A DNA stretch of 64,000 nucleotides from Escherichia phage nomo, in the sequence record MN850578.1. One strand, 5' to 3'. Below are positions 1 to 64,000 of this stretch, one piece after another. How positions within the stretch are numbered: the stretch's first letter is position 1; each line of letters begins with the position of its first letter. A program made the position numbers and the translations under genes. Below the pieces are notes generated by a model. That model searched no databases and was not told where the DNA came from. It saw only the letters and a program-made list of their open reading frames with translations.

Positions 1-2
1 TG

Positions 3-203
3 GAAGAGCTGGAGAAAGACCTCATCTTAGTGAAAAACAGTATGGTTACAAAAGATAAACTTGATTCCGTTATAGAGACCCGGTTAAGCAAGCTAGAGGC
101 CGATATTAACGACCTTAAGCAGGATGTCAGGACAGATGTCTCCGGCATCAGAGCCGATGTACAAAAGATTTTGCACATGCTCGTAGAGCATAGTAAAAGG
201 TAA
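3..203 (+). CDS. 3' end of upstream gene (partial), coiled-coil-like C-terminal fragment
   Basis: Frame open from window edge (..EELEKDLILVKNSMVTKDKL..VEHSKR) to TAA at 201-203; terminator follows. Confidence 0.4.
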   Translation, partial: EELEKDLILVKNSMVTKDKLDSVIETRLSKLEADINDLKQDVRTDVSGIRADVQKILHMLVEHSKR

Positions 204-213
204 ACAAAGGTCA

Positions 214-245
214 GAACGGAAAGGACTCCGTTCTTGCATTTTGTT
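214..245 (+). terminator. rho-independent terminator
   Basis: Stem gaacgga/tccgttc with loop aaggac, then ttgcattttgtt. Confidence 0.5.
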
Positions 246-292
246 CCCTAAAGTGTTAAAATAGTCCTAAGGAATTTTCTCAGGAGAACGTG

Positions 293-1336
293 ATGACTAA
301 ACCAGTTATCCCTCTTGATATTTGGGCCAATCAGGATGTTGTGCTTGAAAATACGGGAGAGTTGAATAAGTCTCAACCAAAAAAAGAAGAGAGATTGAAA
401 GGTTGGGATATGACACAAAGAGTGGCATGTGAAGTTGTTAACTTTGAACTTCACATGCTTTCTGCGTGGTTAAAGCATTTAACAGAAGATGTTGTCCCAG
501 GATGGGATAATAGATTCTTAAGGGTCACTAATAATCTAGCAGACGTTCCAGACAAAGCTGCTGCACGTCAAGTTCTCAATGTATACTCGCCTGAAGAAAT
601 GGACGATCTGTATGTTGACAAGTCTGGAGACATAATGACTCAGACTCAAACTTTAGGCCTTCAAAGAATCGAGTTTGCATCTGCGTCAACAGACAATGCG
701 GCAATATATACCACCATAACTCCAGACAAGACGACGATGGACTTCTGGATTATGGACAACATCGGTGGTGCTGACGGCACAGACCTTGATGATCCTTCTC
801 ACCAAATAGACGGGTTCCGTTGGAGATTTCAACCTTCTGGTGGGCAGCCTGTGTTTTCGGCTATGAAGCTCAATGCTATAACTGCCAACCGTGCAAGACT
901 GGCTATCCAAGGAAATCTTGAATGCAACGATGCAAAAAGTTCCTCTGCAAATGCCAATGCGGTCACGATACCAAGAGCCACTGTTAACGGACAACAATCC
1001 TGCGGAAGCGCTCAAATAGGTGGAAGAGTTGATTGTAACGATGAAACCGTTAGAGGCCAATATGCAACCGTTGGTGGAAGAAACGTGGTCCGCAGGGTAA
1101 ACGGTAACAGCGCAGACGGTAGTGGTAACCTTACTGTCCCTATGCCCAGTAGAGGGGTTGACGATGTAAGGATAGCGAACCGTTTCAAAACCACCTACAG
1201 AGAGTCAAGAGTCTACCCTGGACATGTGATGTGCTCTGGTAACTACGCTTATAAACACCCTTATCAAGGTGATTACTGGACAGGTGCTATCCAAAAACTT
1301 GTAAACGGTCAATGGATCACTATATCTTATGCTTAA
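293..1336 (+). CDS. putative tail fibre / receptor-binding protein
   Basis: ATG 293 six nt after AGGAG; 347 aa, Gly/Asn/Thr-rich; sits in fibre gene cluster; function by context only. Confidence 0.45.
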   Translation: MTKPVIPLDIWANQDVVLENTGELNKSQPKKEERLKGWDMTQRVACEVVNFELHMLSAWLKHLTEDVVPGWDNRFLRVTNNLADVPDKAAARQVLNVYSPEEMDDLYVDKSGDIMTQTQTLGLQRIEFASASTDNAAIYTTITPDKTTMDFWIMDNIGGADGTDLDDPSHQIDGFRWRFQPSGGQPVFSAMKLNAITANRARLAIQGNLECNDAKSSSANANAVTIPRATVNGQQSCGSAQIGGRVDCNDETVRGQYATVGGRNVVRRVNGNSADGSGNLTVPMPSRGVDDVRIANRFKTTYRESRVYPGHVMCSGNYAYKHPYQGDYWTGAIQKLVNGQWITISYA

Positions 1337-1347
1337 AAAGAGGGTAA

Positions 1348-1614
1348 ATGAAACTAACTCAGTTTTTATGGGGACTGGTTGCGGCATCTGATGACCCTAC
1401 GAAAGTATCCCAATCTAAGCTATGGTCGAACATAGGCATGGCGGTGATGACTGGGGTGTTTATTCATATGGGGTATAATGATACGCTTCCTGAATGGTAT
1501 GCGTGGATATATGCACCTTCAGTAGCCTGCCCCCAGCTTATTAGCAAATTCATCTCGCTCCGGTGGGGTTGCCAGCACCCTGACCACGTTAAAAACGAAG
1601 AGCAAAAAGCTTAA
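1348..1614 (+). CDS. hypothetical protein between fibre genes (possible fibre chaperone)
   Basis: RBS aagaggg upstream of ATG; 88 aa; context only. Confidence 0.4.
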   Translation: MKLTQFLWGLVAASDDPTKVSQSKLWSNIGMAVMTGVFIHMGYNDTLPEWYAWIYAPSVACPQLISKFISLRWGCQHPDHVKNEEQKA

Positions 1615-1623
1615 GGAGAAATC

Positions 1624-3369
1624 ATGGCGCAAGACATGACAAGCTTCGAGCAGGCGGTAGATCAAGTAATTGTTGATTCTGAACGTTTGCACTTGATTGT
1701 CAACGGTAACGCTGTGGATGAAGTTGTCGTAGAGGATGGGACCACTATCCCTACGGTACGAAAAGCCATGCTTGACACCCTTTATTTTAAAACGCCACCA
1801 ATCCCTTGGGCGTATGGTGCATCCACAACAGTTTTTAACCAGTTGTATGAGTTTAAAGGGGATACAGGCACTCAGTGGTGGTACGCCCCAGCAGCATCAA
1901 AATCTAACCCGGTTAGAATGCCAGCAGATCCTTCACAATCTCCAAACTGGAGATTATACACCGACTCTGCAGTAATGGCAAAATACTACGCAAAACTTAA
2001 CAGCCCAAGGTTCGAAGGTGACCCGCGAGTACCTACACCTCCAATGGACGATAAGTCAGAGTCCATAGCAAACACAGAGTTTGTTGTTGACTATGTTGAT
2101 AGCATATTTAAAGCCATGGAGGGGATGAAAGTTACTGTAGGATCTTTGGTGGTAAAAGGTCTTACAGAACTCGCTAACACTATAGTTGGTGGCACCCTTA
2201 CCTTACATGGACCTGTTAATGGGGCAGATTCTACTGCACGCTTTAGGAATCTAATCCTCACGGCAAATACTTCTACACTTACTTTTGCGTGGAGCGATCC
2301 TAAGCATGCAGACTGGAGAAGTACAGAGCTGCAACCTCATGAAGTGTCCACCCACAGGGTTATAGCTGACACTATAACTTCTGGGAAACCAGTGGCTAAT
2401 AATAACGATGTGCATTTTGATGGTCTGGGTAATAACTTTTTTGACTACGTGTACATTCGTGGTAATGCCATGAAGGCAGCAACCGAACCGACATTGCAGG
2501 TAGATGGGACCACCAGGGTTAAGAACCTTGAGGTGACAGGTACCGTTACAGGGATAACATACTCTGTCGATGGCACCATGATCTACCCTAGCTATATTGA
2601 AAGCACTGGTGATGCATTGATAAATGGCGATTTGGAGGTTGGCGGGTCTGTAGTTATTCGAGGTACGGCCTCTATCCAAAACATAGCTCTGAATACCTTA
2701 AGAGTCAATGAGCGTGCAACTTTTGAAGGAGAAGGGCTTACAGCCAACAAAGGTGTAATTACCGAGCTGACAACAACCACTTTAACTGCAACAACTGCAA
2801 ACTCTGAAAACTGCAACGTTACCCGCAACTTGCAGGTAAATGGAGATGTCAGTTTAAACGCAGCAGGGACTGGCACCACCTCTGTTCACAACCTTGAAAT
2901 ATCCGGCACGGTGACTGGGTGGTTGCCTGACTTCTCTAATGTCAACTTTGTCTGTAATGGCATTAACTCCAGTGGCAAGATAACCACCTCTCAAGAAATT
3001 GAGGCGGGTAAAACCATTACTGCCCCTACTTTCCACGCAGGAAAGGTAGATTTTGATTTAGAGGAGGTTGACGCGTCCAGTGGGACATGGACACCTAACG
3101 GGCAGGCCAGTATGTATGTTGTTCACGCGAAAGGGGATTTTACAATAGGACAGTGGCCTGGGACATCAGCGGAAGATAAACCTTATCCATTCACTGCGGT
3201 TATCTATGTAATTCAGGATGCTGTAGGTCACAACGTGACTTTGCACGATAAGTATGCTATCCTGTCGGCAACACCTGTTATTAACAACAAGGCTAACAGT
3301 GTTACCTTGCTGCAATTAACGTATTGTGGTGTTGGTGATATCGTAGACGTAGTAATTGCACAACGTTAA
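1624..3369 (+). CDS. putative tail fibre protein
   Basis: RBS aaggag; 581 aa with internal repeats (LEVTGTVTG, LEISGTVTG) typical of fibre shafts. Confidence 0.55.
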   Translation: MAQDMTSFEQAVDQVIVDSERLHLIVNGNAVDEVVVEDGTTIPTVRKAMLDTLYFKTPPIPWAYGASTTVFNQLYEFKGDTGTQWWYAPAASKSNPVRMPADPSQSPNWRLYTDSAVMAKYYAKLNSPRFEGDPRVPTPPMDDKSESIANTEFVVDYVDSIFKAMEGMKVTVGSLVVKGLTELANTIVGGTLTLHGPVNGADSTARFRNLILTANTSTLTFAWSDPKHADWRSTELQPHEVSTHRVIADTITSGKPVANNNDVHFDGLGNNFFDYVYIRGNAMKAATEPTLQVDGTTRVKNLEVTGTVTGITYSVDGTMIYPSYIESTGDALINGDLEVGGSVVIRGTASIQNIALNTLRVNERATFEGEGLTANKGVITELTTTTLTATTANSENCNVTRNLQVNGDVSLNAAGTGTTSVHNLEISGTVTGWLPDFSNVNFVCNGINSSGKITTSQEIEAGKTITAPTFHAGKVDFDLEEVDASSGTWTPNGQASMYVVHAKGDFTIGQWPGTSAEDKPYPFTAVIYVIQDAVGHNVTLHDKYAILSATPVINNKANSVTLLQLTYCGVGDIVDVVIAQR

Positions 3370-3377
3370 TATATCTA

Positions 3378-3403
3378 ACCGCTCCTGACGGGGCGGTTTT
3401 CTT
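3378..3403 (+). terminator. putative intrinsic terminator/attenuator
   Basis: Imperfect hairpin ccgctcc-tgac-ggggcgg followed by ttttctt. Confidence 0.35.
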
Positions 3404-3417
3404 ATCTGGAGAACACA

Positions 3418-6400
3418 ATGCTTCCAATCCCTTTGCTAAAACTTGGTCGTCATTTCCTCGATAAGAGGGGTGGAATTAAGGAACTTGCTGTTCTGTCATA
3501 CCCAATAGACAACAGTGATGGTACAAGCAACACAGTATCCTATGTAAATAGCTTAGCTATACTTTTTGATGATGGTCAGCTTAATATTACTGGCTATAAC
3601 AAGTTCGGAGAGTGCCGCACTGGGGATCGTAGCCCTATAAACTATCCGAGCGAAACAGCCTGGAATGTTGATCATGTGTGGAGAGCAGACCGCGCGTTTG
3701 TGATCCGGACTTTTGATAACCAGTTTTTCTACATCGGCTGCACTGCAGGTCTTATCGGATCCACTGCGGCAGGCGGTAATGATGTTTGCGTAAACGAGTG
3801 GACACCACTCCCAGAGCAGATTGTTAAAGGATTGCACCTTGACACCCACCCAGAACGCCTTATTGAGGTGATGGGCGGTATTAACAACACTGTCTGGGTT
3901 ATTGCAGAGGCAGAAGGTACTGGCATACTTAACCTGTATGGATCTGGTAACAACACCTACGGATCTTTGCATGTAGATAAAAATCAGCATGCAACTCCTG
4001 TAAAGATCGGCGAGACATCGGAAAATCCTGAAACAGGCCCTTGGAAAAACCCAAGCATCAACTGCGAGGTGCATGACAACTCGGTTATTTTTGGTGGTCC
4101 TAACGGATTCTGGATTGCAGGTTACGATTTCTTAAGAAATAACAGCAAAAACACACTAGTTTATCCAGCCGAGCATGTGACTCTTGACCAGTTTAAAGGC
4201 ATCCCGGTGGGCGAGACATGGAAAGGGTTCATGTGTGGACCTAATGGTGCAATTATAGCCACAGAAAGGATGCACAAACCTGATGACCAACAGCTTGTTA
4301 ACGTATTCTACGGGCAAGACGTCTGGGGAGATGACACATGGCGTTCCTTAAATATCACCTACACCCATGAGGTGATAATGGCTCGTGGATACGGCACAAG
4401 TGGCATTTTCTTCAATAATGGCACCAAACAGTATCGTGGCTTCTCTCGCAATCTGTGCAATGATATTGGTGCACAATCTGCAAACAACAGTCCTAGGGCT
4501 AATTTTATTCACTATCAGGCTCTGGCTACGGCTAAATACGTCGAGCAACGGATGCCAGTAAGCTGGACAGAAAGTGTTTATTTCCAGGGTATCCACAGAG
4601 AAGGTTTCTTAGGAACCTTTACTGTTGTTAATGGTAAACTTTGGTGGTCAGGTATCCCAAGGGGAAGTTTTACAGGCTCTAATAACCTGTTTGGCGGCAG
4701 ACTTAATAGTCAGGGGTTCACAGAGGTTCCTGAGAATTGGTATAAAAATGTCCCAGTAGACAGTTGGGGCGTTGATGATATTTTCGACGTTAATGGTGTT
4801 AGCAGTGTTAGCAATATCTACATTGGTGACACGGTCAAGATGAAATTGAAGCCTCAGCCAGAGGGAGCTACGTTCATCATTGACAAGATTGAACTGGTGA
4901 ATTCTGCAGGTACGGTTGTTACAGATGCAAATTACCAATTCTCCACCAACTGGAACCACGGCGGGGCCAACGAAGTTGTTGTTACCCAGTATAACAGAAA
5001 TGTTAACAGACGTGGCCTGTACTCTGTAAAAATAACCTATCATGACAAGCATGGCACAGGCAGAACTCACACGACAAGGACTTTGAACTGGAACACCATA
5101 GTTCCTGCGTATCCGTCCAACGGCAAGTGGCATACCGTTGGTAGAAACAAGCAGTTCCATGTTAACGATACTGTATACTTTGGGCTGAATGGGACCCAGC
5201 CTGCAGTAGAAGGGGATACATCGTATATGGTCAGACTCCACAGAATGGATGCTGGATCAGTCACTTATGATGTGACCCAAGAGATCTACGATCAAAGACG
5301 CGCCACGTATGACAATATTGTGAAAACACAAGCCTTGTGGGAGTTCAATCCTAATGGCAAGGGTGGTAAAATGTTGCAGGTTAATGAGCAGAACGGAACG
5401 TCGTTGACTGTTCACGAACACCCAGACCCTTGGCCTGATCCTGGAAAACCTCACCCGGGAGCTCGTACACTGAAAATTGTCAGCCATGATGCAGGATATT
5501 TCGGAATACGCTGGGAAGCTACAGTAAGATATGTCGACGGGACAACAAACAACATAGGGATTACACTTGGCGGCACTAGTGAAGATAGCTCGCTGAAAAT
5601 TGCCTACACGCCCAGAGGTATCTCTATTGATAATATGGATGTTGTTCGCAATGGTTACGGCGATGTGAATGTCAAAGTTACTCTTGGCGAACATCTTGGT
5701 GGGGAAAGGATCATCATGTATGCCTTTGATCATGATCCACGCACCAATGGAACTTATGCAAATCAGGCATGGAGTTACCTGATAAATGCACCTGAGCCGA
5801 ATACTAAAGAGTTCTACTATGGTATGAAGCGAGATGTGTGCAAGAAAACAGGAACACATGACTGGATTGCTATCTGCGTTAAAGATGAGCGCACAGCTTG
5901 GGATGAGCCTGTTAACAGATGGTTCATAGGTATTCCTACCAGAAGTGATAAGTATGTCGCAGAATATATTGTATGCATGGGCGGTACCAACCTAAACATG
6001 TGTTGGAACGAAGATGTAAACAAATACTCTGATTATGACTATATGAGGGATTACTCTTGTAATTTGTGGTTTAACCAAACTACAGGTTACCCTCCAAGAC
6101 AGGCGAGAGTAAACCCTGCAATCTTCACAGACACGCAGGTTTTCTTGACAAAACAGGCCAACGAGGTTCAGACCTTCAAGAATAAATACGATCCTAACAA
6201 GTGGTTCTACAACTGTTACGGCGCATTTTTCTGGGGACCTGGTGAGTTACCTGGTGGAGGATCTTGCTTGAATGAGGCAACTTACGCAAGTGACTACATC
6301 ATGGGGCAGGTCAAGAAGTATAAGATAATCCCCGGTCCTGAGACTTTGGGCAATGCAGTTGACCCTTATATCATCATGACTGCACTGAGATCAAACATGG

Positions 6401-9054
6401 ATGGGACATCCATGTCCATGCAAATTCCGGTAACAAACGGATACAAACGTGTTGTGATGATCATTAAGTGCGACCTGATAGGTAAACAAGTTCTTGCAGA
6501 AAACGGGACATCCACACATCCTTTTGAGATCGCTCTGCACTATCAGTTTGCTGACTCACCTTTTGCAGGGGATAAGAGAATATCTGATACAGACGCACAG
6601 CGTTGTAAGAAAGTATTGTTGGGTGCAGGTTGGTGGTGGTATGAGTTTGATTTAACAGACAAATTCACCGACACGTCTAAAGTTGTAACAGGACTTCGTC
6701 TAGACCTTGGCGAGAACATGCACAAAGCTGTTTGTGATGGCACCTATGGTGACCCTACAATATACCTAAAATATGTTTCTTTTGAGCATCCGGAAGATGT
6801 TGTCTACGGTCCAAAACTGAGATTGTTTGGCAGCTGGATTGCAAAAGATAGGGTAGGCATGGGTAAGAAGGTAAGAGGGTTCTTGGTTGATGCAGGAACA
6901 GAAGACATGCTGGTTAATGCAGTATGGCCTGAATTACCTGGGACTCAGTGGGACAACTCAGCCAAATCTATAAACTGGTTTAACATTCATAGGGCCATGT
7001 GGACCACTAACTGCTACTTGTGGAGAGAGCTTAACGATCAGGCCTTTGGATTCAGCGATGGTAGAAGGATGGCGATCATTTGCTGGACAACACTGCAAAG
7101 ATGTTATGACCATGACTATGAGATTGGGGGCAGGGCATGGAAAAATATCAGGGATAGAATCATAACCAATTTTGCAGACGACAACGGTGGTGGAGCACAT
7201 AACTTTGGCACAAGCCGACTCATCCATTTGAACGGATCCTCAGCCTACAAGAAAGAAGGTTACTCTGGGTCTATGATCGAGTGGGGTCTGGTGAAAGATG
7301 CTCGCGTATTGATGGGCCAGCAACTTGCTGCCGCAATAGGTCCCAGCGCAGTGCAGTCGGTTAAACCAGCGTGGTTCGATATTCCATTGTGGTCACCCGG
7401 AACACCGGGAACTGCTGCAATCAACCCTACCACTGGGGATCTGGAAATCTCCTGGGAAGACCTGAAGCAGGTCGGTGGTTGGGACAAAACAGGGTATCAG
7501 GTTCAATGGTGGAGGGCTGACGGATCTTTAGCCGCTGATGAGTTTGTTAAGGACAATTTCTACACTATGTCCTCTGCAAAAGCACAGCAATTATTTGGTC
7601 AGGCAACTCCGTCAACGATCACCATGTCTATGTGCTGTAAAGACAACAGGACTGGAGCTTTGGGGCCAAGGGTTGCTAAAGTTTTCTCAGGTATTAAATG
7701 GAATCTACCTGTCCAAAGTATTTCATGGAAGCAAATAGGTGATAACAAGCTGCTGGTTACCCCTGCCTGTCAGTTCAACGCAACTCTTAACGTTGATCCT
7801 GCTGTTGCGGCAAACTCAGCTAAAGCTTCTGACTTCTCTGTGTCTAACACTGCTATGGCAGATGTGAGGAAGATTGACACGCTGAACGCCAGAATTACCT
7901 GTAAAAACACTTATGGCACATTCCAAATCATCAACAACTTCACAGATGCTGATTCTAAGGTAGTGAGGACAGCAAGCCAGACTCTGAGTTTAGGAACTCT
8001 GGCCTATGCGGCCCTGATCACCGAACAGTCGGCAACACTCCAAGGAGGTGGTGTAGGCAAGTCCATTACAACACCTGTGTGGAAGCCAAATGAGTGGGTT
8101 GTGTTTGATTTGACTGTGGACTTCTCCAGCGATAATAACTGGACATGGGTAAGGAATTGTTTGTCACAGTTGATGGGCGGTCCAAGCTCCGTTAGTGATA
8201 GTCACGACTCTACTGACCCGAGTGTGTTCCAGGTAGGTAAAACTCACCCAGAGACTGGAGAAACGTTGCCTGACAGGAAGTATGCTTTGGTTTGCATCTC
8301 TTACGGGAAGGCAGATGTCGCCTTCTCAGGGACACACACTTATAACGGAACCTACAACTTCTCAAGGAAGTATAGTCTCAAAGCAGGGAACATTATAGAC
8401 GAGGTTGGTGCGCTGTATAATCCGGGCAACGGCATAGGGATTGTTGGTGGTAAACTGCAGATGCAGGAACCTTCTATTACCCCTTCCAACGTATCCGGGA
8501 TTAGAAAGACTTGGGAAAGTAGTAATACCAACATTGCAACAGTGGATGCCACCACAGGACTGGTAACATTTAAAGCTACTGGGAATGTCACCATAAAGTT
8601 TGTAGTTACAGATGATGCAGGGCGCAAAACGTCTTCAACATCTTTTACTGTCAAACAGATGGCACCACAGTGGAGAATGTGGATAGGTACAGCAACAAAC
8701 GGGGCATACCCTAATCCGGCAGGTACTTCTGGTATGAAGACTTTCTCTACAAGCAAACCGATGGAGTACGGCAGCGGTCCTAAGGTAGGGCAGATGGTGT
8801 ACTTTGGTGCGTATATTCCTGAAATTATAGGGCTTCCGAGAAGTCAGCTTCAGTTGCTGTTTGGGGCTGGTGTTGACGATCTTGCCACTTTCGGGTATAG
8901 CGACAACATCGAGGCTGCAAGGAGTTCAGGATGGGTAGGGTTCAGAATGGAGTCTGGAAAGGAAGGCAGGATTCTAGGGACAGCCTCTATAGGTGTTATG
9001 TTCCCTGGTGACCAGCAGTATCGTCTAGAAGCCTACGCAACCTTTTCTCGTTAA
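3418..9054 (+). CDS. giant tail fibre / virion structural protein (1878 aa) with Big_2-like Ig domain
   Basis: Single uninterrupted ORF; C-terminal segment TWESSNTNIATVDATTGLVTFKATGNVTIKFVVTDDAGRK resembles bacterial Ig-like group 2 domains. Confidence 0.6.
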   Translation: MLPIPLLKLGRHFLDKRGGIKELAVLSYPIDNSDGTSNTVSYVNSLAILFDDGQLNITGYNKFGECRTGDRSPINYPSETAWNVDHVWRADRAFVIRTFDNQFFYIGCTAGLIGSTAAGGNDVCVNEWTPLPEQIVKGLHLDTHPERLIEVMGGINNTVWVIAEAEGTGILNLYGSGNNTYGSLHVDKNQHATPVKIGETSENPETGPWKNPSINCEVHDNSVIFGGPNGFWIAGYDFLRNNSKNTLVYPAEHVTLDQFKGIPVGETWKGFMCGPNGAIIATERMHKPDDQQLVNVFYGQDVWGDDTWRSLNITYTHEVIMARGYGTSGIFFNNGTKQYRGFSRNLCNDIGAQSANNSPRANFIHYQALATAKYVEQRMPVSWTESVYFQGIHREGFLGTFTVVNGKLWWSGIPRGSFTGSNNLFGGRLNSQGFTEVPENWYKNVPVDSWGVDDIFDVNGVSSVSNIYIGDTVKMKLKPQPEGATFIIDKIELVNSAGTVVTDANYQFSTNWNHGGANEVVVTQYNRNVNRRGLYSVKITYHDKHGTGRTHTTRTLNWNTIVPAYPSNGKWHTVGRNKQFHVNDTVYFGLNGTQPAVEGDTSYMVRLHRMDAGSVTYDVTQEIYDQRRATYDNIVKTQALWEFNPNGKGGKMLQVNEQNGTSLTVHEHPDPWPDPGKPHPGARTLKIVSHDAGYFGIRWEATVRYVDGTTNNIGITLGGTSEDSSLKIAYTPRGISIDNMDVVRNGYGDVNVKVTLGEHLGGERIIMYAFDHDPRTNGTYANQAWSYLINAPEPNTKEFYYGMKRDVCKKTGTHDWIAICVKDERTAWDEPVNRWFIGIPTRSDKYVAEYIVCMGGTNLNMCWNEDVNKYSDYDYMRDYSCNLWFNQTTGYPPRQARVNPAIFTDTQVFLTKQANEVQTFKNKYDPNKWFYNCYGAFFWGPGELPGGGSCLNEATYASDYIMGQVKKYKIIPGPETLGNAVDPYIIMTALRSNMDGTSMSMQIPVTNGYKRVVMIIKCDLIGKQVLAENGTSTHPFEIALHYQFADSPFAGDKRISDTDAQRCKKVLLGAGWWWYEFDLTDKFTDTSKVVTGLRLDLGENMHKAVCDGTYGDPTIYLKYVSFEHPEDVVYGPKLRLFGSWIAKDRVGMGKKVRGFLVDAGTEDMLVNAVWPELPGTQWDNSAKSINWFNIHRAMWTTNCYLWRELNDQAFGFSDGRRMAIICWTTLQRCYDHDYEIGGRAWKNIRDRIITNFADDNGGGAHNFGTSRLIHLNGSSAYKKEGYSGSMIEWGLVKDARVLMGQQLAAAIGPSAVQSVKPAWFDIPLWSPGTPGTAAINPTTGDLEISWEDLKQVGGWDKTGYQVQWWRADGSLAADEFVKDNFYTMSSAKAQQLFGQATPSTITMSMCCKDNRTGALGPRVAKVFSGIKWNLPVQSISWKQIGDNKLLVTPACQFNATLNVDPAVAANSAKASDFSVSNTAMADVRKIDTLNARITCKNTYGTFQIINNFTDADSKVVRTASQTLSLGTLAYAALITEQSATLQGGGVGKSITTPVWKPNEWVVFDLTVDFSSDNNWTWVRNCLSQLMGGPSSVSDSHDSTDPSVFQVGKTHPETGETLPDRKYALVCISYGKADVAFSGTHTYNGTYNFSRKYSLKAGNIIDEVGALYNPGNGIGIVGGKLQMQEPSITPSNVSGIRKTWESSNTNIATVDATTGLVTFKATGNVTIKFVVTDDAGRKTSSTSFTVKQMAPQWRMWIGTATNGAYPNPAGTSGMKTFSTSKPMEYGSGPKVGQMVYFGAYIPEIIGLPRSQLQLLFGAGVDDLATFGYSDNIEAARSSGWVGFRMESGKEGRILGTASIGVMFPGDQQYRLEAYATFSR

Positions 9055-9072
9055 CAAGGGGGTAAATAAAAA

Positions 9073-9098
9073 GGGGCCAAACGGCCCCTTTCTTTTTA
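9073..9098. terminator. bidirectional rho-independent terminator between convergent genes
   Basis: Perfect hairpin ggggcc-aaac-ggcccc flanked by aaaaa on the left and tttcttttt on the right. Confidence 0.7.
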
Positions 9099-9101
9099 TA
9101 G

Positions 9102-9302
9102 TTAGTAATACTCCCAACATGCCCCATCTTCAGACGGCTTGACGCGCTTACCTTTATGGTCAACATAGGTATAGCCACAACCTTCACAAATAACAGGTGC
9201 TGCATAGCCTTCCTTCCACTGATCCTCAGTGATCAGACCTTCCAAATCTTTGCAGTCAAAGCCAAACAACTCTTCAGAGCAATCTTTACAAAAATCAGCC
9301 AT
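9102..9302 (-). CDS. small Cys-rich protein (zinc-ribbon-like)
   Basis: RBS gagga upstream; CxxC...CxxC pairs (CKDC, CEGC). Confidence 0.5.
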   Translation of the reverse strand: MADFCKDCSEELFGFDCKDLEGLITEDQWKEGYAAPVICEGCGYTYVDHKGKRVKPSEDGACWEYY

Positions 9303-9305
9303 TTC

Positions 9306-9713
9306 TCAGTCCTCGCATTTAACAAATTTTTCTATAGATCCACCAAGCACAGCTTGTTGTTTGATGGCACTTTCTTCATCATAGTGGATAGACTTATGTT
9401 CCGTACCTCCAAACTTACCTGTGTGGAAGGTGTGCACCCAAATCTCTTTAGGAAGGGATTTATTCTCTTCCTCCACCAACTCCCACATACCCCACAAGTG
9501 ATCTGTGATATCTCTGATGAAATATCCCTCGCCGAGGTTTGTATTCACACTGTAAGCTGATTCGTGATCTCCGCAAATATAACGGAAGGCAGTGTACTCT
9601 TTACCTGGTGTGAAGTGAGTATCCATTAGTATGGCTGTTAAAGAATAAGGGTCTCGAAAGCCCAAGAACTTTAGTTTAACAATTTCGACATTTACATCTG
9701 CAAGATTATCCAT
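9306..9713 (-). CDS. hypothetical protein
   Basis: Start moved to internal ATG (MDNLADV..) preceded by aggag; track start 9770 lacks RBS. Confidence 0.45.
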   Translation of the reverse strand: MDNLADVNVEIVKLKFLGFRDPYSLTAILMDTHFTPGKEYTAFRYICGDHESAYSVNTNLGEGYFIRDITDHLWGMWELVEEENKSLPKEIWVHTFHTGKFGGTEHKSIHYDEESAIKQQAVLGGSIEKFVKCED

Positions 9714-9874
9714 GACGATCTCCTCTGTTTGGTTGGTGAGAATTATATATAGATCTGGTGGTGGTGTCAAGCTTAATTTTAAGAGATCTGAGAGGGTATT
9801 TTATTCAGGAAGGCAATCGCACAGGGTGGAGAAATTTATGAAGGCACAGGCCTCGTTTGAGGCCTTAAATTCTA

Positions 9875-10255
9875 TTATGACACTTTGACATAGCGCTCTG
9901 ACAAAGCTGGGAAGCCAAAAGTAGTGCCTATACTACCATAGGCTATCCACCATTGGAGTTCATCGTGACACCATTTTCCGATCAGGAAGGTGCTGGGATA
10001 GCGGGTCAGTATTTTGGCATAAGCTTTAGGATCTGCATCTTCTGGGATAATGATGCTTGGAATATCTTTGTTATGACCACAGCAGCAGTTTAGCGTTTTC
10101 AAACCTGCTGCCCACAAACTCATGATAGGCTTAGCCATACACTTATCAAGGCACACACGTTTTTTGCCGTCACGAAGATTTTTAGGCACATCAACGATAA
10201 CATTTGGATGCTTGGCACCTTTCACTTTCCAATTATAGGATTTACACTTGCACAT
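9875..10255 (-). CDS. hypothetical Cys-rich protein
   Basis: RBS ggag 8 nt upstream; CCCGH motif; no family recognised. Confidence 0.5.
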   Translation of the reverse strand: MCKCKSYNWKVKGAKHPNVIVDVPKNLRDGKKRVCLDKCMAKPIMSLWAAGLKTLNCCCGHNKDIPSIIIPEDADPKAYAKILTRYPSTFLIGKWCHDELQWWIAYGSIGTTFGFPALSERYVKVS

Positions 10256-10481
10256 TTAATCAGTCTCCGTCTAGAAAGCCGCACTATACGTTTTTGAGGT
10301 ATACTTTACTTAAAGTCTTTATCACCTGCCACGATTGCATGAATCCACTCATTGTGATGCTCAATAGCGGTGAGATGTAACATGATGTAGTGATCGTCAT
10401 TGCCAAACATGATATGATAGGCTTTGGCAGCATTTTGATATAACTTCCACATCAGGTAATGATATCTTCGCCTCATGGCTC

Positions 10482-10946
10482 TTACTCCGGTGCAGGATCT
10501 GGGTAATCTTCAATAATAAAGGGCCATCCGTTCCGCTTAGCCTCAGACTTATACTCAATCTCCTTCATTGCAAACTCTAACTGATTCTTAGCCGGAATAC
10601 ATGCCGGAGAATCATCAATCCAGATATCTGGGTAGATATCAAACTGCGCCAGGTAGGCTGCCTTCTGAACACCACCTGTGTAGAACACACCAACATCGAG
10701 CTCCTTGCGCCAATACTCAATGTCTACATTGTCTTGAGTAATGAATCGGAAAGTCACAAGGTAGACTGTCCACCCCTCCTTCTTCAGATCCCTGATCAGG
10801 CGGGAGAAGATGAAAGGGCTCGCATTAAACGTTCCATCAAAGTCGATGGCAATGATGTGCGTGCCGTGGCGAGTCTCATATGGATTGCTCGTGGTAAGAT
10901 TGCTGTAATTAAAAGGGACTTCTTCCCCGCAGTAGCTGTAGTCCAT
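10482..10946 (-). CDS. HAD-superfamily phosphatase-like protein
   Basis: Motif I IAIDFDGT (DxDGT) and downstream IWIDDS; start taken at ATG after GTG. Confidence 0.55.
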   Translation of the reverse strand: MDYSYCGEEVPFNYSNLTTSNPYETRHGTHIIAIDFDGTFNASPFIFSRLIRDLKKEGWTVYLVTFRFITQDNVDIEYWRKELDVGVFYTGGVQKAAYLAQFDIYPDIWIDDSPACIPAKNQLEFAMKEIEYKSEAKRNGWPFIIEDYPDPAPE

Positions 10947-10948
10947 AT

Positions 10949-11224
10949 TCACACCTTCTCGTTGATAAATTTACGGGCGGTTTGGTGAGTTGTTTCTGCT
11001 GTCTTCAGAATGATATTAATTTTATCGTCAAGATCATTCATCTCGGCAGTTAATTCAGGAATCTCTCCGGCATGCATGGTGAAATCATACATAGACATGC
11101 CCAAGATCTCATTGATGCGGCGGTTGCATTCTGCAGCACGCTGGTTCATTTTCCAAGCTAACACCAAAGCCTCCTGCGTAGCCTCTAGTGCAAAATCTAA
11201 TACGTCGGCCTCTTCTTTCGTCAT
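10949..11224 (-). CDS. hypothetical protein
   Basis: ORF with RBS, tightly packed with neighbours. Confidence 0.5.
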   Translation of the reverse strand: MTKEEADVLDFALEATQEALVLAWKMNQRAAECNRRINEILGMSMYDFTMHAGEIPELTAEMNDLDDKINIILKTAETTHQTARKFINEKV

Positions 11225-11281
11225 CTTAGTCTCTCCTGTTGTATTGTTGGTAGGTGTATGAATACCTTATAACTCACCTTT

Positions 11282-11848
11282 TTATTCAAACTGCAATAGT
11301 AAGTCCACCACCGCGCTAGGTCTGTCAACAAATTCCCCAGGTCCACATGCCCACAGAGGGTATCCGTCTACATACCGCCAAATCCAACCTGCAGTGTGGA
11401 GTTCGAGCAGGGCAGTACCGTCCTTACTGTCAACCACTCTTTCCCACAGTGTCGGGCAGCGAAGCTTGAGGATCGGATCCCCTCCCTTATACCCATCCAT
11501 GTAGATACCCATTGCAAAGTTCAGCATCATCTTTTTGTGCACTGATCTTTTACTGAGGGTACTCATCACTTCCTCTTTGTGAATGTTTGTAAGCTTCTCC
11601 TTGGCTACCCGCAGATCGTTGCAACCATTGTTCAGCAGATCTTCCAGACACTTGATCCGAAGGTCGTGAATGTCTTTGTCGTGTACCGTTGGCACAGGGT
11701 CGTAGCGGTATAGCACTGTTGATACAAGGTTGCTCGGGTGTGGGTCTGACAGCAACCCATAACCCCAATACTCTTCTGTATCTGAAAGGACAAGACACCC
11801 AATGTCTCTGTCAAGCTTTCCTGTGTTGTAAGCCACATTGACCGCCAT
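11282..11848 (-). CDS. hypothetical protein
   Basis: 188-aa ORF, RBS ggag upstream. Confidence 0.5.
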   Translation of the reverse strand: MAVNVAYNTGKLDRDIGCLVLSDTEEYWGYGLLSDPHPSNLVSTVLYRYDPVPTVHDKDIHDLRIKCLEDLLNNGCNDLRVAKEKLTNIHKEEVMSTLSKRSVHKKMMLNFAMGIYMDGYKGGDPILKLRCPTLWERVVDSKDGTALLELHTAGWIWRYVDGYPLWACGPGEFVDRPSAVVDLLLQFE

Positions 11849-11850
11849 GA

Positions 11851-12096
11851 CTATAGCTCCACTAGCAAAGTGCTTTCAAAGTGACGTTCATGCAGACCGT
11901 TGTAAGGGACCACTTCCACAACGCCATCACGGACATATGGGGCCATCATGGTGGTATAATCTCCAAACGGGTTGGTATTGTCACTAACCACAACCACCTT
12001 CTGCCCTTCCTTGGCAGAGTGCCAAATAGATCTGCACTTCATCAGGTGTTCGAGAGCCCCAGGTAAAATTTTGTTACGTTCTTTACGGGTCTTCAT
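11851..12096 (-). CDS. hypothetical protein
   Basis: RBS aaggag upstream. Confidence 0.5.
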   Translation of the reverse strand: MKTRKERNKILPGALEHLMKCRSIWHSAKEGQKVVVVSDNTNPFGDYTTMMAPYVRDGVVEVVPYNGLHERHFESTLLVEL

Positions 12097-12542
12097 AACA
12101 GGTATAGCTCCTTATGAAAGTGATCTTTTAATTTCTCACTGAGAAACTTCTTGATACCTTCCTCTAAAGTGTTTTCGATGTAGTCCAGCTTAACTGCTTC
12201 GATGGACATATCATAGATCGCCAGCTCTAAGCTGTCAAGTCCCATCATAGCATGAACCATAAGATTTTCATCTTCAGATACATTCAGGGGACTTCCTATA
12301 ACATCTGGAGGCAGAATAGTTTCCCAATTATTCTGGGTGGTAGTTCTCCCTCCCTCTACTTTACGGCGCAGTTCGAATGTGTTCTTAGTGTAGAACACTT
12401 CATAAGAAACGATACGACTGTCGCTCTCGTAATAAACGAAGTTCAGGTAGGAGCCTAGCCGAAGTCGGCAAACTTCTACCCCAAACCATTGTTTCTTATA
12501 AGAATTCAGGCTAATGCTGTCGCATTCACGTTTGCTCAACAC
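12093..12542 (-). CDS. hypothetical protein
   Basis: Track ORF uses TTG; alternative GTG start at 12545 sits 4 nt after aaggagag. Confidence 0.45.
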   Translation of the reverse strand: MLSKRECDSISLNSYKKQWFGVEVCRLRLGSYLNFVYYESDSRIVSYEVFYTKNTFELRRKVEGGRTTTQNNWETILPPDVIGSPLNVSEDENLMVHAMMGLDSLELAIYDMSIEAVKLDYIENTLEEGIKKFLSEKLKDHFHKELYLL

Positions 12543-12558
12543 GGCTCTCTCCTTTTTG

Positions 12559-12795
12559 TTAATCTTCGTAAATCAGGATTTCTGCTTTAGGTTTTCGTGC
12601 TTTCATGTCCAGCTCTATCCAGTGCACCATAGCTGTTTCAAGAAAAACAGCCTGGATGCATCCGTCCTCAGCAGCGTGTCCTAGCAGCATAACAAGATCT
12701 TCTCCTTCGTCATCTGCATCACGAACATACAGAATCTCCCCGGGTTCAAAATCTTTAACAACCTGATTGTTGGATAATTTACGAATTTTCGCCAT
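12559..12795 (-). CDS. hypothetical acidic protein
   Basis: 78-aa ORF with RBS. Confidence 0.5.
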   Translation of the reverse strand: MAKIRKLSNNQVVKDFEPGEILYVRDADDEGEDLVMLLGHAAEDGCIQAVFLETAMVHWIELDMKARKPKAEILIYED

Positions 12796-12796
12796 A

Positions 12797-13060
12797 TCAG
12801 AAACCCTCTAAAAAGCTCTTGTAGAAAACAATCTCAGTATCCACACCAGTCACAATCTTGTCGTTCCTGATTTCATCGGTAAGATAGGTGTCAAAACGCA
12901 GAACCTGTGTGGTGTTGTCACACATCCACTCAGCTGTGACCATTGCGAAAATCTTAGCATCTTCATTATCTGGTGTGAATGTTACCACCTCACCGCACTT
13001 AAACTTTTCGATAGGCTGAGTGTTAGCTTTCGGTTCTGCGATAGTGATTTTTGTGGTCAT
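12797..13060 (-). CDS. hypothetical protein, tandem paralog 1 of 3
   Basis: 87 aa; shares length and pattern (CG.VV, ...TE.D..I.ILGE) with the next two genes. Confidence 0.55.
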   Translation of the reverse strand: MTTKITIAEPKANTQPIEKFKCGEVVTFTPDNEDAKIFAMVTAEWMCDNTTQVLRFDTYLTDEIRNDKIVTGVDTEIVFYKSFLEGF

Positions 13061-13323
13061 TATTCTCCTCCTTCTTTTGAATAGCTTGTCTCTCCAAGGA
13101 TGGTAATTTTGGTGTCAAGCTCTGTAACTTTCATGTTTGGCGGCAGATCGTACAACTCATTATTTTCTAAATCGAACCCCCACACACAATGTTCTCCTGT
13201 TTTGACAATCATAACTATGTTTTGAATGCCGTCTCCGTCGCAACTTACCACGGTCCCACACGGAAAACTGTCTGCACGCTTTTTGTTCTTCACCTTAGAA
13301 TTGAATACAATGCTGGTAGCCAT
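13060..13323 (-). CDS. hypothetical protein, tandem paralog 2 of 3
   Basis: 87 aa; start overlaps the stop of the adjacent paralog. Confidence 0.55.
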   Translation of the reverse strand: MATSIVFNSKVKNKKRADSFPCGTVVSCDGDGIQNIVMIVKTGEHCVWGFDLENNELYDLPPNMKVTELDTKITILGETSYSKEGGE

Positions 13324-13586
13324 TATTGTTCCTCCACCATAACTTCGCCAAGAATTTCTATGCAGGCATCCATTTCTGTAACAACCAAACTGTGAGGCAG
13401 TTCTACAAACACCTTTCTGAACAGGTCAAATACCCCAACATATATGTTTGCAGGATGTGATTTTACAACAAGTGCTGTATTCACATCCCCAAGTTCATCA
13501 ACAAACATCACCACAGTGCCTGGAGCTACTGAGGACAGATACTTCTTAGTTTTACGGTTTGATGCAAATTTTAACTCTGTTGCCAT
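13323..13586 (-). CDS. hypothetical protein, tandem paralog 3 of 3
   Basis: 87 aa; same architecture. Confidence 0.55.
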   Translation of the reverse strand: MATELKFASNRKTKKYLSSVAPGTVVMFVDELGDVNTALVVKSHPANIYVGVFDLFRKVFVELPHSLVVTEMDACIEILGEVMVEEQ

Positions 13587-13601
13587 AAATAACCTCCTCT
13601 C

Positions 13602-15083
13602 TTACTTAGCGTACTCGATTAATTCCACAGTTTTCCCAAAGCTCGGGATATAATTTTTATTATACCCCTCAGTGAGGACCCATAGAGTATCGTACTTTTT
13701 CCACTTGTTGTCAACAACCTTTTGTTCAAAGTTATGCTCAAAGTATAGGTCGGTCAGGACGATGACATCTTTTGCATTAGGTATGTTGGCATCCAGATAC
13801 TCGAACACGCAAGCAGCTGTTGTGCCCCATGTTGAGTGGACCTCATAGTTGACCATCTCGTCTATGTTGCCGCGAGTGTATACTTTAACCTCTCCAACCT
13901 CAGTTGACCAACAGAACATTGTAACCTTAAACTCTTTATACAGATTGCACAATCCGGTGATTTCATTGAACATTTTCTTTAAAGTTCTTTGAGAGATCGA
14001 GCCAGAAACGTCTAAAGCCACCACAATATCTATAGTGTTTTCCGGATTACGACCAGGAACAATAACGTGCTGGTTCTTGTTTATAGCCCCAACTTTTCGC
14101 ATTGTGCTGGTCAAAGACCCAGATCGGCGACCAGGTTTTCTGTAGGTCAGTTCGGCCTTTCTTTTAGACAACATACGTTGCTTAATGATGTCTATATAGT
14201 TGATTACAGGCCTACCTCTGTTCTTGACAAACTCACGCACCGCCTCAGGGCAACGGCCTCCGGACGCTTGCATTGCTGCCTCCAGCATATCACCAGAGTC
14301 CTGCATGGCCTGATCTTTATCAGATTGGCTGATTACAGGTTGTGGCTGATCATACCCCATAGCCTTTCCAAGATTATCACTGGTGCCACCGTTCCCACTC
14401 ATGTGATCATCGGTTTGTCGCTTATCACTTTGAGAGTTCTCACCTTTACCGTTCTTACTTTTACCGTTATTCTGATCTCTTTGCTTATCAAGAACTGCAT
14501 AAACGTTCTCAGCAATCCATCCATGAAACTTCATGTCGCAGTAGCAGCTGGCTAAGAAGCCAAAAGGCTTACCTTTCATGAACGTAGTGCTTTTCCCCTT
14601 CGGGAAGAAAACACAAGGAGGTTTGCTAAAGTCAACCACAAGGCCTGTGTTGATAACGTGATCACAAGCAATATTGAACAGTTCCGGCTCAAAGCTTTTA
14701 CCACGGACTAGGTGATCACAGATAATATGCCCCACCTCATGTGACAGAAGGAAGGCCACCTCTTTCACAGATTTTGGGGAATAGAAAACTTCAGCCATCT
14801 CAAACTGCTCGTCAGTTAGAGAAGCCTTAAGAATAGCCTTGCGTTCATCAGCCAATCCCATAATGAACTCAGGACTGTAATAGATGCGTTTATGGTCGGT
14901 TGCCATGGTGGAGCACCATGTGTGGTTTTCTACGAACTGCAACCCTGACAATAGTGTGCCATAAAACGGCAGCTTTTCAAGGAGATACATACGTGCAGCC
15001 TGCAACATTCTCAGGGAATCATCTTTCTGCGAGGCAATGATTTCTGAACTTCTGCTATCCATTAAAACTCCAGAAGGGGCCAT
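13602..15083 (-). CDS. vWA-domain protein with putative Zn-metallopeptidase motif
   Basis: HExxH (SHEVGHIICDH) in N-terminal half; MIDAS DxSGS (VVALDVSGSIS) in C-terminal half; alternative start at 15062 has better RBS (ctggag). Confidence 0.65.
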   Translation of the reverse strand: MAPSGVLMDSRSSEIIASQKDDSLRMLQAARMYLLEKLPFYGTLLSGLQFVENHTWCSTMATDHKRIYYSPEFIMGLADERKAILKASLTDEQFEMAEVFYSPKSVKEVAFLLSHEVGHIICDHLVRGKSFEPELFNIACDHVINTGLVVDFSKPPCVFFPKGKSTTFMKGKPFGFLASCYCDMKFHGWIAENVYAVLDKQRDQNNGKSKNGKGENSQSDKRQTDDHMSGNGGTSDNLGKAMGYDQPQPVISQSDKDQAMQDSGDMLEAAMQASGGRCPEAVREFVKNRGRPVINYIDIIKQRMLSKRKAELTYRKPGRRSGSLTSTMRKVGAINKNQHVIVPGRNPENTIDIVVALDVSGSISQRTLKKMFNEITGLCNLYKEFKVTMFCWSTEVGEVKVYTRGNIDEMVNYEVHSTWGTTAACVFEYLDANIPNAKDVIVLTDLYFEHNFEQKVVDNKWKKYDTLWVLTEGYNKNYIPSFGKTVELIEYAK

Positions 15084-15095
15084 TGGCCCCTGTCA

Positions 15096-16139
15096 TTATT
15101 TAACGTGTTTGAAAATACCTGCCAACTCGGTCATTGTCATGCGGGTGGTCTTCATAAGATCTGTCATAGCTTTCTCCATAATTGGAGATACTACCATAAA
15201 GTTTCCTTTAGTGAAACCTTTATTCCAGTCGGTCACCAACAGGGGTTTAAGTCCAGCTCCAAGACGTTCACCAGTTAAAGCACAGCATTTGCGAATATAC
15301 GAACTCTTAAATTGGCTGAACGACAGATCAACTTTCATACCTACATCGTAGAACGTTTGACAATAGAAAGTGTAAGCTTTGGCAATCTCAACATCATCAG
15401 GTAGTGCAGGAACCTCTTCTGTAAGCTCCTCTTCGACCTCCTGAGTCTCTTTTTCCTCTTCATGCACCTGTTGCGTCATTTCTTCAATCTCTTCTGTGAT
15501 AGGCTCGTTTACAATGTCGGAAATGTGCTTCTTGGGTGCACGATAAGTAACTTTAGACATCGGTAGCATATCTTCCTCCTCTTCTTCGTCAAAGAGTGCT
15601 AGTTTATCCTCTTCCGTTCCATATTGCAAGATGAAATCTTCAAAAGTATAATCACCTTTCAATTTCTCCATACGCTCTTCGCTCAGGTGGAGCATCATCT
15701 GCTGGACAATTTTTCGATCAGTTTCGTCTTTAATCAAGACTGCAGTCTTTTTATCTACCAGACAGTCCTTTAGAGAGTTGCATCTCAATCCCACCACACA
15801 ACAGTTATCAACCGCATAAGGACCTTCATCATCTATCCGCTCCAGAGATGGGTAGAAAGGATTTCCCAGCCCGTTTTCATCTGTGTGCATGTCAAAAGGT
15901 ATAAGGGTATAGTCGCATACTCCATCTCCTAAAAGTTTTTTACCAAATAGGAGGTATTCTTCCCATGACAGGTCGAACTCTATATCTCGTTTCCGTGCGT
16001 TATTCTGTTTGCGTCTATATTTTTTGAGCAAGCGCTCTAACTCTTCTGGTGTATAATATTTTTCAAGATTCATGAGTCGTCTCTCGTGCTCTGTAAGTGA
16101 AGAAATCGTATCAATTGTCTCAACAGATGTCAACATCAA
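15096..16139 (-). CDS. hypothetical protein with degenerate endonuclease VII/HNH-like motif and acidic linker
   Basis: KRDIEFDLSWEEYLL..GDGVCDYT..ERIDDEGPYAVDNCCVVGLRCNSLK resembles phage endo VII/HNH core but lacks canonical His; internal in-frame start MLPMSKVTYRA has AGGAGG RBS, so may be two genes. Confidence 0.4.
   Translation of the reverse strand: MMLTSVETIDTISSLTEHERRLMNLEKYYTPEELERLLKKYRRKQNNARKRDIEFDLSWEEYLLFGKKLLGDGVCDYTLIPFDMHTDENGLGNPFYPSLERIDDEGPYAVDNCCVVGLRCNSLKDCLVDKKTAVLIKDETDRKIVQQMMLHLSEERMEKLKGDYTFEDFILQYGTEEDKLALFDEEEEEDMLPMSKVTYRAPKKHISDIVNEPITEEIEEMTQQVHEEEKETQEVEEELTEEVPALPDDVEIAKAYTFYCQTFYDVGMKVDLSFSQFKSSYIRKCCALTGERLGAGLKPLLVTDWNKGFTKGNFMVVSPIMEKAMTDLMKTTRMTMTELAGIFKHVK
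15537..15565. repeat. left arm of perfect 29-bp inverted repeat
   Basis: tgcacgataagtaactttagacatcggta is the exact reverse complement of 17399-17427. Confidence 0.9.
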
Positions 16140-16145
16140 AAACGT

Positions 16146-16174
16146 GTTGACTTTACTCTAACTCCACAATATAG
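16146..16174 (+). promoter_or_regulatory. sigma70-like promoter for 16216 gene
   Basis: TTGACT, 17-bp spacer, TATAGT; lies in palindrome tgtcaacatcaaaaacgtgttgac. Confidence 0.55.
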
Positions 16175-16215
16175 TGCACACATTCGAAAGAAAACTAACA
16201 TAGGAGCACTTACTT

Positions 16216-17115
16216 ATGGCAAATCTTAACAGTTTTAGTACGCGGTGGAAACAGGACATAACAACCAATCTTTCAGCTGGGGACATCCTTTCTGCAATTT
16301 ACGAGGCTTTAGATGATAAAGCTACTTCAAAAGCGGTTTGTACCAACCCACTAATTCCTGTAGTGATGAAGGTTATTGAGCGTAGATTGGTATCTGGGTC
16401 TGATAAGTGGACATATTTAGATAATGAAGGACACACCTATTCCAATGGGTACGTCGATATAAAAGTAGAATACGCGGTATCATACCGCCGGAGCGGTTCT
16501 GTAACTTTCAACTTCTCTGGAGGTTTTCGATCTCTGGCTACCTCACCTTTTGTTTCCTCAGAGGAGAAGTATGAGCTACCATTTCTTTGGATGATGGCTA
16601 ACGCGACAGGAAAAACCCCCGTTAGCATCCGAGTAAAATACAACTACAACGGATCTAGTAAGATCTATGCCGAAAGTGTCTCAGCAAGTTTTTATTTTGT
16701 GATGGGGGATGGAATCCTCAAACATATAAAGATGTGCGATATGCATGATGTTATAAATGAAGTGACTGATAAGAATGTTCTAGTGAAAGACCTCAACAAT
16801 TTTTATACACCCGGAGACTATTACGTCAGCCGTCCACTGTGCATCTTTAATGCCGCACACCCTCTAGGTGAGTATTTGATCGCCAATAGCGATATTGCCA
16901 ATAACCGCTTCGAGGTAGCAAGAGTTCAGAATGAGGTATTGACATCTTGCAAGAGCGGTGATAAGTTTACCGAAGAAGAGATGGGTGTTTTAGAAATGAT
17001 GGGATATAAGTGTAGCCTTTGGGTAGATGAGGTGTTTAATGATTGCATCTATGGACAGGATATTTACCCATTAAAGAAGTATACTGATACAAGTTTAATT
17101 TATGCGAGGGTTTGA
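16216..17115 (+). CDS. hypothetical protein
   Basis: RBS taggag; 299 aa. Confidence 0.55.
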   Translation: MANLNSFSTRWKQDITTNLSAGDILSAIYEALDDKATSKAVCTNPLIPVVMKVIERRLVSGSDKWTYLDNEGHTYSNGYVDIKVEYAVSYRRSGSVTFNFSGGFRSLATSPFVSSEEKYELPFLWMMANATGKTPVSIRVKYNYNGSSKIYAESVSASFYFVMGDGILKHIKMCDMHDVINEVTDKNVLVKDLNNFYTPGDYYVSRPLCIFNAAHPLGEYLIANSDIANNRFEVARVQNEVLTSCKSGDKFTEEEMGVLEMMGYKCSLWVDEVFNDCIYGQDIYPLKKYTDTSLIYARV

Positions 17116-17390
17116 CTATGATGAAGGCGTGTGGTAATGTATACTACGTCGGTGAACATGTTCAGGCAGACAGTGTGTGGAAATCTATTAAGTCCACCAC
17201 TGACGATGCCTTTCTGAGTGGACTATGTTTCCCCAATCCGGGAGACATCCTCCCTCATCCTGGAGATTTTGTTGTCAACAAGATGGACGGTTATACCGTG
17301 TGCCTGATGGTTGAAAAAATATTTTTAGACACTAGACACAATCACCGTCTTGTGTTAAAATTTCAAGAATGTAAAATGACAATTGCCTAA
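17112..17390 (+). CDS. hypothetical protein
   Basis: ATGA overlap with upstream stop; RBS gaggg. Confidence 0.5.
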   Translation: MTMMKACGNVYYVGEHVQADSVWKSIKSTTDDAFLSGLCFPNPGDILPHPGDFVVNKMDGYTVCLMVEKIFLDTRHNHRLVLKFQECKMTIA

Positions 17391-17398
17391 GGAGACCT

Positions 17399-17427
17399 TA
17401 CCGATGTCTAAAGTTACTTATCGTGCA
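17399..17427. repeat. right arm of perfect 29-bp inverted repeat
   Basis: taccgATGTCTAAAGTTACTTATCGTGCA; contains the start codon and first 8 codons of the 17404 gene. Confidence 0.9.
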
Positions 17428-17760
17428 GCTATTTACTGCAATGAACACCCAATCAATAATGATGGTCACTGCCTTTTTAAAGAAAATCAATTGGGCTGTA
17501 TTGTCCTCCCTGATGAAGGGGAAGGTTATCTTATTGCATTGACAGGGTTTGAACCTGAGGCTCTGGAAGCCAATCTGGACTACCTGGTAGAAGAGGGTGC
17601 TGCAGACCTGGTTGCCAATGGCCTCTCCATAAGCCTTGACGAAGTAGAGCGCTTCATGGGCAATTACCGTGTAGTGCGTGAGTTTACTATCGAGGTGGAA
17701 ACTCCCGAGTGGAGTAGCCATGAAACTAATGCCGAAGAAAAAGAAGAGGAGGTAGAATAA
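17404..17760 (+). CDS. hypothetical acidic protein (N-terminus MSKVTYRA)
   Basis: ATG 17404 nine nt after AAGGAG; track TTG start at 17383 less likely. Confidence 0.5.
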   Translation: MSKVTYRAAIYCNEHPINNDGHCLFKENQLGCIVLPDEGEGYLIALTGFEPEALEANLDYLVEEGAADLVANGLSISLDEVERFMGNYRVVREFTIEVETPEWSSHETNAEEKEEEVE

Positions 17761-18017
17761 TGAAAGTGCAGATCTTGACTAATGCCGAGAAGATGTTTAT
17801 TGAAGATACACCTTTTGAAGCTGGTGAGCTACAGTTCGTTTATTTTGTTGACTTAGATAAGGTGTTTCCTGCACTGAATCTAGGTTTGGATGAAGTTCCT
17901 CATAAGGTTTTGTGCCAAGTTGTTCGTGCCTTAGCGGCAGAGGGGGAGTTCCACACCCTTCAAGATGTCCAGACCTACGGGTATCTTGAACTACAACGAG
18001 AAGAAGAGGTGGACTGA
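17760..18017 (+). CDS. hypothetical protein
   Basis: RBS ggagg; ATGA-coupled. Confidence 0.5.
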   Translation: MKVQILTNAEKMFIEDTPFEAGELQFVYFVDLDKVFPALNLGLDEVPHKVLCQVVRALAAEGEFHTLQDVQTYGYLELQREEEVD

Positions 18018-18019
18018 TA

Positions 18020-18400
18020 ATGGCTCAGTGGAAGACAACAGTTGACCTTCATGATCAGTGGTTAGGACGCATCACTGAAGACGGGAAGCTAGTGGAGTGG
18101 GACAATAAGCATGTTAGCGAGTTGGCAAGTATTGTGGCTGGCAAGTTACGCTCCAAGTTCCCTGAACAACTGGATCCTGATAGTTCAAAGTTCGATCCTG
18201 AGTTGGAGGATGTTGTATACTACTTCGATACCGTGGATGACTACGATGCGTGGTTTGCAGCACGGGAGCTTTACCCACAAGGCTCTGCTATGCGCCAGAT
18301 GGAAGAAGATTATCCTCCGTGTGAGCAATTCAATAGTGCAATGACTTGCCTCTATGATTGGGCAGATAAGAACCTTGTCTGGATTCGGACTGCATTTTAG
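18020..18400 (+). CDS. hypothetical protein
   Basis: RBS gaggtgg. Confidence 0.5.
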   Translation: MAQWKTTVDLHDQWLGRITEDGKLVEWDNKHVSELASIVAGKLRSKFPEQLDPDSSKFDPELEDVVYYFDTVDDYDAWFAARELYPQGSAMRQMEEDYPPCEQFNSAMTCLYDWADKNLVWIRTAF

Positions 18401-18444
18401 TGGGCAGGAATGGCGGCAAGGATGCCGCTTAAGGAGTAGTAGAG

Positions 18445-18714
18445 ATGTTATACCAGCAATATGAACTTCGTGCAGAAAAAGAGTTAAATTTTGACAAAGA
18501 TATTCACAGATATTATTATGGGAAAGTTAGAGGGCAAGCAAGAAAGTGTACTCCAACACTCTTTTATGCCAGCAGACGACTAGCGCCAGAAGAGGCAACA
18601 GCAGAAAGGGTTGCGTACAACTGGAGAGTCACGTATGATATTGACAGATTCGATGTGATATCTGTTTTGGAAAACTTTGAAAACACTTACACACAAGTAG
18701 AGGACTTTTACTAA
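18445..18714 (+). CDS. hypothetical protein
   Basis: RBS aggag. Confidence 0.5.
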   Translation: MLYQQYELRAEKELNFDKDIHRYYYGKVRGQARKCTPTLFYASRRLAPEEATAERVAYNWRVTYDIDRFDVISVLENFENTYTQVEDFY

Positions 18715-19898
18715 TGTCAAGAAACGTATTCGAAAGTGGTCAAATCACTGTCCGTGAGTTGCCAGCTATTATTCAGTTTGCCCAACGTCATAGCCGATCT
18801 GTCCTAATTTTGGGACCAATGGGTGTGGGTAAAAGCCAGGTGATGAAGCAGATCGCTGATAATATGTTCGGTGAGCGAGATGACAACCTTGTTGACGTGC
18901 GACTGTCAGATAAAGATCCTGCCGACTTATCTGGGCTACCTATCCCTGTAGAAGCGGATGGAACTACACGTACAGTGTTTGCAATTCCAGAATTTTGGCC
19001 TGCGGATCCTGACTGGAGCGGAATTATCTTTCTGGATGAGCTCACTCATGCAGATAACTACCTGCAAAAGGTTGCAATGCAAATTATGCTTGACCACAAG
19101 TGCGGCACCTATGCATTCCCTAAGGGTTCTGTTTTTGTGGCTGCGGGTAACCGTTCTACAGATGGTGCGGTTCTTTCGGCGCTCGAAGCCCCTCTGGCTA
19201 ACCGTTTTATCATTGTAGAGGTTACAAGCAATGCAGAGGTGTTTATTGAGGACTACGCATTCCTCAACGGGGTTCACTCCTCTGTAATTGGGTATCTGAA
19301 AAGAGTTCCATCAGCTATTGATAATTATGAGGCTATGGCTGAGATTAATTGTCCATCTTTTGCCACACCACGATCTTGGGTTGCTGCATCTGACATCTTG
19401 CACGATTTTGACAGCGGTATTATTTCTGACGCTATGGCCCGTGTTCTTCTGCAAGGTGCTATTGGTCACACTGCAGCGGTAGAGATCTGGACATACCACA
19501 CCAAGAAACGCAATTTACCGGAAATCGGTCGGATTATGGCAGGTGGCTGCAAAGAATACGTAGGTCCTAAGCAGCCAGATATTTTGTGGATTCTTGGATC
19601 TGAAGGTTGTATCGCTATTCGTAATATGATGGAAAATGCAAGTATCTCAGACGAAGATCTTGTCAGCTGTGTGGCAAACTTCCTCGATTTCCTTTGGGAA
19701 AACTTCAAGGACGAGAACCGAGATTTTGTATTCTCAGTCTTTATGGCGATGATGAAACCTAATGCCTTAGGAAATGCCTTGCTTATCGGTAAAGGGCGTG
19801 ACAAGATTGTTGCTCAGCTGATCAAAGCATACCCAAACCTGATGAAGATTGTAAAAGAGTTTGGTGAAGAGTTTAGCGCCATTTTGGCTAAAGCTTAA
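18714..19898 (+). CDS. MoxR-like AAA+ ATPase
   Basis: Walker A LILGPMGVGKSQ, Walker B IIFLDELTHAD, sensor region AAGNRS, MoxR-like ALEAPLANRF. Confidence 0.7.
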   Translation: MSRNVFESGQITVRELPAIIQFAQRHSRSVLILGPMGVGKSQVMKQIADNMFGERDDNLVDVRLSDKDPADLSGLPIPVEADGTTRTVFAIPEFWPADPDWSGIIFLDELTHADNYLQKVAMQIMLDHKCGTYAFPKGSVFVAAGNRSTDGAVLSALEAPLANRFIIVEVTSNAEVFIEDYAFLNGVHSSVIGYLKRVPSAIDNYEAMAEINCPSFATPRSWVAASDILHDFDSGIISDAMARVLLQGAIGHTAAVEIWTYHTKKRNLPEIGRIMAGGCKEYVGPKQPDILWILGSEGCIAIRNMMENASISDEDLVSCVANFLDFLWENFKDENRDFVFSVFMAMMKPNALGNALLIGKGRDKIVAQLIKAYPNLMKIVKEFGEEFSAILAKA

Positions 19899-19908
19899 GG
19901 GGGGTTGT

Positions 19909-20289
19909 ATGGCTAAAGTAGGTAAGCGGGGAAACTACCTGGTGGTATTGACCGAGGAGCCGGAGAAGGAGTACGAATGCAGCTCCACTTGCGTGATCGA
20001 TATCCGAGAAAAAGATGTAGATGAAATCTGGTTTAAAATATTGGACGCTTGCGATAGCAGTGATTATTTCTTCATTTATGTCAACGATAAGGCTGGATTC
20101 TTCCATGACGACGGAGAGTTGCCGTATGAAATCTATGAACTTGTAGAGGCTTGCCATCGTGGAGATGCGGAGTTGTTTGGCCTACGGCTGAAAAGCGGTA
20201 AATTCTTCTATCAAGATGAGTGCATGAATCTTCATAACTTTGTAGAGGGAACTTGCAACGATGGAGAGATTTTGGCACACTACGATTAA
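19909..20289 (+). CDS. hypothetical protein
   Basis: Start moved to ATG (MAKVGKRG..) after aaggggg. Confidence 0.5.
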   Translation: MAKVGKRGNYLVVLTEEPEKEYECSSTCVIDIREKDVDEIWFKILDACDSSDYFFIYVNDKAGFFHDDGELPYEIYELVEACHRGDAELFGLRLKSGKFFYQDECMNLHNFVEGTCNDGEILAHYD

Positions 20290-20301
20290 TTTCTAAGACC
20301 T

Positions 20302-20329
20302 CCCCCGCTTCGGCGGGGATTTTCTATTT
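20302..20329 (+). terminator. rho-independent terminator
   Basis: ccccgc-ttcg-gcgggg hairpin then attttctattt. Confidence 0.6.
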
Positions 20330-20338
20330 GGAGTCATT

Positions 20339-20839
20339 GTGAAAATTAAGATCTTTGCTATTATTTTGAGCGCACTTTTATCGCTGCCTGTTGTTGCAGC
20401 ACCAAAACAAAAAGTATATCATACTTGCAAGCCCTCAGATACTAAGGAAAACATTCTGGCATGCAATATCTACAGGGAGGCTAGAGGGGATGGCACGATG
20501 GGTATGCTGGCATCAGGGTTTGCCACACTAAACAGGAAATCTCACCCCAAATACCCAGACACTATAAGAAAGATTGTCTACCAACCTAACCAGTTTTCGT
20601 GGACAAACCACGGCAAAACTTTTAAGGTGACAGAAAAAGATTCATGGGATCACGCTAAAAGTCTTGCAAAGATGCTTCTAAAGGTCTATAATAACAACCA
20701 TGTTGCATACATGGCTATGGACATAACAGGTGGAGCAACACACTACCATACAACCAAAGTACGACCGAAATGGGCAAAAAAGATGCAAAGGACAGCTCAA
20801 TTCGGGAGTCATATCTACTACAAGGAGCGCAATAAATGA
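20339..20839 (+). CDS. secreted SleB-like cell-wall hydrolase (putative endolysin)
   Basis: N-terminal signal-like segment; CNIYREARGDG...ATLNR...QPNQFSW matches Hydrolase_2/SleB signature; GTG start after ggag. Confidence 0.6.
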   Translation: MKIKIFAIILSALLSLPVVAAPKQKVYHTCKPSDTKENILACNIYREARGDGTMGMLASGFATLNRKSHPKYPDTIRKIVYQPNQFSWTNHGKTFKVTEKDSWDHAKSLAKMLLKVYNNNHVAYMAMDITGGATHYHTTKVRPKWAKKMQRTAQFGSHIYYKERNK

Positions 20840-22818
20840 TTGTAAACAGTAATGAAACTAAAGCAGTACTAACCGGAAATATGGAGGTCACCAGGGGCTC
20901 AATTTCTCTGAACAAAGAGACTTTTGGGCTAATCATTAAAGGGATTTACGAAGATAAGGTGCTGGCAAGCTGCCGTGAACCAATCTTCAATGCTGTGGAC
21001 TCCCATGTTGAGTCTGGACGGGGTGATGTACCGATCATCATTCACTCTCCTACAGACCTTGAACCATACTTCTTTGTGCAGGACGTTGGATTGGGCATGT
21101 CAGAAGAGATGGTCCGCAACACTTTCATGAATCTCGGGGAGTCAACCAAGCGCAACAGCAACGCTCTGGTAGGTAATAAAGGTGTTGGTTCAAAGGCTCC
21201 GTTCAGTATGGTGGACACTTTCGATGTTATCAGTGTGCACAATGGTGTTGAAAGCACATATCTATTGTTCTTGGATCAGGGTATCCCAAACGTTACCAAG
21301 ATCCGCGAGCGAAAGACTGAAGAGCACAACGGGGTAAAAGTTCAGTTCCATGTTAAGAAAGAGCATGTTCTGAAATATCGCACTGCTATTGCGTCATGCC
21401 TACGCTATGCAAAGTTTCCGTTTACCGTTACCGACCCTATGACCAGTAAGATGCTGGAAGGTGACAAGGTTGAGGCGCAGTATCGCTACGAGAAAGATGG
21501 TTGGAAAATGACTATCCTGAAAGGTTATACCAGCTCTGATGAGAGCCGTGTGGTGATGGGACACCAACCTTACCGCTCTAAGTTTCTGGAAACATTGACA
21601 GACTACCCTGCAATCTGTGTAGAGATCCCTATCGGGGATTGCAATATTAACCCTGGGCGCGAATGGACCATAGAGGGGCACGACGATGGTGGATTCCAGG
21701 ATCGCCTGGAGGCCTTTGTCAAAGAAGGTATACGTCTTCGTGGGGCAGAAGTTGTTGCGGAATTGGAGACAGCAAAAACATCCTCAGAAGCACGTGAGAT
21801 GATGAAGAACAGTGGAGTGTTCGGACACATCTTCGGCAAAAACTTTATGTGGAACCGTTGGGAAGAAACAGGGCTTGGCGACTTAGGCGATTGTGAAATT
21901 TTCGCTGGCGGCTTAAATAAAGGCCGCATAGGCTATGCTCGTTACGGAAAGTCGGAGTTCTTACGAGGTGTATACCTTGTATTTAACGACGGAGACGGCA
22001 AATATAACCGAAATAAGTGTAACTACTTAAGCGAGATCACCGGACGCAACGTTTTCTATTGCCGTAACACGGATCTGATGGAAGAGTTTAAAGAAGCGGC
22101 ACACCACCCGTTCTTTGCAGATACGGTCAAATTGTTATCAGAGCTCCCTCGCCGTCCTGTAAAGAAAGGTGAAACAAAAACTCACTATGAGCCAGGGTAT
22201 TGGGTTAAAAAACTTGAGAAAGATGGTTACTTCCGTCGTGAGCGTATTACTAAGGCAGAGTTCAAGAAGATTAAGCACTGCATTCCTTATGAGGGTGATA
22301 TCCAACGTGGAAGTTGTTGGCTGGGACAGCTAAGTAACATCTACCAGCAAAATTATGACCGTGTGCGTGCGGCACTCAAGATTCCTGAAGGGGAAGATCT
22401 GTACCTGGTATCAGAATCTCGTCTGCTTTGGACTGATCCTGATTGCCAGTATGTTACAGAGAAAAATGTGGAACATTTGTTGAAAGAGGACGCCTGGAAA
22501 TTCTTACTGACTCGCGCAGCAAATGAAACTTCATATGACAGCCTGTATAGACAATTAGGGAAAATTATCCCCATGCAAGATTTTGGAAATTATCGGCCAC
22601 ATTTCCACAAGTGGGAAGGTAACACCGCGTGGAAGCACAGTGAGCTAAATCATCGTGCCAAAATCTTAATCGCCAACCGAGTCAAGTGCGGGAAGGCCTA
22701 TATTGCAAGATTGGAAAAGAAATATCCACTTTTGAAGCATGTGGGCTTGAAATATTGGGACACTCCTGCTATGATTGAATACCGTGAACTGATCGACGCA
22801 AAGAATAACACCAAATAA
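20836..22818 (+). CDS. rIIA: rIIA-like protein (GHKL ATPase fold)
   Basis: Bergerat-fold motifs EPIFNAVDSH, VQDVGLGMS, GNKGVGSKAPFSMVDTFDVISVHNG; closely parallels recalled T4 rIIA N-terminus. Confidence 0.75.
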   Translation: MIVNSNETKAVLTGNMEVTRGSISLNKETFGLIIKGIYEDKVLASCREPIFNAVDSHVESGRGDVPIIIHSPTDLEPYFFVQDVGLGMSEEMVRNTFMNLGESTKRNSNALVGNKGVGSKAPFSMVDTFDVISVHNGVESTYLLFLDQGIPNVTKIRERKTEEHNGVKVQFHVKKEHVLKYRTAIASCLRYAKFPFTVTDPMTSKMLEGDKVEAQYRYEKDGWKMTILKGYTSSDESRVVMGHQPYRSKFLETLTDYPAICVEIPIGDCNINPGREWTIEGHDDGGFQDRLEAFVKEGIRLRGAEVVAELETAKTSSEAREMMKNSGVFGHIFGKNFMWNRWEETGLGDLGDCEIFAGGLNKGRIGYARYGKSEFLRGVYLVFNDGDGKYNRNKCNYLSEITGRNVFYCRNTDLMEEFKEAAHHPFFADTVKLLSELPRRPVKKGETKTHYEPGYWVKKLEKDGYFRRERITKAEFKKIKHCIPYEGDIQRGSCWLGQLSNIYQQNYDRVRAALKIPEGEDLYLVSESRLLWTDPDCQYVTEKNVEHLLKEDAWKFLLTRAANETSYDSLYRQLGKIIPMQDFGNYRPHFHKWEGNTAWKHSELNHRAKILIANRVKCGKAYIARLEKKYPLLKHVGLKYWDTPAMIEYRELIDAKNNTK

Positions 22819-22828
22819 GGAGACAGCT

Positions 22829-24034
22829 ATGATTTTCATCTACGAACATTTCAAAACTCGTAAAGAAGCACGCGACCGCCGTGCAGAACTTGAGAAGAAG
22901 GGTTTCACATGTGCTATTGAGAAAGGTACTACAACATGGACACTGGCAGTAGGTGCCCCAGAGCTGTTTGATCCTGACCGAGACAGTGTCTGCTATACCC
23001 GTGAGGATTTTGAAACCCGCGAAGAGGCCCGTTTATTCCGCTACGGACTGGAAGACAACGGTAAGTACGCCATGATCTTAGATTCAGGTGAAGGTTCCGT
23101 TAAACGTTGGGGCGTGGTATACCCACTGTGTGTTGTTCACGGTGTGGGGGTCACTGGGGTAGCAATCAAGTCAGAAGAACCTTTAGTAGAAGTCAAAGAT
23201 CCGGTGCTGGAAGTGGTGAGCAGTGTGTCTCAGCAACAGTCTCGAAGCATCGAGCCTTTGGTAGTTATTTGCGGGGAACTCCTCCAGATCACCTGCAACG
23301 AAGGCATTTTTGAAATTCGCCGCAGCGAAAGTGAGGAAGTTTACCAGAAAGTCTTCGACCATATTTCTGTTCAGGAATATGATGAGGCAATTGGTGAAAT
23401 CCTTGTCTGGCTGGAACGCAAGAATGAGTTCACCACACTTGCAGACAACCTGATCATGAAAGATGGTAAGCTCTACTACTACGGTGTAGAGATGCGATCC
23501 ACCATTGCAAAGAAAATTGAGGAAGATTATGTAGATGGAACACTGGACGACCGATATGTTAAATTCCTTGTCCGTCTGCTACGCAACCCGTCTGCAAAAT
23601 CTGTGAACATGCTCTACGATTTCATGCAGGCTAATGACATCCAGGTTGCAGAAGATGGTCGAATCATTTGCTATAAGGGGGTTCAGTTTAACGGGAGCAG
23701 GTGGGTGGATTGGCACAGTGGTAAAGTTCCACAATACCAGGGTGCTTTTGTGTCCATGCCTCGTAACTTTGTAGAAGATGATCCGGAAGCTGCGTGTTCT
23801 TATGGCCTGCACTGCGCCAGCAAAGAGTATGCAGCGGGCTATGGCACTGTAATGATGGTTATGGTTGACCCTGCGGATGTGGTTAGTGTGCCATACCAAC
23901 ACAACAGTGCTAAGTGCCGTGCATGCCGCTACGAAATCGTAGCAGCACCGGAATCACGCAAAGATGGCGATCCGATTGAATACGTAGTTGACCGTGATGG
24001 TAACATCATCGACATTATCTACGAGGAGGCGTAA
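22829..24034 (+). CDS. rIIB: rIIB-like protein
   Basis: C-terminal blocks LYDFMQANDIQVAEDG, CSYGLHCASKEY, DPADVVSVPYQHNSAKCRACRYEIV parallel recalled T4 rIIB; immediately downstream of rIIA. Confidence 0.75.
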   Translation: MIFIYEHFKTRKEARDRRAELEKKGFTCAIEKGTTTWTLAVGAPELFDPDRDSVCYTREDFETREEARLFRYGLEDNGKYAMILDSGEGSVKRWGVVYPLCVVHGVGVTGVAIKSEEPLVEVKDPVLEVVSSVSQQQSRSIEPLVVICGELLQITCNEGIFEIRRSESEEVYQKVFDHISVQEYDEAIGEILVWLERKNEFTTLADNLIMKDGKLYYYGVEMRSTIAKKIEEDYVDGTLDDRYVKFLVRLLRNPSAKSVNMLYDFMQANDIQVAEDGRIICYKGVQFNGSRWVDWHSGKVPQYQGAFVSMPRNFVEDDPEAACSYGLHCASKEYAAGYGTVMMVMVDPADVVSVPYQHNSAKCRACRYEIVAAPESRKDGDPIEYVVDRDGNIIDIIYEEA

Positions 24035-25404
24035 TGGAAAAAGGGCAGTATGACGTAGGCACAGATGCTGCCCTCATTGCAATCATGAGTGGTGAGAATG
24101 TCTTCGTTTCAGGACCTGCAGGTTGTGGGAAGACGTATCTCATCAACATGATCCAGTCAATGTATGGAGACTCTTGCATAACGGTTGCCCCGACAGGGGT
24201 AGCCGCTTTAAACGTTAATGGAGCAACAGCACACCGAACATTCGATCTTGCAGCAGGTGTGAGCATGGAGTCGGACTGGACCGCAATAAGGGCAAAAACA
24301 GCAAAGCCTTTGAAAAGCAAGGCATTTACCATCCTAATTATCGATGAAATCTCTATGATCCGTGCTGATAAGTTTATAGAGATGGATAGGAAACTCCGCT
24401 TCCTTCGAAAAAATGACAAACCTTTCGGAGGCATACAGGTCATATTGTTTGGCGATTTTTACCAGGCACCTCCTGTTGTCTCTTCTATGGAGAAGGAAGC
24501 CTACTTCAACTTCTACCATACGGACCTGTGTTGCTACACCGAATCTTGGAAAGAGCTTGACCTCCACAACATAGCCCTAATAGATCAGTTCCGACAGGAG
24601 TCTATTCGATTTGCCACAATGCTCAACTGTGTTCGTGAGGGTCGTCGCATAAAAGAGGTTGTAGCAGAACTTAATGCTCGCTGTTACAAAGGTGGTGTAC
24701 CAACAGATGCTCTCACAATTTGCGCCACCAACAAACAAGCAGAGGAAGTAAACAGAAGGTTCTATGATGCCATCAACGCCCCAGAGAAGGTATACACTGG
24801 TGAAATGAAGGGTAAGTTTCCCTCCACCCTGCCAGTTGAGCAGGAGATGAAGTTGAAAATTGGCATGAAAGTTATGATAACCGCCAACGATGTTGACCCG
24901 ACGCACAAAGTACCTTATTATGTTAACGGAACACGTGCCACAATTGTTAAATTTAAGAACAAGGCGGTGGTGGTAGAGCTTGAAGATGGAACACAGGTTG
25001 ACATAGAGCAGAGGTTGTGGGAGAATAACGAGTATAAGCCCTCTCAGAGATACAACATTGCAGAAAGGAAGATGGAGAAGTTTATAGAGAGGGTAGTGAT
25101 TGGGTCATACAAGCAACTTCCTCTGAAATCTGGGTACGCCGTAACATCTCATAAAAGTCAAGGACTTACGCTAGATTGTTACAACCTAGACCTTGGAAAG
25201 AACGGAGCTTTCTCTCCTGGGATGACGTATGTCGCTTTGAGTAGAGTTAAGACAATACAAGGAATAAACTTGTTGCGTCCCCTAAGAGAAGTTGACATTA
25301 TTGTTGACCCGCGAGTAGTAGAGTTTTACAATACAACATTCCCTGACTTAGACAAAATTGTCAGGAAAGATTTTGAAACCAGAGCAGAAGAGGGGGACGT
25401 ATGA
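24034..25404 (+). CDS. Dda/RecD-like SF1B DNA helicase
   Basis: Walker A VSGPAGCGKTY, IIDEISMI, FGDFYQAPPV, C-terminal VTSHKSQGLTLD. Confidence 0.7.
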   Translation: MEKGQYDVGTDAALIAIMSGENVFVSGPAGCGKTYLINMIQSMYGDSCITVAPTGVAALNVNGATAHRTFDLAAGVSMESDWTAIRAKTAKPLKSKAFTILIIDEISMIRADKFIEMDRKLRFLRKNDKPFGGIQVILFGDFYQAPPVVSSMEKEAYFNFYHTDLCCYTESWKELDLHNIALIDQFRQESIRFATMLNCVREGRRIKEVVAELNARCYKGGVPTDALTICATNKQAEEVNRRFYDAINAPEKVYTGEMKGKFPSTLPVEQEMKLKIGMKVMITANDVDPTHKVPYYVNGTRATIVKFKNKAVVVELEDGTQVDIEQRLWENNEYKPSQRYNIAERKMEKFIERVVIGSYKQLPLKSGYAVTSHKSQGLTLDCYNLDLGKNGAFSPGMTYVALSRVKTIQGINLLRPLREVDIIVDPRVVEFYNTTFPDLDKIVRKDFETRAEEGDV

Positions 25405-25742
25405 GTTTGTGGAGAAATATCGTTAACTACGTGTGTGGCAATCCGACTCCTGAAGAGAAGGATGTTGTGATTCACGATTTTACTAAAAGATCTCGTGAAA
25501 AAGATCTACTGCTAACAAAGGTGACTGATAAAGATCCTGCAGTAGGGGACTGGGCAGGTTTTGCGTTTACATCGGACAAATACACCTTTAACAAAGGTGA
25601 CTACCTTGTTGTGGATTTTAACGAAGACATTGAGGGTGCTGAACCTTACTATCAAACCCTTATTGTTGCAGGGTGTGTTAATCTCTCTGCAGGTATGCAC
25701 AGTTTGATTCTTTTTGAGCTTGACTCTGAAGACCTTGAGTAG
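25401..25742 (+). CDS. hypothetical protein
   Basis: ATGA overlap, RBS gaggggg. Confidence 0.5.
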   Translation: MSLWRNIVNYVCGNPTPEEKDVVIHDFTKRSREKDLLLTKVTDKDPAVGDWAGFAFTSDKYTFNKGDYLVVDFNEDIEGAEPYYQTLIVAGCVNLSAGMHSLILFELDSEDLE

Positions 25743-25803
25743 TAAGATGTGAGTATAAAGGGGAGGCACTCCTCCCCACAAAAACTAAGGAGAGCACCAA
25801 ACG

Positions 25804-27129
25804 ATGAGTAAAACCAAATTAGAACTAACCTGGATAGGTAAAAACGAGCGCAAAAAGTTAGAGCCGCACATTTTGTTAGAAGATTCTAGCAAGTCTTACC
25901 ACAGCCAGAAAGTGACCGAAAACGATATTTTTGATAATAAACTGATTTTTGGAGATAACTTATTAGCATTGAAGGCGCTAGAGCAAGAGTATGCAGGCAA
26001 AGTGAAGTGTGTTTACATAGACCCACCATTCAATACTGGAAGGGCTTTTGAGCACTACGATGATAGCCTTGAGCATTCCATTTGGCTGGGCTTAATGAGG
26101 GATAGGTTAGAAATAATTCGTAATCTTCTAAGTGATGATGGGGTAATATTCGTTCACTTAGATGATTGCGAAATGGCGTATTTAAAAGTTTTGATGGACG
26201 AGATTTTTGGTCGTGCAAATCAGTTAAATACCATATCGATGACCACAAATTCCCCTTCGGGATTTAAGGCAACAGGAGCCACAGTTTTCTCCACAGCAAA
26301 CTTTTTGCTTGTATATGCAAAAGATCGCACCCAGAAACCGCTTAACAAAATCTATATACCTAAAGGGTATGATACAGGATATAACAAATACCTATTAAAC
26401 CCGGATGACCATTATAAAAATTGGACGTGGTGCGGTATTGCCGATGCGTTTGCAAAGGCCAATGGCTATAAAGATGCAAAAGAGGCCAAGAAAAAACTGC
26501 CTGATACATTCGATGATGAATTAGCACAATTCGCAATTGATAATGCAGAACGTGTATTTCAATCTGTTGCAATCGGCGGTGGTGCTAAAATAAAGAGAAA
26601 AGAAACTATCGAGAAGTCAAAGAAAGATAGGGATAAGGTTTATGTACATCCAAATGAAGATGTTGAAGGATTTTATATCGTAAATGGTAGGCAAATGGTC
26701 TTTTACTCCAACAGGCTTTTGGAAATTGACGGTGATATGCAACCTGCGGAACTAATAACTGATGTTTGGACAGACATTAGTTGGAATGGAATAGCAAATG
26801 AAGGCGGCGTTAGTTTCAAAAATGGGAAAAAACCAGAAGCGCTTTTGAAGCGAATTTTCGAAATGTGTACGCGAGAAGGCGATTTGGTATTGGATTCATT
26901 CGGTGGTTCGGGAACTACTGCTGCTGTAGCTCACAAGATGAAAAGACGTTGGATCTCAATCGAGCTAGGTGATCATTGTCATACCCATATTATTCCGCGC
27001 TTGGAAAAAGTGATCGATGGTGAAGATCAAGGTGGTATTTCTAAGTCTGTAAACTGGCAAGGTGGTGGTGGCTTCCGTTATTACAAACTTGCCCCGACCT
27101 TAATTGCGAAAGATAAGTCTGATCAATAA
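25804..27129 (+). CDS. DNA methyltransferase (beta-class N6-adenine or N4-cytosine)
   Basis: Motif IV VYIDPPFNTG precedes motif I LDSFGGSGTT, the beta-class order. Confidence 0.7.
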   Translation: MSKTKLELTWIGKNERKKLEPHILLEDSSKSYHSQKVTENDIFDNKLIFGDNLLALKALEQEYAGKVKCVYIDPPFNTGRAFEHYDDSLEHSIWLGLMRDRLEIIRNLLSDDGVIFVHLDDCEMAYLKVLMDEIFGRANQLNTISMTTNSPSGFKATGATVFSTANFLLVYAKDRTQKPLNKIYIPKGYDTGYNKYLLNPDDHYKNWTWCGIADAFAKANGYKDAKEAKKKLPDTFDDELAQFAIDNAERVFQSVAIGGGAKIKRKETIEKSKKDRDKVYVHPNEDVEGFYIVNGRQMVFYSNRLLEIDGDMQPAELITDVWTDISWNGIANEGGVSFKNGKKPEALLKRIFEMCTREGDLVLDSFGGSGTTAAVAHKMKRRWISIELGDHCHTHIIPRLEKVIDGEDQGGISKSVNWQGGGGFRYYKLAPTLIAKDKSDQ

Positions 27130-27142
27130 AGAGTACAATCAA

Positions 27143-27448
27143 ATGATGAAATGTTATAAACCATACACTTTTGAAATCGATTTCGAACTTGACGATATGT
27201 TCACTGTGGAAGCTCAGGCAGTTGTCCAGTTGCCAGACCCAGAGTGCCGTGATTCTGATGTTGACTATTACGGATTTAGACAAATTACCGATGTGTATGT
27301 TTACCACAACGGTGAAGAGGTGGACTTCCACCAACTGCCAAACGATTTGCGACACTCAATTTACAAACGTGCAGCCCGTGAACTAGAGTCCTATCTGGAT
27401 GCAGCGACGACAGCAGCTGCATTTGCTGAAGAAGTGGGAGGTTTCTGA
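27143..27448 (+). CDS. hypothetical protein
   Basis: Start moved to ATG 27143 just past the methyltransferase stop. Confidence 0.45.
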   Translation: MMKCYKPYTFEIDFELDDMFTVEAQAVVQLPDPECRDSDVDYYGFRQITDVYVYHNGEEVDFHQLPNDLRHSIYKRAARELESYLDAATTAAAFAEEVGGF

Positions 27449-27846
27449 TGATTACAGGTGTGAAGGTTATCCAATACCACTTAACCAAATTGGAAGATGC
27501 TGAAAAAGAGCTTGCAGAAGTTCTGAATAGTGGATATACTTTGCTATCATGCGCCTGCTCAGACACCTACGTTGTGTGGACACTTATCCGGAAGGAAGAG
27601 CCTGCAGGGATCTTGGTGCCAAACCCTAAGATTATTAGTGAGGTGGATGACTATCCCCAGGACGGCCTGCCAGAAGGCTGGGAAGTATGGGAAGGTGGTG
27701 AAAACCCTGCACCAGGTAAGTGGGTAAAATATAAACTACGTAGTGGTGCACAGTACGCTGACTACTCCGATGACCTAGACTGGAGTCATTCTTCACCAGG
27801 ATCGTCTGCAAGTTCATATGATATCGTTGCTTTTCAGGAAGAATAA
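27448..27846 (+). CDS. hypothetical protein
   Basis: RBS gggagg. Confidence 0.5.
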   Translation: MITGVKVIQYHLTKLEDAEKELAEVLNSGYTLLSCACSDTYVVWTLIRKEEPAGILVPNPKIISEVDDYPQDGLPEGWEVWEGGENPAPGKWVKYKLRSGAQYADYSDDLDWSHSSPGSSASSYDIVAFQEE

Positions 27847-27858
27847 GGGGATAGTGTT

Positions 27859-28341
27859 ATGTCAGATTTTATGTGGAAAGTTGGTTACGCAGCTCCTGAA
27901 ATGTGTGAGGCTTGCTTTGTGAAAATAGGCCGCGAGGATATCGACAAAGTGATCCTTAAGTTTCGTGATGTGGCTGTGATCGGTAACCGAGTGCTTAAGC
28001 ACTTAAAGAATCTGAAGCTCACCAAAAAGAAGTTCTTCGGACTTTTCGAAGAGAAAGTTGATGCTTGGACCCATTGCATCCAGGAAGCTAAATCTCACTA
28101 CAGTGCTATCGTTACCCCAGAACGGGTAGCCAAGATGGAAGGACTCATCAACAGCACAGAGTTTGAGTGCCTAAAGGCTGCCCTTGATAGTTATCCGAAA
28201 TGCCTCAAGCACTTGGACAAGTATGTAGAAAAGGATGGGGAAATGTATCTCACCCTGGATGCATACTATGAGATGCAAGAAATTTTAAATTTAGATTTGA
28301 CATTGGTATCCACCGAGTATACAATAGGTATCCGGGTTTAA
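27859..28341 (+). CDS. hypothetical protein
   Basis: RBS aagggg. Confidence 0.5.
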   Translation: MSDFMWKVGYAAPEMCEACFVKIGREDIDKVILKFRDVAVIGNRVLKHLKNLKLTKKKFFGLFEEKVDAWTHCIQEAKSHYSAIVTPERVAKMEGLINSTEFECLKAALDSYPKCLKHLDKYVEKDGEMYLTLDAYYEMQEILNLDLTLVSTEYTIGIRV

Positions 28342-28348
28342 CACTAGG

Positions 28349-28375
28349 CCCTGCCCGAAAGGGTAGGGCTTTTTG
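28349..28375 (+). terminator. rho-independent terminator
   Basis: gccctgccc-gaaa-gggtagggc then ttttt; near-identical copy at 38482. Confidence 0.65.
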
Positions 28376-28392
28376 CATTAGGAGACAGCAAA

Positions 28393-29157
28393 TTGAAATT
28401 TATCTATAAAGAACACTACCACAAAGGTGTTGTGTGGAGTCTATTTGACGGATCTGGCGGTGCAGTCATTGACTGGGCAAAAGCTGGATATCTGTGCCTG
28501 TGCTTTAACGCAGAAGGTGCTGACCACGGCAGTTATGCAGAGGTGATCACCGATCATCCAAATATTCACTATGTAGATTATTGGATTGATCCATGGTTCC
28601 CTCAGGAAACTTTCTGCATGTACCCAGCTCCGGACTTTGTTCTTGCATTTCCTCCGTGCACCCACTTAGCGGTGTCAGGTGCTGCACACTTTAAGAAGAA
28701 GCTGGCTAAGGACCCGCTGATCCAAATTAATGCTGTAAAGGATGCTCGGGTTGCAGAAGAGTTGGGAGAGATTTACGATTGCCCGTGGCATGTAGAGAAT
28801 CCTGTGGGTGTTATGTCCACACTGTGGCGCAAACCTGATTACCGTTTTCACCCTTCTGACTATGGCGGGTATTTACCGGAGGATGATGTAAACCCCTGGT
28901 TTCCTGAATTTATAGCTCCACGTGATGCCTATCCAAAAATAACTTGCGGCTGGATAGGTAATGGATTTATAATCCCGGCCACAAAACCTGTCCAGCAAAT
29001 AGTTGACGCGGTTAGCGGGTATTCCATGCAACACGCCAAGCTGGGTGGAAAGAGTGCAAGAACGAAGATGATCCGAAGCCTCACACCACGTGGCTGGGCA
29101 AAAGCCGTATTCTTAGCAAACGAGCCTGTAGTAAGGAGCAGAATTAATGGGAAGTAA
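28393..29157 (+). CDS. compact C5-cytosine methyltransferase-like protein
   Basis: Motif I-like LFDGSGG, motif IV-like AFPPCTHLAVSGA with Cys, motif VI-like HVENPVG; TTG start 7 nt after aggaga; only 254 aa, no obvious target-recognition domain. Confidence 0.45.
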   Translation: MKFIYKEHYHKGVVWSLFDGSGGAVIDWAKAGYLCLCFNAEGADHGSYAEVITDHPNIHYVDYWIDPWFPQETFCMYPAPDFVLAFPPCTHLAVSGAAHFKKKLAKDPLIQINAVKDARVAEELGEIYDCPWHVENPVGVMSTLWRKPDYRFHPSDYGGYLPEDDVNPWFPEFIAPRDAYPKITCGWIGNGFIIPATKPVQQIVDAVSGYSMQHAKLGGKSARTKMIRSLTPRGWAKAVFLANEPVVRSRINGK

Positions 29158-31225
29158 ATTTATGGCATCTGCATACAACCGTTTCGGTGAGCCAAACCCG
29201 AAAGCAACTAAGTATAAAAGTGGGGGAAGTGTGAAACGAGACTATCGTGATGAAAAAGAAGTTGAAACTGTAGAGACTGTTTTAGAAAATACTAAAATTG
29301 TCCCTGTCCCACAACAAAATATCGGTCTGATGGCTGCACAATATTTTGGTGTGCGATCAGCATTGTCCCAAGAAGACGGTGTGACAGTCACTGCAACATA
29401 TTTCCCATATTACGACCGCTACGGAAATCTGTCCGGTTTCAAAAAGCGCGACTGGACGATTCCTAAAGAGCAAAGGGGCCATTTCTCCGTTGTTGGCATC
29501 GTAAAGGCTAACTCCCAGATGTTTGGTCAAAAGCTGTGTGCATCTTCCAACAACCGTAAGCAGATTAACGTTTGCGAGGGAGAAGGTGATGTTATTGCAG
29601 CATGGCAGGCTGCATATCAGATACAAGTAAAAGGGATTCTCACCAACGCTAAAGCCCCGGCAAAGGTGAAGCAGTGGGCTAAAGAGGTACAGGACGGGAT
29701 CGATGCAGTTATCAACGGTGGTGATCTGGCAGGAAAACCCTGCCTACCTTTTGTTGGAATTAACTGCGGATGTGCAAACGCAGTAGATACTTTTGCAAAC
29801 AATGAGAAGTTTATCCGTAGCTATGGAACAGTTGTGCTGGCAATGGATAACGATGCAGCTAACGAGGTAGAGAAGCAAAAACACGTCATTAAAGGTGTTG
29901 AGGCTACGCACAATATCGCAGCATTTTTGATGGCTGATAACGTTTACCACGTAGAGTACCCTGGTGAAGTAAACGATCCTGACGGTGTAAAAGATATCCG
30001 TGACATGCTGAAGGCTAAAAAGCTGGAAGATATTGTAAACATGTTCCGGCATCCTGTTAAGTATGTACCGGATGCTGTATCGGATTTAGAAGACTTCTCT
30101 ATCGAATCTTTGCGGAAAAAGACTTCCAACGGGGTAGATATCAGCGCAGAGTTCCCAAAACTGCAAAAAATGCTAAAAGGCTTGCACAAAGGGACACTCG
30201 TAATGCTTACAGGTCCATCAGGAGGCGGTAAAACAACTGTAGCTAAAAAACTGGAACACTGTATTGCAAGATACCTAATGGACCCGACATGTCCAAAGGC
30301 TGATGATTACGAAGAGGATGATCGTCTATGCATGATTCATCTTGAGGAGGACCCAGAGGAAGCAATTAACTCCTTGTATGCAAACCAGTTAGGGTTTGAT
30401 GTTAAAGAGTTTGTTGAAGATCCTAGCCAGTTTTTAACTGATCAAGAACACGCAGAGATTCACCAATCATGGGCAAAAGCTGGAAAAATCAAAGTGTTCA
30501 AACATTTCGGGTCTATTCCAGTGGACGAGTTGATTACCAAGCTTAAGCAAATGGTTTGCCTGTACCATTGTCGTTATATTGTGCTGGATCACCTGTCCAT
30601 GGTAATTTCAGGGCTTAATGTTAAGGATGAGCGAAAAGAACTGGACATGGCTATGACCCAACTGGCTGCGTTTTGTAAGCAGTTTAACGTGTTTATCTTG
30701 GTGATCGCTCACCTCAAACGTACAGAGATTGTGCCCCCTAAGGACAAGGATGGTAACCCATTACCTTTCTGGTATCCTGTGCGAAAAGAGAATTTGCGAG
30801 GATCGGCTGGGCTTGAACAGTTGAGTTGGGTAGTCATAGGTGTCGAGGCCGAAGAAATGGTGGATCGTTCTCGTGGACGTGTCCGTCTGGTAGGTCTTAA
30901 AAACCGTCCAGCAAAAACTTTAGGTATTGCTGACACTTTAGTTATGGATCCGCATACAGGTAAGTTCCATGATGCCAGTAATTGGTACTGGGACAAAGAA
31001 ATGCAGATGTTTACAGACGGAGAAGGTGGGGAGGTTGTTTGGAGACCTCAGGCTATGTTTGAGGATCAGGAGCATGCAGTTGTAGAAACACCTATGGGCA
31101 AGGTTGTGGCTGATAAGGTTGTAACACCCACTGTCAAGCCTATTGACACGCAGGAAGACCTCCAATACGATGATCCATCCTCTGATCCGGTCCCTGGTTT
31201 TGAGGATGATGAAACACCTTTTTAA
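29147..31225 (+). CDS. bifunctional DNA primase-helicase
   Basis: N-terminal Toprim-like residues (CEGEGD, LAMDNDAANE), C-terminal Walker A LTGPSGGGKTT and Walker B-like VLDHLS. Confidence 0.7.
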   Translation: MGSKFMASAYNRFGEPNPKATKYKSGGSVKRDYRDEKEVETVETVLENTKIVPVPQQNIGLMAAQYFGVRSALSQEDGVTVTATYFPYYDRYGNLSGFKKRDWTIPKEQRGHFSVVGIVKANSQMFGQKLCASSNNRKQINVCEGEGDVIAAWQAAYQIQVKGILTNAKAPAKVKQWAKEVQDGIDAVINGGDLAGKPCLPFVGINCGCANAVDTFANNEKFIRSYGTVVLAMDNDAANEVEKQKHVIKGVEATHNIAAFLMADNVYHVEYPGEVNDPDGVKDIRDMLKAKKLEDIVNMFRHPVKYVPDAVSDLEDFSIESLRKKTSNGVDISAEFPKLQKMLKGLHKGTLVMLTGPSGGGKTTVAKKLEHCIARYLMDPTCPKADDYEEDDRLCMIHLEEDPEEAINSLYANQLGFDVKEFVEDPSQFLTDQEHAEIHQSWAKAGKIKVFKHFGSIPVDELITKLKQMVCLYHCRYIVLDHLSMVISGLNVKDERKELDMAMTQLAAFCKQFNVFILVIAHLKRTEIVPPKDKDGNPLPFWYPVRKENLRGSAGLEQLSWVVIGVEAEEMVDRSRGRVRLVGLKNRPAKTLGIADTLVMDPHTGKFHDASNWYWDKEMQMFTDGEGGEVVWRPQAMFEDQEHAVVETPMGKVVADKVVTPTVKPIDTQEDLQYDDPSSDPVPGFEDDETPF

Positions 31226-31283
31226 TGTTTAACAAAGAGTGGGAGGGGTAGTACAACCGCCTCCCCTTTAAGGAGAACTGTAT

Positions 31284-34061
31284 ATGAGCATGTGGTCGTT
31301 CGACTTTGAGTCATCCGGTTTGCTGGAAGATCCAGATCTTTATTATCACTGCGGCCTGTTTAAAGAGCTGAATAAGAACCGTTTTATGCTGTTCCTTCCT
31401 CTAAATGACCGCACACACTACTCCGAAGAGGATATAGAGAAGGCTAAGAACTTTATTCTGGCAAAGAAAACTCTTCATAAAGATTTTGAAGTTCGCATAG
31501 CAGATTTTTCGGAGTTGGAAGGTTGGCTTACAGGCAATTCCGACTGGTCACCAACAGCTTTGAACTGCCATAACTGCTACAGTTATGACTTTATGCTGAT
31601 GGAAAGATTATCCGGTATTCATTTTGATATGTTCCGTGATCCTAAATGCATGGGGACTATCAACGACCACCAGGTTAACCTGTTTGATACGTTGGCGATG
31701 AGCAGAATCTTGTGGCCTGATCGCCCTTTACCAAAAGGTTGTCCGGACTCTGTATTCAACCCGGTTACTAAGAAAATGCAGCCTGTTGGTCCTCACGGCC
31801 TTATGGCATGGGGCTACGCCCTTGGTAACCAGAAAGTTCAAATTGATGACTGGCGCGATCTTCCGTTGTGGAAGTATGTGGATCGTGTATTCGAGGACGT
31901 TATCATCCAGGAGCTGCTCTGGAAAGAGCTGGTAGCGGAATCAAAAGGTGTATTCTACGGCAAATCTGACATGCAGAACTTTATGTACGATCCAGCCAAA
32001 GAGAAGCCGAAAGGGTTCAAGAAAATCACCTGGAAGAACGCATTACGCCGAGGCATGCTGCAGCACTTCCTGATGGAGCTGCAGGCCCGTCAGGGTGTGT
32101 ATTTCGACATAGATGGGGCTATTGCTTTACGTGACCGTTGCGATGCGTGGATGAAAGAGATCGCTGATCGTGTTGAACCTCAACTTCCTTTAAAAGAGTT
32201 GTCAATGTCTCAGCGGCCCAAGTTCCCTGAAAAGCCGTTTAACCAAGATGGGACAATCTCCAATAATGGTTGGAAATGGTTAAAAGATAAGCTTGGCTAT
32301 CCTGTAGACATGAGCGCTTTAGAATTCAAAGCCCCGCCTAAGCGAGCATTTACCTCCACAGGAGATGTCAGCAAGATGGGGATAAAATGGTGCGAAGAGA
32401 TGGGCTGCAAAGACCCCGACAAGATGGCTGATTTCTTGAGAGGTTATATTAAGGGCACCTCCACACCACAACCTTTACCTAAAGAGCTGATGGATCAGGC
32501 AATAAGTGATCTGCAGCAGAAGCGAATGCCTGACTGCAAGATACCTATGAAAATCAGCAATCAGGACGACATTAAGCGATACCTGATCAGTGCTGGTTGG
32601 CTTCCGACAATGTGGAGAACTAAGGATGTAACTAAGGACAGCAAGAAGAAAGCTCTACCTGATGCAGATGTTGATGCACGAGTATATGCATACATGGACG
32701 AGCTTTTAGAGTCAGAGTATTGTGACCTAATTATCAACTTCTGGAACAAAACTGATGCTAAGTTTCAGACAACAGTGCACAAGTTCCGAAGCTTTCCTAA
32801 CTCCGAAAGGATTAAAAAGGAAGTGTTCGGGAAAATACGCAGAAAAGCCAGGGCACTTATTACTTCTCCGCAACTGAAAGATACGTTTGGACACCTATGT
32901 CCGAATCTTGAAAAATTGAACGGAGAGATGGCTAAAGATATCGTCTTGTGGTTATCATTGCGAAACCGCAGATCGGTCCTTGATCCAATCAAGGAGGATA
33001 AGGTTGATACTGGTCTTCTTAATCACCCACGTTTGAAGATTGACCATAAGCTTCCTGCTAAAAGCTCTGGATTAACAAACACTTCCCGACAGAAACACAG
33101 TATTTGTGCAAACATGCCTAAACCATCTCCTAAAGTGGTTATGGGTAAAGAGATGCGTAGCTTGTGGGGTGTTCCTCCTGGATACTTTGAGATCGGTATT
33201 GACGGGTCCAACTTAGAGCAGCTTATCGGGGCTTGGGGTGCCTTTGAGTTCGACAACGGCTTGTACTATGATGTTGTAAGTAACGGGGACGCACACCAAA
33301 ACAATGCTGAGGCATATACAAAAGTAGCAGGCAGAGAGGTGTCTCGTAACGACGGTAAACCTATCACGTATGGGGTTATGTACGGGGCACAAAAAGATAA
33401 AGTTGCAGATATGCTGGATATCTCCCCAGAGTTAGGGCAAAGAGTGATCGATGCACTTTGGGATGCCAACCCCGGTCTTAAGGGGCGCAAAGAGGATCTG
33501 GAGAAATTCTGGGAAGCAACAGGTAAGAAGTTTATCTACTCTTTTGATGGTCATGCTATCTGGACCCGATCTAAACACTCTTTACTTAATGCATACCAAC
33601 AAAATGGTGGTGCATCGCTGTGTGACTTAGTTGGGATACTCATGCACCACCAAATGGTGAAGCGTGGGTGGTACGATGAAGGTGTCCGTCGTATTATCTA
33701 TTACCATGACGAATATCAGCTTCAAGTGCCTGACACACCGAAGTATAAGACTGTGTACACCTTCGACACAATTGAAGAACTGGAAGCATTTAAGGCAGAG
33801 CAGGAAGCCAAACTTCATGTGTTCGACGGTCATAAGTACAAAAAGGCACGCAAGGATGAGGACGGAAACGAAGTGGTTGACAGAGACGGAAACACGGTGT
33901 ACGATCCTATCCTGAACGATGACGGAAAGCTTGAACTTATCTGGAGCCCTGTGGGTGAAATGGTGGTGCATTGCTTCTGGCAAGCTTCTAAAATGATGGG
34001 AGTCCCGTTCCAGATCACAGGTGAATACTTGTGTGGTCGTAACTGGGGTGATTGTCACTAA
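31284..34061 (+). CDS. family A DNA polymerase with 3'-5' exonuclease domain
   Basis: Exo I FDFESSGL; motif A IGIDGSNLEQ; motif B R..GKPITYGVMYGA; motif C YYHDEYQL. Confidence 0.75.
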   Translation: MSMWSFDFESSGLLEDPDLYYHCGLFKELNKNRFMLFLPLNDRTHYSEEDIEKAKNFILAKKTLHKDFEVRIADFSELEGWLTGNSDWSPTALNCHNCYSYDFMLMERLSGIHFDMFRDPKCMGTINDHQVNLFDTLAMSRILWPDRPLPKGCPDSVFNPVTKKMQPVGPHGLMAWGYALGNQKVQIDDWRDLPLWKYVDRVFEDVIIQELLWKELVAESKGVFYGKSDMQNFMYDPAKEKPKGFKKITWKNALRRGMLQHFLMELQARQGVYFDIDGAIALRDRCDAWMKEIADRVEPQLPLKELSMSQRPKFPEKPFNQDGTISNNGWKWLKDKLGYPVDMSALEFKAPPKRAFTSTGDVSKMGIKWCEEMGCKDPDKMADFLRGYIKGTSTPQPLPKELMDQAISDLQQKRMPDCKIPMKISNQDDIKRYLISAGWLPTMWRTKDVTKDSKKKALPDADVDARVYAYMDELLESEYCDLIINFWNKTDAKFQTTVHKFRSFPNSERIKKEVFGKIRRKARALITSPQLKDTFGHLCPNLEKLNGEMAKDIVLWLSLRNRRSVLDPIKEDKVDTGLLNHPRLKIDHKLPAKSSGLTNTSRQKHSICANMPKPSPKVVMGKEMRSLWGVPPGYFEIGIDGSNLEQLIGAWGAFEFDNGLYYDVVSNGDAHQNNAEAYTKVAGREVSRNDGKPITYGVMYGAQKDKVADMLDISPELGQRVIDALWDANPGLKGRKEDLEKFWEATGKKFIYSFDGHAIWTRSKHSLLNAYQQNGGASLCDLVGILMHHQMVKRGWYDEGVRRIIYYHDEYQLQVPDTPKYKTVYTFDTIEELEAFKAEQEAKLHVFDGHKYKKARKDEDGNEVVDRDGNTVYDPILNDDGKLELIWSPVGEMVVHCFWQASKMMGVPFQITGEYLCGRNWGDCH

Positions 34062-34110
34062 TGTAAACTATCAGCACAGGGAGGTGCTGTTGAGCAAAGA
34101 GGAGACTTTT

Positions 34111-34395
34111 ATGGTAGTAGAGCCAACAAAAACATTTACATCCATGACCATTCCTGTTATTATGCAGGTGGAGTGTGTTCAGGTATCTCAAGTGTGGCCT
34201 GGCACCAAAATCCCAACAGGGCCTGATTTCTTTCAGGTTGGGAAAGTGTACAATGTCTGGAAGGCACCAGATTGTTACCCTTTCATTAAAGATGACCGTG
34301 GGATGCTGTGGTATCTTGGAAATGACTTGACACTGCACCTTGGGAATGCTATTATTGCAGTATTCAGACTTAACAAGAAGGAGACCGATCAATGA
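34111..34395 (+). CDS. hypothetical protein (small paralog family)
   Basis: Start moved to ATG after gaggag; shares W/Y-rich pattern with 34392 and 34616 genes. Confidence 0.45.
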   Translation: MVVEPTKTFTSMTIPVIMQVECVQVSQVWPGTKIPTGPDFFQVGKVYNVWKAPDCYPFIKDDRGMLWYLGNDLTLHLGNAIIAVFRLNKKETDQ

Positions 34396-34619
34396 CGACT
34401 TTGGTTAAAGCTACTTTTGTAGAAGAAAAGATGACAGACCTGTCATTCTTTAAAGAAGGAAAGACCTACGAGGTTTATTACGATAAAGCTCGTGCAAACA
34501 AAATGATTAAAGATGAGGAAGGGGTTGCCTGGTATATCTCTCACCTGGCAAACGGTGAGTATCATATCTACGGAACCACTTTGCTTGCCAAGTTTGTAGT
34601 TGTTGAAGAGGACCTATGA
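34392..34619 (+). CDS. hypothetical protein (small paralog family)
   Basis: RBS aaggag; ATGA-coupled. Confidence 0.5.
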   Translation: MTTLVKATFVEEKMTDLSFFKEGKTYEVYYDKARANKMIKDEEGVAWYISHLANGEYHIYGTTLLAKFVVVEEDL

Positions 34620-34810
34620 AAGTAAAGTATCTTGCTGAAGGTATGAATAGGTATTTTACCCTTGGGGAAGAATATTGGCCCTTTACAAACAACGGTGATG
34701 TCTACGTGAAAGATAATTTCGGCACGCCGTGGTTTCTGCACTCTAATGGGCTGGGATACTCCATTTACTGCGGTGCAGTGAACAACACAACTCTTGCAGA
34801 GTTCGTTTAG
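34616..34810 (+). CDS. hypothetical protein (small paralog family)
   Basis: RBS gaagagg. Confidence 0.5.
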   Translation: MKVKYLAEGMNRYFTLGEEYWPFTNNGDVYVKDNFGTPWFLHSNGLGYSIYCGAVNNTTLAEFV

Positions 34811-34820
34811 AGGAGGTAGG

Positions 34821-35192
34821 ATGTTAGTAAAAGGTACCCACACAGTCAAACAACGTATTGAAGTTGAGATTGATGATTGTGAGCTGAAGCATATTTTACG
34901 GTCATGCTCCAACGTTTTGCTCCTTAGTATTCTTCAGGAGCGAGCGGAGAACGAGTTCTTAAATGCATTGGCAGGCCGTCCCGGTGACTTCTGTGTGCGT
35001 AAGCGTGGTGACAACAAGTCATGGTTGTGGGAAATCGATGCCGACTGGGATTACCACAAAAATGAGGGTATAGATGAGCCTATTCGTGAACTGACTGACA
35101 AAGAGATTCAGATGTACAATGAAGTTTGTCATTGGGCAACACGCCAACAAATTTACCTAGACCCTGTGTGGCTGATTGAAAATAGCCATTGA
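34821..35192 (+). CDS. hypothetical protein
   Basis: Start moved to ATG after gaggagg. Confidence 0.5.
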   Translation: MLVKGTHTVKQRIEVEIDDCELKHILRSCSNVLLLSILQERAENEFLNALAGRPGDFCVRKRGDNKSWLWEIDADWDYHKNEGIDEPIRELTDKEIQMYNEVCHWATRQQIYLDPVWLIENSH

Positions 35193-35268
35193 CAAGAAGT
35201 AAGATTAGATATAAGATGCTTCGCACAAACAGAGTGTTGATTTTTAAATAACTAAGGAGACTGCTAAG

Positions 35269-35523
35269 ATGAAAATTACTTTGAAGTCAGAATGCGTTGC
35301 AAATGACCGAGCTTTTAAAGATTGCACAGTCGGTGCAATTTATGAAGCAGAGTTTTGTGAGAACCCTCTGGTAAAAGCCCTCCTGGAAGAAGGGGCCCCT
35401 TTATCACAAGAAGAGATCGATGAGCTGGAAAACTCAGCACAGTGCCTTACCTTTAAAGATGATGAAGGAGACTCTGTATGGTGCACTGTTAATGAAGTAG
35501 TTTTTGTAAAACCTGAACATTAA
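35269..35523 (+). CDS. hypothetical protein (paralog of 35587 gene)
   Basis: RBS aaggag; AFKDCTVGAIYEA / DDEGDSVWCTVNEV blocks shared with next gene. Confidence 0.5.
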   Translation: MKITLKSECVANDRAFKDCTVGAIYEAEFCENPLVKALLEEGAPLSQEEIDELENSAQCLTFKDDEGDSVWCTVNEVVFVKPEH

Positions 35524-35526
35524 TAC

Positions 35527-35555
35527 TTGACAACAGTGATGGGGCCTAATATAAT
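35527..35555 (+). promoter_or_regulatory. consensus sigma70 promoter
   Basis: TTGACA, 17-bp spacer, TATAAT. Confidence 0.6.
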
Positions 35556-35586
35556 GGCCCTATCAAAACGAAAGGGGACCACAGCA

Positions 35587-35847
35587 ATGACCAAACAATA
35601 CCAACGAATTAAAGCCAAGGTTAAGCCAGACTATCTGGAGAAAGACTCTGCTTTTCGGGACTGCACAGCCGACAAAGTTTACACAGGGGCTGTCCTGTTG
35701 AACGATAAACTTGAAGTAGATGTGCTGGGTAAAGAGGCCGTTATCGAGGATGACAACGGTGACTGTGTTTTCTGCACCACACGGGAGCTAGAAGTCTTAG
35801 AATACTTCGGTGAAATCTTCAACTCTTTAGACGACGAGGAAGCGTGA
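35587..35847 (+). CDS. hypothetical protein (paralog of 35269 gene)
   Basis: Start moved downstream of the promoter to ATG (MTKQYQ..) after aaagggg. Confidence 0.45.
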   Translation: MTKQYQRIKAKVKPDYLEKDSAFRDCTADKVYTGAVLLNDKLEVDVLGKEAVIEDDNGDCVFCTTRELEVLEYFGEIFNSLDDEEA

Positions 35848-36236
35848 TGAAAAATATTTGGGATATTGATATCTTTGAAGCCTCTAAGCTTGACGGTGCT
35901 GATGGAGTTATTATGGTGTCTGATGGCAAGGCAACACTAACTTCCGGAGATATCATCTATGCCTTGGACGAGCTGGCGCTTCTGAAATCTACCGGTAACA
36001 CTTTAGAGGAGCGTCTTCAAGGCTTCGCCTTCAAAGAAGGCACAAATACCGCCATGATGTGCACCACACGGACAGTTCAGGTTGGTAACGGTGTCTATAT
36101 GATCATTGCGGTGTGTCCTAAATTCAGCAACGTCAATAAAGATGATGCTGACGCTGTCAACGATGTGGTTGTTCTCTTCGTAGGTGACGCTATGGCAGAC
36201 CTGATGAATGCAGGAGAAGCGGCAAATGAAGACTGA
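35844..36236 (+). CDS. hypothetical protein
   Basis: RBS gagga; ATGA overlap. Confidence 0.5.
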   Translation: MMKNIWDIDIFEASKLDGADGVIMVSDGKATLTSGDIIYALDELALLKSTGNTLEERLQGFAFKEGTNTAMMCTTRTVQVGNGVYMIIAVCPKFSNVNKDDADAVNDVVVLFVGDAMADLMNAGEAANED

Positions 36237-36528
36237 AAACATTACCCCAGCAGGGTTCTTAAAAGTATACCGTGAACTGCTATATACTACAGAGGACAGT
36301 GTTCTAGAGTATCCAGAATATCTTTTGCTGTATAAGTATCTGCAGGAGGCTGGTGAAAATCTGCCAGTTAGTGCAGAAGGTGGTCCGAACTGGATATACA
36401 GCGCATGGAGAAAGGTTGACATTCTCCCAGATCCAGGTAAAGATATGGTAGTTTGGCAGCTTATCAACAACATTGGGATTCCAATCTTTGATGAAGCTGT
36501 TAAAATCTATTTTGAACTTGACGATTAA
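36226..36528 (+). CDS. hypothetical protein
   Basis: Start at ATG after ggagaag. Confidence 0.45.
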   Translation: MKTENITPAGFLKVYRELLYTTEDSVLEYPEYLLLYKYLQEAGENLPVSAEGGPNWIYSAWRKVDILPDPGKDMVVWQLINNIGIPIFDEAVKIYFELDD

Positions 36529-36545
36529 TATCAGGAGACCTTAAG

Positions 36546-36791
36546 ATGACTGAAGTAGTTGCTCGCGCAGGACAGAAAGTACGTTGTGTTGAAGTAGGTT
36601 TTGGTGGCAAAGGGTGTCAAAACTTGACTCAAGGTAAGGAATATGCTGTTATTTCTGGTGGTGGCGACGAAAGTATTGTGTTCGAGGGCCACATCCTGGA
36701 TGCTGAAAACTTTGAAATCTTTGACGACGATGGGGATCCAATCACCTGCCTGCTGGACGGGAATTGGGGAACTTTCGAAGTGATTGGCTAA
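36546..36791 (+). CDS. hypothetical protein
   Basis: RBS caggaga. Confidence 0.5.
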   Translation: MTEVVARAGQKVRCVEVGFGGKGCQNLTQGKEYAVISGGGDESIVFEGHILDAENFEIFDDDGDPITCLLDGNWGTFEVIG

Positions 36792-36874
36792 CAAATACCT
36801 ATTGTAATTTGCAGAAGGGGATGCTAAAATAGTGTCTCCTTCTATGTTGTTCAAATAAAATCGGAGATTCCATA

Positions 36875-37240
36875 ATGGAACAAATGAACGATCAAGCGTC
36901 GGTTGCGATGAACGAGCAAGAACAACCTCAAGAATTTTTCTTAGGGTTAAGTAAAGATCAAGTGTCTCTTCTGCTAGTGCTTTCTTCTTTCATGGGAAGA
37001 CTTCAGGAGCTCACACAACAACCAGAGGCTGAACAATTATTTCAAGCTCTGCGTGAAGAAGAAAAATATCGTCGTTTGGACTATGCCTTAGGTTGGGTAG
37101 CTCAACAACGAGATATGCTGATGGCCCTCTCTGGGACCACAAGTTTTGCAATGGGGCTGTTGGCTCAAGTTCAGGACAAATTAATTCAAGCAGGGTTTGC
37201 ACACACGGCAAACACTAACGAAGAACAAGGAGACAAATAA
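36875..37240 (+). CDS. hypothetical protein
   Basis: RBS cggaga. Confidence 0.5.
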   Translation: MEQMNDQASVAMNEQEQPQEFFLGLSKDQVSLLLVLSSFMGRLQELTQQPEAEQLFQALREEEKYRRLDYALGWVAQQRDMLMALSGTTSFAMGLLAQVQDKLIQAGFAHTANTNEEQGDK

Positions 37241-38466
37241 TGAGCGTTATTCAACAATTCGCTAACCCGATGAATCCGCGTGAAACTGTTTTACTGGCTC
37301 ACGGCATGATTAAACGTGTCAGCATCAAGCCTATCAAAGGTGCTGATCCTACAACAGGTATTAAAACCACTGTGTGGCAAGGTAAGAAAATTGAATCCAG
37401 CCACACCATCTCTTTACTGATTTCTGAACTGGATTCCTCTGATAACCTGCTTCAAGGTGGTGAAGAAGTTTGGATCAGCATGGGTGATAAGCTGCTTAAA
37501 CCTGGTCATCAAGACTCTGTCTCTGTTAAAATTGATGACAAGTGGGAAACCGTAACGCCGGGATGGATCGTAAATATTCCTTTGAAGGCAAACGAGCATA
37601 ACGGTAAGACCTATTACAAAGGCTCACTGGCTAAGATGGTCAAGCTGGGTGCAGGAGAGGCTCCAGCAGCGACTCAGCAGCAAAAACAGCAACAAGGTGC
37701 ACAATCACAAGGCCAGAAGCAGAAACCTCAGCAGAATGCCAATCAGGACGTTTTACGCATCTATGGCGATGTGACTCAGATTGTTGGCAACGTGGTTACT
37801 GTTAATGACCACAAGATTGGCGAAGGTGCTATGGTTGTAACTGATGAGCAGCTTAAAGACCTGGTGGTAGGTGGTCGTGTTGCAGCCATTGTTGACAAAG
37901 ACACCGGAAACATTATCAGTGGTTTCAAAGCCTATCCCCCTAAGGCAGAGAACGGCACTCAAGGCTCCGGTGGCAAGCGTAAATCCTCTTACGACCCTAT
38001 CGGTGTGGAAACGGGGCATAGCATCAATGCGTTGCAGATCATCCTGGATCGCGGGTTTAAGGTAGACGACCCACTGGGCGTGGCTAAAACACTGCACGTA
38101 GTCACCATTGAGCTTAAGAAAGAGTATGCTCAAGCCACCAACCGAACTGAAGATGAAGTAGGTGCCAGTGTCGGTAATGCGGTGTTGAACGCTTGTCGCC
38201 GTATTGACAAGAAAACGAAAGTTGATGATTTTGCAGCGGCAATTACTGCAGAAGCAAAAGATGTCTTGACTAATCTGGCTGAACCGTTGTACGATTGGAT
38301 CAAGAACGGTGCTGGGTCAACTGACTATCAAGAACCCCAGGCTGCCAAACAGGAAGCAGCTCCACAGCAAAACACTGTAGACGCTCCTCCTGTAAATGAT
38401 GAGGAAGATGACCCAATGGATCAGAATCCAGCACAGTATACCTTTGATGATGACATCCCTTTTTAA
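37240..38466 (+). CDS. putative ssDNA-binding protein with bacterial SSB-type C-terminal tail
   Basis: Ends ..NPAQYTFDDDIPF, identical in its last six residues to the E. coli SSB C-terminal tip DDDIPF; Gln-rich linker before acidic tail. Confidence 0.55.
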   Translation: MSVIQQFANPMNPRETVLLAHGMIKRVSIKPIKGADPTTGIKTTVWQGKKIESSHTISLLISELDSSDNLLQGGEEVWISMGDKLLKPGHQDSVSVKIDDKWETVTPGWIVNIPLKANEHNGKTYYKGSLAKMVKLGAGEAPAATQQQKQQQGAQSQGQKQKPQQNANQDVLRIYGDVTQIVGNVVTVNDHKIGEGAMVVTDEQLKDLVVGGRVAAIVDKDTGNIISGFKAYPPKAENGTQGSGGKRKSSYDPIGVETGHSINALQIILDRGFKVDDPLGVAKTLHVVTIELKKEYAQATNRTEDEVGASVGNAVLNACRRIDKKTKVDDFAAAITAEAKDVLTNLAEPLYDWIKNGAGSTDYQEPQAAKQEAAPQQNTVDAPPVNDEEDDPMDQNPAQYTFDDDIPF

Positions 38467-38481
38467 CATCTAGTTAACATA

Positions 38482-38509
38482 GCCCTGCCCGAAAGGGTGG
38501 GGCATTTTT
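38482..38509 (+). terminator. rho-independent terminator
   Basis: gccctgccc-gaaa-gggtggggc then atttttg; sequence copy of the 28349 terminator. Confidence 0.6.
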
Positions 38510-38528
38510 GTATAAGGAGATCTGAAAA

Positions 38529-38945
38529 ATGACATTAGAAGATATCATTGTTAAGCCTGAGAACTATGACCAATACAACCTGTCAACTCAATCTGTAGAC
38601 CTTGGATGCGCCACGGTCAGTGCGTGGCTGGTTAACGGAAAAGAGCTGGATAAATGCTTAGAAGCTCACATGTCTATTAACAAGTTTCTGGATGAAAATA
38701 CTCACTGGCTTGAGGGTGCAGGCGTATATGCTTCATGGTTGGATAGTATGGGATTCGACTACCAATCTGAAGAGGGGTGGTGGAGCTATTTAGCTATCTG
38801 TCCAGAGACGCTACAATGCTTCATGAAATATTCTGAAGATTTGGAGTACCGGGCGGTGGTTGATAGTGCTATTGCCCGTTATAGCCGTAAACCTTTTTCC
38901 CACGACATTAAAACTGTGGAAGAATTTGTTGAAGTTTTCTGTTGA
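38529..38945 (+). CDS. hypothetical protein
   Basis: RBS aaggag. Confidence 0.5.
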   Translation: MTLEDIIVKPENYDQYNLSTQSVDLGCATVSAWLVNGKELDKCLEAHMSINKFLDENTHWLEGAGVYASWLDSMGFDYQSEEGWWSYLAICPETLQCFMKYSEDLEYRAVVDSAIARYSRKPFSHDIKTVEEFVEVFC

Positions 38946-39041
38946 CACAGATTGAAAGGTGTGCAATTATAACTTCATAGAACGGGAGGACGTGATGAAC
39001 GAAGAAAACTGGGATGTATAACTAACAGGAGGCCACTGCCC

Positions 39042-39239
39042 ATGATTTATCGAATCCGTGTAAGAGAAGATGCACCAGGCTGTTACTTTGACTGGCGTGG
39101 GTGGTGGTTTATCCACCCAATGGATGGACTCACAGATAGAATGCTGGATGCTGCCCTTTACACAGATACCGACATAGAATATAATCTCTATCTGAAGGAC
39201 GGTATAGATAACGGCCTGTTTGAAGCAATTCCTGTGTAA
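39042..39239 (+). CDS. hypothetical protein
   Basis: RBS caggagg. Confidence 0.45.
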   Translation: MIYRIRVREDAPGCYFDWRGWWFIHPMDGLTDRMLDAALYTDTDIEYNLYLKDGIDNGLFEAIPV

Positions 39240-39307
39240 GAGACTGTGATAGCTATGTTTTATGATCTTCCTGTAGCGCCACCACCTGTTGAACCAGGAG
39301 AACTAAG

Positions 39308-39733
39308 ATGATCTATGAAATGCCAAAACTGATTCGTGACGATGCCCAAAACGCTCACACCATTATTATGGGCAAACGCATGGATATTATTTGTCATAAA
39401 GATTTCTGGGAAGGAAGTTACTTCACAGAGTATTTTGGTAAACTGGACAATGGTCTGCTGATCCAGTTCTACACCGATGCGGAAAACAACATTCCCTGGG
39501 AGTTCGAAACTGAAGATGTCCATAAACTTTTCACCTTCCTCGGTATTAAGGTTAAGGCCAAGTTTGAAGAAGGTGAGTGCGACGATTGTGGATTTTATGA
39601 GGTAACAGATTTCTACCTTCCTAGCGGTAAGAACCTTTACTATGAAAGCCACTTCGGTAACTCCAATATGCCACAGTGCTGGACTGAGTTTTTTGAAATT
39701 GCGGAAGAGGAGCTGGCTTACCGTGATTATTGA
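39308..39733 (+). CDS. hypothetical protein
   Basis: RBS caggaga. Confidence 0.5.
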   Translation: MIYEMPKLIRDDAQNAHTIIMGKRMDIICHKDFWEGSYFTEYFGKLDNGLLIQFYTDAENNIPWEFETEDVHKLFTFLGIKVKAKFEEGECDDCGFYEVTDFYLPSGKNLYYESHFGNSNMPQCWTEFFEIAEEELAYRDY

Positions 39734-40181
39734 TACTGTAGAGGGGGATTTAATCTCCCTTTTTAAGAGCGGTGCTGGTCACCTGATCCACGGTTGTAAC
39801 TGCTTCCACACAATGGGCAAGGGTATAGCAAAACAGATTGCCCGTGAGTTTCCTCAAGCACTGTCAGCCGACAAAGAGACTAGATACGGTTGCCTAAGTA
39901 AACTGGGTGCGTTCTCCCGATGGGAGCACTTATCTCCGATAGGTATTGTCTACGGAATCAATCTATATACCCAGTTCTACCCAGGACCTAATGCTGAGTA
40001 TTTCTCAATCCTGAAAGGCTTTGAGCTAGTCAATGAAGTATTCAGCGGATCGACTTTACCATTCTACATCCCTAAGATCGGGTGCGGCATAGGCGGTTTG
40101 AAGTGGGAACACGTAGAGGACGTTATTAACCTTGCCACTTTCGACATAGATATTGTCGTGGTGGAGTACAAAAAGTGTTGA
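39723..40181 (+). CDS. macrodomain protein (TARG1/OARD1-like, putative ADP-ribose hydrolase)
   Basis: EGDLISLF..AGHLIHGCNCFHTMGKGIAKQIAREFP matches the GDL...H.(S/N)..C.MG.GIA..F core of TARG1-type macrodomains; start uncertain (GTG 39723 or ATG 39642). Confidence 0.5.
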   Translation: MIIDTVEGDLISLFKSGAGHLIHGCNCFHTMGKGIAKQIAREFPQALSADKETRYGCLSKLGAFSRWEHLSPIGIVYGINLYTQFYPGPNAEYFSILKGFELVNEVFSGSTLPFYIPKIGCGIGGLKWEHVEDVINLATFDIDIVVVEYKKC

Positions 40182-40235
40182 CGACCATCTTCTGAGGTGA
40201 TATAGTTTCCACGACAACTAAGAGAGGAGAGCACT

Positions 40236-40406
40236 GTGGAGACTAAAATCTTAATTCTTGCTGTGGTAGATACAACCGAAGGAGCTATATTCGAATCTGC
40301 AGGAGGGTATTTCTACCTACCATACGGAAAAAGAACTTCCGAGCCAAGTAAAGATTCAATCATCAAAGTGTTCCCGTGTGCTTTCTGGCTGGAGATTTTG
40401 GTATAA
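40236..40406 (+). CDS. possible small protein (56 aa)
   Basis: GTG start after agaggagag; below track length threshold. Confidence 0.3.
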   Translation: METKILILAVVDTTEGAIFESAGGYFYLPYGKRTSEPSKDSIIKVFPCAFWLEILV

Positions 40407-40432
40407 GATTGCAGAGGATTTGGGAGAGAATT

Positions 40433-40627
40433 ATGAGAAACAAGAAAGAACTTTACTCCGGTGAGTGGATCAACGATCAACAGGTGGGAGAGGTAACCTG
40501 CTTCCGATGTTTTACCAGGTACAATCTTAAAACTGCACCAAAAAGTGTTCCAAAGACTGACGGTTACTACATAAAAGAACCTCATTGCCCAAAATGTAAA
40601 TGCCGATTGTACTGGAGCAATCTGTAA
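40433..40627 (+). CDS. small zinc-ribbon protein
   Basis: ATG after gggagag; CFRC...CPKCKC cysteine pairs. Confidence 0.45.
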   Translation: MRNKKELYSGEWINDQQVGEVTCFRCFTRYNLKTAPKSVPKTDGYYIKEPHCPKCKCRLYWSNL

Positions 40628-40631
40628 GAGG

Positions 40632-40659
40632 TTGACATCTGAAAACTGCAGTGTATAAT
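40632..40659 (+). promoter_or_regulatory. sigma70-like promoter
   Basis: TTGACA, 16-bp spacer, TATAAT. Confidence 0.6.
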
Positions 40660-40690
40660 ATACGCATAAACTAACAGAGGGTGATGTATT

Positions 40691-40882
40691 ATGGTAATTT
40701 TTAACCGGGATGGTATCATAGTTAGACAGCACCCGTTCCTTGAATACTATCAAATTGAGCAATGGTGCTACGGGGATTGCAGTCACTCCTATGGGCAAAG
40801 TTGGGGATATCGTACAGTTTTTGAATCCACAGACCTTGACAAAGTAAAACAGAAAGTTTTAGAACTTCTTAACAACAAGTGA
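40691..40882 (+). CDS. hypothetical protein
   Basis: RBS agagggtg. Confidence 0.45.
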   Translation: MVIFNRDGIIVRQHPFLEYYQIEQWCYGDCSHSYGQSWGYRTVFESTDLDKVKQKVLELLNNK

Positions 40883-40892
40883 GTATCGTGCC

Positions 40893-41225
40893 ATGGTAAC
40901 ATTGGAAAGACGTAAAGCTATTGCCGCCACACTGGCAGACATCTTTTGGGATTGTAATTTAAAATCTACCCGAAATTGTGGTGCATCTGTAGATGTATTA
41001 TTCCCACGGCCTACTATTGTTGCAATGGGCAACCTGCTCGATGTGGTATATGGAGCATGGGACAAGGAAGGTGGATTCTATATCTGGCAACCTGACTACG
41101 GGACTTGGAAAGAGGTTAGTGGTTCTTCGGACTTCACTCCTGCAGTGGCTAAAATGGATGGCTGGAAAATCTATGTCGGTAACGACATGGAACTGAAAGG
41201 CGAAATTGTTTACTGGTTACCTTAA
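40893..41225 (+). CDS. hypothetical protein
   Basis: ORF with weak RBS. Confidence 0.4.
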   Translation: MVTLERRKAIAATLADIFWDCNLKSTRNCGASVDVLFPRPTIVAMGNLLDVVYGAWDKEGGFYIWQPDYGTWKEVSGSSDFTPAVAKMDGWKIYVGNDMELKGEIVYWLP

Positions 41226-41246
41226 GAAAGTCCAGGAGATAAAGTT

Positions 41247-41492
41247 ATGAACAAAGGGTGGACATTTGTAGACGGCGTTAAAAACATGCCTCTAGGAAAG
41301 TATATTGTAGCCATGGCAGATGAGAATGGCAAGGTTGATTTCGGAGTTTGCGAGGTTGTTCTTGCAGGATCTGGTGACTATGCTCACAAAACTGGGATAA
41401 TTAACGGTCATTTCTACTTTGATTACAACCCTGTTGTGGCGTATATGGCTATGCCAGAGTTCGAGCTCCCAAAGGAAGGTGCAGATGTTTAA
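41247..41492 (+). CDS. hypothetical protein
   Basis: RBS caggaga. Confidence 0.5.
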   Translation: MNKGWTFVDGVKNMPLGKYIVAMADENGKVDFGVCEVVLAGSGDYAHKTGIINGHFYFDYNPVVAYMAMPEFELPKEGADV

Positions 41493-41682
41493 GCTTAAAT
41501 CTGCATGGAACATCGCTGTGGGGGACGAGATCCGTATCCCAGGTGGAAAGACCATTATGAAAATATCTCGTATCGAGTACGAAGGTGATCGTGTATTTCA
41601 TATCTTTGCAGAAGATGGTCGAGAAATTTATATACAGGCAGGCTCTCACATCTATATTCGTAAGAAAGGGGAGGACAAATGA
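41485..41682 (+). CDS. hypothetical protein
   Basis: Start moved to ATG after aaggaagg. Confidence 0.45.
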   Translation: MFKLKSAWNIAVGDEIRIPGGKTIMKISRIEYEGDRVFHIFAEDGREIYIQAGSHIYIRKKGEDK

Positions 41683-42008
41683 CAGAGATCATCATTTCAA
41701 CTGCAGGGTATGTATTCCTGACAATCATTGCGCTGGCTATTCTGGTGGCGGTGTATGGATTTGTTATCCTTCCTATCCTTGAGACATTTAGTTTGTGTCG
41801 GTGTTGGAGAAAAGCTTACGGTCCACAACCATGGAAGGACTGGCCCCACCTGGTGCGCTTAGCGTTCTCTTATGCTTACGATCACTCCAGTAGTGCATGC
41901 ATAACCGGATACCACGCCAACAACTGGAGCTGGGAAGGGTTGAGGAAATGGAATGTTACAAAGACCATACCTCTGCGCATGTACAAACCTAAAAACAAAG
42001 ACAACTGA
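41679..42008 (+). CDS. hypothetical membrane protein
   Basis: ATGA overlap; N-terminal hydrophobic helix IISTAGYVFLTIIALAILVAVYGFVILPIL. Confidence 0.5.
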   Translation: MTEIIISTAGYVFLTIIALAILVAVYGFVILPILETFSLCRCWRKAYGPQPWKDWPHLVRLAFSYAYDHSSSACITGYHANNWSWEGLRKWNVTKTIPLRMYKPKNKDN

Positions 42009-42039
42009 TACTTGAAAATTCCTGGCATATCAAGTATAA

Positions 42040-42540
42040 GGGGGATTTCTAAAATGGATTTCCTCCTTTTGATATTTCACCGGGCTGGATATTTTAAAAT
42101 TCTTAGAAAATCAGAAAATGGATCGAAAACTAAAATGGATTTTTCAGAGTAGGCGCGACAAGCTGAATAACTCATCCTATCGTTTGCACCATATTCCAGG
42201 CCACCATTATAGATTTCCCACACATGCTAACCTCCCTCTACTAGAACTTCCTCCACTTACCCTTGACCTTCTATGGTAACAATCTAACCGCTATCTTGAA
42301 GTTGCGGTGCAGCTTTCCAGGTACTCGATCTACTTTTCATTTCAGGGCTTGGATTTTCTGAAAATTTTTCTCGATAAATTTCTCAGTACTCGATCTGTTT
42401 TTCGTCTTCTGAATCGGATTTTCTGGAAATCGTTCCGGCTCTCAACCTGAAATTTTTGGGGACGAAATCGATTTTTCGTTTTCAGAAATGGATTTTTAAA
42501 ATTTCTATATGGGAATATTTTAGTGGATACTATTTTATAG
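42040..42540. repeat. iteron-like direct-repeat region (non-coding)
   Basis: At least six copies of aaatggattt / cggattttctgg and two copies of caggtactcgatct / cagtactcgatct; no credible ORF. Confidence 0.6.
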
Positions 42541-42643
42541 TAAATTGTTACGGAGGGTAATTAGCGTGCTAATTAAATTTATTAAATGCGAGGAGTTCTC
42601 ATTTAGAATCTTGAATGATAATCATTCTCGTTTGCAGAATAAC

Positions 42644-42677
42644 GGGCAGGCCCGGTGATTGTCTCCCGGCCCCTGTT
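42644..42677 (+). repeat. conserved motif, copy A
   Basis: gggcaggcccggtgattgtctccc..cctgtt; degenerate copy at 42789-42806; inverted copy at 52271-52299. Confidence 0.6.
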
Positions 42678-43023
42678 GCCCCGGCTTGTTATTATAGTAT
42701 CACACAGGACAAAGAAAGCAAGGATTTTTTTTTGCATAAATTTTTAAATGATAATGATAACCGTTCTCATTTTATGCAGCGCTCATCCCTGGTGGTTGTC
42801 TCCCCCGTCACCGGTGCCTGCCGTCCTTTCGATAGGTATATTGTGCCACCTGTCGGGGCCGCTGTCAACACTTTTCAAAAAATTTTTCTAACCTGATGCG
42901 CTAACCGCTGCAACCTGGCGGGGCCAGCCTGGCAGGACCTAACTGACCAGGTGGGAGAGGGTGAAATCTTGCAAACCTGGTAGGCCCATGCTGTAGGGTA
43001 AACAATTGAAGAGGAGGTACAAA

Positions 43024-43161
43024 AATGAAAGGTAATGCTACTCACCTGGGAAATGTAGTGATTAATGATACAGAAGCGCGGGAACATAAAGAAGAGTACG
43101 AAAAAATGGTGGTTAACCTGGCGGGGGGCGGCAGGTGGATTCTATCATAAAAATAATTTAA
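43024..43161 (+). CDS. possible small protein (45 aa)
   Basis: Perfect AGGAGG 7 nt before ATG; below track threshold. Confidence 0.35.
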
Positions 43162-43169
43162 AATAATCG

Positions 43170-43198
43170 TTGACAACAAGGTTAATCATGGTATTATT
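43170..43198 (+). promoter_or_regulatory. sigma70-like promoter
   Basis: TTGACA, 17 bp, ATTATT. Confidence 0.5.
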
Positions 43199-43247
43199 AC
43201 CCTACAAGGTGAACAACACCGCACTAACCAGTAAAGAGGATAAATTT

Positions 43248-43445
43248 ATGAACGCATACGGGATCAAAGTACGTCGCAACACTCGCCAGGTGGTCACCGA
43301 TCAAATGGTTTGCCAGGTGGACGTAACCATCAACAACGGGCAAGGCCTTTATAAATTCCGTCGCGGTCAGAGCTATACCCGGCAACAGCTTAATCGTTGC
43401 GCCCTGACAAAAGGACAGATCAACCACTGGTTTAATAAAAAATAA
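43248..43445 (+). CDS. hypothetical basic protein
   Basis: ATG after aaagagga; track TTG start at 43170 is the promoter -35. Confidence 0.5.
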   Translation: MNAYGIKVRRNTRQVVTDQMVCQVDVTINNGQGLYKFRRGQSYTRQQLNRCALTKGQINHWFNKK

Positions 43446-43448
43446 GTA

Positions 43449-43477
43449 TTGACATATAGTCCGACACCAAATACACT
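43449..43477 (+). promoter_or_regulatory. sigma70-like promoter
   Basis: TTGACA, 17 bp, TACACT. Confidence 0.5.
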
Positions 43478-43509
43478 AAAAGCACAAAAGACACTAAGAG
43501 GATAAAATC

Positions 43510-43908
43510 ATGAAAACCACTACCTTTAATTTTGATAATGCGGACTTTTCTTTTTCTGATGTCAAGAACTACCGCCGTGATCGTGGATTTTACAAGGCTT
43601 ATAATCTGGTGGGCCTGGACGATGACAATAATTTGCACGAAGTAGCTGAGATCCGGTATTATGCCGCCGCCAGCGGGAACACTCACTACTGCGTGTTTTG
43701 GATTCACGACAACAAGAACAATAAGTACGGTTATACTGGCGGCAAGGCGAGCGGTCACGGTTACGATAAAGCTAACGCAGCACTTGAGAGCGCATTAAAT
43801 GCTATGGGGATCACTGCCGACGGCTGGATCTACGAAGAAGAGTTTTTGTCGGCACTTGCTGACCACCTGGGCTATAAAAAACACATTGTAACATGCGCCC
43901 ACGAATAA
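43510..43908 (+). CDS. hypothetical protein
   Basis: RBS aagagga. Confidence 0.55.
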   Translation: MKTTTFNFDNADFSFSDVKNYRRDRGFYKAYNLVGLDDDNNLHEVAEIRYYAAASGNTHYCVFWIHDNKNNKYGYTGGKASGHGYDKANAALESALNAMGITADGWIYEEEFLSALADHLGYKKHIVTCAHE

Positions 43909-43914
43909 AAATCA

Positions 43915-43942
43915 TTGACACGCTGCAAAATTTAAGTAAACT
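43915..43942 (+). promoter_or_regulatory. sigma70-like promoter
   Basis: TTGACA, 16 bp, TAAACT; followed by hairpin ggcgggaatgtttcccgcc (43953-43971). Confidence 0.45.
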
Positions 43943-43990
43943 AGACACAAAAGGCGGGAATGTTTCCCGCCAGCACAAAGGAAAAAGATC

Positions 43991-44386
43991 ATGAATAAGA
44001 ACGTACGCCGCATCATGAACGAACTGGCAAACGATGAAAAAATTATTGATATGCATTTGGTCAACATTTGCCGCCGTTGTGTAACATATAACAACCGCGC
44101 CGCAAAAGCGTGTGAGATGAACGCAAAAGGCACCTTAAAGCCCTTTCAGGTGGTTGTAAAATCTATAACTAGCGCAGCAGGCCAGGCGCAGGACCACAAC
44201 AACGAGAGCGCTAATATTGATCCGTCTTACGTAATGAAACGGATCCGGACTTGCAAGAATAAAGAGCAGGTATATAACGTCATAGATTGGCTGGACTCCC
44301 TGGGCGATGTGGTTTACAATAGGTTTTCTGCAGCTATCGAGATCCAGCTTGACAGATTGGACGGGAAAGTACTAAAAACTTATTGA
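43991..44386 (+). CDS. hypothetical protein
   Basis: ATG after aaaggaaaaag. Confidence 0.55.
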   Translation: MNKNVRRIMNELANDEKIIDMHLVNICRRCVTYNNRAAKACEMNAKGTLKPFQVVVKSITSAAGQAQDHNNESANIDPSYVMKRIRTCKNKEQVYNVIDWLDSLGDVVYNRFSAAIEIQLDRLDGKVLKTY

Positions 44387-44387
44387 G

Positions 44388-44434
44388 TTTATTTTTAGAT
44401 GGCCTTGACACCAGGGCCATCAATAAAGTAAACT
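44388..44434 (+). promoter_or_regulatory. repeated promoter/operator cassette, copy 1
   Basis: tttatttttagATGGCCttgacaccagGGCCATcaataaagtaaac; -35 TTGACA inside 6-bp inverted repeat; near-identical at 45010 and 48745. Confidence 0.55.
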
Positions 44435-44465
44435 AACCACAGTTGAGCGGAAAAGGAGGCTTAAA

Positions 44466-44585
44466 GATGAGCACTACACGCCAGCACACAAAGGTAACCA
44501 TCATCGTTTGCATCATTGGGTACATCCTGGCGCAAATGTTGATGGGTAGCGCCAACGGTGTCGCAAAATTTTTCTTAAACTTTTA
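44466..44585 (+). CDS. small hydrophobic peptide (39 aa)
   Basis: RBS aaaaggagg; MSTTRQHTKVTIIVCIIGYILAQMLMGSANGVAKFFLNF; single predicted TM helix. Confidence 0.4.
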
Positions 44586-44586
44586 A

Positions 44587-44614
44587 TTGACAAGCTAACT
44601 TAAATCGATATAAT
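44587..44614 (+). promoter_or_regulatory. sigma70-like promoter
   Basis: TTGACA, 16 bp, TATAAT. Confidence 0.6.
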
Positions 44615-44665
44615 AAGCACATAAACGGGAAAACTTCCCAGAACACACAAAAGGAGAAAAACACC

Positions 44666-45007
44666 ATGACTACTATGACCGCCTCAGAAAAAGCTATGCA
44701 GATCGCTGAACTGAAAAAACAGATCGCAGACCTTGAGAATAAGATCGATAACTTTGAAATCGACGAGGACAAGTACGACGAAAACTATGATGAATGGTTA
44801 GACGAGATCTACGGAGAAATTATGATCGGAAACATTTCTTTTCTTCCGTCGCGTATCCTCAAGGAGCTAGATCCTATCGCTTACCGCTGCGGATTTAGCG
44901 ACTACATCGACAGCCTGGATATTGAGGACGATGAAGAATACCAGGAATTACAGACAGAGTTAGAAGAAGCAAAAGAAGAGCTTGCGGAGCTGGAAGAAAA
45001 CGAGTAA
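44666..45007 (+). CDS. hypothetical acidic coiled-coil protein
   Basis: RBS aaaggag; 113 aa, Glu/Asp-rich. Confidence 0.55.
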   Translation: MTTMTASEKAMQIAELKKQIADLENKIDNFEIDEDKYDENYDEWLDEIYGEIMIGNISFLPSRILKELDPIAYRCGFSDYIDSLDIEDDEEYQELQTELEEAKEELAELEENE

Positions 45008-45009
45008 GC

Positions 45010-45054
45010 TTATTTTTAGATGGCCTTGACACCAGGGCCATCAATAAAGTAAAC
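45010..45054 (+). promoter_or_regulatory. repeated promoter/operator cassette, copy 2
   Basis: Identical core to copy 1. Confidence 0.55.
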
Positions 45055-45096
45055 TTTATACTGTTAACACTGAACTAATGCATAGGAGTTAAAACC

Positions 45097-45342
45097 ATGG
45101 CAGCACTAATCACCAAATATTATGCCCCTACCAACACCAAAAGCGCCCGTATCATGGTAAAAGGCTTCGGACGTAAAAAGGTGTACACCTGGGATTATGC
45201 CTTAGACACGGAAGACAACTACACCAACGCAATGACCGATTTTATTAATGAACTAAATAAGCAGATCTTGACAAGTTATAAAGTGACTGATATTGCTTAT
45301 ATAGGTGAAGGCGGGATCTGTTTTGTAGGCATTGTGAAATAG
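45097..45342 (+). CDS. hypothetical protein
   Basis: RBS aggag. Confidence 0.55.
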   Translation: MAALITKYYAPTNTKSARIMVKGFGRKKVYTWDYALDTEDNYTNAMTDFINELNKQILTSYKVTDIAYIGEGGICFVGIVK

Positions 45343-45416
45343 TTATTTTTTCGGTGGTCCTGGCTGCAGGGCCATCTATAAAGATAATTTATCAACACCA
45401 TGAAAGGAGAAAGTAC

Positions 45417-45770
45417 ATGATCAGCGGGGCTAGTTTTATTATTGGCGCTATTGCTACGGCTTTAATTGTAAACAAGATCCAATCTAAAAACGAAAAAGAT
45501 AGCAACGCGCTCACAGAATACCCATTTTGGGTATTCAACGACAACGAAGACTACATAATCAAGTACAAAGATGAGAGAGGCGACCAGGTAACACCGCGAC
45601 CGATCCCAGCTTACAAGATGCAGGAAACACTATACCGCCTAAAGGCCGGAGGCGCAAAGATCGTAGACTTTTGGGGATATGATTGCAAGGATCAGGAGGT
45701 CATAAAACGTCGTATCCGGGCGATTCAGGCAAATATTGAAATTAGTAAAGGGGAAATTTATGAAAATTAA
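45417..45770 (+). CDS. hypothetical membrane-anchored protein
   Basis: ATG after aaaggaga; N-terminal helix ISGASFIIGAIATALIV; preceded by a diverged cassette copy at about 45345-45395. Confidence 0.5.
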   Translation: MISGASFIIGAIATALIVNKIQSKNEKDSNALTEYPFWVFNDNEDYIIKYKDERGDQVTPRPIPAYKMQETLYRLKAGGAKIVDFWGYDCKDQEVIKRRIRAIQANIEISKGEIYEN

Positions 45771-45957
45771 TTTCGAAAAAATTGTAAAGCGCCCCCACGA
45801 TTCCGAAGAGCTGCCGGAACGCCGCCAGCGTAACAATAAACTGAATAAACCGAAAAGGTTCGGGAAGATCTGGAGGAATCACTATGATCGCAAATTACCG
45901 GGCCTGCTTTTGGAACGTGAACGACAGGCGGAACGATACCGCCACAAAGGCAAATAA
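45760..45957 (+). CDS. hypothetical basic protein
   Basis: ATG after aagggg, overlapping upstream stop; Arg/Lys-rich. Confidence 0.4.
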   Translation: MKINFEKIVKRPHDSEELPERRQRNNKLNKPKRFGKIWRNHYDRKLPGLLLERERQAERYRHKGK

Positions 45958-45965
45958 CAACCAAC

Positions 45966-45991
45966 GCCCCGCCATTGTGCGGGGCTTTTTA
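45966..45991 (+). terminator. rho-independent terminator
   Basis: gccccgc-cattgt-gcggggc then tttttattt. Confidence 0.7.
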
Positions 45992-46127
45992 TTTCTATCC
46001 TACGAATAGCGCCCCTGGTTGGCACCACAAACGCCACAAAAGCCCCTACCTATGCAATCCCCTTTCTTAGCCTGAAAACATCACCCAGGACCGTTTTATG
46101 GTGTTAAAAATATCTTTTATTTAAAGC

Positions 46128-46156
46128 TTGACACCTTGGAATCGCCTGGATATACT
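46128..46156 (+). promoter_or_regulatory. sigma70-like promoter
   Basis: TTGACA, 17 bp, TATACT. Confidence 0.6.
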
Positions 46157-46191
46157 AACCACATCAAAGCAAGAAGAAAGGAGTAAACGCC

Positions 46192-46452
46192 ATGCGTAAA
46201 TTAAAAAATTTTGATAAAGTCGATGTTGTCCTGAATAATTTTTACTACTGCAATAATAAGGCCGTTTGGTGGCGTGATAGTTCCACCGATAAAGTTAAAG
46301 CGCGCTTTCTCCAGGGGCACTGGCAAGGCCGCCCAGTGATTAAGATCCGGGGGCAATTGGTAGCGTTTAAAAATTGCCGCCGTGTTGATGACGTTGAAGA
46401 GATTCTAAACATTTTACGCCACAATAATTTAAAAAATAGTGTTGACAAGTAA
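46192..46452 (+). CDS. hypothetical protein
   Basis: RBS aaaggag. Confidence 0.55.
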   Translation: MRKLKNFDKVDVVLNNFYYCNNKAVWWRDSSTDKVKARFLQGHWQGRPVIKIRGQLVAFKNCRRVDDVEEILNILRHNNLKNSVDK

Positions 46453-46469
46453 GCCTCAATAAGTATACT
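46442..46469 (+). promoter_or_regulatory. sigma70-like promoter
   Basis: TTGACA, 16 bp, TATACT; followed by hairpin ggcgggaaaacttcccgcc (46480-46498). Confidence 0.55.
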
Positions 46470-46526
46470 TAAACACACAGGCGGGAAAACTTCCCGCCAC
46501 TAACAAAGAAAATAGGAGAAAATATC

Positions 46527-47150
46527 ATGACCACCGTTAACATTACCGCAGGTTACAATTTATCTTTCGACGTGCTGACCGACGAACAAAAAGAAAAAGC
46601 CGTTGAAATGGTCCGCGAAAGAGAAGAACACAGCGGGGATAACTTTTTTGCAGAAAGTGTAATTGAATACTATAAAGAATATGTTTTTCCAGAGTATGGC
46701 CTTGAAGATACCGAAGTACATTGGTCAGGCTTTTGGTGCCAGGGTGACGGCGCGTCAATCAGTGCTGAAAACGTGGATTTAGAAAAATTTTTGCGTAAAG
46801 TAAAGGCCCTGACCAAGTTCCGATCAATTCGTCACTTGTTCGGCACAATGCACGATGGCGAGTTATCAGCCAGTGTTGAGCGTGATCCATATAGCCGCTA
46901 TAGTCACGAAAACACTGTAAGCGGATACATTGATACCACCTGGCTAGATCTGACCGCCAAACAAGAAAACAAAGTGGAAGACTTGGAAGAGCTGATCACC
47001 GAGACGGTACGGGAGCTATCCCGCAAGGTTTACGTAGACCTGGAGGAGGCCTATCTTGAACAGTTTACTACCGAAAACCTGATCGGCCTTATTGAGGCCA
47101 ATGATTGGCGGTTTGATGTGGATGAATATGGCGAGATGACTTTTTCATAA
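46527..47150 (+). CDS. hypothetical protein
   Basis: RBS ataggaga; 207 aa. Confidence 0.55.
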   Translation: MTTVNITAGYNLSFDVLTDEQKEKAVEMVREREEHSGDNFFAESVIEYYKEYVFPEYGLEDTEVHWSGFWCQGDGASISAENVDLEKFLRKVKALTKFRSIRHLFGTMHDGELSASVERDPYSRYSHENTVSGYIDTTWLDLTAKQENKVEDLEELITETVRELSRKVYVDLEEAYLEQFTTENLIGLIEANDWRFDVDEYGEMTFS

Positions 47151-47158
47151 ATAAAGTG

Positions 47159-47186
47159 TTGCAATAACCTAAAAACCTGCTATATT
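47159..47186 (+). promoter_or_regulatory. sigma70-like promoter
   Basis: TTGCAA, 16 bp, TATATT; followed by hairpin ggggcaagacgtttgcccc. Confidence 0.5.
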
Positions 47187-47239
47187 AAAACTCAAGGGGG
47201 CAAGACGTTTGCCCCACACAAAACAAAGAGGAAAACATT

Positions 47240-47620
47240 ATGAAAAACACTACCAAGGCTATTGACACCGTTATGTTTAACCTGGTTACATTCCGTGAAG
47301 ATATGAAAGATCTTCCACGTGAAACAGTGTGCGATCACATTGAAAACTATCGCAAACTAATCAAAGAGTTGCCCCTAAAACGTGACCAGTATGCGGCTAA
47401 CGCTATGCTCAACGCCATGATCAAAAAGATGATCCAGTGTGATTTAACCCTGGCCTATGACTATGCGGGTGGTCGTTTTGCAGTATACAATCAGCCCGTG
47501 CCCGGTATGGGCACCACCGAAGAATTGCACGCGCTCAATCTAAAACAAGACGTATGGGATAACATGCCCCGCGTGGTGGTGTGGGCAGAAAGCGGAAAGA
47601 TTTACGGCGATAATTTTTAA
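47240..47620 (+). CDS. hypothetical protein
   Basis: RBS aaagagga. Confidence 0.55.
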   Translation: MKNTTKAIDTVMFNLVTFREDMKDLPRETVCDHIENYRKLIKELPLKRDQYAANAMLNAMIKKMIQCDLTLAYDYAGGRFAVYNQPVPGMGTTEELHALNLKQDVWDNMPRVVVWAESGKIYGDNF

Positions 47621-47630
47621 TCAGGTAACA

Positions 47631-47656
47631 GGCGGCATATTTGCCGCCTTATTGTT
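47631..47656 (+). terminator. rho-independent terminator
   Basis: ggcggc-atattt-gccgcc then ttattgtt. Confidence 0.6.
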
Positions 47657-47684
47657 AAACAGAACTGCAAAAGAGGTACATAGA

Positions 47685-48056
47685 ATGGAATTTATTATTT
47701 TGGCTGTAGTAGTTGCCTTGTTCAACGCCTGGATCGCTGGCAAGATGGGTAGATCCGCCTTTTTATGGTTTATTATATCTATTTTCCTGGGGGTGGTTGC
47801 AACTATTGTACTTGTTATCCTTGCAATTGTTGACAAGGGGAATAATAGAAAGGGTAAAGTATTTTCAGACCTGTACGACGCTCAAACGTTTGTCAACGCC
47901 TATTATAGTGATCTTCCAGTCTCCCTACGCTGCAGCCTGGCACAACAAGTTTTCGATGAGGCTAAAACCAGAGATCAAGCCCATGAGATATGTTTAACTG
48001 AGGCGGATCGCCTATTTGAGAGGAATAGAAAATATGTGGGCCAACCGTTTAAATAA
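47685..48056 (+). CDS. hypothetical membrane protein
   Basis: ATG after aaagaggt; two hydrophobic helices at N-terminus. Confidence 0.5.
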   Translation: MEFIILAVVVALFNAWIAGKMGRSAFLWFIISIFLGVVATIVLVILAIVDKGNNRKGKVFSDLYDAQTFVNAYYSDLPVSLRCSLAQQVFDEAKTRDQAHEICLTEADRLFERNRKYVGQPFK

Positions 48057-48275
48057 TGCCACGTTAATTAATCCCTTTAGTGAAGATTTGAAGCCAGCCG
48101 CCTGGCGTGATGGATTCAATAACGAACGCTTTATTTTCAAGCCTGATCTTGAGGAATTTTATAACAATGGATCGAACAACGACAGAGATAATTTTTCTTG
48201 TGGTGTGCGTAGTGATGGTACTCCTGGGGGCCATTGTAAACCACGTCGCTACTAACAGGGGGAAAGGGGGAGACG

Positions 48276-48395
48276 ATGACACCCAAGGATAAGCCCCGCA
48301 CCGATAAGGCGCGCCGTGTTATGGTATGGCTTGAGATCATCGCCCTTGAAATATTGTTAGGGGTAGGGATGTACTTTATCGCTGTAAGTAACTAA
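48276..48395 (+). CDS. small hydrophobic peptide (39 aa)
   Basis: ATG after gggggaga; MTPKDKPRTDKARRVMVWLEIIALEILLGVGMYFIAVSN; region 48016-48292 also holds overlapping alternative frames, unresolved. Confidence 0.35.
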   Translation: MTPKDKPRTDKARRVMVWLEIIALEILLGVGMYFIAVSN

Positions 48396-48399
48396 GAAC

Positions 48400-48427
48400 G
48401 GCCCCCCGATCATGGGGGCCTATCTTT
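48400..48427 (+). terminator. putative terminator followed by A14 tract
   Basis: ggccccc-cgatcat-gggggcc then tatcttt and 14 consecutive A (48428-48441). Confidence 0.4.
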
Positions 48428-48454
48428 AAAAAAAAAAAAAATTCTTCCGGGGTG

Positions 48455-48482
48455 TTGCAATCCGGTCCGGAATGTGGATAAT
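48455..48482 (+). promoter_or_regulatory. sigma70-like promoter
   Basis: TTGCAA, 16 bp, GATAAT; followed by hairpin ggggagacactcccc. Confidence 0.5.
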
Positions 48483-48541
48483 AACAATCAACGGGGAGAC
48501 ACTCCCCACCGCATAGACAAAGTTCCAAAAGGAGAAACAAA

Positions 48542-48742
48542 ATGAGCAACAATATCCGCGTTATTAACTTCAAAAAAGAAGAAAAAATTGCCGTGCTGAT
48601 TGACGGTCAAGAAATCTTTAAAGGTGATTATGAAGATCATCAAACGGCGATTAGTATCACTCGCGTGATTGGTTACCATAATTTTTACCCTCAAGGCGCT
48701 GAGGCAGCAGTAAAACGAATTAAAGAGATTGTAGGCCTGTAA
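48542..48742 (+). CDS. hypothetical protein
   Basis: RBS aaaaggag. Confidence 0.5.
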   Translation: MSNNIRVINFKKEEKIAVLIDGQEIFKGDYEDHQTAISITRVIGYHNFYPQGAEAAVKRIKEIVGL

Positions 48743-48744
48743 AA

Positions 48745-48790
48745 TTTATTTTTAGATGGCCTTGACTCCAGGGCCATCAATAAAGTAAAT
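48745..48790 (+). promoter_or_regulatory. repeated promoter/operator cassette, copy 3
   Basis: Same 46-bp cassette with one substitution in the -35 (TTGACT). Confidence 0.55.
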
Positions 48791-48833
48791 TTAAACCCTG
48801 TTAAAATAATCAGTGCAAAAAGGAGTAATGATC

Positions 48834-49133
48834 ATGTTTATCCAGGCTAATAATCTTTATTTCTTTGATGGTCAGATCGTAGACGGCGTGGAGGTGGAAA
48901 TCACCGGGTGCCCTGGCGGTCAGGTTATGACTTTTCGGAATAATGCCTTTGATGATTCTCATATCGTTATGAGAATGGAAGTTAGTAAGCTGGATGACAA
49001 GAAAACACTTATCGACTATTCCGTCAAAGATCATCCAGACTACCACATGATCTATGGTGATTTGTGCATTGTTGACCGTGACAAGGTGGGCGGCATTGTG
49101 ATCGCTATTGTGAACGATGTTTTCTCAAACTAA
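48834..49133 (+). CDS. hypothetical protein
   Basis: ATG 9 nt after aaaaggag. Confidence 0.5.
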   Translation: MFIQANNLYFFDGQIVDGVEVEITGCPGGQVMTFRNNAFDDSHIVMRMEVSKLDDKKTLIDYSVKDHPDYHMIYGDLCIVDRDKVGGIVIAIVNDVFSN

Positions 49134-49150
49134 TTTCAGCAGGTGATTTT

Positions 49151-49501
49151 ATGAAAGTAAAACTATATTACCTTAATGAGCTTAACCCCCTTGCCCAGGT
49201 CCGCGCCCTGGCTAATACCTTGATTTGTGAGAAATCTGTATATTGTGTTGAGCTTAACGCCATGCGTGAACGTCTCAAAGGTGGTTACTTTGACATCCAT
49301 GCTGCAATCAACGGCCTGAATATAGAATTTATCCGCTTACGTAACAGCCGCCAGAATCTGGCAAGAATGGAACAAGATCCGGCCCACCTTCGTAAGCTGG
49401 TTATTGAAAATCATCTGATGTTTAATGCCGATGGTGATTATTACCATTTTCACCGTAAACGCTGGTACCGTGGCGGCAATACAGGCAAGAATGCAAAATA
49501 A
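49151..49501 (+). CDS. hypothetical protein
   Basis: RBS aggtga. Confidence 0.5.
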   Translation: MKVKLYYLNELNPLAQVRALANTLICEKSVYCVELNAMRERLKGGYFDIHAAINGLNIEFIRLRNSRQNLARMEQDPAHLRKLVIENHLMFNADGDYYHFHRKRWYRGGNTGKNAK

Positions 49502-49538
49502 GGCCCCAGGCAGGGCCTGCAGCGATATAATCACATAA

Positions 49539-49570
49539 AGGCTATGCGGTTGCATGGCCTTTATTATTTT
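49539..49570 (+). terminator. rho-independent terminator
   Basis: aaggctatgc-ggtt-gcatggcctt then tattatttt. Confidence 0.55.
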
Positions 49571-49617
49571 AGCGTTACAGCGGCCCCAAGGCGCTTAAAA
49601 AATTTTTAAAGAAGTAC

Positions 49618-49645
49618 TTGCATCAAGTCCTACAATATGGATAAT
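49618..49645 (+). promoter_or_regulatory. sigma70-like promoter
   Basis: TTGCAT, 16 bp, GATAAT; followed by hairpin gggggcggccccc. Confidence 0.5.
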
Positions 49646-49702
49646 AGGACGTGTCAGGGGGGCGGCCCCCAATCATTAACCGGATAGATAGGAGTTAAAA
49701 TC

Positions 49703-49987
49703 ATGGCTATTGTCACCGTTGGCGATGTAGTGGAAATGGAAGCAAAATACTTAAAAGCGGGTATGCATATCCTACGGAATGATCAAGAATTGTTATTAAC
49801 GATGGTAGACTATAATCCCGGCCAGGATTATCCAAGCATCGACTACTTTTTTGAGTATGTTGATGAAGAATTGAAAGAGGATGAGGCTTATCAGGGTGAA
49901 TTCTGCAATTTCTTTTGCCCTGATGAGGTTGTAAAAGTTATCTATCAACCTGGAGTACCTTTCCCGCTGCACGCTATCAATAAATAA
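49703..49987 (+). CDS. hypothetical protein
   Basis: RBS ataggag. Confidence 0.5.
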   Translation: MAIVTVGDVVEMEAKYLKAGMHILRNDQELLLTMVDYNPGQDYPSIDYFFEYVDEELKEDEAYQGEFCNFFCPDEVVKVIYQPGVPFPLHAINK

Positions 49988-50041
49988 ACCTGGCGGGGCC
50001 GAAAAGGCCCCAATTATGAAAATAAAGAGAGGTAAATCATC

Positions 50042-50275
50042 ATGATGGAACAAATTAAACGCGCTGAGGCTATTAATGGCAATGTGATCTATTTTGTCAG
50101 CAAAAACGAAAAAGGCGTACCATATGCGGCGGTAATAGTACAACCTGACGGCGATTATTGGTTTACTGTATACGGATCTTATTCTTTCGGGCGTCCGGTT
50201 CATGATAGAATTTTGAAAGTAGCAAATCCGACCGGGAAAAATATCACAGCAGAAAAATTTTTTGAAAATAGTTGA
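50042..50275 (+). CDS. hypothetical protein
   Basis: RBS aagagagg; preceded by hairpin ggggccgaaaaggcccc. Confidence 0.5.
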   Translation: MMEQIKRAEAINGNVIYFVSKNEKGVPYAAVIVQPDGDYWFTVYGSYSFGRPVHDRILKVANPTGKNITAEKFFENS

Positions 50276-50299
50276 CATGACCATATAAGACTGTAATAT
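50272..50299 (+). promoter_or_regulatory. sigma70-like promoter
   Basis: TTGACA, 16 bp, TAATAT; followed by hairpin ggggggcaacaagcccc. Confidence 0.55.
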
Positions 50300-50351
50300 A
50301 TAAATCAAAGGGGGGCAACAAGCCCCACCAACCACAAAGAGGATAAAAATC

Positions 50352-50531
50352 ATGGCTATTATTGCAAAGACTGAGATCGTAGGCTTAGATTCTATTCTCC
50401 TCGCATATGAGGAAGCTATAGAAATGTATGTGGTTTCCTATGGTGAATATATCCGTGAATATAAATCTATTGATCTAGCTTTTGAATGTTATATTCGCCA
50501 GGTCAATAAAGCATATGATGATTATCGTTAA
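50352..50531 (+). CDS. small protein (59 aa)
   Basis: ATG after aaagagga; below track threshold. Confidence 0.45.
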   Translation: MAIIAKTEIVGLDSILLAYEEAIEMYVVSYGEYIREYKSIDLAFECYIRQVNKAYDDYR

Positions 50532-50613
50532 AATAGTTTGACAACAGTCAACAATCTGGTAAAGTGTACTACATAGCGCGGGAATACTTCCCGCCATTAA
50601 TGAGGGTAATTTA

Positions 50614-50751
50614 ATGAAAACTTTCAACGCAACAGCCTCGACAATTGGTTATATTATTACAGTACAAGCCGTGGATCTGGTAGCAGCAGCAAACAAGATT
50701 AAAAAGATGATTCCGCCAGGTAGTGAATTTTCCGTTTGGGAAGTAAAATAA
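50614..50751 (+). CDS. small protein (45 aa)
   Basis: ATG after gagggtaa; preceded by promoter-like TTGACA at 50538 and hairpin gcgggaatacttcccgc. Confidence 0.4.
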   Translation: MKTFNATASTIGYIITVQAVDLVAAANKIKKMIPPGSEFSVWEVK

Positions 50752-50754
50752 ATC

Positions 50755-50782
50755 TTGACAATAATTTATTACTTGATAGACT
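50755..50782 (+). promoter_or_regulatory. sigma70-like promoter
   Basis: TTGACA, 16 bp, TAGACT. Confidence 0.5.
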
Positions 50783-50834
50783 GTATTTCGTAGTGCGGGG
50801 CAATAAGGCAACGCCCATTAATGAGGGTAGAATC

Positions 50835-50939
50835 ATGTTAGAGAAAATTTTCACGGTTGTAGTAGTTGGCCTGGCATTATCGGTTGGATGGGTTGCAACT
50901 ATGGCTAACATGATCCTATCTTCCCACGGTATCGGTTAA
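50835..50939 (+). CDS. small hydrophobic peptide (34 aa)
   Basis: ATG after gagggtag; MLEKIFTVVVVGLALSVGWVATMANMILSSHGIG. Confidence 0.4.
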   Translation: MLEKIFTVVVVGLALSVGWVATMANMILSSHGIG

Positions 50940-50940
50940 A

Positions 50941-51165
50941 GTGAATCAAATGATCACGAATAAAACAGGTAAAACGGAATTCTTGCGCGGCTTGCAGGTC
51001 GGCAAGCCTGAGATCTGGCATTGCACTAAAACACCACGTGACGAAATGAAAGACTTCACCGCCACGCTGCAACGGGTAAAGATATCCATCACGCAGAAAA
51101 AGGCCTTGATAGTGGTGGAAGGTGAGATCCCTCAAACCGTTGTTATAGTTGAGCGTACAGCATAG
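50941..51165 (+). CDS. hypothetical protein
   Basis: ORF without clear RBS; start GTG 50941 or ATG 50950. Confidence 0.3.
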   Translation: MNQMITNKTGKTEFLRGLQVGKPEIWHCTKTPRDEMKDFTATLQRVKISITQKKALIVVEGEIPQTVVIVERTA

Positions 51166-51256
51166 TTTAATTTATACCGATACCCGAAAATTAACCAACA
51201 AAGCATAAACAGGCGGTTACCGCCGCCTTAAACGTAGCAGAAAGAGGATAGACACA

Positions 51257-51541
51257 ATGAAAAAGATGATCGCAGTGGTTGCCCTGGTTGTTGGACTTAA
51301 TGCGCCTGTAATGGCTAAAGAGCTGGCAAAAGAGGTTAATCTAACGGATATCCATGCCGTCAATCAAATCGGGGTTACTTATCGCTTATGCCTTGCCGCT
51401 AAAACTTTTAATGACGGTACAACAGAGTACTACGGATTCGAGGGTATCCGGTGCGGTGAGCTTGCTCGCGACCTTAAGGAAGATCCAGACCTGGAGGATC
51501 TACCCATAACCGTGAACGGTAAAGCTTACTTTAACCGTTAA
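51257..51541 (+). CDS. hypothetical secreted protein
   Basis: RBS aaagagga; signal-peptide-like MKKMIAVVALVVGLNAPVMA. Confidence 0.55.
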   Translation: MKKMIAVVALVVGLNAPVMAKELAKEVNLTDIHAVNQIGVTYRLCLAAKTFNDGTTEYYGFEGIRCGELARDLKEDPDLEDLPITVNGKAYFNR

Positions 51542-51690
51542 CCGTGAAAAAGATAATCATTACCTTGGGGATTGTGGCGGGATCGCTGGCGCTCTTTCCC
51601 CTTATGGTTAGATATGTGCTGATCAGTATTGTCCTGGTGGTCAGTGATCTACTAGAAACGGTTGGCACCTTGTTTTAAAGAGCGATAAAA

Positions 51691-51882
51691 ATGAATGTTG
51701 AACAAGTTAGAAAGGTATTGGCGGTACTGCGTTATCATAATCATTGCAAGGTGAAGAATGATCCTGATTATCTTGATTCATCCCTTGAAGAGGATACACT
51801 ACAAGCCATAAGCAACATGCAAGAATTGCTTAAGCGTATGACAGAGAAAAACCGACCGGACTACATAGGGGGTAAAATATGA
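51691..51882 (+). CDS. hypothetical protein
   Basis: RBS aaagag. Confidence 0.45.
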   Translation: MNVEQVRKVLAVLRYHNHCKVKNDPDYLDSSLEEDTLQAISNMQELLKRMTEKNRPDYIGGKI

Positions 51883-52190
51883 TCGCTATTACGCCAACCG
51901 TTTTAGATTGGTATCGGCAACGCATAGCGCCTCCGCTGGCTATCTTCAAAGATGCGGAAGCAAAACAACGCCGGATCTCAATACATGAGATCATCAACCT
52001 TAACGCTGGAGGCACACCATACCGCCCAGGACCTGGCCGTGAGATGGACAATACGTTAGCGATCCTGAAGATACGCCGTAAACGGTCCTCCCTTACGCTG
52101 GACTCATTACACACAATGCAGCCTCCGTTCCAGGTGACCGGGAAACGGATCGCCAGGTCCTGGACAAAGGCCAATGATCGGACCGTATAA
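51879..52190 (+). CDS. hypothetical protein
   Basis: ATGA overlap; RBS aggggggt. Confidence 0.45.
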   Translation: MIAITPTVLDWYRQRIAPPLAIFKDAEAKQRRISIHEIINLNAGGTPYRPGPGREMDNTLAILKIRRKRSSLTLDSLHTMQPPFQVTGKRIARSWTKANDRTV

Positions 52191-52270
52191 ATAAAAGTGT
52201 TTTGGTACTGATTTTGGGGTTGACTTGTTCGGCCCCTTTTGCTATTCTTATTAAACGGGCGGCACTTGGG

Positions 52271-52299
52271 AACAGGGGGAGACAATCACCAGGCCTGCC
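52271..52299 (-). repeat. conserved motif, inverted copy
   Basis: Reverse complement reads ggcaggcctggtgattgtctccccctgtt, matching 42644-42677. Confidence 0.6.
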
Positions 52300-52324
52300 T
52301 GTCATATAAGAACTATAAAAACCG

Positions 52325-52353
52325 TTGACATCTGCCATGGGGTGAGGTAACAT
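52325..52353 (+). promoter_or_regulatory. sigma70-like promoter
   Basis: TTGACA, 17 bp, TAACAT; followed by hairpin gggcaaaagtgccc. Confidence 0.5.
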
Positions 52354-52407
52354 TTATCTTGAAGGGGCAAAAGTGCCCACACAACAACCAGAAGAGAGGA
52401 AAACATT

Positions 52408-52680
52408 ATGTCAAGCTGGATTAATCAAGAAGTCGAATCACGTTTTAATGCTATTTGGGATCTCATCGAAAAAGAGGACGGAACATCAAGCCCTTATCTC
52501 AATAATCTTGAATTCCATTTCGTGGAAGCGATGAACGCAGAACATGATCACGAAGGTGGTGCGGATGAGTTCGCTAAAGGGTATGGCTTCAACAATGCCA
52601 ACGAAATGATCGAGGCGGTTGTACTCCAGGCTGAGGAAGATTATCAATTAAAAACGCTTGAATTCTGCCGCCGTAAGTAA
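52408..52680 (+). CDS. hypothetical protein
   Basis: RBS agagagga. Confidence 0.5.
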   Translation: MSSWINQEVESRFNAIWDLIEKEDGTSSPYLNNLEFHFVEAMNAEHDHEGGADEFAKGYGFNNANEMIEAVVLQAEEDYQLKTLEFCRRK

Positions 52681-52742
52681 TAAGATAATGACACGGGCCA
52701 AAAGGCCCACTAAACAAAAACCACATAAAGAGGAAAAACATC

Positions 52743-53006
52743 ATGAAACGTCTTGACCAGCTCAAACTAGTTCAATATATGGCTTATCGTGTTCTGGAAG
52801 TCCAGAAAGGTAGCAAAAAAGAGGTTTGCGAGAAAGCTTATAAGATCTTTACCCGCAAAAAAGATGACTGGATGCTACGCCAGACCAAAAAGGCTGACAT
52901 CTTGGGGTACCTGGAAGAAGAGATCCGACTTGAAGAACAAGAAGAGATCCGCCGTAGTGAGGCAGATTATCAGGCAGCTTGGGAAAACTGGATGAGCAAC
53001 AAATAA
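52743..53006 (+). CDS. hypothetical protein
   Basis: RBS aaagagga; preceded by hairpin gggccaaaaggccc. Confidence 0.55.
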   Translation: MKRLDQLKLVQYMAYRVLEVQKGSKKEVCEKAYKIFTRKKDDWMLRQTKKADILGYLEEEIRLEEQEEIRRSEADYQAAWENWMSNK

Positions 53007-53025
53007 TACAACAAGATGAACGGTC

Positions 53026-53050
53026 AGGGGCTTAAAGCCCCTTTCTTTTT
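53026..53050 (+). terminator. rho-independent terminator ending the plus-strand early block
   Basis: aggggc-ttaa-agcccct then ttctttttg. Confidence 0.7.
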
Positions 53051-55500
53051 GTCTTCTCTTTTCCTACCATAAACGGCCCTACCTGGCAAGTGGAATAATT
53101 GACGAGCCATCAATCCCACACACTGTACAAATATACATGGAAAATAACTATTGCATAATTTTTCATTGTGTGGTAGCAAGGCCATTTTTACACGTTTTTC
53201 CTTCCAAAATTGCACGTAATGCAGCATTTGCACAAAATTTAACCTGATGCATATCTTCAATAGCTTGTCAACAACTAAAAATCTTTATAAGTCATACACT
53301 TACATAACTACAAAAACGTTTTCTACGTGAAAAATCGAGTATAACTATAGCCGCCAGATCTCAGAATTTACGTACGCTCGCCATTCTATAGCCTGCTAAG
53401 CATTTATTCCAACCATAGAATAACTGAATAGTCAATACCTGCATAAAATAATTATTCGTGTAAACTGCATAACATAAATCGGCCCAGGTGTCAACATTTT
53501 TCGTAAACAGTCTGGAATTGTCACGTTAGGTTACCATAAGTAGAGAAATCTTTAGTCGTCTAATGTTTACTGTACGTTACTATATTAACTGAAATCATTA
53601 GATGACTAATAGAAAGATAAGAAATAATTAACAATACAATTATTTTATCTGTAACAATAAGGCAACTATGCAAACGAATGGCATGGCGCGACGGAGTCGC
53701 GACATAATATAAAAGCAGTAACCATCACCCCCGTGATAGTTTGTCTGCAAACTATTAATCAGATCATAGTTGCCTTGTATTTAGTTAATCATGACATAAC
53801 AAGCAAGGCAACTATAGATCTGCTAATAGTTGCCCTGCTTTTATATTATGTCATGCTAATTATAATCAGTGCGATTATTGTCATGTATAATTATTGTCAT
53901 GCAAACGAATGGCATGGCTGATTATCGGTGTGTAAACAGTCAATCATGTAAATGGTTAGCATGTGAACAATCAGGAATGTAAACAATCCAGTGTGTAAAC
54001 TAATAGGTGTGTAAAAGTGTCATGTTGTGTCAGTTAGGTCACATTATGTCAGACAAGTTTTTCTCCTCTTTGTCAAGTGCTGCATGAAAAATTTACAAGC
54101 TTGTATGGTAGCATTTTTGCGGCCCTGTTTACATTCAGGAGTGTATGTATAATCCTTGTTGTGTGGGCGTTTAGACGTCTGGACGGTCAGAAGTCTGCAG
54201 GTCAATATCTAATCTATTGGCTGCTAACTATATCCCCCACAAATAATAAGAAATATAATTGTTATGTGCGTAAACAGTAACCCATGTTATCAATCCCTGT
54301 ATGTATCGCCAGTTGTGCGCATAATGGGTATTATGTTAAATTGCCCGTAATGATAACTATTCTCACAATGATAGGTATTCTCATTCACCCCCACAAGATA
54401 GGTTGCAAATGTTGTGCCACTGTGTGAACGGCCTCACCTATTAATTTGCCTCACTGCCTCGATATTTGAGAATTGTTATAAGAATGAGAAGTATTCCCAT
54501 TCCGTCCGCCTGGCAGCACTCCAGTCGCTACGGCTCCTGACAGGGCAGCACTCCTGTAGGTCAGGTCAAAATCGTGGTAGAACTGGACCTGTTCGGATAT
54601 TTCTGGCTGACTCTTCAGGTCTGTGTGGGAAAAGCCAACCCCTCCGGCGGGGCAGGGGATATCTGCAGGAAAATTGCAGGTCAATTAAAAATTTACGTGG
54701 TGTATGAAGCGCTCTTCAGGCAAGGCATGTATTAGAGGATGAAACCCTCTTCAGGCAATGATATTTGTGGGTGGGATATTTGCTGGAAAGCCAGATATGA
54801 CGGGACTCCCGGCGGGGCAGGGGTAGTACAGACAGGGAAAATATGAGGATGTAATTGGGGAAATTGATCAGACAGGTAGAGTATGGAATATGTTACAGGT
54901 ATGTTAAATATGGAGGTTGAATATCTGTAGGATTTGTGTGTAAAATCAAAGACTTAAGGGGTGTTGTGGTATTTTCTATAAATAATTCAAGTTTAATAGG
55001 CAATATTTGTCTCTATCCGCTTTGTGTGGTAAACAGATTCAGATGAAATTGGTTTACAAGTGTATACATAATATACAAATTAAAGATACAAGAAACCCCC
55101 CTCCCCCCTCGGCTACCATTCACCTTTTCCTCTGACTGGTACTTAAACACTTATTCAGACTCTTCAGGTTATCACCCATATATCATATGGCAGTGACTGG
55201 TGTCCTCCGGCCCCTCTTTCGTCACCCGTCCGCTTCGCCATGCTAATGCCATAGCCAATGGTTCGGTTGTTCACCCTGTTCACTCAGGTGTATCTCCATA
55301 CCCCTTCAAACCGAAGAGAACAGAAAACCCGAATTACTCGGTAAAAGAAAAGAGAAGAACTTAATTTTATCAGGATAGGCAAGAATGTCAAGGCATGACT
55401 GCTCACTAAACAAGCAAACAGTCATGTGTGGAAGGTAAGTGATTGTGGTGGTGGGAAATTTAGTTGAAAGATGTGTTATAGGTGCGCTTCCAGCACTTTA
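53051..55500. repeat. 2.4-kb non-coding, AT-rich, repeat-dense region between convergent gene blocks
   Basis: No ORF with RBS; contains palindrome ggcaactatagatctgctaatagttgcc (53797-53824), inverted ggcaactat copies, direct repeats gcaaacgaatggcatgg (53660, 53891), GTAAACAG-type repeats, about 75-bp imperfect direct repeats with ccggcggggcagggg (54643, 54799) and ctcttcagg (x4). Confidence 0.7.
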
Positions 55501-55520
55501 GCCTGGCAGCTAATTGTGTG

Positions 55521-55736
55521 TCAGTCCAGCGGTTCATCCTCTACTTCACTGAAATCAATGTTCATGGTCTCTTCCCAACCATCGATCTCAGCACAAGAGT
55601 GGAGTTCTTTAGGGTTTACTCCCAAAGCCTCAGCAACAGAGTCTATATTTAACACCTCTGGTAGGTATGATTCATCGAATTCAAGGTAAATCAGGCCACG
55701 AGTGTTGTCAGCCCCACCAAATATTTCTATCTTCAT
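55521..55736 (-). CDS. hypothetical acidic protein
   Basis: RBS gaggag. Confidence 0.5.
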   Translation of the reverse strand: MKIEIFGGADNTRGLIYLEFDESYLPEVLNIDSVAEALGVNPKELHSCAEIDGWEETMNIDFSEVEDEPLD

Positions 55737-55857
55737 GAAATCTCCTCTGGAAATGAGAGTGTGAACAGGGTTTTATACGTTCCAATGCACAAGAATTATA
55801 CACGTTTGCCTCTTCAGGCCATGCTTTAGCATGAGGAACCTGTGTGGGCTCGGTGCT

Positions 55858-56274
55858 TCATAGTCTACCACCTCTGAACTCTTCGTGCTCAGGCATAATA
55901 GAGAACCAGATATCTACGATGTCTCCCCACGTCAGGTCATCAGCCTCAGGATCTATCTGGGACGAAGATGAAGAGTCATCAGAATCTAAGTTTTCCTCTT
56001 TCACTGGCTCAGCCAATGGACAACATATGGTCACTCCTTCAGATGTCTCTTCAGATGCATGCGTGTTGATCATGTTCCACCCGTGAGTATTCCGGCAACA
56101 GCCGCTATGGACGTAATGATCATCAGGATCACCACTAAAACTTCGGACAATGTTCTCATTGTGTATCCCATATTCTCCAAACGATGTGTGGATACTATCA
56201 CTGGAACGGTAATGTGTCAACAGAAACGCCGCGAGGGTTTGGTTAAAATCCGAGCGTATGGTGATTTGGGTCAA
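55858..56274 (-). CDS. hypothetical protein (doubtful start)
   Basis: 138-aa ORF, TTG start only, no SD. Confidence 0.3.
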   Translation of the reverse strand: MTQITIRSDFNQTLAAFLLTHYRSSDSIHTSFGEYGIHNENIVRSFSGDPDDHYVHSGCCRNTHGWNMINTHASEETSEGVTICCPLAEPVKEENLDSDDSSSSSQIDPEADDLTWGDIVDIWFSIMPEHEEFRGGRL

Positions 56275-56433
56275 AACGGACGTGCGTTCTCGCTACGCTC
56301 GAAAGAGAGATTTGTTTGTAGGAAGCTCTTAAACGCTCTGTAATGAGATTATCTGTCCAAGGTATGCAATCGTGCACCAGATAAAGAAAAGGACGCCACA
56401 GAGCGTCCTAGGTGTCTTAAATTTGATATTTTG

Positions 56434-56733
56434 TTATACCCATGAGGGTTTATCAAGGTTGGAGTAGCTGAAAGGTGTCAAAAGGTGATTGTCAAAATCT
56501 CTCAAACTATCCAGATCTTTCTCCTCGTCCTGACACCATCTGTGCCTACATTTATTGTTGTAGTGCATAGAATGCATAGCGTTCTGCAACTTAACAGGTA
56601 CAAGTGATTCAGGAGTAGATAGTATTGTTGGGTATGCCAGAACCACCTCAAACAGTGGAAACACATCGAAACTAAAGTCTACCTCTGCAGAGGTTGATGG
56701 CATATAGGAGTATTTAGCCGCCTTTGTAGACAT
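56434..56733 (-). CDS. hypothetical protein
   Basis: Start moved to ATG (MSTKAAK..) after gaggtgg. Confidence 0.45.
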   Translation of the reverse strand: MSTKAAKYSYMPSTSAEVDFSFDVFPLFEVVLAYPTILSTPESLVPVKLQNAMHSMHYNNKCRHRWCQDEEKDLDSLRDFDNHLLTPFSYSNLDKPSWV

Positions 56734-56741
56734 AATCCACC

Positions 56742-57074
56742 TCACACAGGTTTGATAATACCTTCACCGAATAGCTCTTCGTATCTAATCTTGTCCGGAT
56801 CCCACTCCTGGATAATTTCGAAGACAATATCCAACCCAGGAACAATCACTTCTCCAGTGTCAAGCTTAGCAAGAACAAAACCTGAAGGTTGAATGGTTTC
56901 CCAGTTACGGCGATCAGAATAAAATACTTCGAAAATATCACCAACCTCAATCCGTTTCTGTTGCTCAAGATGCTCAAGGTTCTCTTTCATACGGATGCAG
57001 CGTATTTTTCGTGCAGGCCATAGACCACCTGCATCACGTTCATTCAATTCTTTTACAGTGATCGGTATACCCAT
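56742..57074 (-). CDS. hypothetical protein
   Basis: RBS aaggag. Confidence 0.5.
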   Translation of the reverse strand: MGIPITVKELNERDAGGLWPARKIRCIRMKENLEHLEQQKRIEVGDIFEVFYSDRRNWETIQPSGFVLAKLDTGEVIVPGLDIVFEIIQEWDPDKIRYEELFGEGIIKPV

Positions 57075-57129
57075 CTCAAATCTCCTTCATAGATAGTAAA
57101 AAGAGGGGCCCAAGCCCCTCTCTTTGTCA

Positions 57130-57435
57130 TTATTCTACAGAGCGTTTGAACAGAATGTCTGCCTCGGACATGTGCTCAACCTCTTCTTCGATTTTAGCTC
57201 GACGTTTTTCAGCCTCATAGCGAATATCGAACTCGGTAGCCACCAGAGATTTGATGAATTTAGGAGAATACAGGTGATCCTGCTTCTCAACGAGAATGAT
57301 ATCCTTAATGGCATCTTTCAGATCTTTAATCTGAAGTTGGAGTTCCACCAGTTCTTCGATTGTCTTGCGAAGGCGATCACGCTCTGCAGTGTCAGAAGGA
57401 AGAGAGGTGAACAGTTCAACTTTAGATTTAGCCAT
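57130..57435 (-). CDS. hypothetical coiled-coil protein
   Basis: RBS aaggag; plus-strand overlapping ORF rejected. Confidence 0.5.
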   Translation of the reverse strand: MAKSKVELFTSLPSDTAERDRLRKTIEELVELQLQIKDLKDAIKDIILVEKQDHLYSPKFIKSLVATEFDIRYEAEKRRAKIEEEVEHMSEADILFKRSVE

Positions 57436-57463
57436 AGTAAGAGTCTCCTTATGTTGTTTTAAA

Positions 57464-57717
57464 TTAACGTTCTACAAAAATACCGTTCAGTTCAATAACC
57501 AGGAATTTCTGGTCTTCACTGTCGTCTCGTGCCAGCACCTCACAGACGTATCGGTCATCTCCATCATCATCGCAGTCAAATACAAGACTGAGGACTTTAT
57601 CATGATAAACCTTCGCCACTACCGCCTCGTAAGTATTGCCGATTGTGAATCCAAGATAATCTCCGATGCATTTGACAACAACATGGTCGCCAGCATTCAA
57701 GTCAATCTTCGTCATTA
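57464..57717 (-). CDS. hypothetical acidic protein
   Basis: Start moved to ATG (MTKIDLN..) after aaggag. Confidence 0.5.
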
Positions 57718-57842
57718 CTGCGCTCCTTGGGTAATAATACTGTATGTAAAACTTTAACCAGAGATGTGAATAACGCCCCAAAACACACCGATAGCGCTAA
57801 AACAGACAAGGCCATCATCAAAGCTTCAGTAAAATCAGTCAT
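57702..57842 (-). CDS. small hydrophobic protein (46 aa)
   Basis: ATG after gaggtgagga; MTDFTEALMMALSVLALSVCFGALFTSLVK..; not in track. Confidence 0.4.
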   Translation of the reverse strand: MTDFTEALMMALSVLALSVCFGALFTSLVKVLHTVLLPKERSNDED

Positions 57843-57861
57843 TCCTCACCTCTTGTTAGTC

Positions 57862-57890
57862 ACTATACTATCATTTATCCTTGCCGTCAA
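57862..57890 (-). promoter_or_regulatory. sigma70-like promoter (minus strand)
   Basis: Minus-strand TTGACG, 17 bp, TATAGT, upstream of 57842 peptide. Confidence 0.5.
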
Positions 57891-58134
57891 GAACTTTTTT
57901 AAATCTTTCAGGGATATCCCCCGTTCTTAGATAGTTCATGACCTCACAAGGTTCCCACTTGAATTTCTTACAGAGCAGGGCGGCTGAGATTGTTTCATTG
58001 CGAAAAGAAAGGATATTAATATCCCACTCTGAGAACCCCAACTTCCGAAGGGTAGCTACAGAAATCCTCACCGCAACCCAGCAGCAAAAACATGCAACAA
58101 ACGCCACTGCTACAACCCACATCAGGATGTTCAT
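57871..58134 (-). CDS. hypothetical membrane protein
   Basis: RBS aaggtg; N-terminal helix ILMWVVAVAFVACFCCWVAV. Confidence 0.5.
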   Translation of the reverse strand: MNILMWVVAVAFVACFCCWVAVRISVATLRKLGFSEWDINILSFRNETISAALLCKKFKWEPCEVMNYLRTGDIPERFKKVLDGKDK

Positions 58135-58143
58135 ATAAGCACC

Positions 58144-58227
58144 TTACTGAAATACAAGACACAGTGTTAAGGTTACTGACCAGCAAATAATTAACAGTGC
58201 CGTTGCAACCTTGGCAAGATTTATCAT
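58144..58227 (-). CDS. possible small hydrophobic peptide (27 aa)
   Basis: ATGA overlap with upstream stop; MINLAKVATALLIICWSVTLTLCLVFQ. Confidence 0.3.
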   Translation of the reverse strand: MINLAKVATALLIICWSVTLTLCLVFQ

Positions 58228-58511
58228 AGTGCCTCTAAGATTTCATACCCTTCGGGTCGGAATACAAGCCACTCCGTGGCTCCGTTTGGTCGATACGCTT
58301 TATACAGAACAACCTGGTCTCGGCACATGCACATGGCTACATAGTTTTCATCCACACCTGCAGCCTGCATTGCATCTTCTTCTCCGGCAACTGCTTTGCT
58401 TACAACTTCCTTGGTAGGCAGGTGTGCGATCAGCTCGTCACCATCATTAATTCCAAAATGGCTGAGTTCGCCGTTGGTATCTTTAATCTTAATCTTAACC
58501 AGATCTTTCAT
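58224..58511 (-). CDS. hypothetical acidic protein (MK[IV]K paralog group)
   Basis: RBS ggggga; N-terminus MKDLVKIKIKD. Confidence 0.5.
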   Translation of the reverse strand: MKDLVKIKIKDTNGELSHFGINDGDELIAHLPTKEVVSKAVAGEEDAMQAAGVDENYVAMCMCRDQVVLYKAYRPNGATEWLVFRPEGYEILEAL

Positions 58512-58840
58512 TAGTCTTCCCCCAGGTTCAAAGGTCCTAAGATTTCATATGCCAGATTAGAAGTTACCAGAGGGTCTTCTGCATCTTTAGTATTGTACCA
58601 CCCGTGAATAACCAGAGTCCCACTTTGTTTCATATCCAACTGGAACTGTTCTGCAGTTTCCTCATCCATCTCTAAGATCTCCATGAGGTATTTGATGTTA
58701 GGAAGGTATGCAGCTGTTACAGTTCCCTCCACCAAACCTTCGGGCCAACCTACATCCGGATGACAAGTAGGAACCAGATTAGTCAGCTTAATAGTGTACG
58801 CTTTTTCTGCACGAGCCTTCAGTAACGGGTCAATCTTCAT
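58511..58840 (-). CDS. hypothetical protein
   Basis: RBS gaggagg. Confidence 0.5.
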   Translation of the reverse strand: MKIDPLLKARAEKAYTIKLTNLVPTCHPDVGWPEGLVEGTVTAAYLPNIKYLMEILEMDEETAEQFQLDMKQSGTLVIHGWYNTKDAEDPLVTSNLAYEILGPLNLGED

Positions 58841-59190
58841 TATTCGTCCTCCTCTTCGGTGCCTGCTTCCAGTAATAAGTTAAGAATATCTTCTGCACAA
58901 GGTTCATAGAACTCTTGGCCTTCATTATCGATGATTTTGTAGTCATCTCCACGAATAATCAGGGGATCACTCTCAAAATTATCGAGACCTTTAACAACTA
59001 CAACACGATCGATTGCCATCATCGTAAGAACTTTATCGACATCTTCCTCTGCTACACCATACTGCAGCAGAATGTCTTTGGTAGGAGGAACAGCATCCAC
59101 CACAACGCCGTTACCAAAACCTTCTGGAAGTTTAGCTAAAATATCTTCCGGAACCACATTCACATCAAAACCGGTAATTTCTACTTTCAT
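58840..59190 (-). CDS. hypothetical acidic protein (MK[IV]K paralog group)
   Basis: RBS gaagaggtg; MKVEITGFDV.. Confidence 0.5.
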   Translation of the reverse strand: MKVEITGFDVNVVPEDILAKLPEGFGNGVVVDAVPPTKDILLQYGVAEEDVDKVLTMMAIDRVVVVKGLDNFESDPLIIRGDDYKIIDNEGQEFYEPCAEDILNLLLEAGTEEEDE

Positions 59191-59451
59191 TTACAGCACC
59201 TCTTCGTCAACTACTTCATAAAAATGGCCTGGGATTGCAATAGCGTTCTCACCTTCACCTACAAACACAGTTCCGTCAAGAATCAACATCATAAGAATTT
59301 CTGTAATATCCTCTTCCGGAACGTTGCCAAAACCTTTAATCAGCTCGTAGGTTGGAATATTTACCTCTAAGATGTCACCATCTTTAGAACGGAAATCAAC
59401 ACCGTCCTGAATCTCTGCCTTTTCAAGGTTTTTCAATTTAATCTTCATCAA
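59191..59451 (-). CDS. hypothetical acidic protein (MK[IV]K paralog group)
   Basis: RBS caggaga; MMKIKLKNL.. Confidence 0.5.
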   Translation of the reverse strand: MMKIKLKNLEKAEIQDGVDFRSKDGDILEVNIPTYELIKGFGNVPEEDITEILMMLILDGTVFVGEGENAIAIPGHFYEVVDEEVL

Positions 59452-59480
59452 TCGGTCTCCTGTCTTGTTAAGATGAAGGT

Positions 59481-59509
59481 ATTATTTCACACAGGGTTGG
59501 CGTTGTCAA
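59481..59509 (-). promoter_or_regulatory. sigma70-like promoter (minus strand)
   Basis: Minus-strand TTGACA, 17 bp, AATAAT. Confidence 0.55.
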
Positions 59510-59527
59510 CACCTGTGTGCAAGAAAA

Positions 59528-59923
59528 TTACTGAAACAGTGCGGATAAATTACCTTCTGGTGGGAACTTATCTGCCAAAAACGGTGTTAGCACAGTAGCC
59601 TTCTGAAGATCTGGGGTCCACTCGTTGTTCAGAACATCCCAGTAGTACGCAATGTTGCTGTGTGGGTGCCGCATTACGAACTTTTTCCCTTCGTAGTCAT
59701 CTGAAACCTCTACAGAAGAAATAACAACAGAATCTTCAAGGGTTTCTTCATAGAAAGATCCGCCTTCAAATTTCCAACGAGATGCAAGAGCCCCTGCCTT
59801 GAACGCTGCAGATAACGGACTGTCGGCAAGAACATACATTTCTTGCACTCTGTCGCTGCGATCTTTGCTTCTTACGTTGTATACAGTATCTGAGCTATAC
59901 TCAACACGGTATAGGCTTACCAT
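59528..59923 (-). CDS. hypothetical protein (paralog of 61735 gene)
   Basis: RBS gaggagg; shares HP.S...YW.....WTP block with 61735-62133. Confidence 0.5.
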   Translation of the reverse strand: MVSLYRVEYSSDTVYNVRSKDRSDRVQEMYVLADSPLSAAFKAGALASRWKFEGGSFYEETLEDSVVISSVEVSDDYEGKKFVMRHPHSNIAYYWDVLNNEWTPDLQKATVLTPFLADKFPPEGNLSALFQ

Positions 59924-60255
59924 TACCGCACCTCCTCAATAACTTCCACATCTGAACCTACCACAAATGCAAAAGGACAGGTTTCATGAAAGACATCCGG
60001 ATCGCCGCCAAGCTTGCTAACAATCTCTCCACCACTAATAAACACAAGCTCACCGATATTCATCAGATTGCTGAAATAGTACCCATAATGATTAAAGAAT
60101 GCAGCAGGGTCAGGTAGATTAGTAGCCTCAAGCACTACATCGGTTGAGGTTACTTTCTTATCATAACCTCTCGCCTTTTGAGATGCAAGATCTGCAGAAT
60201 CCTCAGGCGACCGGAGATGCACAGGAATTGTTTCACCAATAAAGCGTACTTTCAT
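59923..60255 (-). CDS. hypothetical protein
   Basis: Start moved to ATG (MKVRFIGE..) after gggtga. Confidence 0.45.
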   Translation of the reverse strand: MKVRFIGETIPVHLRSPEDSADLASQKARGYDKKVTSTDVVLEATNLPDPAAFFNHYGYYFSNLMNIGELVFISGGEIVSKLGGDPDVFHETCPFAFVVGSDVEVIEEVR

Positions 60256-60259
60256 ATTA

Positions 60260-60523
60260 TCACCCAACAACCATAGCTTCAAAAGGAGTCATGAACGAAT
60301 AAACGGCATCATCATCTGCTTCAGGGAATGCTCCCAAAGACTTCATATCTGAGCCCTTGACAAATACAAGGTTTTGATCAAAGGCTTCTTGGGGGTCAAT
60401 CCGATACATATTTCGTAAAATATCGCTTACCTCCTCATCAAGAGGTGAGTATGCTGTGCACGTTTTTCCGATCAAGCTTTGAGAATCAGGGTATCCACCT
60501 GAAGTTTTAAAATAAACAATCAT
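60260..60523 (-). CDS. hypothetical protein
   Basis: RBS agaggtg. Confidence 0.5.
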   Translation of the reverse strand: MIVYFKTSGGYPDSQSLIGKTCTAYSPLDEEVSDILRNMYRIDPQEAFDQNLVFVKGSDMKSLGAFPEADDDAVYSFMTPFEAMVVG

Positions 60524-60569
60524 ATAGTATCACCTCTGGTAAGAGATTGGGACTCCTTTCCCACAAATA

Positions 60570-60597
60570 ATTACAAATCTTCCTTAGCGAGGAAGTA
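60570..60597 (-). terminator. putative minus-strand terminator
   Basis: Hairpin cttcctcgctaaggaag followed by T/A-rich run on minus strand. Confidence 0.35.
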
Positions 60598-60614
60598 TGC
60601 TAATCCAAGCAGGA

Positions 60615-60884
60615 TTATTCCTCTACAATCTCATACACATCAGGAGTTACAATCAACTCTTCTCCGTTACCCGGTGCAACAAACACCACCAAACCTTCAG
60701 GTGTGTGCTTTTTAGCCATCTCGATAACATCTTCTCGCAGAGCTGGCTCCATCAGATCAAAACCTTCACCTAGGGCATCACGAACCACCTTCATATAGTC
60801 CACTGGTTGTGCTTCAACAATCATGCCTTCAACCAGTCCACAGTTTTTGTCTGCCAGCTCAGTTTTGAATAATTTAATTTTCAT
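60615..60884 (-). CDS. hypothetical acidic protein (MK[IV]K paralog group)
   Basis: RBS gaggag; MKIKLFKTEL.. Confidence 0.5.
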   Translation of the reverse strand: MKIKLFKTELADKNCGLVEGMIVEAQPVDYMKVVRDALGEGFDLMEPALREDVIEMAKKHTPEGLVVFVAPGNGEELIVTPDVYEIVEE

Positions 60885-60910
60885 TTAGAGGTCTCCTCAA
60901 TTATTTGATA

Positions 60911-61012
60911 TTAATAGCCGTAACCTAACACATTAACTACAACTGCGATTGCAAACATAATTTCAAAGCATGCAATCTCTACATTTGGGACTAATTTCTT
61001 AATCACACCCAT
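60911..61012 (-). CDS. possible small hydrophobic peptide (33 aa)
   Basis: ATG after gaggtg; MGVIKKLVPNVEIACFEIMFAIAVVVNVLGYGY. Confidence 0.35.
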   Translation of the reverse strand: MGVIKKLVPNVEIACFEIMFAIAVVVNVLGYGY

Positions 61013-61021
61013 TGTAGCACC

Positions 61022-61342
61022 TCATTCTCCAAAGTCAATCTTTACTTTGCCTTTCCCCTTACCTTTCTTTCCACCGCATTTAGCCAGCTGACGTGCTGCG
61101 ACATCTACCATACGGTCAGTTGCCTCGTAAGCATCACTGACTTTAGCCTTGGCAATAACTTCTTTTCCAGAATTGTCAAAAATGAACGCCATAACTTCCT
61201 GGTGATCATTTTCAACTTTTACACTCACACGTGCATAGTTAACAGAGGGATGTAAACGCTCCAGCTTGGACATTTTGCGGGAAATAAAAGATACCATACC
61301 TTCTGTGATTTCTACATTGTTGCCAGTGATTTCAATTTGCAT
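61022..61342 (-). CDS. hpf: ribosome hibernation promoting factor (HPF/RaiA family) homolog
   Basis: N-terminus MQIEITGNNVEITEGM.. parallels E. coli HPF MQLNITGNNVEITEAL; conserved ARQL block; Lys/Gly-rich tail; RBS aaaggaa. Confidence 0.75.
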   Translation of the reverse strand: MQIEITGNNVEITEGMVSFISRKMSKLERLHPSVNYARVSVKVENDHQEVMAFIFDNSGKEVIAKAKVSDAYEATDRMVDVAARQLAKCGGKKGKGKGKVKIDFGE

Positions 61343-61426
61343 AACGTGTTCCTTTTAAGGAAGAGGGAATAACTATCTCTCTTTGAAAACAATGATACTA
61401 AATCTGAAGCGTTGTGTCAACAGTTT

Positions 61427-61717
61427 TTACAGCTTGTTGTCGATAGTTTTTAAAATATCCACAGCAAGATCTGCCATTTTTCGAACATACTCTGCAAACT
61501 CAACAGGATCCTTGATCAAAGAATTCACAGGGTCGTACCCTAGAGCGTTTAAAATGGCTGCAGCATCTACAACCTTCTCATCATTTGCGAAGATCTCTCC
61601 GTCAAACTTGTAGGTCCATTTTGAGTCAACCTTAGCAGAGCAGGGTTTGTCCATGCTTGTTACACCATCGTCTTTAAACTCTCCTGCGTTATCAATATTT
61701 AGAATTAAATCCATCAT
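61427..61717 (-). CDS. hypothetical protein
   Basis: RBS gaggtg. Confidence 0.5.
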   Translation of the reverse strand: MMDLILNIDNAGEFKDDGVTSMDKPCSAKVDSKWTYKFDGEIFANDEKVVDAAAILNALGYDPVNSLIKDPVEFAEYVRKMADLAVDILKTIDNKL

Positions 61718-61734
61718 GGTGACACCTCACTGTT

Positions 61735-62133
61735 TCAGTCTAGCTTTTCTTCAACAACCCCATAACTTGGGGCAGAGTCAAGAGCTTTCTGGTTTAAAAG
61801 TGGCGTAGCAGAATCTGCAAACGGTGTCCAAGTTTTTGTTCTGGCATTCCAGTAATGCTTCACTCTGGAATCTGGATGCACTATAACAAAAACTTTTTCA
61901 CTTGTCAACACATTAATTTCTTCTACACCCTTGCTGATAATTTCTCCGTCGTAGCCCCCAGTCTGGTATCCTTCGTACCAGGTTCTTGCATAGGCATAGC
62001 CAGCCTGCCAGCATGCAGCCTCCTCCGAGGTGGAGACTACGTAGAAGTCTTTCTCAAATTCCGGAATACGCCCTTGCTTTACGCTCCAAGCTCCGCGAAT
62101 TTTCATTGTTACTTTGAAAAGCTTGTTCTTCAT
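61735..62133 (-). CDS. hypothetical protein (paralog of 59528 gene)
   Basis: VIVHPDSRVKHYWNARTKTWTP aligns with FVMRHPHSNIAYYWDVLNNEWTP. Confidence 0.5.
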   Translation of the reverse strand: MKNKLFKVTMKIRGAWSVKQGRIPEFEKDFYVVSTSEEAACWQAGYAYARTWYEGYQTGGYDGEIISKGVEEINVLTSEKVFVIVHPDSRVKHYWNARTKTWTPFADSATPLLNQKALDSAPSYGVVEEKLD

Positions 62134-62134
62134 A

Positions 62135-62389
62135 CTACCGCTCTACAATCTCTACGTCTGTTCCTACACCGAAGGCATAGTAATGTTCTTCCCCAAAGTA
62201 ATACTTGGGGACACCCGCTTTGATCAGATCTAACCCGCGAATAAATACCACACCGTGTGATACAGTGGAATGCTTCTGACGCACAGGATCGTTGTCAGGC
62301 AACCATTCAAAGTACACCGCAGGTACAACCTTTCCCTTCAGGAAGGATTGTCCCAAGTAGACGTTAGAATCAAGAATTTTAACCTTCAT
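62135..62389 (-). CDS. hypothetical protein (MKVK.LDS paralog pair)
   Basis: MKVKILDSNVYLGQ.. similar to next gene MMKVKVLDSSFYIGQ..; both end ..DVEIVE. Confidence 0.5.
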   Translation of the reverse strand: MKVKILDSNVYLGQSFLKGKVVPAVYFEWLPDNDPVRQKHSTVSHGVVFIRGLDLIKAGVPKYYFGEEHYYAFGVGTDVEIVER

Positions 62390-62606
62390 TCTCGTCCTCC
62401 ACTATCTCTACATCCTCACCAAGGGCAAAGTTGTAGGTCCACTGGCTGTCAAAGCAGTCCTGAGATGCACCAGCGGCAATAAGATCTGCACCTTTTATTT
62501 TTAAAAGGTCAGGATAATCTTCGTTAGGGATAGCGGTAAACACTTTCCCCACTAAGGGCTCCTGACCAATATAGAAGCTTGAATCTAAAACTTTAACTTT
62601 CATCAA
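62379..62606 (-). CDS. hypothetical protein (MKVK.LDS paralog pair)
   Basis: See 62135-62389. Confidence 0.5.
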   Translation of the reverse strand: MMKVKVLDSSFYIGQEPLVGKVFTAIPNEDYPDLLKIKGADLIAAGASQDCFDSQWTYNFALGEDVEIVEDENEG

Positions 62607-62890
62607 CGGTCTCCCTCAGGCGGTTGTGGGACGTAAACACTGTTACGAATATCGTCAGCAGTGTAGTAATAAGTGGTTCCAACCCTATCTCGGGCTGCAA
62701 TGTACTCTGCTATACCAACAAGTGCCATTGATTTGGTGGCGTATCTTCCCCACTCGTTAGCTCCCCAGTAGAATTTAGACCAGTAGGGAATAAGACCGAA
62801 CAAATATACCTTTTGACGAACTTCCCAGTAAGTGCCTTTTCCGACAAGTTTAAACTCTACTTCACTACTGTTAATCTTTTTCATTATCAA
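62603..62890 (-). CDS. hypothetical protein
   Basis: Overlap-coupled ORF. Confidence 0.5.
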   Translation of the reverse strand: MIMKKINSSEVEFKLVGKGTYWEVRQKVYLFGLIPYWSKFYWGANEWGRYATKSMALVGIAEYIAARDRVGTTYYYTADDIRNSVYVPQPPEGDR

Positions 62891-63183
62891 TCTCCCTCTA
62901 CCGTGGTCGGATTGTCAGTAAGAAATTGAGCATTGGCTGGAGGCACGCCTGACATTTTCCACACAACCATAAGTTTATAACCAGGCACTCTATTAAGTGC
63001 AGATCGAGTAGAGTTTGTGCACGTATACTTTCGCTTTCCAAACCCGTTCTCCATCATAATCCAGTACCCAGTATCTTTGTCACCAGGTATCGGTAGACCA
63101 CCTTCATCAACCCACTGAATTGACCACGGCACGATGGCTACAGCTTTATATTTAAACTTTTTAAACCACTCAAAAAGTTTCAT
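62887..63183 (-). CDS. hypothetical protein
   Basis: Overlap-coupled ORF. Confidence 0.5.
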   Translation of the reverse strand: MKLFEWFKKFKYKAVAIVPWSIQWVDEGGLPIPGDKDTGYWIMMENGFGKRKYTCTNSTRSALNRVPGYKLMVVWKMSGVPPANAQFLTDNPTTVEGD

Positions 63184-63186
63184 AAT

Positions 63187-63276
63187 TCAGCCCCGCATAG
63201 ACATAATCACTATAAACAGGCAAACAATGAATCCGAATGCCACGCCACCCATAAACGTTAATATTGATGCAATCAT
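63187..63276 (-). CDS. possible small hydrophobic peptide (29 aa)
   Basis: MIASILTFMGGVAFGFIVCLFIVIMSMRG; gagg 11 nt upstream. Confidence 0.3.
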   Translation of the reverse strand: MIASILTFMGGVAFGFIVCLFIVIMSMRG

Positions 63277-63278
63277 AG

Positions 63279-63464
63279 TCAATCAGCCTCGCCTGGCAAC
63301 TCTTCTACCTTAACATGCCGAAAAGTGTTACCGTAATGGTTGATCCATGACATCAGCTCACTTTCTTGCTCTTCCTCTGGGATGAACTCTCGAATACTGA
63401 CAAGTTTTAAGAAAACCCAATCACAATCTGCACCCATTCTACCAGACAGACAATAGTGCTTCAT
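63279..63464 (-). CDS. hypothetical protein
   Basis: Start moved to ATG (MKHYCLSG..) after gggagg. Confidence 0.45.
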   Translation of the reverse strand: MKHYCLSGRMGADCDWVFLKLVSIREFIPEEEQESELMSWINHYGNTFRHVKVEELPGEAD

Positions 63465-63483
63465 AAAAACCCTCCCGCCCGGT

Positions 63484-63678
63484 TTAGAATATTGCTTCTT
63501 CCATTGCGCCTGAGAGCAACAAAGAGGTGATCTGGCTAACATTCATCTCAGACTCTACTTCCTCCCCTTTGAAAGGTTCGCGGCAGAATAGGACTGTTTC
63601 AGGACTTTTACTTCGAACAATATAATACAAATCATTCAATGTGTTGTAGTAATAAGTGTTAAAACGTAAGTTTTTCAT
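63484..63678 (-). CDS. hypothetical protein
   Basis: RBS gaagagg. Confidence 0.5.
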   Translation of the reverse strand: MKNLRFNTYYYNTLNDLYYIVRSKSPETVLFCREPFKGEEVESEMNVSQITSLLLSGAMEEAIF

Positions 63679-63962
63679 TTTCTAGTCCTCTTCTTAGATT
63701 TTTGGGGAGAAACGCTTTCTGCAATACGAGACAGACGTTCTTCTGAAGCCTTACCTACTCCAGGTTTTTTGAGTGGATTATCTTTATGACCACAATCCAA
63801 CTGGATATTGGATACCTCTCCAACTTTGTAAGTCAATTCTAGCAAAAGGTTGTCGTCCTTGTCAAATGTTTTTACGATAAATTTTTTATCGTTCTCCTGA
63901 ACTTCATATCTGGTACCTGCAGTATACAGCATGGTGCCATCAGCATAGGATATCCAGATCAT
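63675..63962 (-). CDS. hypothetical protein
   Basis: RBS aaggagg. Confidence 0.5.
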   Translation of the reverse strand: MIWISYADGTMLYTAGTRYEVQENDKKFIVKTFDKDDNLLLELTYKVGEVSNIQLDCGHKDNPLKKPGVGKASEERLSRIAESVSPQKSKKRTRK

Positions 63963-64000
63963 TGAGCCTCCTTTTGCTGCAACAGCATTAACTCTTTGTT

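Follow-up and report, generated by a model that had tools for sequence, protein, structure and literature searches.

Lineage-restricted families of small proteins in the distal gene block of an rV5-like Vequintavirus: a plausible host-interaction and counter-defence module

Clusters of phage genes devoted to host takeover include the SPO1 host-takeover module, the T5 pre-early genes and the small early ORFs of T4, and among the early products of other phages there are small acidic proteins known to inhibit host enzymes. Acidic DNA-mimic inhibitors are represented by Ocr, ArdA, Arn and Gp5.9, and the classical mimics are elongated. The gene block analysed here resembles the SPO1, T5 and T4 clusters in that about two dozen small ORFan genes are packed together, carry host-type promoters and are individually dispensable in the laboratory. 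However, those clusters have no sequence relationship to the block, and strain-specific phenotypes recorded in the related phage Bas54 point to variable targets and not to a general shut-off. Ocr, ArdA, Arn and Gp5.9, which inhibit host enzymes by binding, are likewise small and strongly acidic phage proteins, but the predicted fold in the block is a compact beta-barrel, some members are neutral and no homology was detected. Phages of the rV5 type are often considered for phage therapy and biocontrol, although the function of most of their genes is not known.

The window, a stretch of 64,000 nucleotides of Escherichia phage nomo (MN850578.1), comes from an rV5-like Vequintavirus and shows 98.7% identity to known phages. 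The block (55521..63962, minus strand; all bracketed coordinates that follow are on this strand) was defined from ORF calls, the annotation of relatives and pN/pS, and contains 28 small ORFs of 31-132 aa, with 25-31 genes annotated at this region in the relatives. It is the distal end of a long transcription unit on the minus strand, equivalent to rV5 genes 82-163, that runs on past the end of the window, and it lies downstream of the nucleotide-metabolism genes, on the same strand. The pooled pN/pS of the block against four relatives was 0.11, indicating purifying selection and hence that the ORFs are real genes. An earlier note on this DNA had described a run of about 25 small acidic proteins. 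The packed run stood, and acidity held for 19 of the 28 products, which have a pI below 5.5 (block median 4.73, versus a median of about 5.75 and 45-48% below 5.5 in a rough ORF set from the remainder of the window); six proteins, however, are basic and two, 61735 (pI 6.7) and 62135 (pI 6.8), are near neutral.

Coupling of the genes by overlap, proposed in the same note, applies to eight of the 27 junctions; gaps are of 30 nt or less at 20 of the 27. Internal sigma70-like promoters had also been proposed. Promoter-like sites are not enriched overall across the block, with 24 found where 18.1 +/- 4.4 were expected. The minus strand carries all nine of the best matches, and two that agree at 11 of 12 positions fall in the two large intergenic gaps, where rV5 annotates P144 and P150. 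By motif match, the P144 site is TTGACA-17-TATCAT (61392..61420), in the gap of 84 nt that precedes the HPF gene, and the P150 site is TTGACA-17-AATAAT with an extended -10 TG (59481..59509), in the gap of 79 nt preceding the tandem A2 genes described below. The HPF gene (61022..61342) encodes a homolog of the ribosome hibernation factor HPF/RaiA (Ribosomal_S30AE), matching Pfam PF02482 with E=1.6e-14 and 54.8 bits (cutoff 23.7) over profile positions 1-83 of 88. Gene 57130 (57130..57435) encodes a putative transcriptional regulator (phrog_639, E=1e-21) with a faint GapR-like DNA-binding match that falls below the cutoff (PF10073, E=0.04), and just downstream of it there is a GC-rich palindromic hairpin (57102..57121), where rV5 annotates a rho-independent terminator.

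Concerning paralogy, six genes with MK[IV]K starts and EIVE ends had been placed in one group. All-against-all comparison, with a leave-one-out HMM search against 5800 composition-matched decoys as the family test, confirmed that these genes have paralogs but divided them into two families, A1 and A2; similarity was significant within A1, within A2 (58511 being borderline) and within a third family, B, but not for the 62603/62887 pair discussed below. Family A1 comprises 62379, 62135, 59923, 60260 and rV5 ORF127, which lies just past the window end, with leave-one-out E-values of 9.9e-18, 3.4e-14, 1.5e-5, 6.6e-4 and 1.6e-6, respectively, and none of the 5800 decoys scored as high as the members. 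The genes 62379 (62379..62603; 74 aa, pI 4.05) and 62135 (62135..62389; 84 aa) overlap by 11 nt; their paralogy rests on a blastp E of 7.5e-16, a Smith-Waterman z of 26.3 and a shared match to phrog_5009. Of the others, 59923 (59923..60255; 110 aa) has a long insertion and matches 62135 by blastp at E=3.6e-4, and 60260 (60260..60523; 87 aa) matches phrog_5009 at E=1.2e-4 and was recovered in HMM round 2 at E=4.7e-7.

The core of family A2 consists of 60615 (60615..60884; 89 aa, HMM E=9.7e-4), 59191 (59191..59448; 85 aa), 58840 (58840..59190; 116 aa, with an acidic C-terminal extension, supported also by blastp and HMM) and 58224 (58224..58511; 95 aa, blastp E=0.003 to 58840). Their leave-one-out E-values range from 2.1e-7 (58840) through 1.2e-4 (58224) to 4.8e-3 (60615), and again none of the 5800 decoys was equally high. 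The borderline member 58511 (58511..58840; 109 aa) gave HMM E-values of 0.002-0.01 and a leave-one-out E of 8.9e-3, with one of the 5800 decoys scoring as high. A single A1+A2 superfamily found no support at the sequence level, as profile-profile similarity by hhalign was not significant (probability 9.8%, or, with added divergent members, 2.6% in local and 8.6% in global mode). Both families are nevertheless predicted to be small SH3-like beta-barrels, from AF2 models of 62379 and of 59191, the latter with a 13-residue helix inserted between strands. In predicted fold they resemble SH3, KOW, PsaE and Tudor-type domains but are not members of those families (identity 4-25%), and no Pfam SH3 or KOW match was found for the A1 and A2 proteins. 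In PHROGs, 62135 and 62379 stand together in phrog_5009, a family without assigned function, while 59923 and 60260 are split off as phrog_13661 and phrog_13920 and the five A2 genes are five singleton families (12794, 12457, 12155, 12359 and 11868); that classification therefore does not contain A1 and A2 in their wider form.

Family B corresponds to the pair 61735/59528, whose proposed relationship was upheld (blastp E=4.9e-10, Smith-Waterman z=17.8). Both copies, 61735 (61735..62133; 132 aa) and 59528 (59528..59923; 131 aa), match over their full length the profile of phrog_7379, another family without assigned function, at E=5.8e-74 and 2.1e-66, and an alignment of four diverse members has 15 invariant columns, among them those of the H-P-x-S and W...W motifs. 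The gene order A1-A1-B is found twice, as 62379-62135-61735 and as 60260-59923-59528. The families are restricted to one phage genus and, beyond it, a few lambdoid prophages, and relatives differ in how many copies they carry. Four tandem A2 genes but only one A1 and one B were found in the 12.4 kb examined of the contig of a divergent 138.7-kb relative, the tandem A1 pair is merged into one hybrid gene in some phages, and in lambdoid phages and prophages an A1 member is flanked by the Q antiterminator and the holin.

The same gene block is present in Bas54 (MaxBurger, Vequintavirus), where orthologs are 92-100% identical, with the exception of 62135 at 80%, and where the segment 62887-63962 of our window is missing. 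HIDEN-SEQ transposon mapping of Bas54 (preprint 10.1101/2025.11.20.689424) classified bas54_0135-0164 on E. coli K-12 as all non-essential or intermediate, whereas on the clinical isolate CFE311 five genes were depleted, with log2FC of -5.48 for 0140, -6.77 for 0150, -6.17 for 0151, -7.16 for 0152 and -2.14 for 0157 (the adjusted p of each prints as 0.00000). Their counterparts in the window are 56434 (56434..56733; 98% identity), 59528, 59923, 60260 and 61735, respectively; among them are both copies of family B and two of A1. The depleted genes are 98-100% identical to those of the window. A strain-specific requirement is thereby shown in a near-identical phage, the data being those of the related Bas54, not of the present genome, and of a preprint. 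The bas54_0140 knockout is reported to be sensitive to DS-28, a predicted defence system of CFE311 (10.1101/2025.11.20.689424). For 0141 and 0158, which lie directly upstream of 0140 and 0157, insertions were neutral and the authors of the preprint argue against widespread polarity; the depletion of the adjacent trio 0152-0150 could be partly a local polar effect. On CFE311 the tandem A2 orthologs showed no phenotype, and the fifth A2 member, bas54_0153, had a log2FC of -2.78 that was not significant (10.1101/2025.11.20.689424). The main text of the preprint lists as anti-defence, among Bas54 genes, only bas54_0063 and bas54_0140, while its supplementary tables give 0150, 0151, 0152 and 0157 as conditionally essential on CFE311; in that main text we found no mention of 0150-0152 and 0157, of the paralog families or of the A1-A1-B arrangement (10.1101/2025.11.20.689424). 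Two of the three families, A1 and B, are now tied to a strain-specific requirement in existing transposon data, and 59528, 59923, 60260 and 61735 become candidate host-range or counter-defence genes.

It could be argued that the paralogy reflects gene packing, that is, a preference for MK in the start region and Shine-Dalgarno sequences embedded in 'E-I-V-E / E-G-D' ends, and not common descent. This holds for 62603 (62603..62884; 93 aa, phrog_12340) and 62887 (62887..63183; 98 aa, phrog_8932), two basic proteins that the earlier note had paired: no BLASTP alignment was obtained at E<=100, the Smith-Waterman z was -1.0, neither retrieves the other in HMM searches and their PHROGs differ, which rules them out as paralogs. 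Nothing else is common to them but the "EGD" tail, which, to judge from the nucleotide sequence, is the Shine-Dalgarno sequence of the gene that follows. For the tails VEGD, PEGDR, VEDENEG, EEVR, EEVL and EEEDE, the coding DNA is rich in GAGG/GGAG and lies 0-15 nt before the start codon of the following gene. Part of the acidic C-terminus signal is thus due to ribosome-binding sites contained within the preceding gene; an N-terminal MK is found in 14 of the 28 proteins. Like acidic C-termini in packed operons should thus be treated with caution, since they may be merely embedded ribosome-binding sites. For A1, A2 and B, however, the packing explanation is refuted by blastp, leave-one-out HMM searches and composition-preserving shuffles, which support the families over their full length; moreover two pairs are grouped independently by PHROGs, and 60615 and 58224 retain a 'YEI[VL]E' end although a gap of 89-91 nt follows each. 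As an account of the paralogy in general it is hardly credible.

A role as mimics or inhibitors of host proteins had also been suggested. As to its host-directed part, the block proteins appear to act on the host and not in core phage functions, in agreement with the Bas54 data (dispensability on K-12, depletion on CFE311), but mimicry lacks support. Acidic nucleic-acid mimics would titrate defence enzymes that bind DNA, for example restriction enzymes or nucleases of the RecBCD kind, in the manner of Ocr, ArdA, Arn and Gp5.9, and the strongly negative net charges of 58840 (-21), 55521 (-16) and 59191 (-12) would suit such a function, as would the low median pI of the block. Nevertheless we regard it as very improbable: the modelled members of the two families (74-85 aa) are predicted compact barrels, unlike the elongated classical mimics, two members of the families, 61735 and 62135, have a pI near neutrality and further block proteins are basic, some of the acidity belongs to tails that encode the ribosome-binding site of the next gene, and Pfam and NCBIfam gave no match to any mimic family. 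Alternatively, the proteins could be shut-off factors that bind conserved core machinery (RNA polymerase, replisome, ribosome or division apparatus) instead of variable defence systems, in the way of the early small-gene clusters of other phages. The hibernation factor homolog and the putative transcriptional regulator in the block would fit such a takeover, together with the sigma70-like promoters, the position downstream of the nucleotide-metabolism genes and the inhibition of host enzymes by small acidic proteins made early by other phages. But the whole block is non-essential or intermediate on K-12 in its Bas54 orthologs, the confinement of phenotypes to a clinical isolate points to strain-variable targets, and the families are limited to one genus and a few lambdoid prophages, in differing copy number; we consider this possibility unlikely.

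The explanation that we favour, with somewhat more confidence than doubt, is that of a dispensable host-interaction and counter-defence module of duplicating small binding proteins. The region would be the dispensable accessory end of the phage's long early/middle transcription unit, with sigma70 transcription and many translationally coupled genes; early timing we infer from promoter matches and gene order alone. About 12 of the 28 products belong to three lineage-restricted families arisen by local duplication, with A1 and A2 (74-116 aa) mostly acidic and predicted to be SH3-like beta-barrels and B of about 130 aa. They may act as stoichiometric binding proteins that inhibit variable host factors, which most probably belong to anti-phage defence systems, and through duplication, divergence and recombination between copies the set of targets would become broader or change. 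It is also possible to speculate, although we find it rather doubtful, that A1-A1-B is a three-protein counter-defence cassette in which two SH3-like adaptors and a partner of about 130 aa jointly counter one particular defence system of E. coli; the second copy would have entered the A2 array and would cover a different variant of that system. In the Bas54 data, orthologs of all three genes of the second A1-A1-B arrangement are individually required on CFE311, as is that of the B gene of the first.

Finally, two small proteins of 46 and 87 aa with TM-like hydrophobic stretches are encoded within the block (57702..58134), and additional TM-like peptides are found at 60911-61012 and 63187-63282.

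The block of small genes at 55521-63962 (minus strand) is a phage accessory small-gene block of a known kind. Along its whole length it shares 98.7% identity with Escherichia phage ECO111 5-P, and its identity with many rV5-like phages (genus Vequintavirus) is 96-98%; it is matched by 121 records, 115 of them at a coverage of at least 80%, and the annotations of these relatives list 25-31 hypothetical proteins and one ribosome hibernation factor. In phage rV5 the counterpart runs from ORF 135 to about ORF 163 and forms the distal end of a transcription unit ('genes 82-163') that opens with ligase, exonuclease, thymidylate synthase, ribonucleotide reductases, PhoH and ClpP; small minus-strand genes also run on past the window end. 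Setting starts from the relatives' annotation and the Shine-Dalgarno context, we obtained 28 ORFs of 31-132 aa, all on the minus strand. Pooled and compared with four relatives, they give a pS of 0.072 and a pN of 0.008 (ratio 0.11), which shows that they are genuine genes kept under purifying selection. Their products have a median pI of 4.73, with a pI below 5.5 in 19 of the 28 and in 45-48% of a rough ORF set from the remainder of the window; six are basic, the products of 61735 and 62135 (genes are named here by their lower coordinate) are near neutral, and TM-like hydrophobic stretches occur in four. Genes overlap at 8 of the 27 junctions, and gaps are at most 30 nt at 20 of the 27. The two largest gaps (121 and 360 nt) fall in 55740-56430, where relatives differ in their gene calls, with between 1 and 5 tiny ORFs (29-70 aa); the coding status of the 55858-56274 (-) part is uncertain.

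An earlier note had seen three paralog groups in this block: a set of proteins of the type 'MK[IV]K...EIVE', the pair 61735/59528 and the pair 62603/62887. In an all-against-all blastp across the block proteins, matches were found for 62135/62379 (E=7.5e-16), 59528/61735 (E=4.9e-10), 58840/59191 (E=2.8e-4), 59923/62135 (E=3.6e-4) and 58224/58840 (E=0.003), while 62603/62887 gave no match at E<=10 and, in a direct BLASTP, no alignment at E<=100. Iterated HMM searches of 646 ORFs (the window and the adjoining part of rV5) resolved two distinct families: A1, with 62379, 62135, 59923, 60260 and rV5 ORF127, which lies directly past the window end, and A2, with 59191, 58840, 58224, 60615 and, as a borderline member, 58511. 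When each member was left out in turn, all outscored 5800 of 5800 composition-matched shuffled decoys except 58511, which was equalled by one decoy in 5800. Smith-Waterman shuffles agree with the links within A1, A2 and the 61735/59528 pair (family B), and give z=-1.0 for 62603/62887. Among the PHROGs families, phrog_5009 holds 62135 and 62379, phrog_7379 holds 61735 and 59528, and the other A1 and A2 genes are split into singletons. Residues H86, S89 and R50 are invariant in family B.

A single sequence family joining A1 and A2 was not supported by profile-profile comparison with hhalign, which gave a probability of 9.8%, or 2.6-8.6% with divergent members from L012 (a metagenomic contig) added. 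Since this is not significant, the 'MK[IV]K...EIVE' set does contain paralogs but is two families and not one; the 61735/59528 pair was confirmed and the 62603/62887 pair had to be abandoned. The reason for the latter can be seen at the closely spaced junctions, where the final codons of the upstream gene contain the ribosome-binding site of the next one: GAGGGAGAT encodes V-E-G-D at the C-terminus of 62887, GAGGGAGACCGT P-E-G-D-R in 62603, GAGGAGGTGCGG E-E-V-R in 59923 and GAAGAGGAGGACGAA E-E-E-D-E in 58840. These embedded sites account for the false pair and for part of the impression of acidic tails. It could be argued that the whole paralogy is such a packing artefact, but this holds only for 62603/62887: 60615 and 58224 retain a 'YEI[VL]E' ending in spite of gaps of 89-91 nt downstream, so this ending is a true family feature. 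We found no description of the A1, A2 or B paralogs in the literature, and the words 'paralog' and 'duplicat' are absent from the rV5 genome paper. A paper on anthracyclines deals with T5-like phages and was not drawn on here.

The window has two runs of genes in the order A1-A1-B, from 62603 down to 61735 and from 60523 down to 59528, which suggests that a three-gene cassette may have been duplicated. Pairwise Smith-Waterman scores do not confirm this: against 59923, 62379 (z=8.9) does no worse than 62135 (z=7.4). The repeated arrangement offers a specific lead that can be tested. In the 12.4 kb compared of the 138.7-kb contig L012, a divergent relative, synteny is kept with an identity of only 25-73% between orthologs. 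A2 is represented there by four genes in tandem, A1 and B by one each; the segment 60260-59923-59528, which in the window parts 60615 from the other A2 genes, is absent. An IS605 OrfB/TnpB (Cas12f-like) gene is inserted within the syntenic small-gene block of this contig, at 9532-10644. In some rV5-like phages a single hybrid gene (P0005) replaces 62379/62135 between the usual neighbours, the tandem pair having collapsed. There are further chimeras (P0008 and P0091).

The families are narrowly distributed. Searches of 5.8 billion proteins with A1 and A2 profiles returned essentially only rV5-like contigs of about 135 kb and one prophage variant, and a search with 62379 alone gave 8 close relatives. 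Family B is present in 117 phage records, nearly all at 95-99% identity; an exhaustive profile search among 1.84 billion representatives gave 8 matches, of which three (P0094-P0096) are long repetitive proteins judged to be compositional matches and rejected as members. The A1 variant of prophages, P0085, is 49% identical to rV5 ORF127. In the lambdoid phages mEp554 and mEp013, and in prophages carried by 13 of 5426 complete E. coli genomes, it has the Q antiterminator on one side and the holin on the other. This interval is a classic moron position. The A1 gene is the only one that the lambdoid prophage neighbourhood has in common with the window block, with no shared neighbours. In one E. 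coli prophage (GCA_014904275.2, locus L005, 6203-8986), the A1 gene, flanked by the Q antiterminator and the holin, lies amid about eleven small unannotated genes unrelated to the window block.

Functional data are available from Bas54 (phage MaxBurger, MZ501093), which was surveyed by transposon-insertion sequencing in a preprint (10.1101/2025.11.20.689424). The genes 55521 to 62603 have their orthologs in bas54_0135 to 0160, at 92-100% identity (only 80% for 62135), and Bas54 lacks 62887-63962. On K-12, bas54_0135 to 0164 are all non-essential or intermediate, aside from 0138, which has too few TA sites for classification (10.1101/2025.11.20.689424). When K-12 is compared with the uropathogenic isolate CFE311, five block genes show depletion, all with adjusted p values that are printed as 0.00000: bas54_0140 (56434, in none of the families; log2FC -5.48), 0150 (59528, B; -6.77), 0151 (59923, A1; -6.17), 0152 (60260, A1; -7.16) and 0157 (61735, B; -2.14) (10.1101/2025.11.20.689424). 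It should be noted that in supplementary file 9 the sheet resampling_K-12_vs_CFE303 carries the command line of sample 311 and holds the CFE311 numbers. Insertions in 0141 and 0158, directly upstream of 0140 and 0157, are neutral, and the authors make a case against polar effects being widespread. No effect on CFE311 is seen for the tandem A2 orthologs 0146-0149, and the fifth, 0153, has a non-significant log2FC of -2.78 (10.1101/2025.11.20.689424). The 0140 knockout is sensitive to the predicted defence system DS-28, as validated by the authors, who in their main text list no anti-defence genes from Bas54 other than bas54_0063 and 0140 (10.1101/2025.11.20.689424).

The best-supported reading is that the block is a dispensable host-interaction module, in which small single-domain proteins would have multiplied and diverged, at least some of them being needed only on particular hosts. 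Such a host-specific need is most simply explained by counter-defence, and we infer that the proteins act by binding and inhibition. The main rival is a role in host takeover, which is favoured by the presence of a hibernation factor and a putative regulator within the block; the block's dispensability on K-12 and the strain-specific phenotypes speak against it. The earlier suggestion of mimics or inhibitors of host proteins is supported in part: the small proteins appear to be directed at the host, but nothing shows mimicry. DNA mimicry in particular appears unlikely, given the compact barrels predicted and the neutral members of the families. AlphaFold2 models built on paralog and ortholog alignments (34 and 35 rows) have five strands and a short helix for 62379 of A1 (pLDDT 91.0, pTM 0.79), and strands with a 13-residue helix for 59191 of A2 (pLDDT 90.2, pTM 0.77); both families are thus predicted to be SH3-like small beta-barrels. 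Among predicted viral structures the A1 model matches many uncharacterised phage proteins of 65-90 aa (TM 0.7-0.89), from enterobacterial and other phages and none with a known function. Pfam, NCBIfam and PHROGs assigned no function to any A1, A2 or B member, and the best PDB match of the B profile reached only E about 0.7-0.9.

Sigma70-like matches show no overall enrichment (24 observed, 18.1 +/- 4.4 expected), and the minus strand carries all of the nine best. Two 11-of-12 matches, at 61392-61420 (-) and 59481-59509 (-), lie in large intergenic gaps at sites equivalent to the annotated rV5 promoters P144 and P150, and a GC-rich hairpin at 57102-57121 coincides with a terminator annotated in rV5. 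No Vequintavirus transcriptome was found in the literature, and Rfam gave no match in 52000-64000. The gene at 61022-61342 (-), mid-block and with its own sigma70-like promoter upstream, encodes a Ribosomal_S30AE homolog (54.8 bits); in Bas54 the hibernation factor gene is non-essential on both K-12 and CFE311 (10.1101/2025.11.20.689424). The 101-aa product of 57130-57435 (-) matches phrog_639 'transcriptional regulator' (E=1e-21) and, faintly and below threshold, a GapR-like DNA-binding domain (E=0.04); its ortholog in L012, at 73% identity, is the most conserved among the block genes.

A stretch of about 2.2 kb (53300-55500) that separates the plus-strand genes from the first gene on the minus strand has no convincing ORF and no Rfam match, and is drawn as a 'non-coding' box in the rV5 genome paper. 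All four window copies of ATAGTTGCC fall inside 53661-53834 as two inverted pairs (0.53 expected per 64 kb), near a perfect 18-nt inverted repeat (53701-53718/53835-53852) and a perfect 20-nt direct repeat (53668/53899). The counterpart in Bas54, an intergenic region of about 2 kb, tolerated no transposon insertions, and the stretch may serve as an origin of replication or as some other element acting in cis. Finally, eighteen GenBank records (MG0656xx) named 'Campylobacter phage', with Campylobacter jejuni as host, are near-identical to the block; mislabelling or contamination seems a likelier cause than a true host jump.
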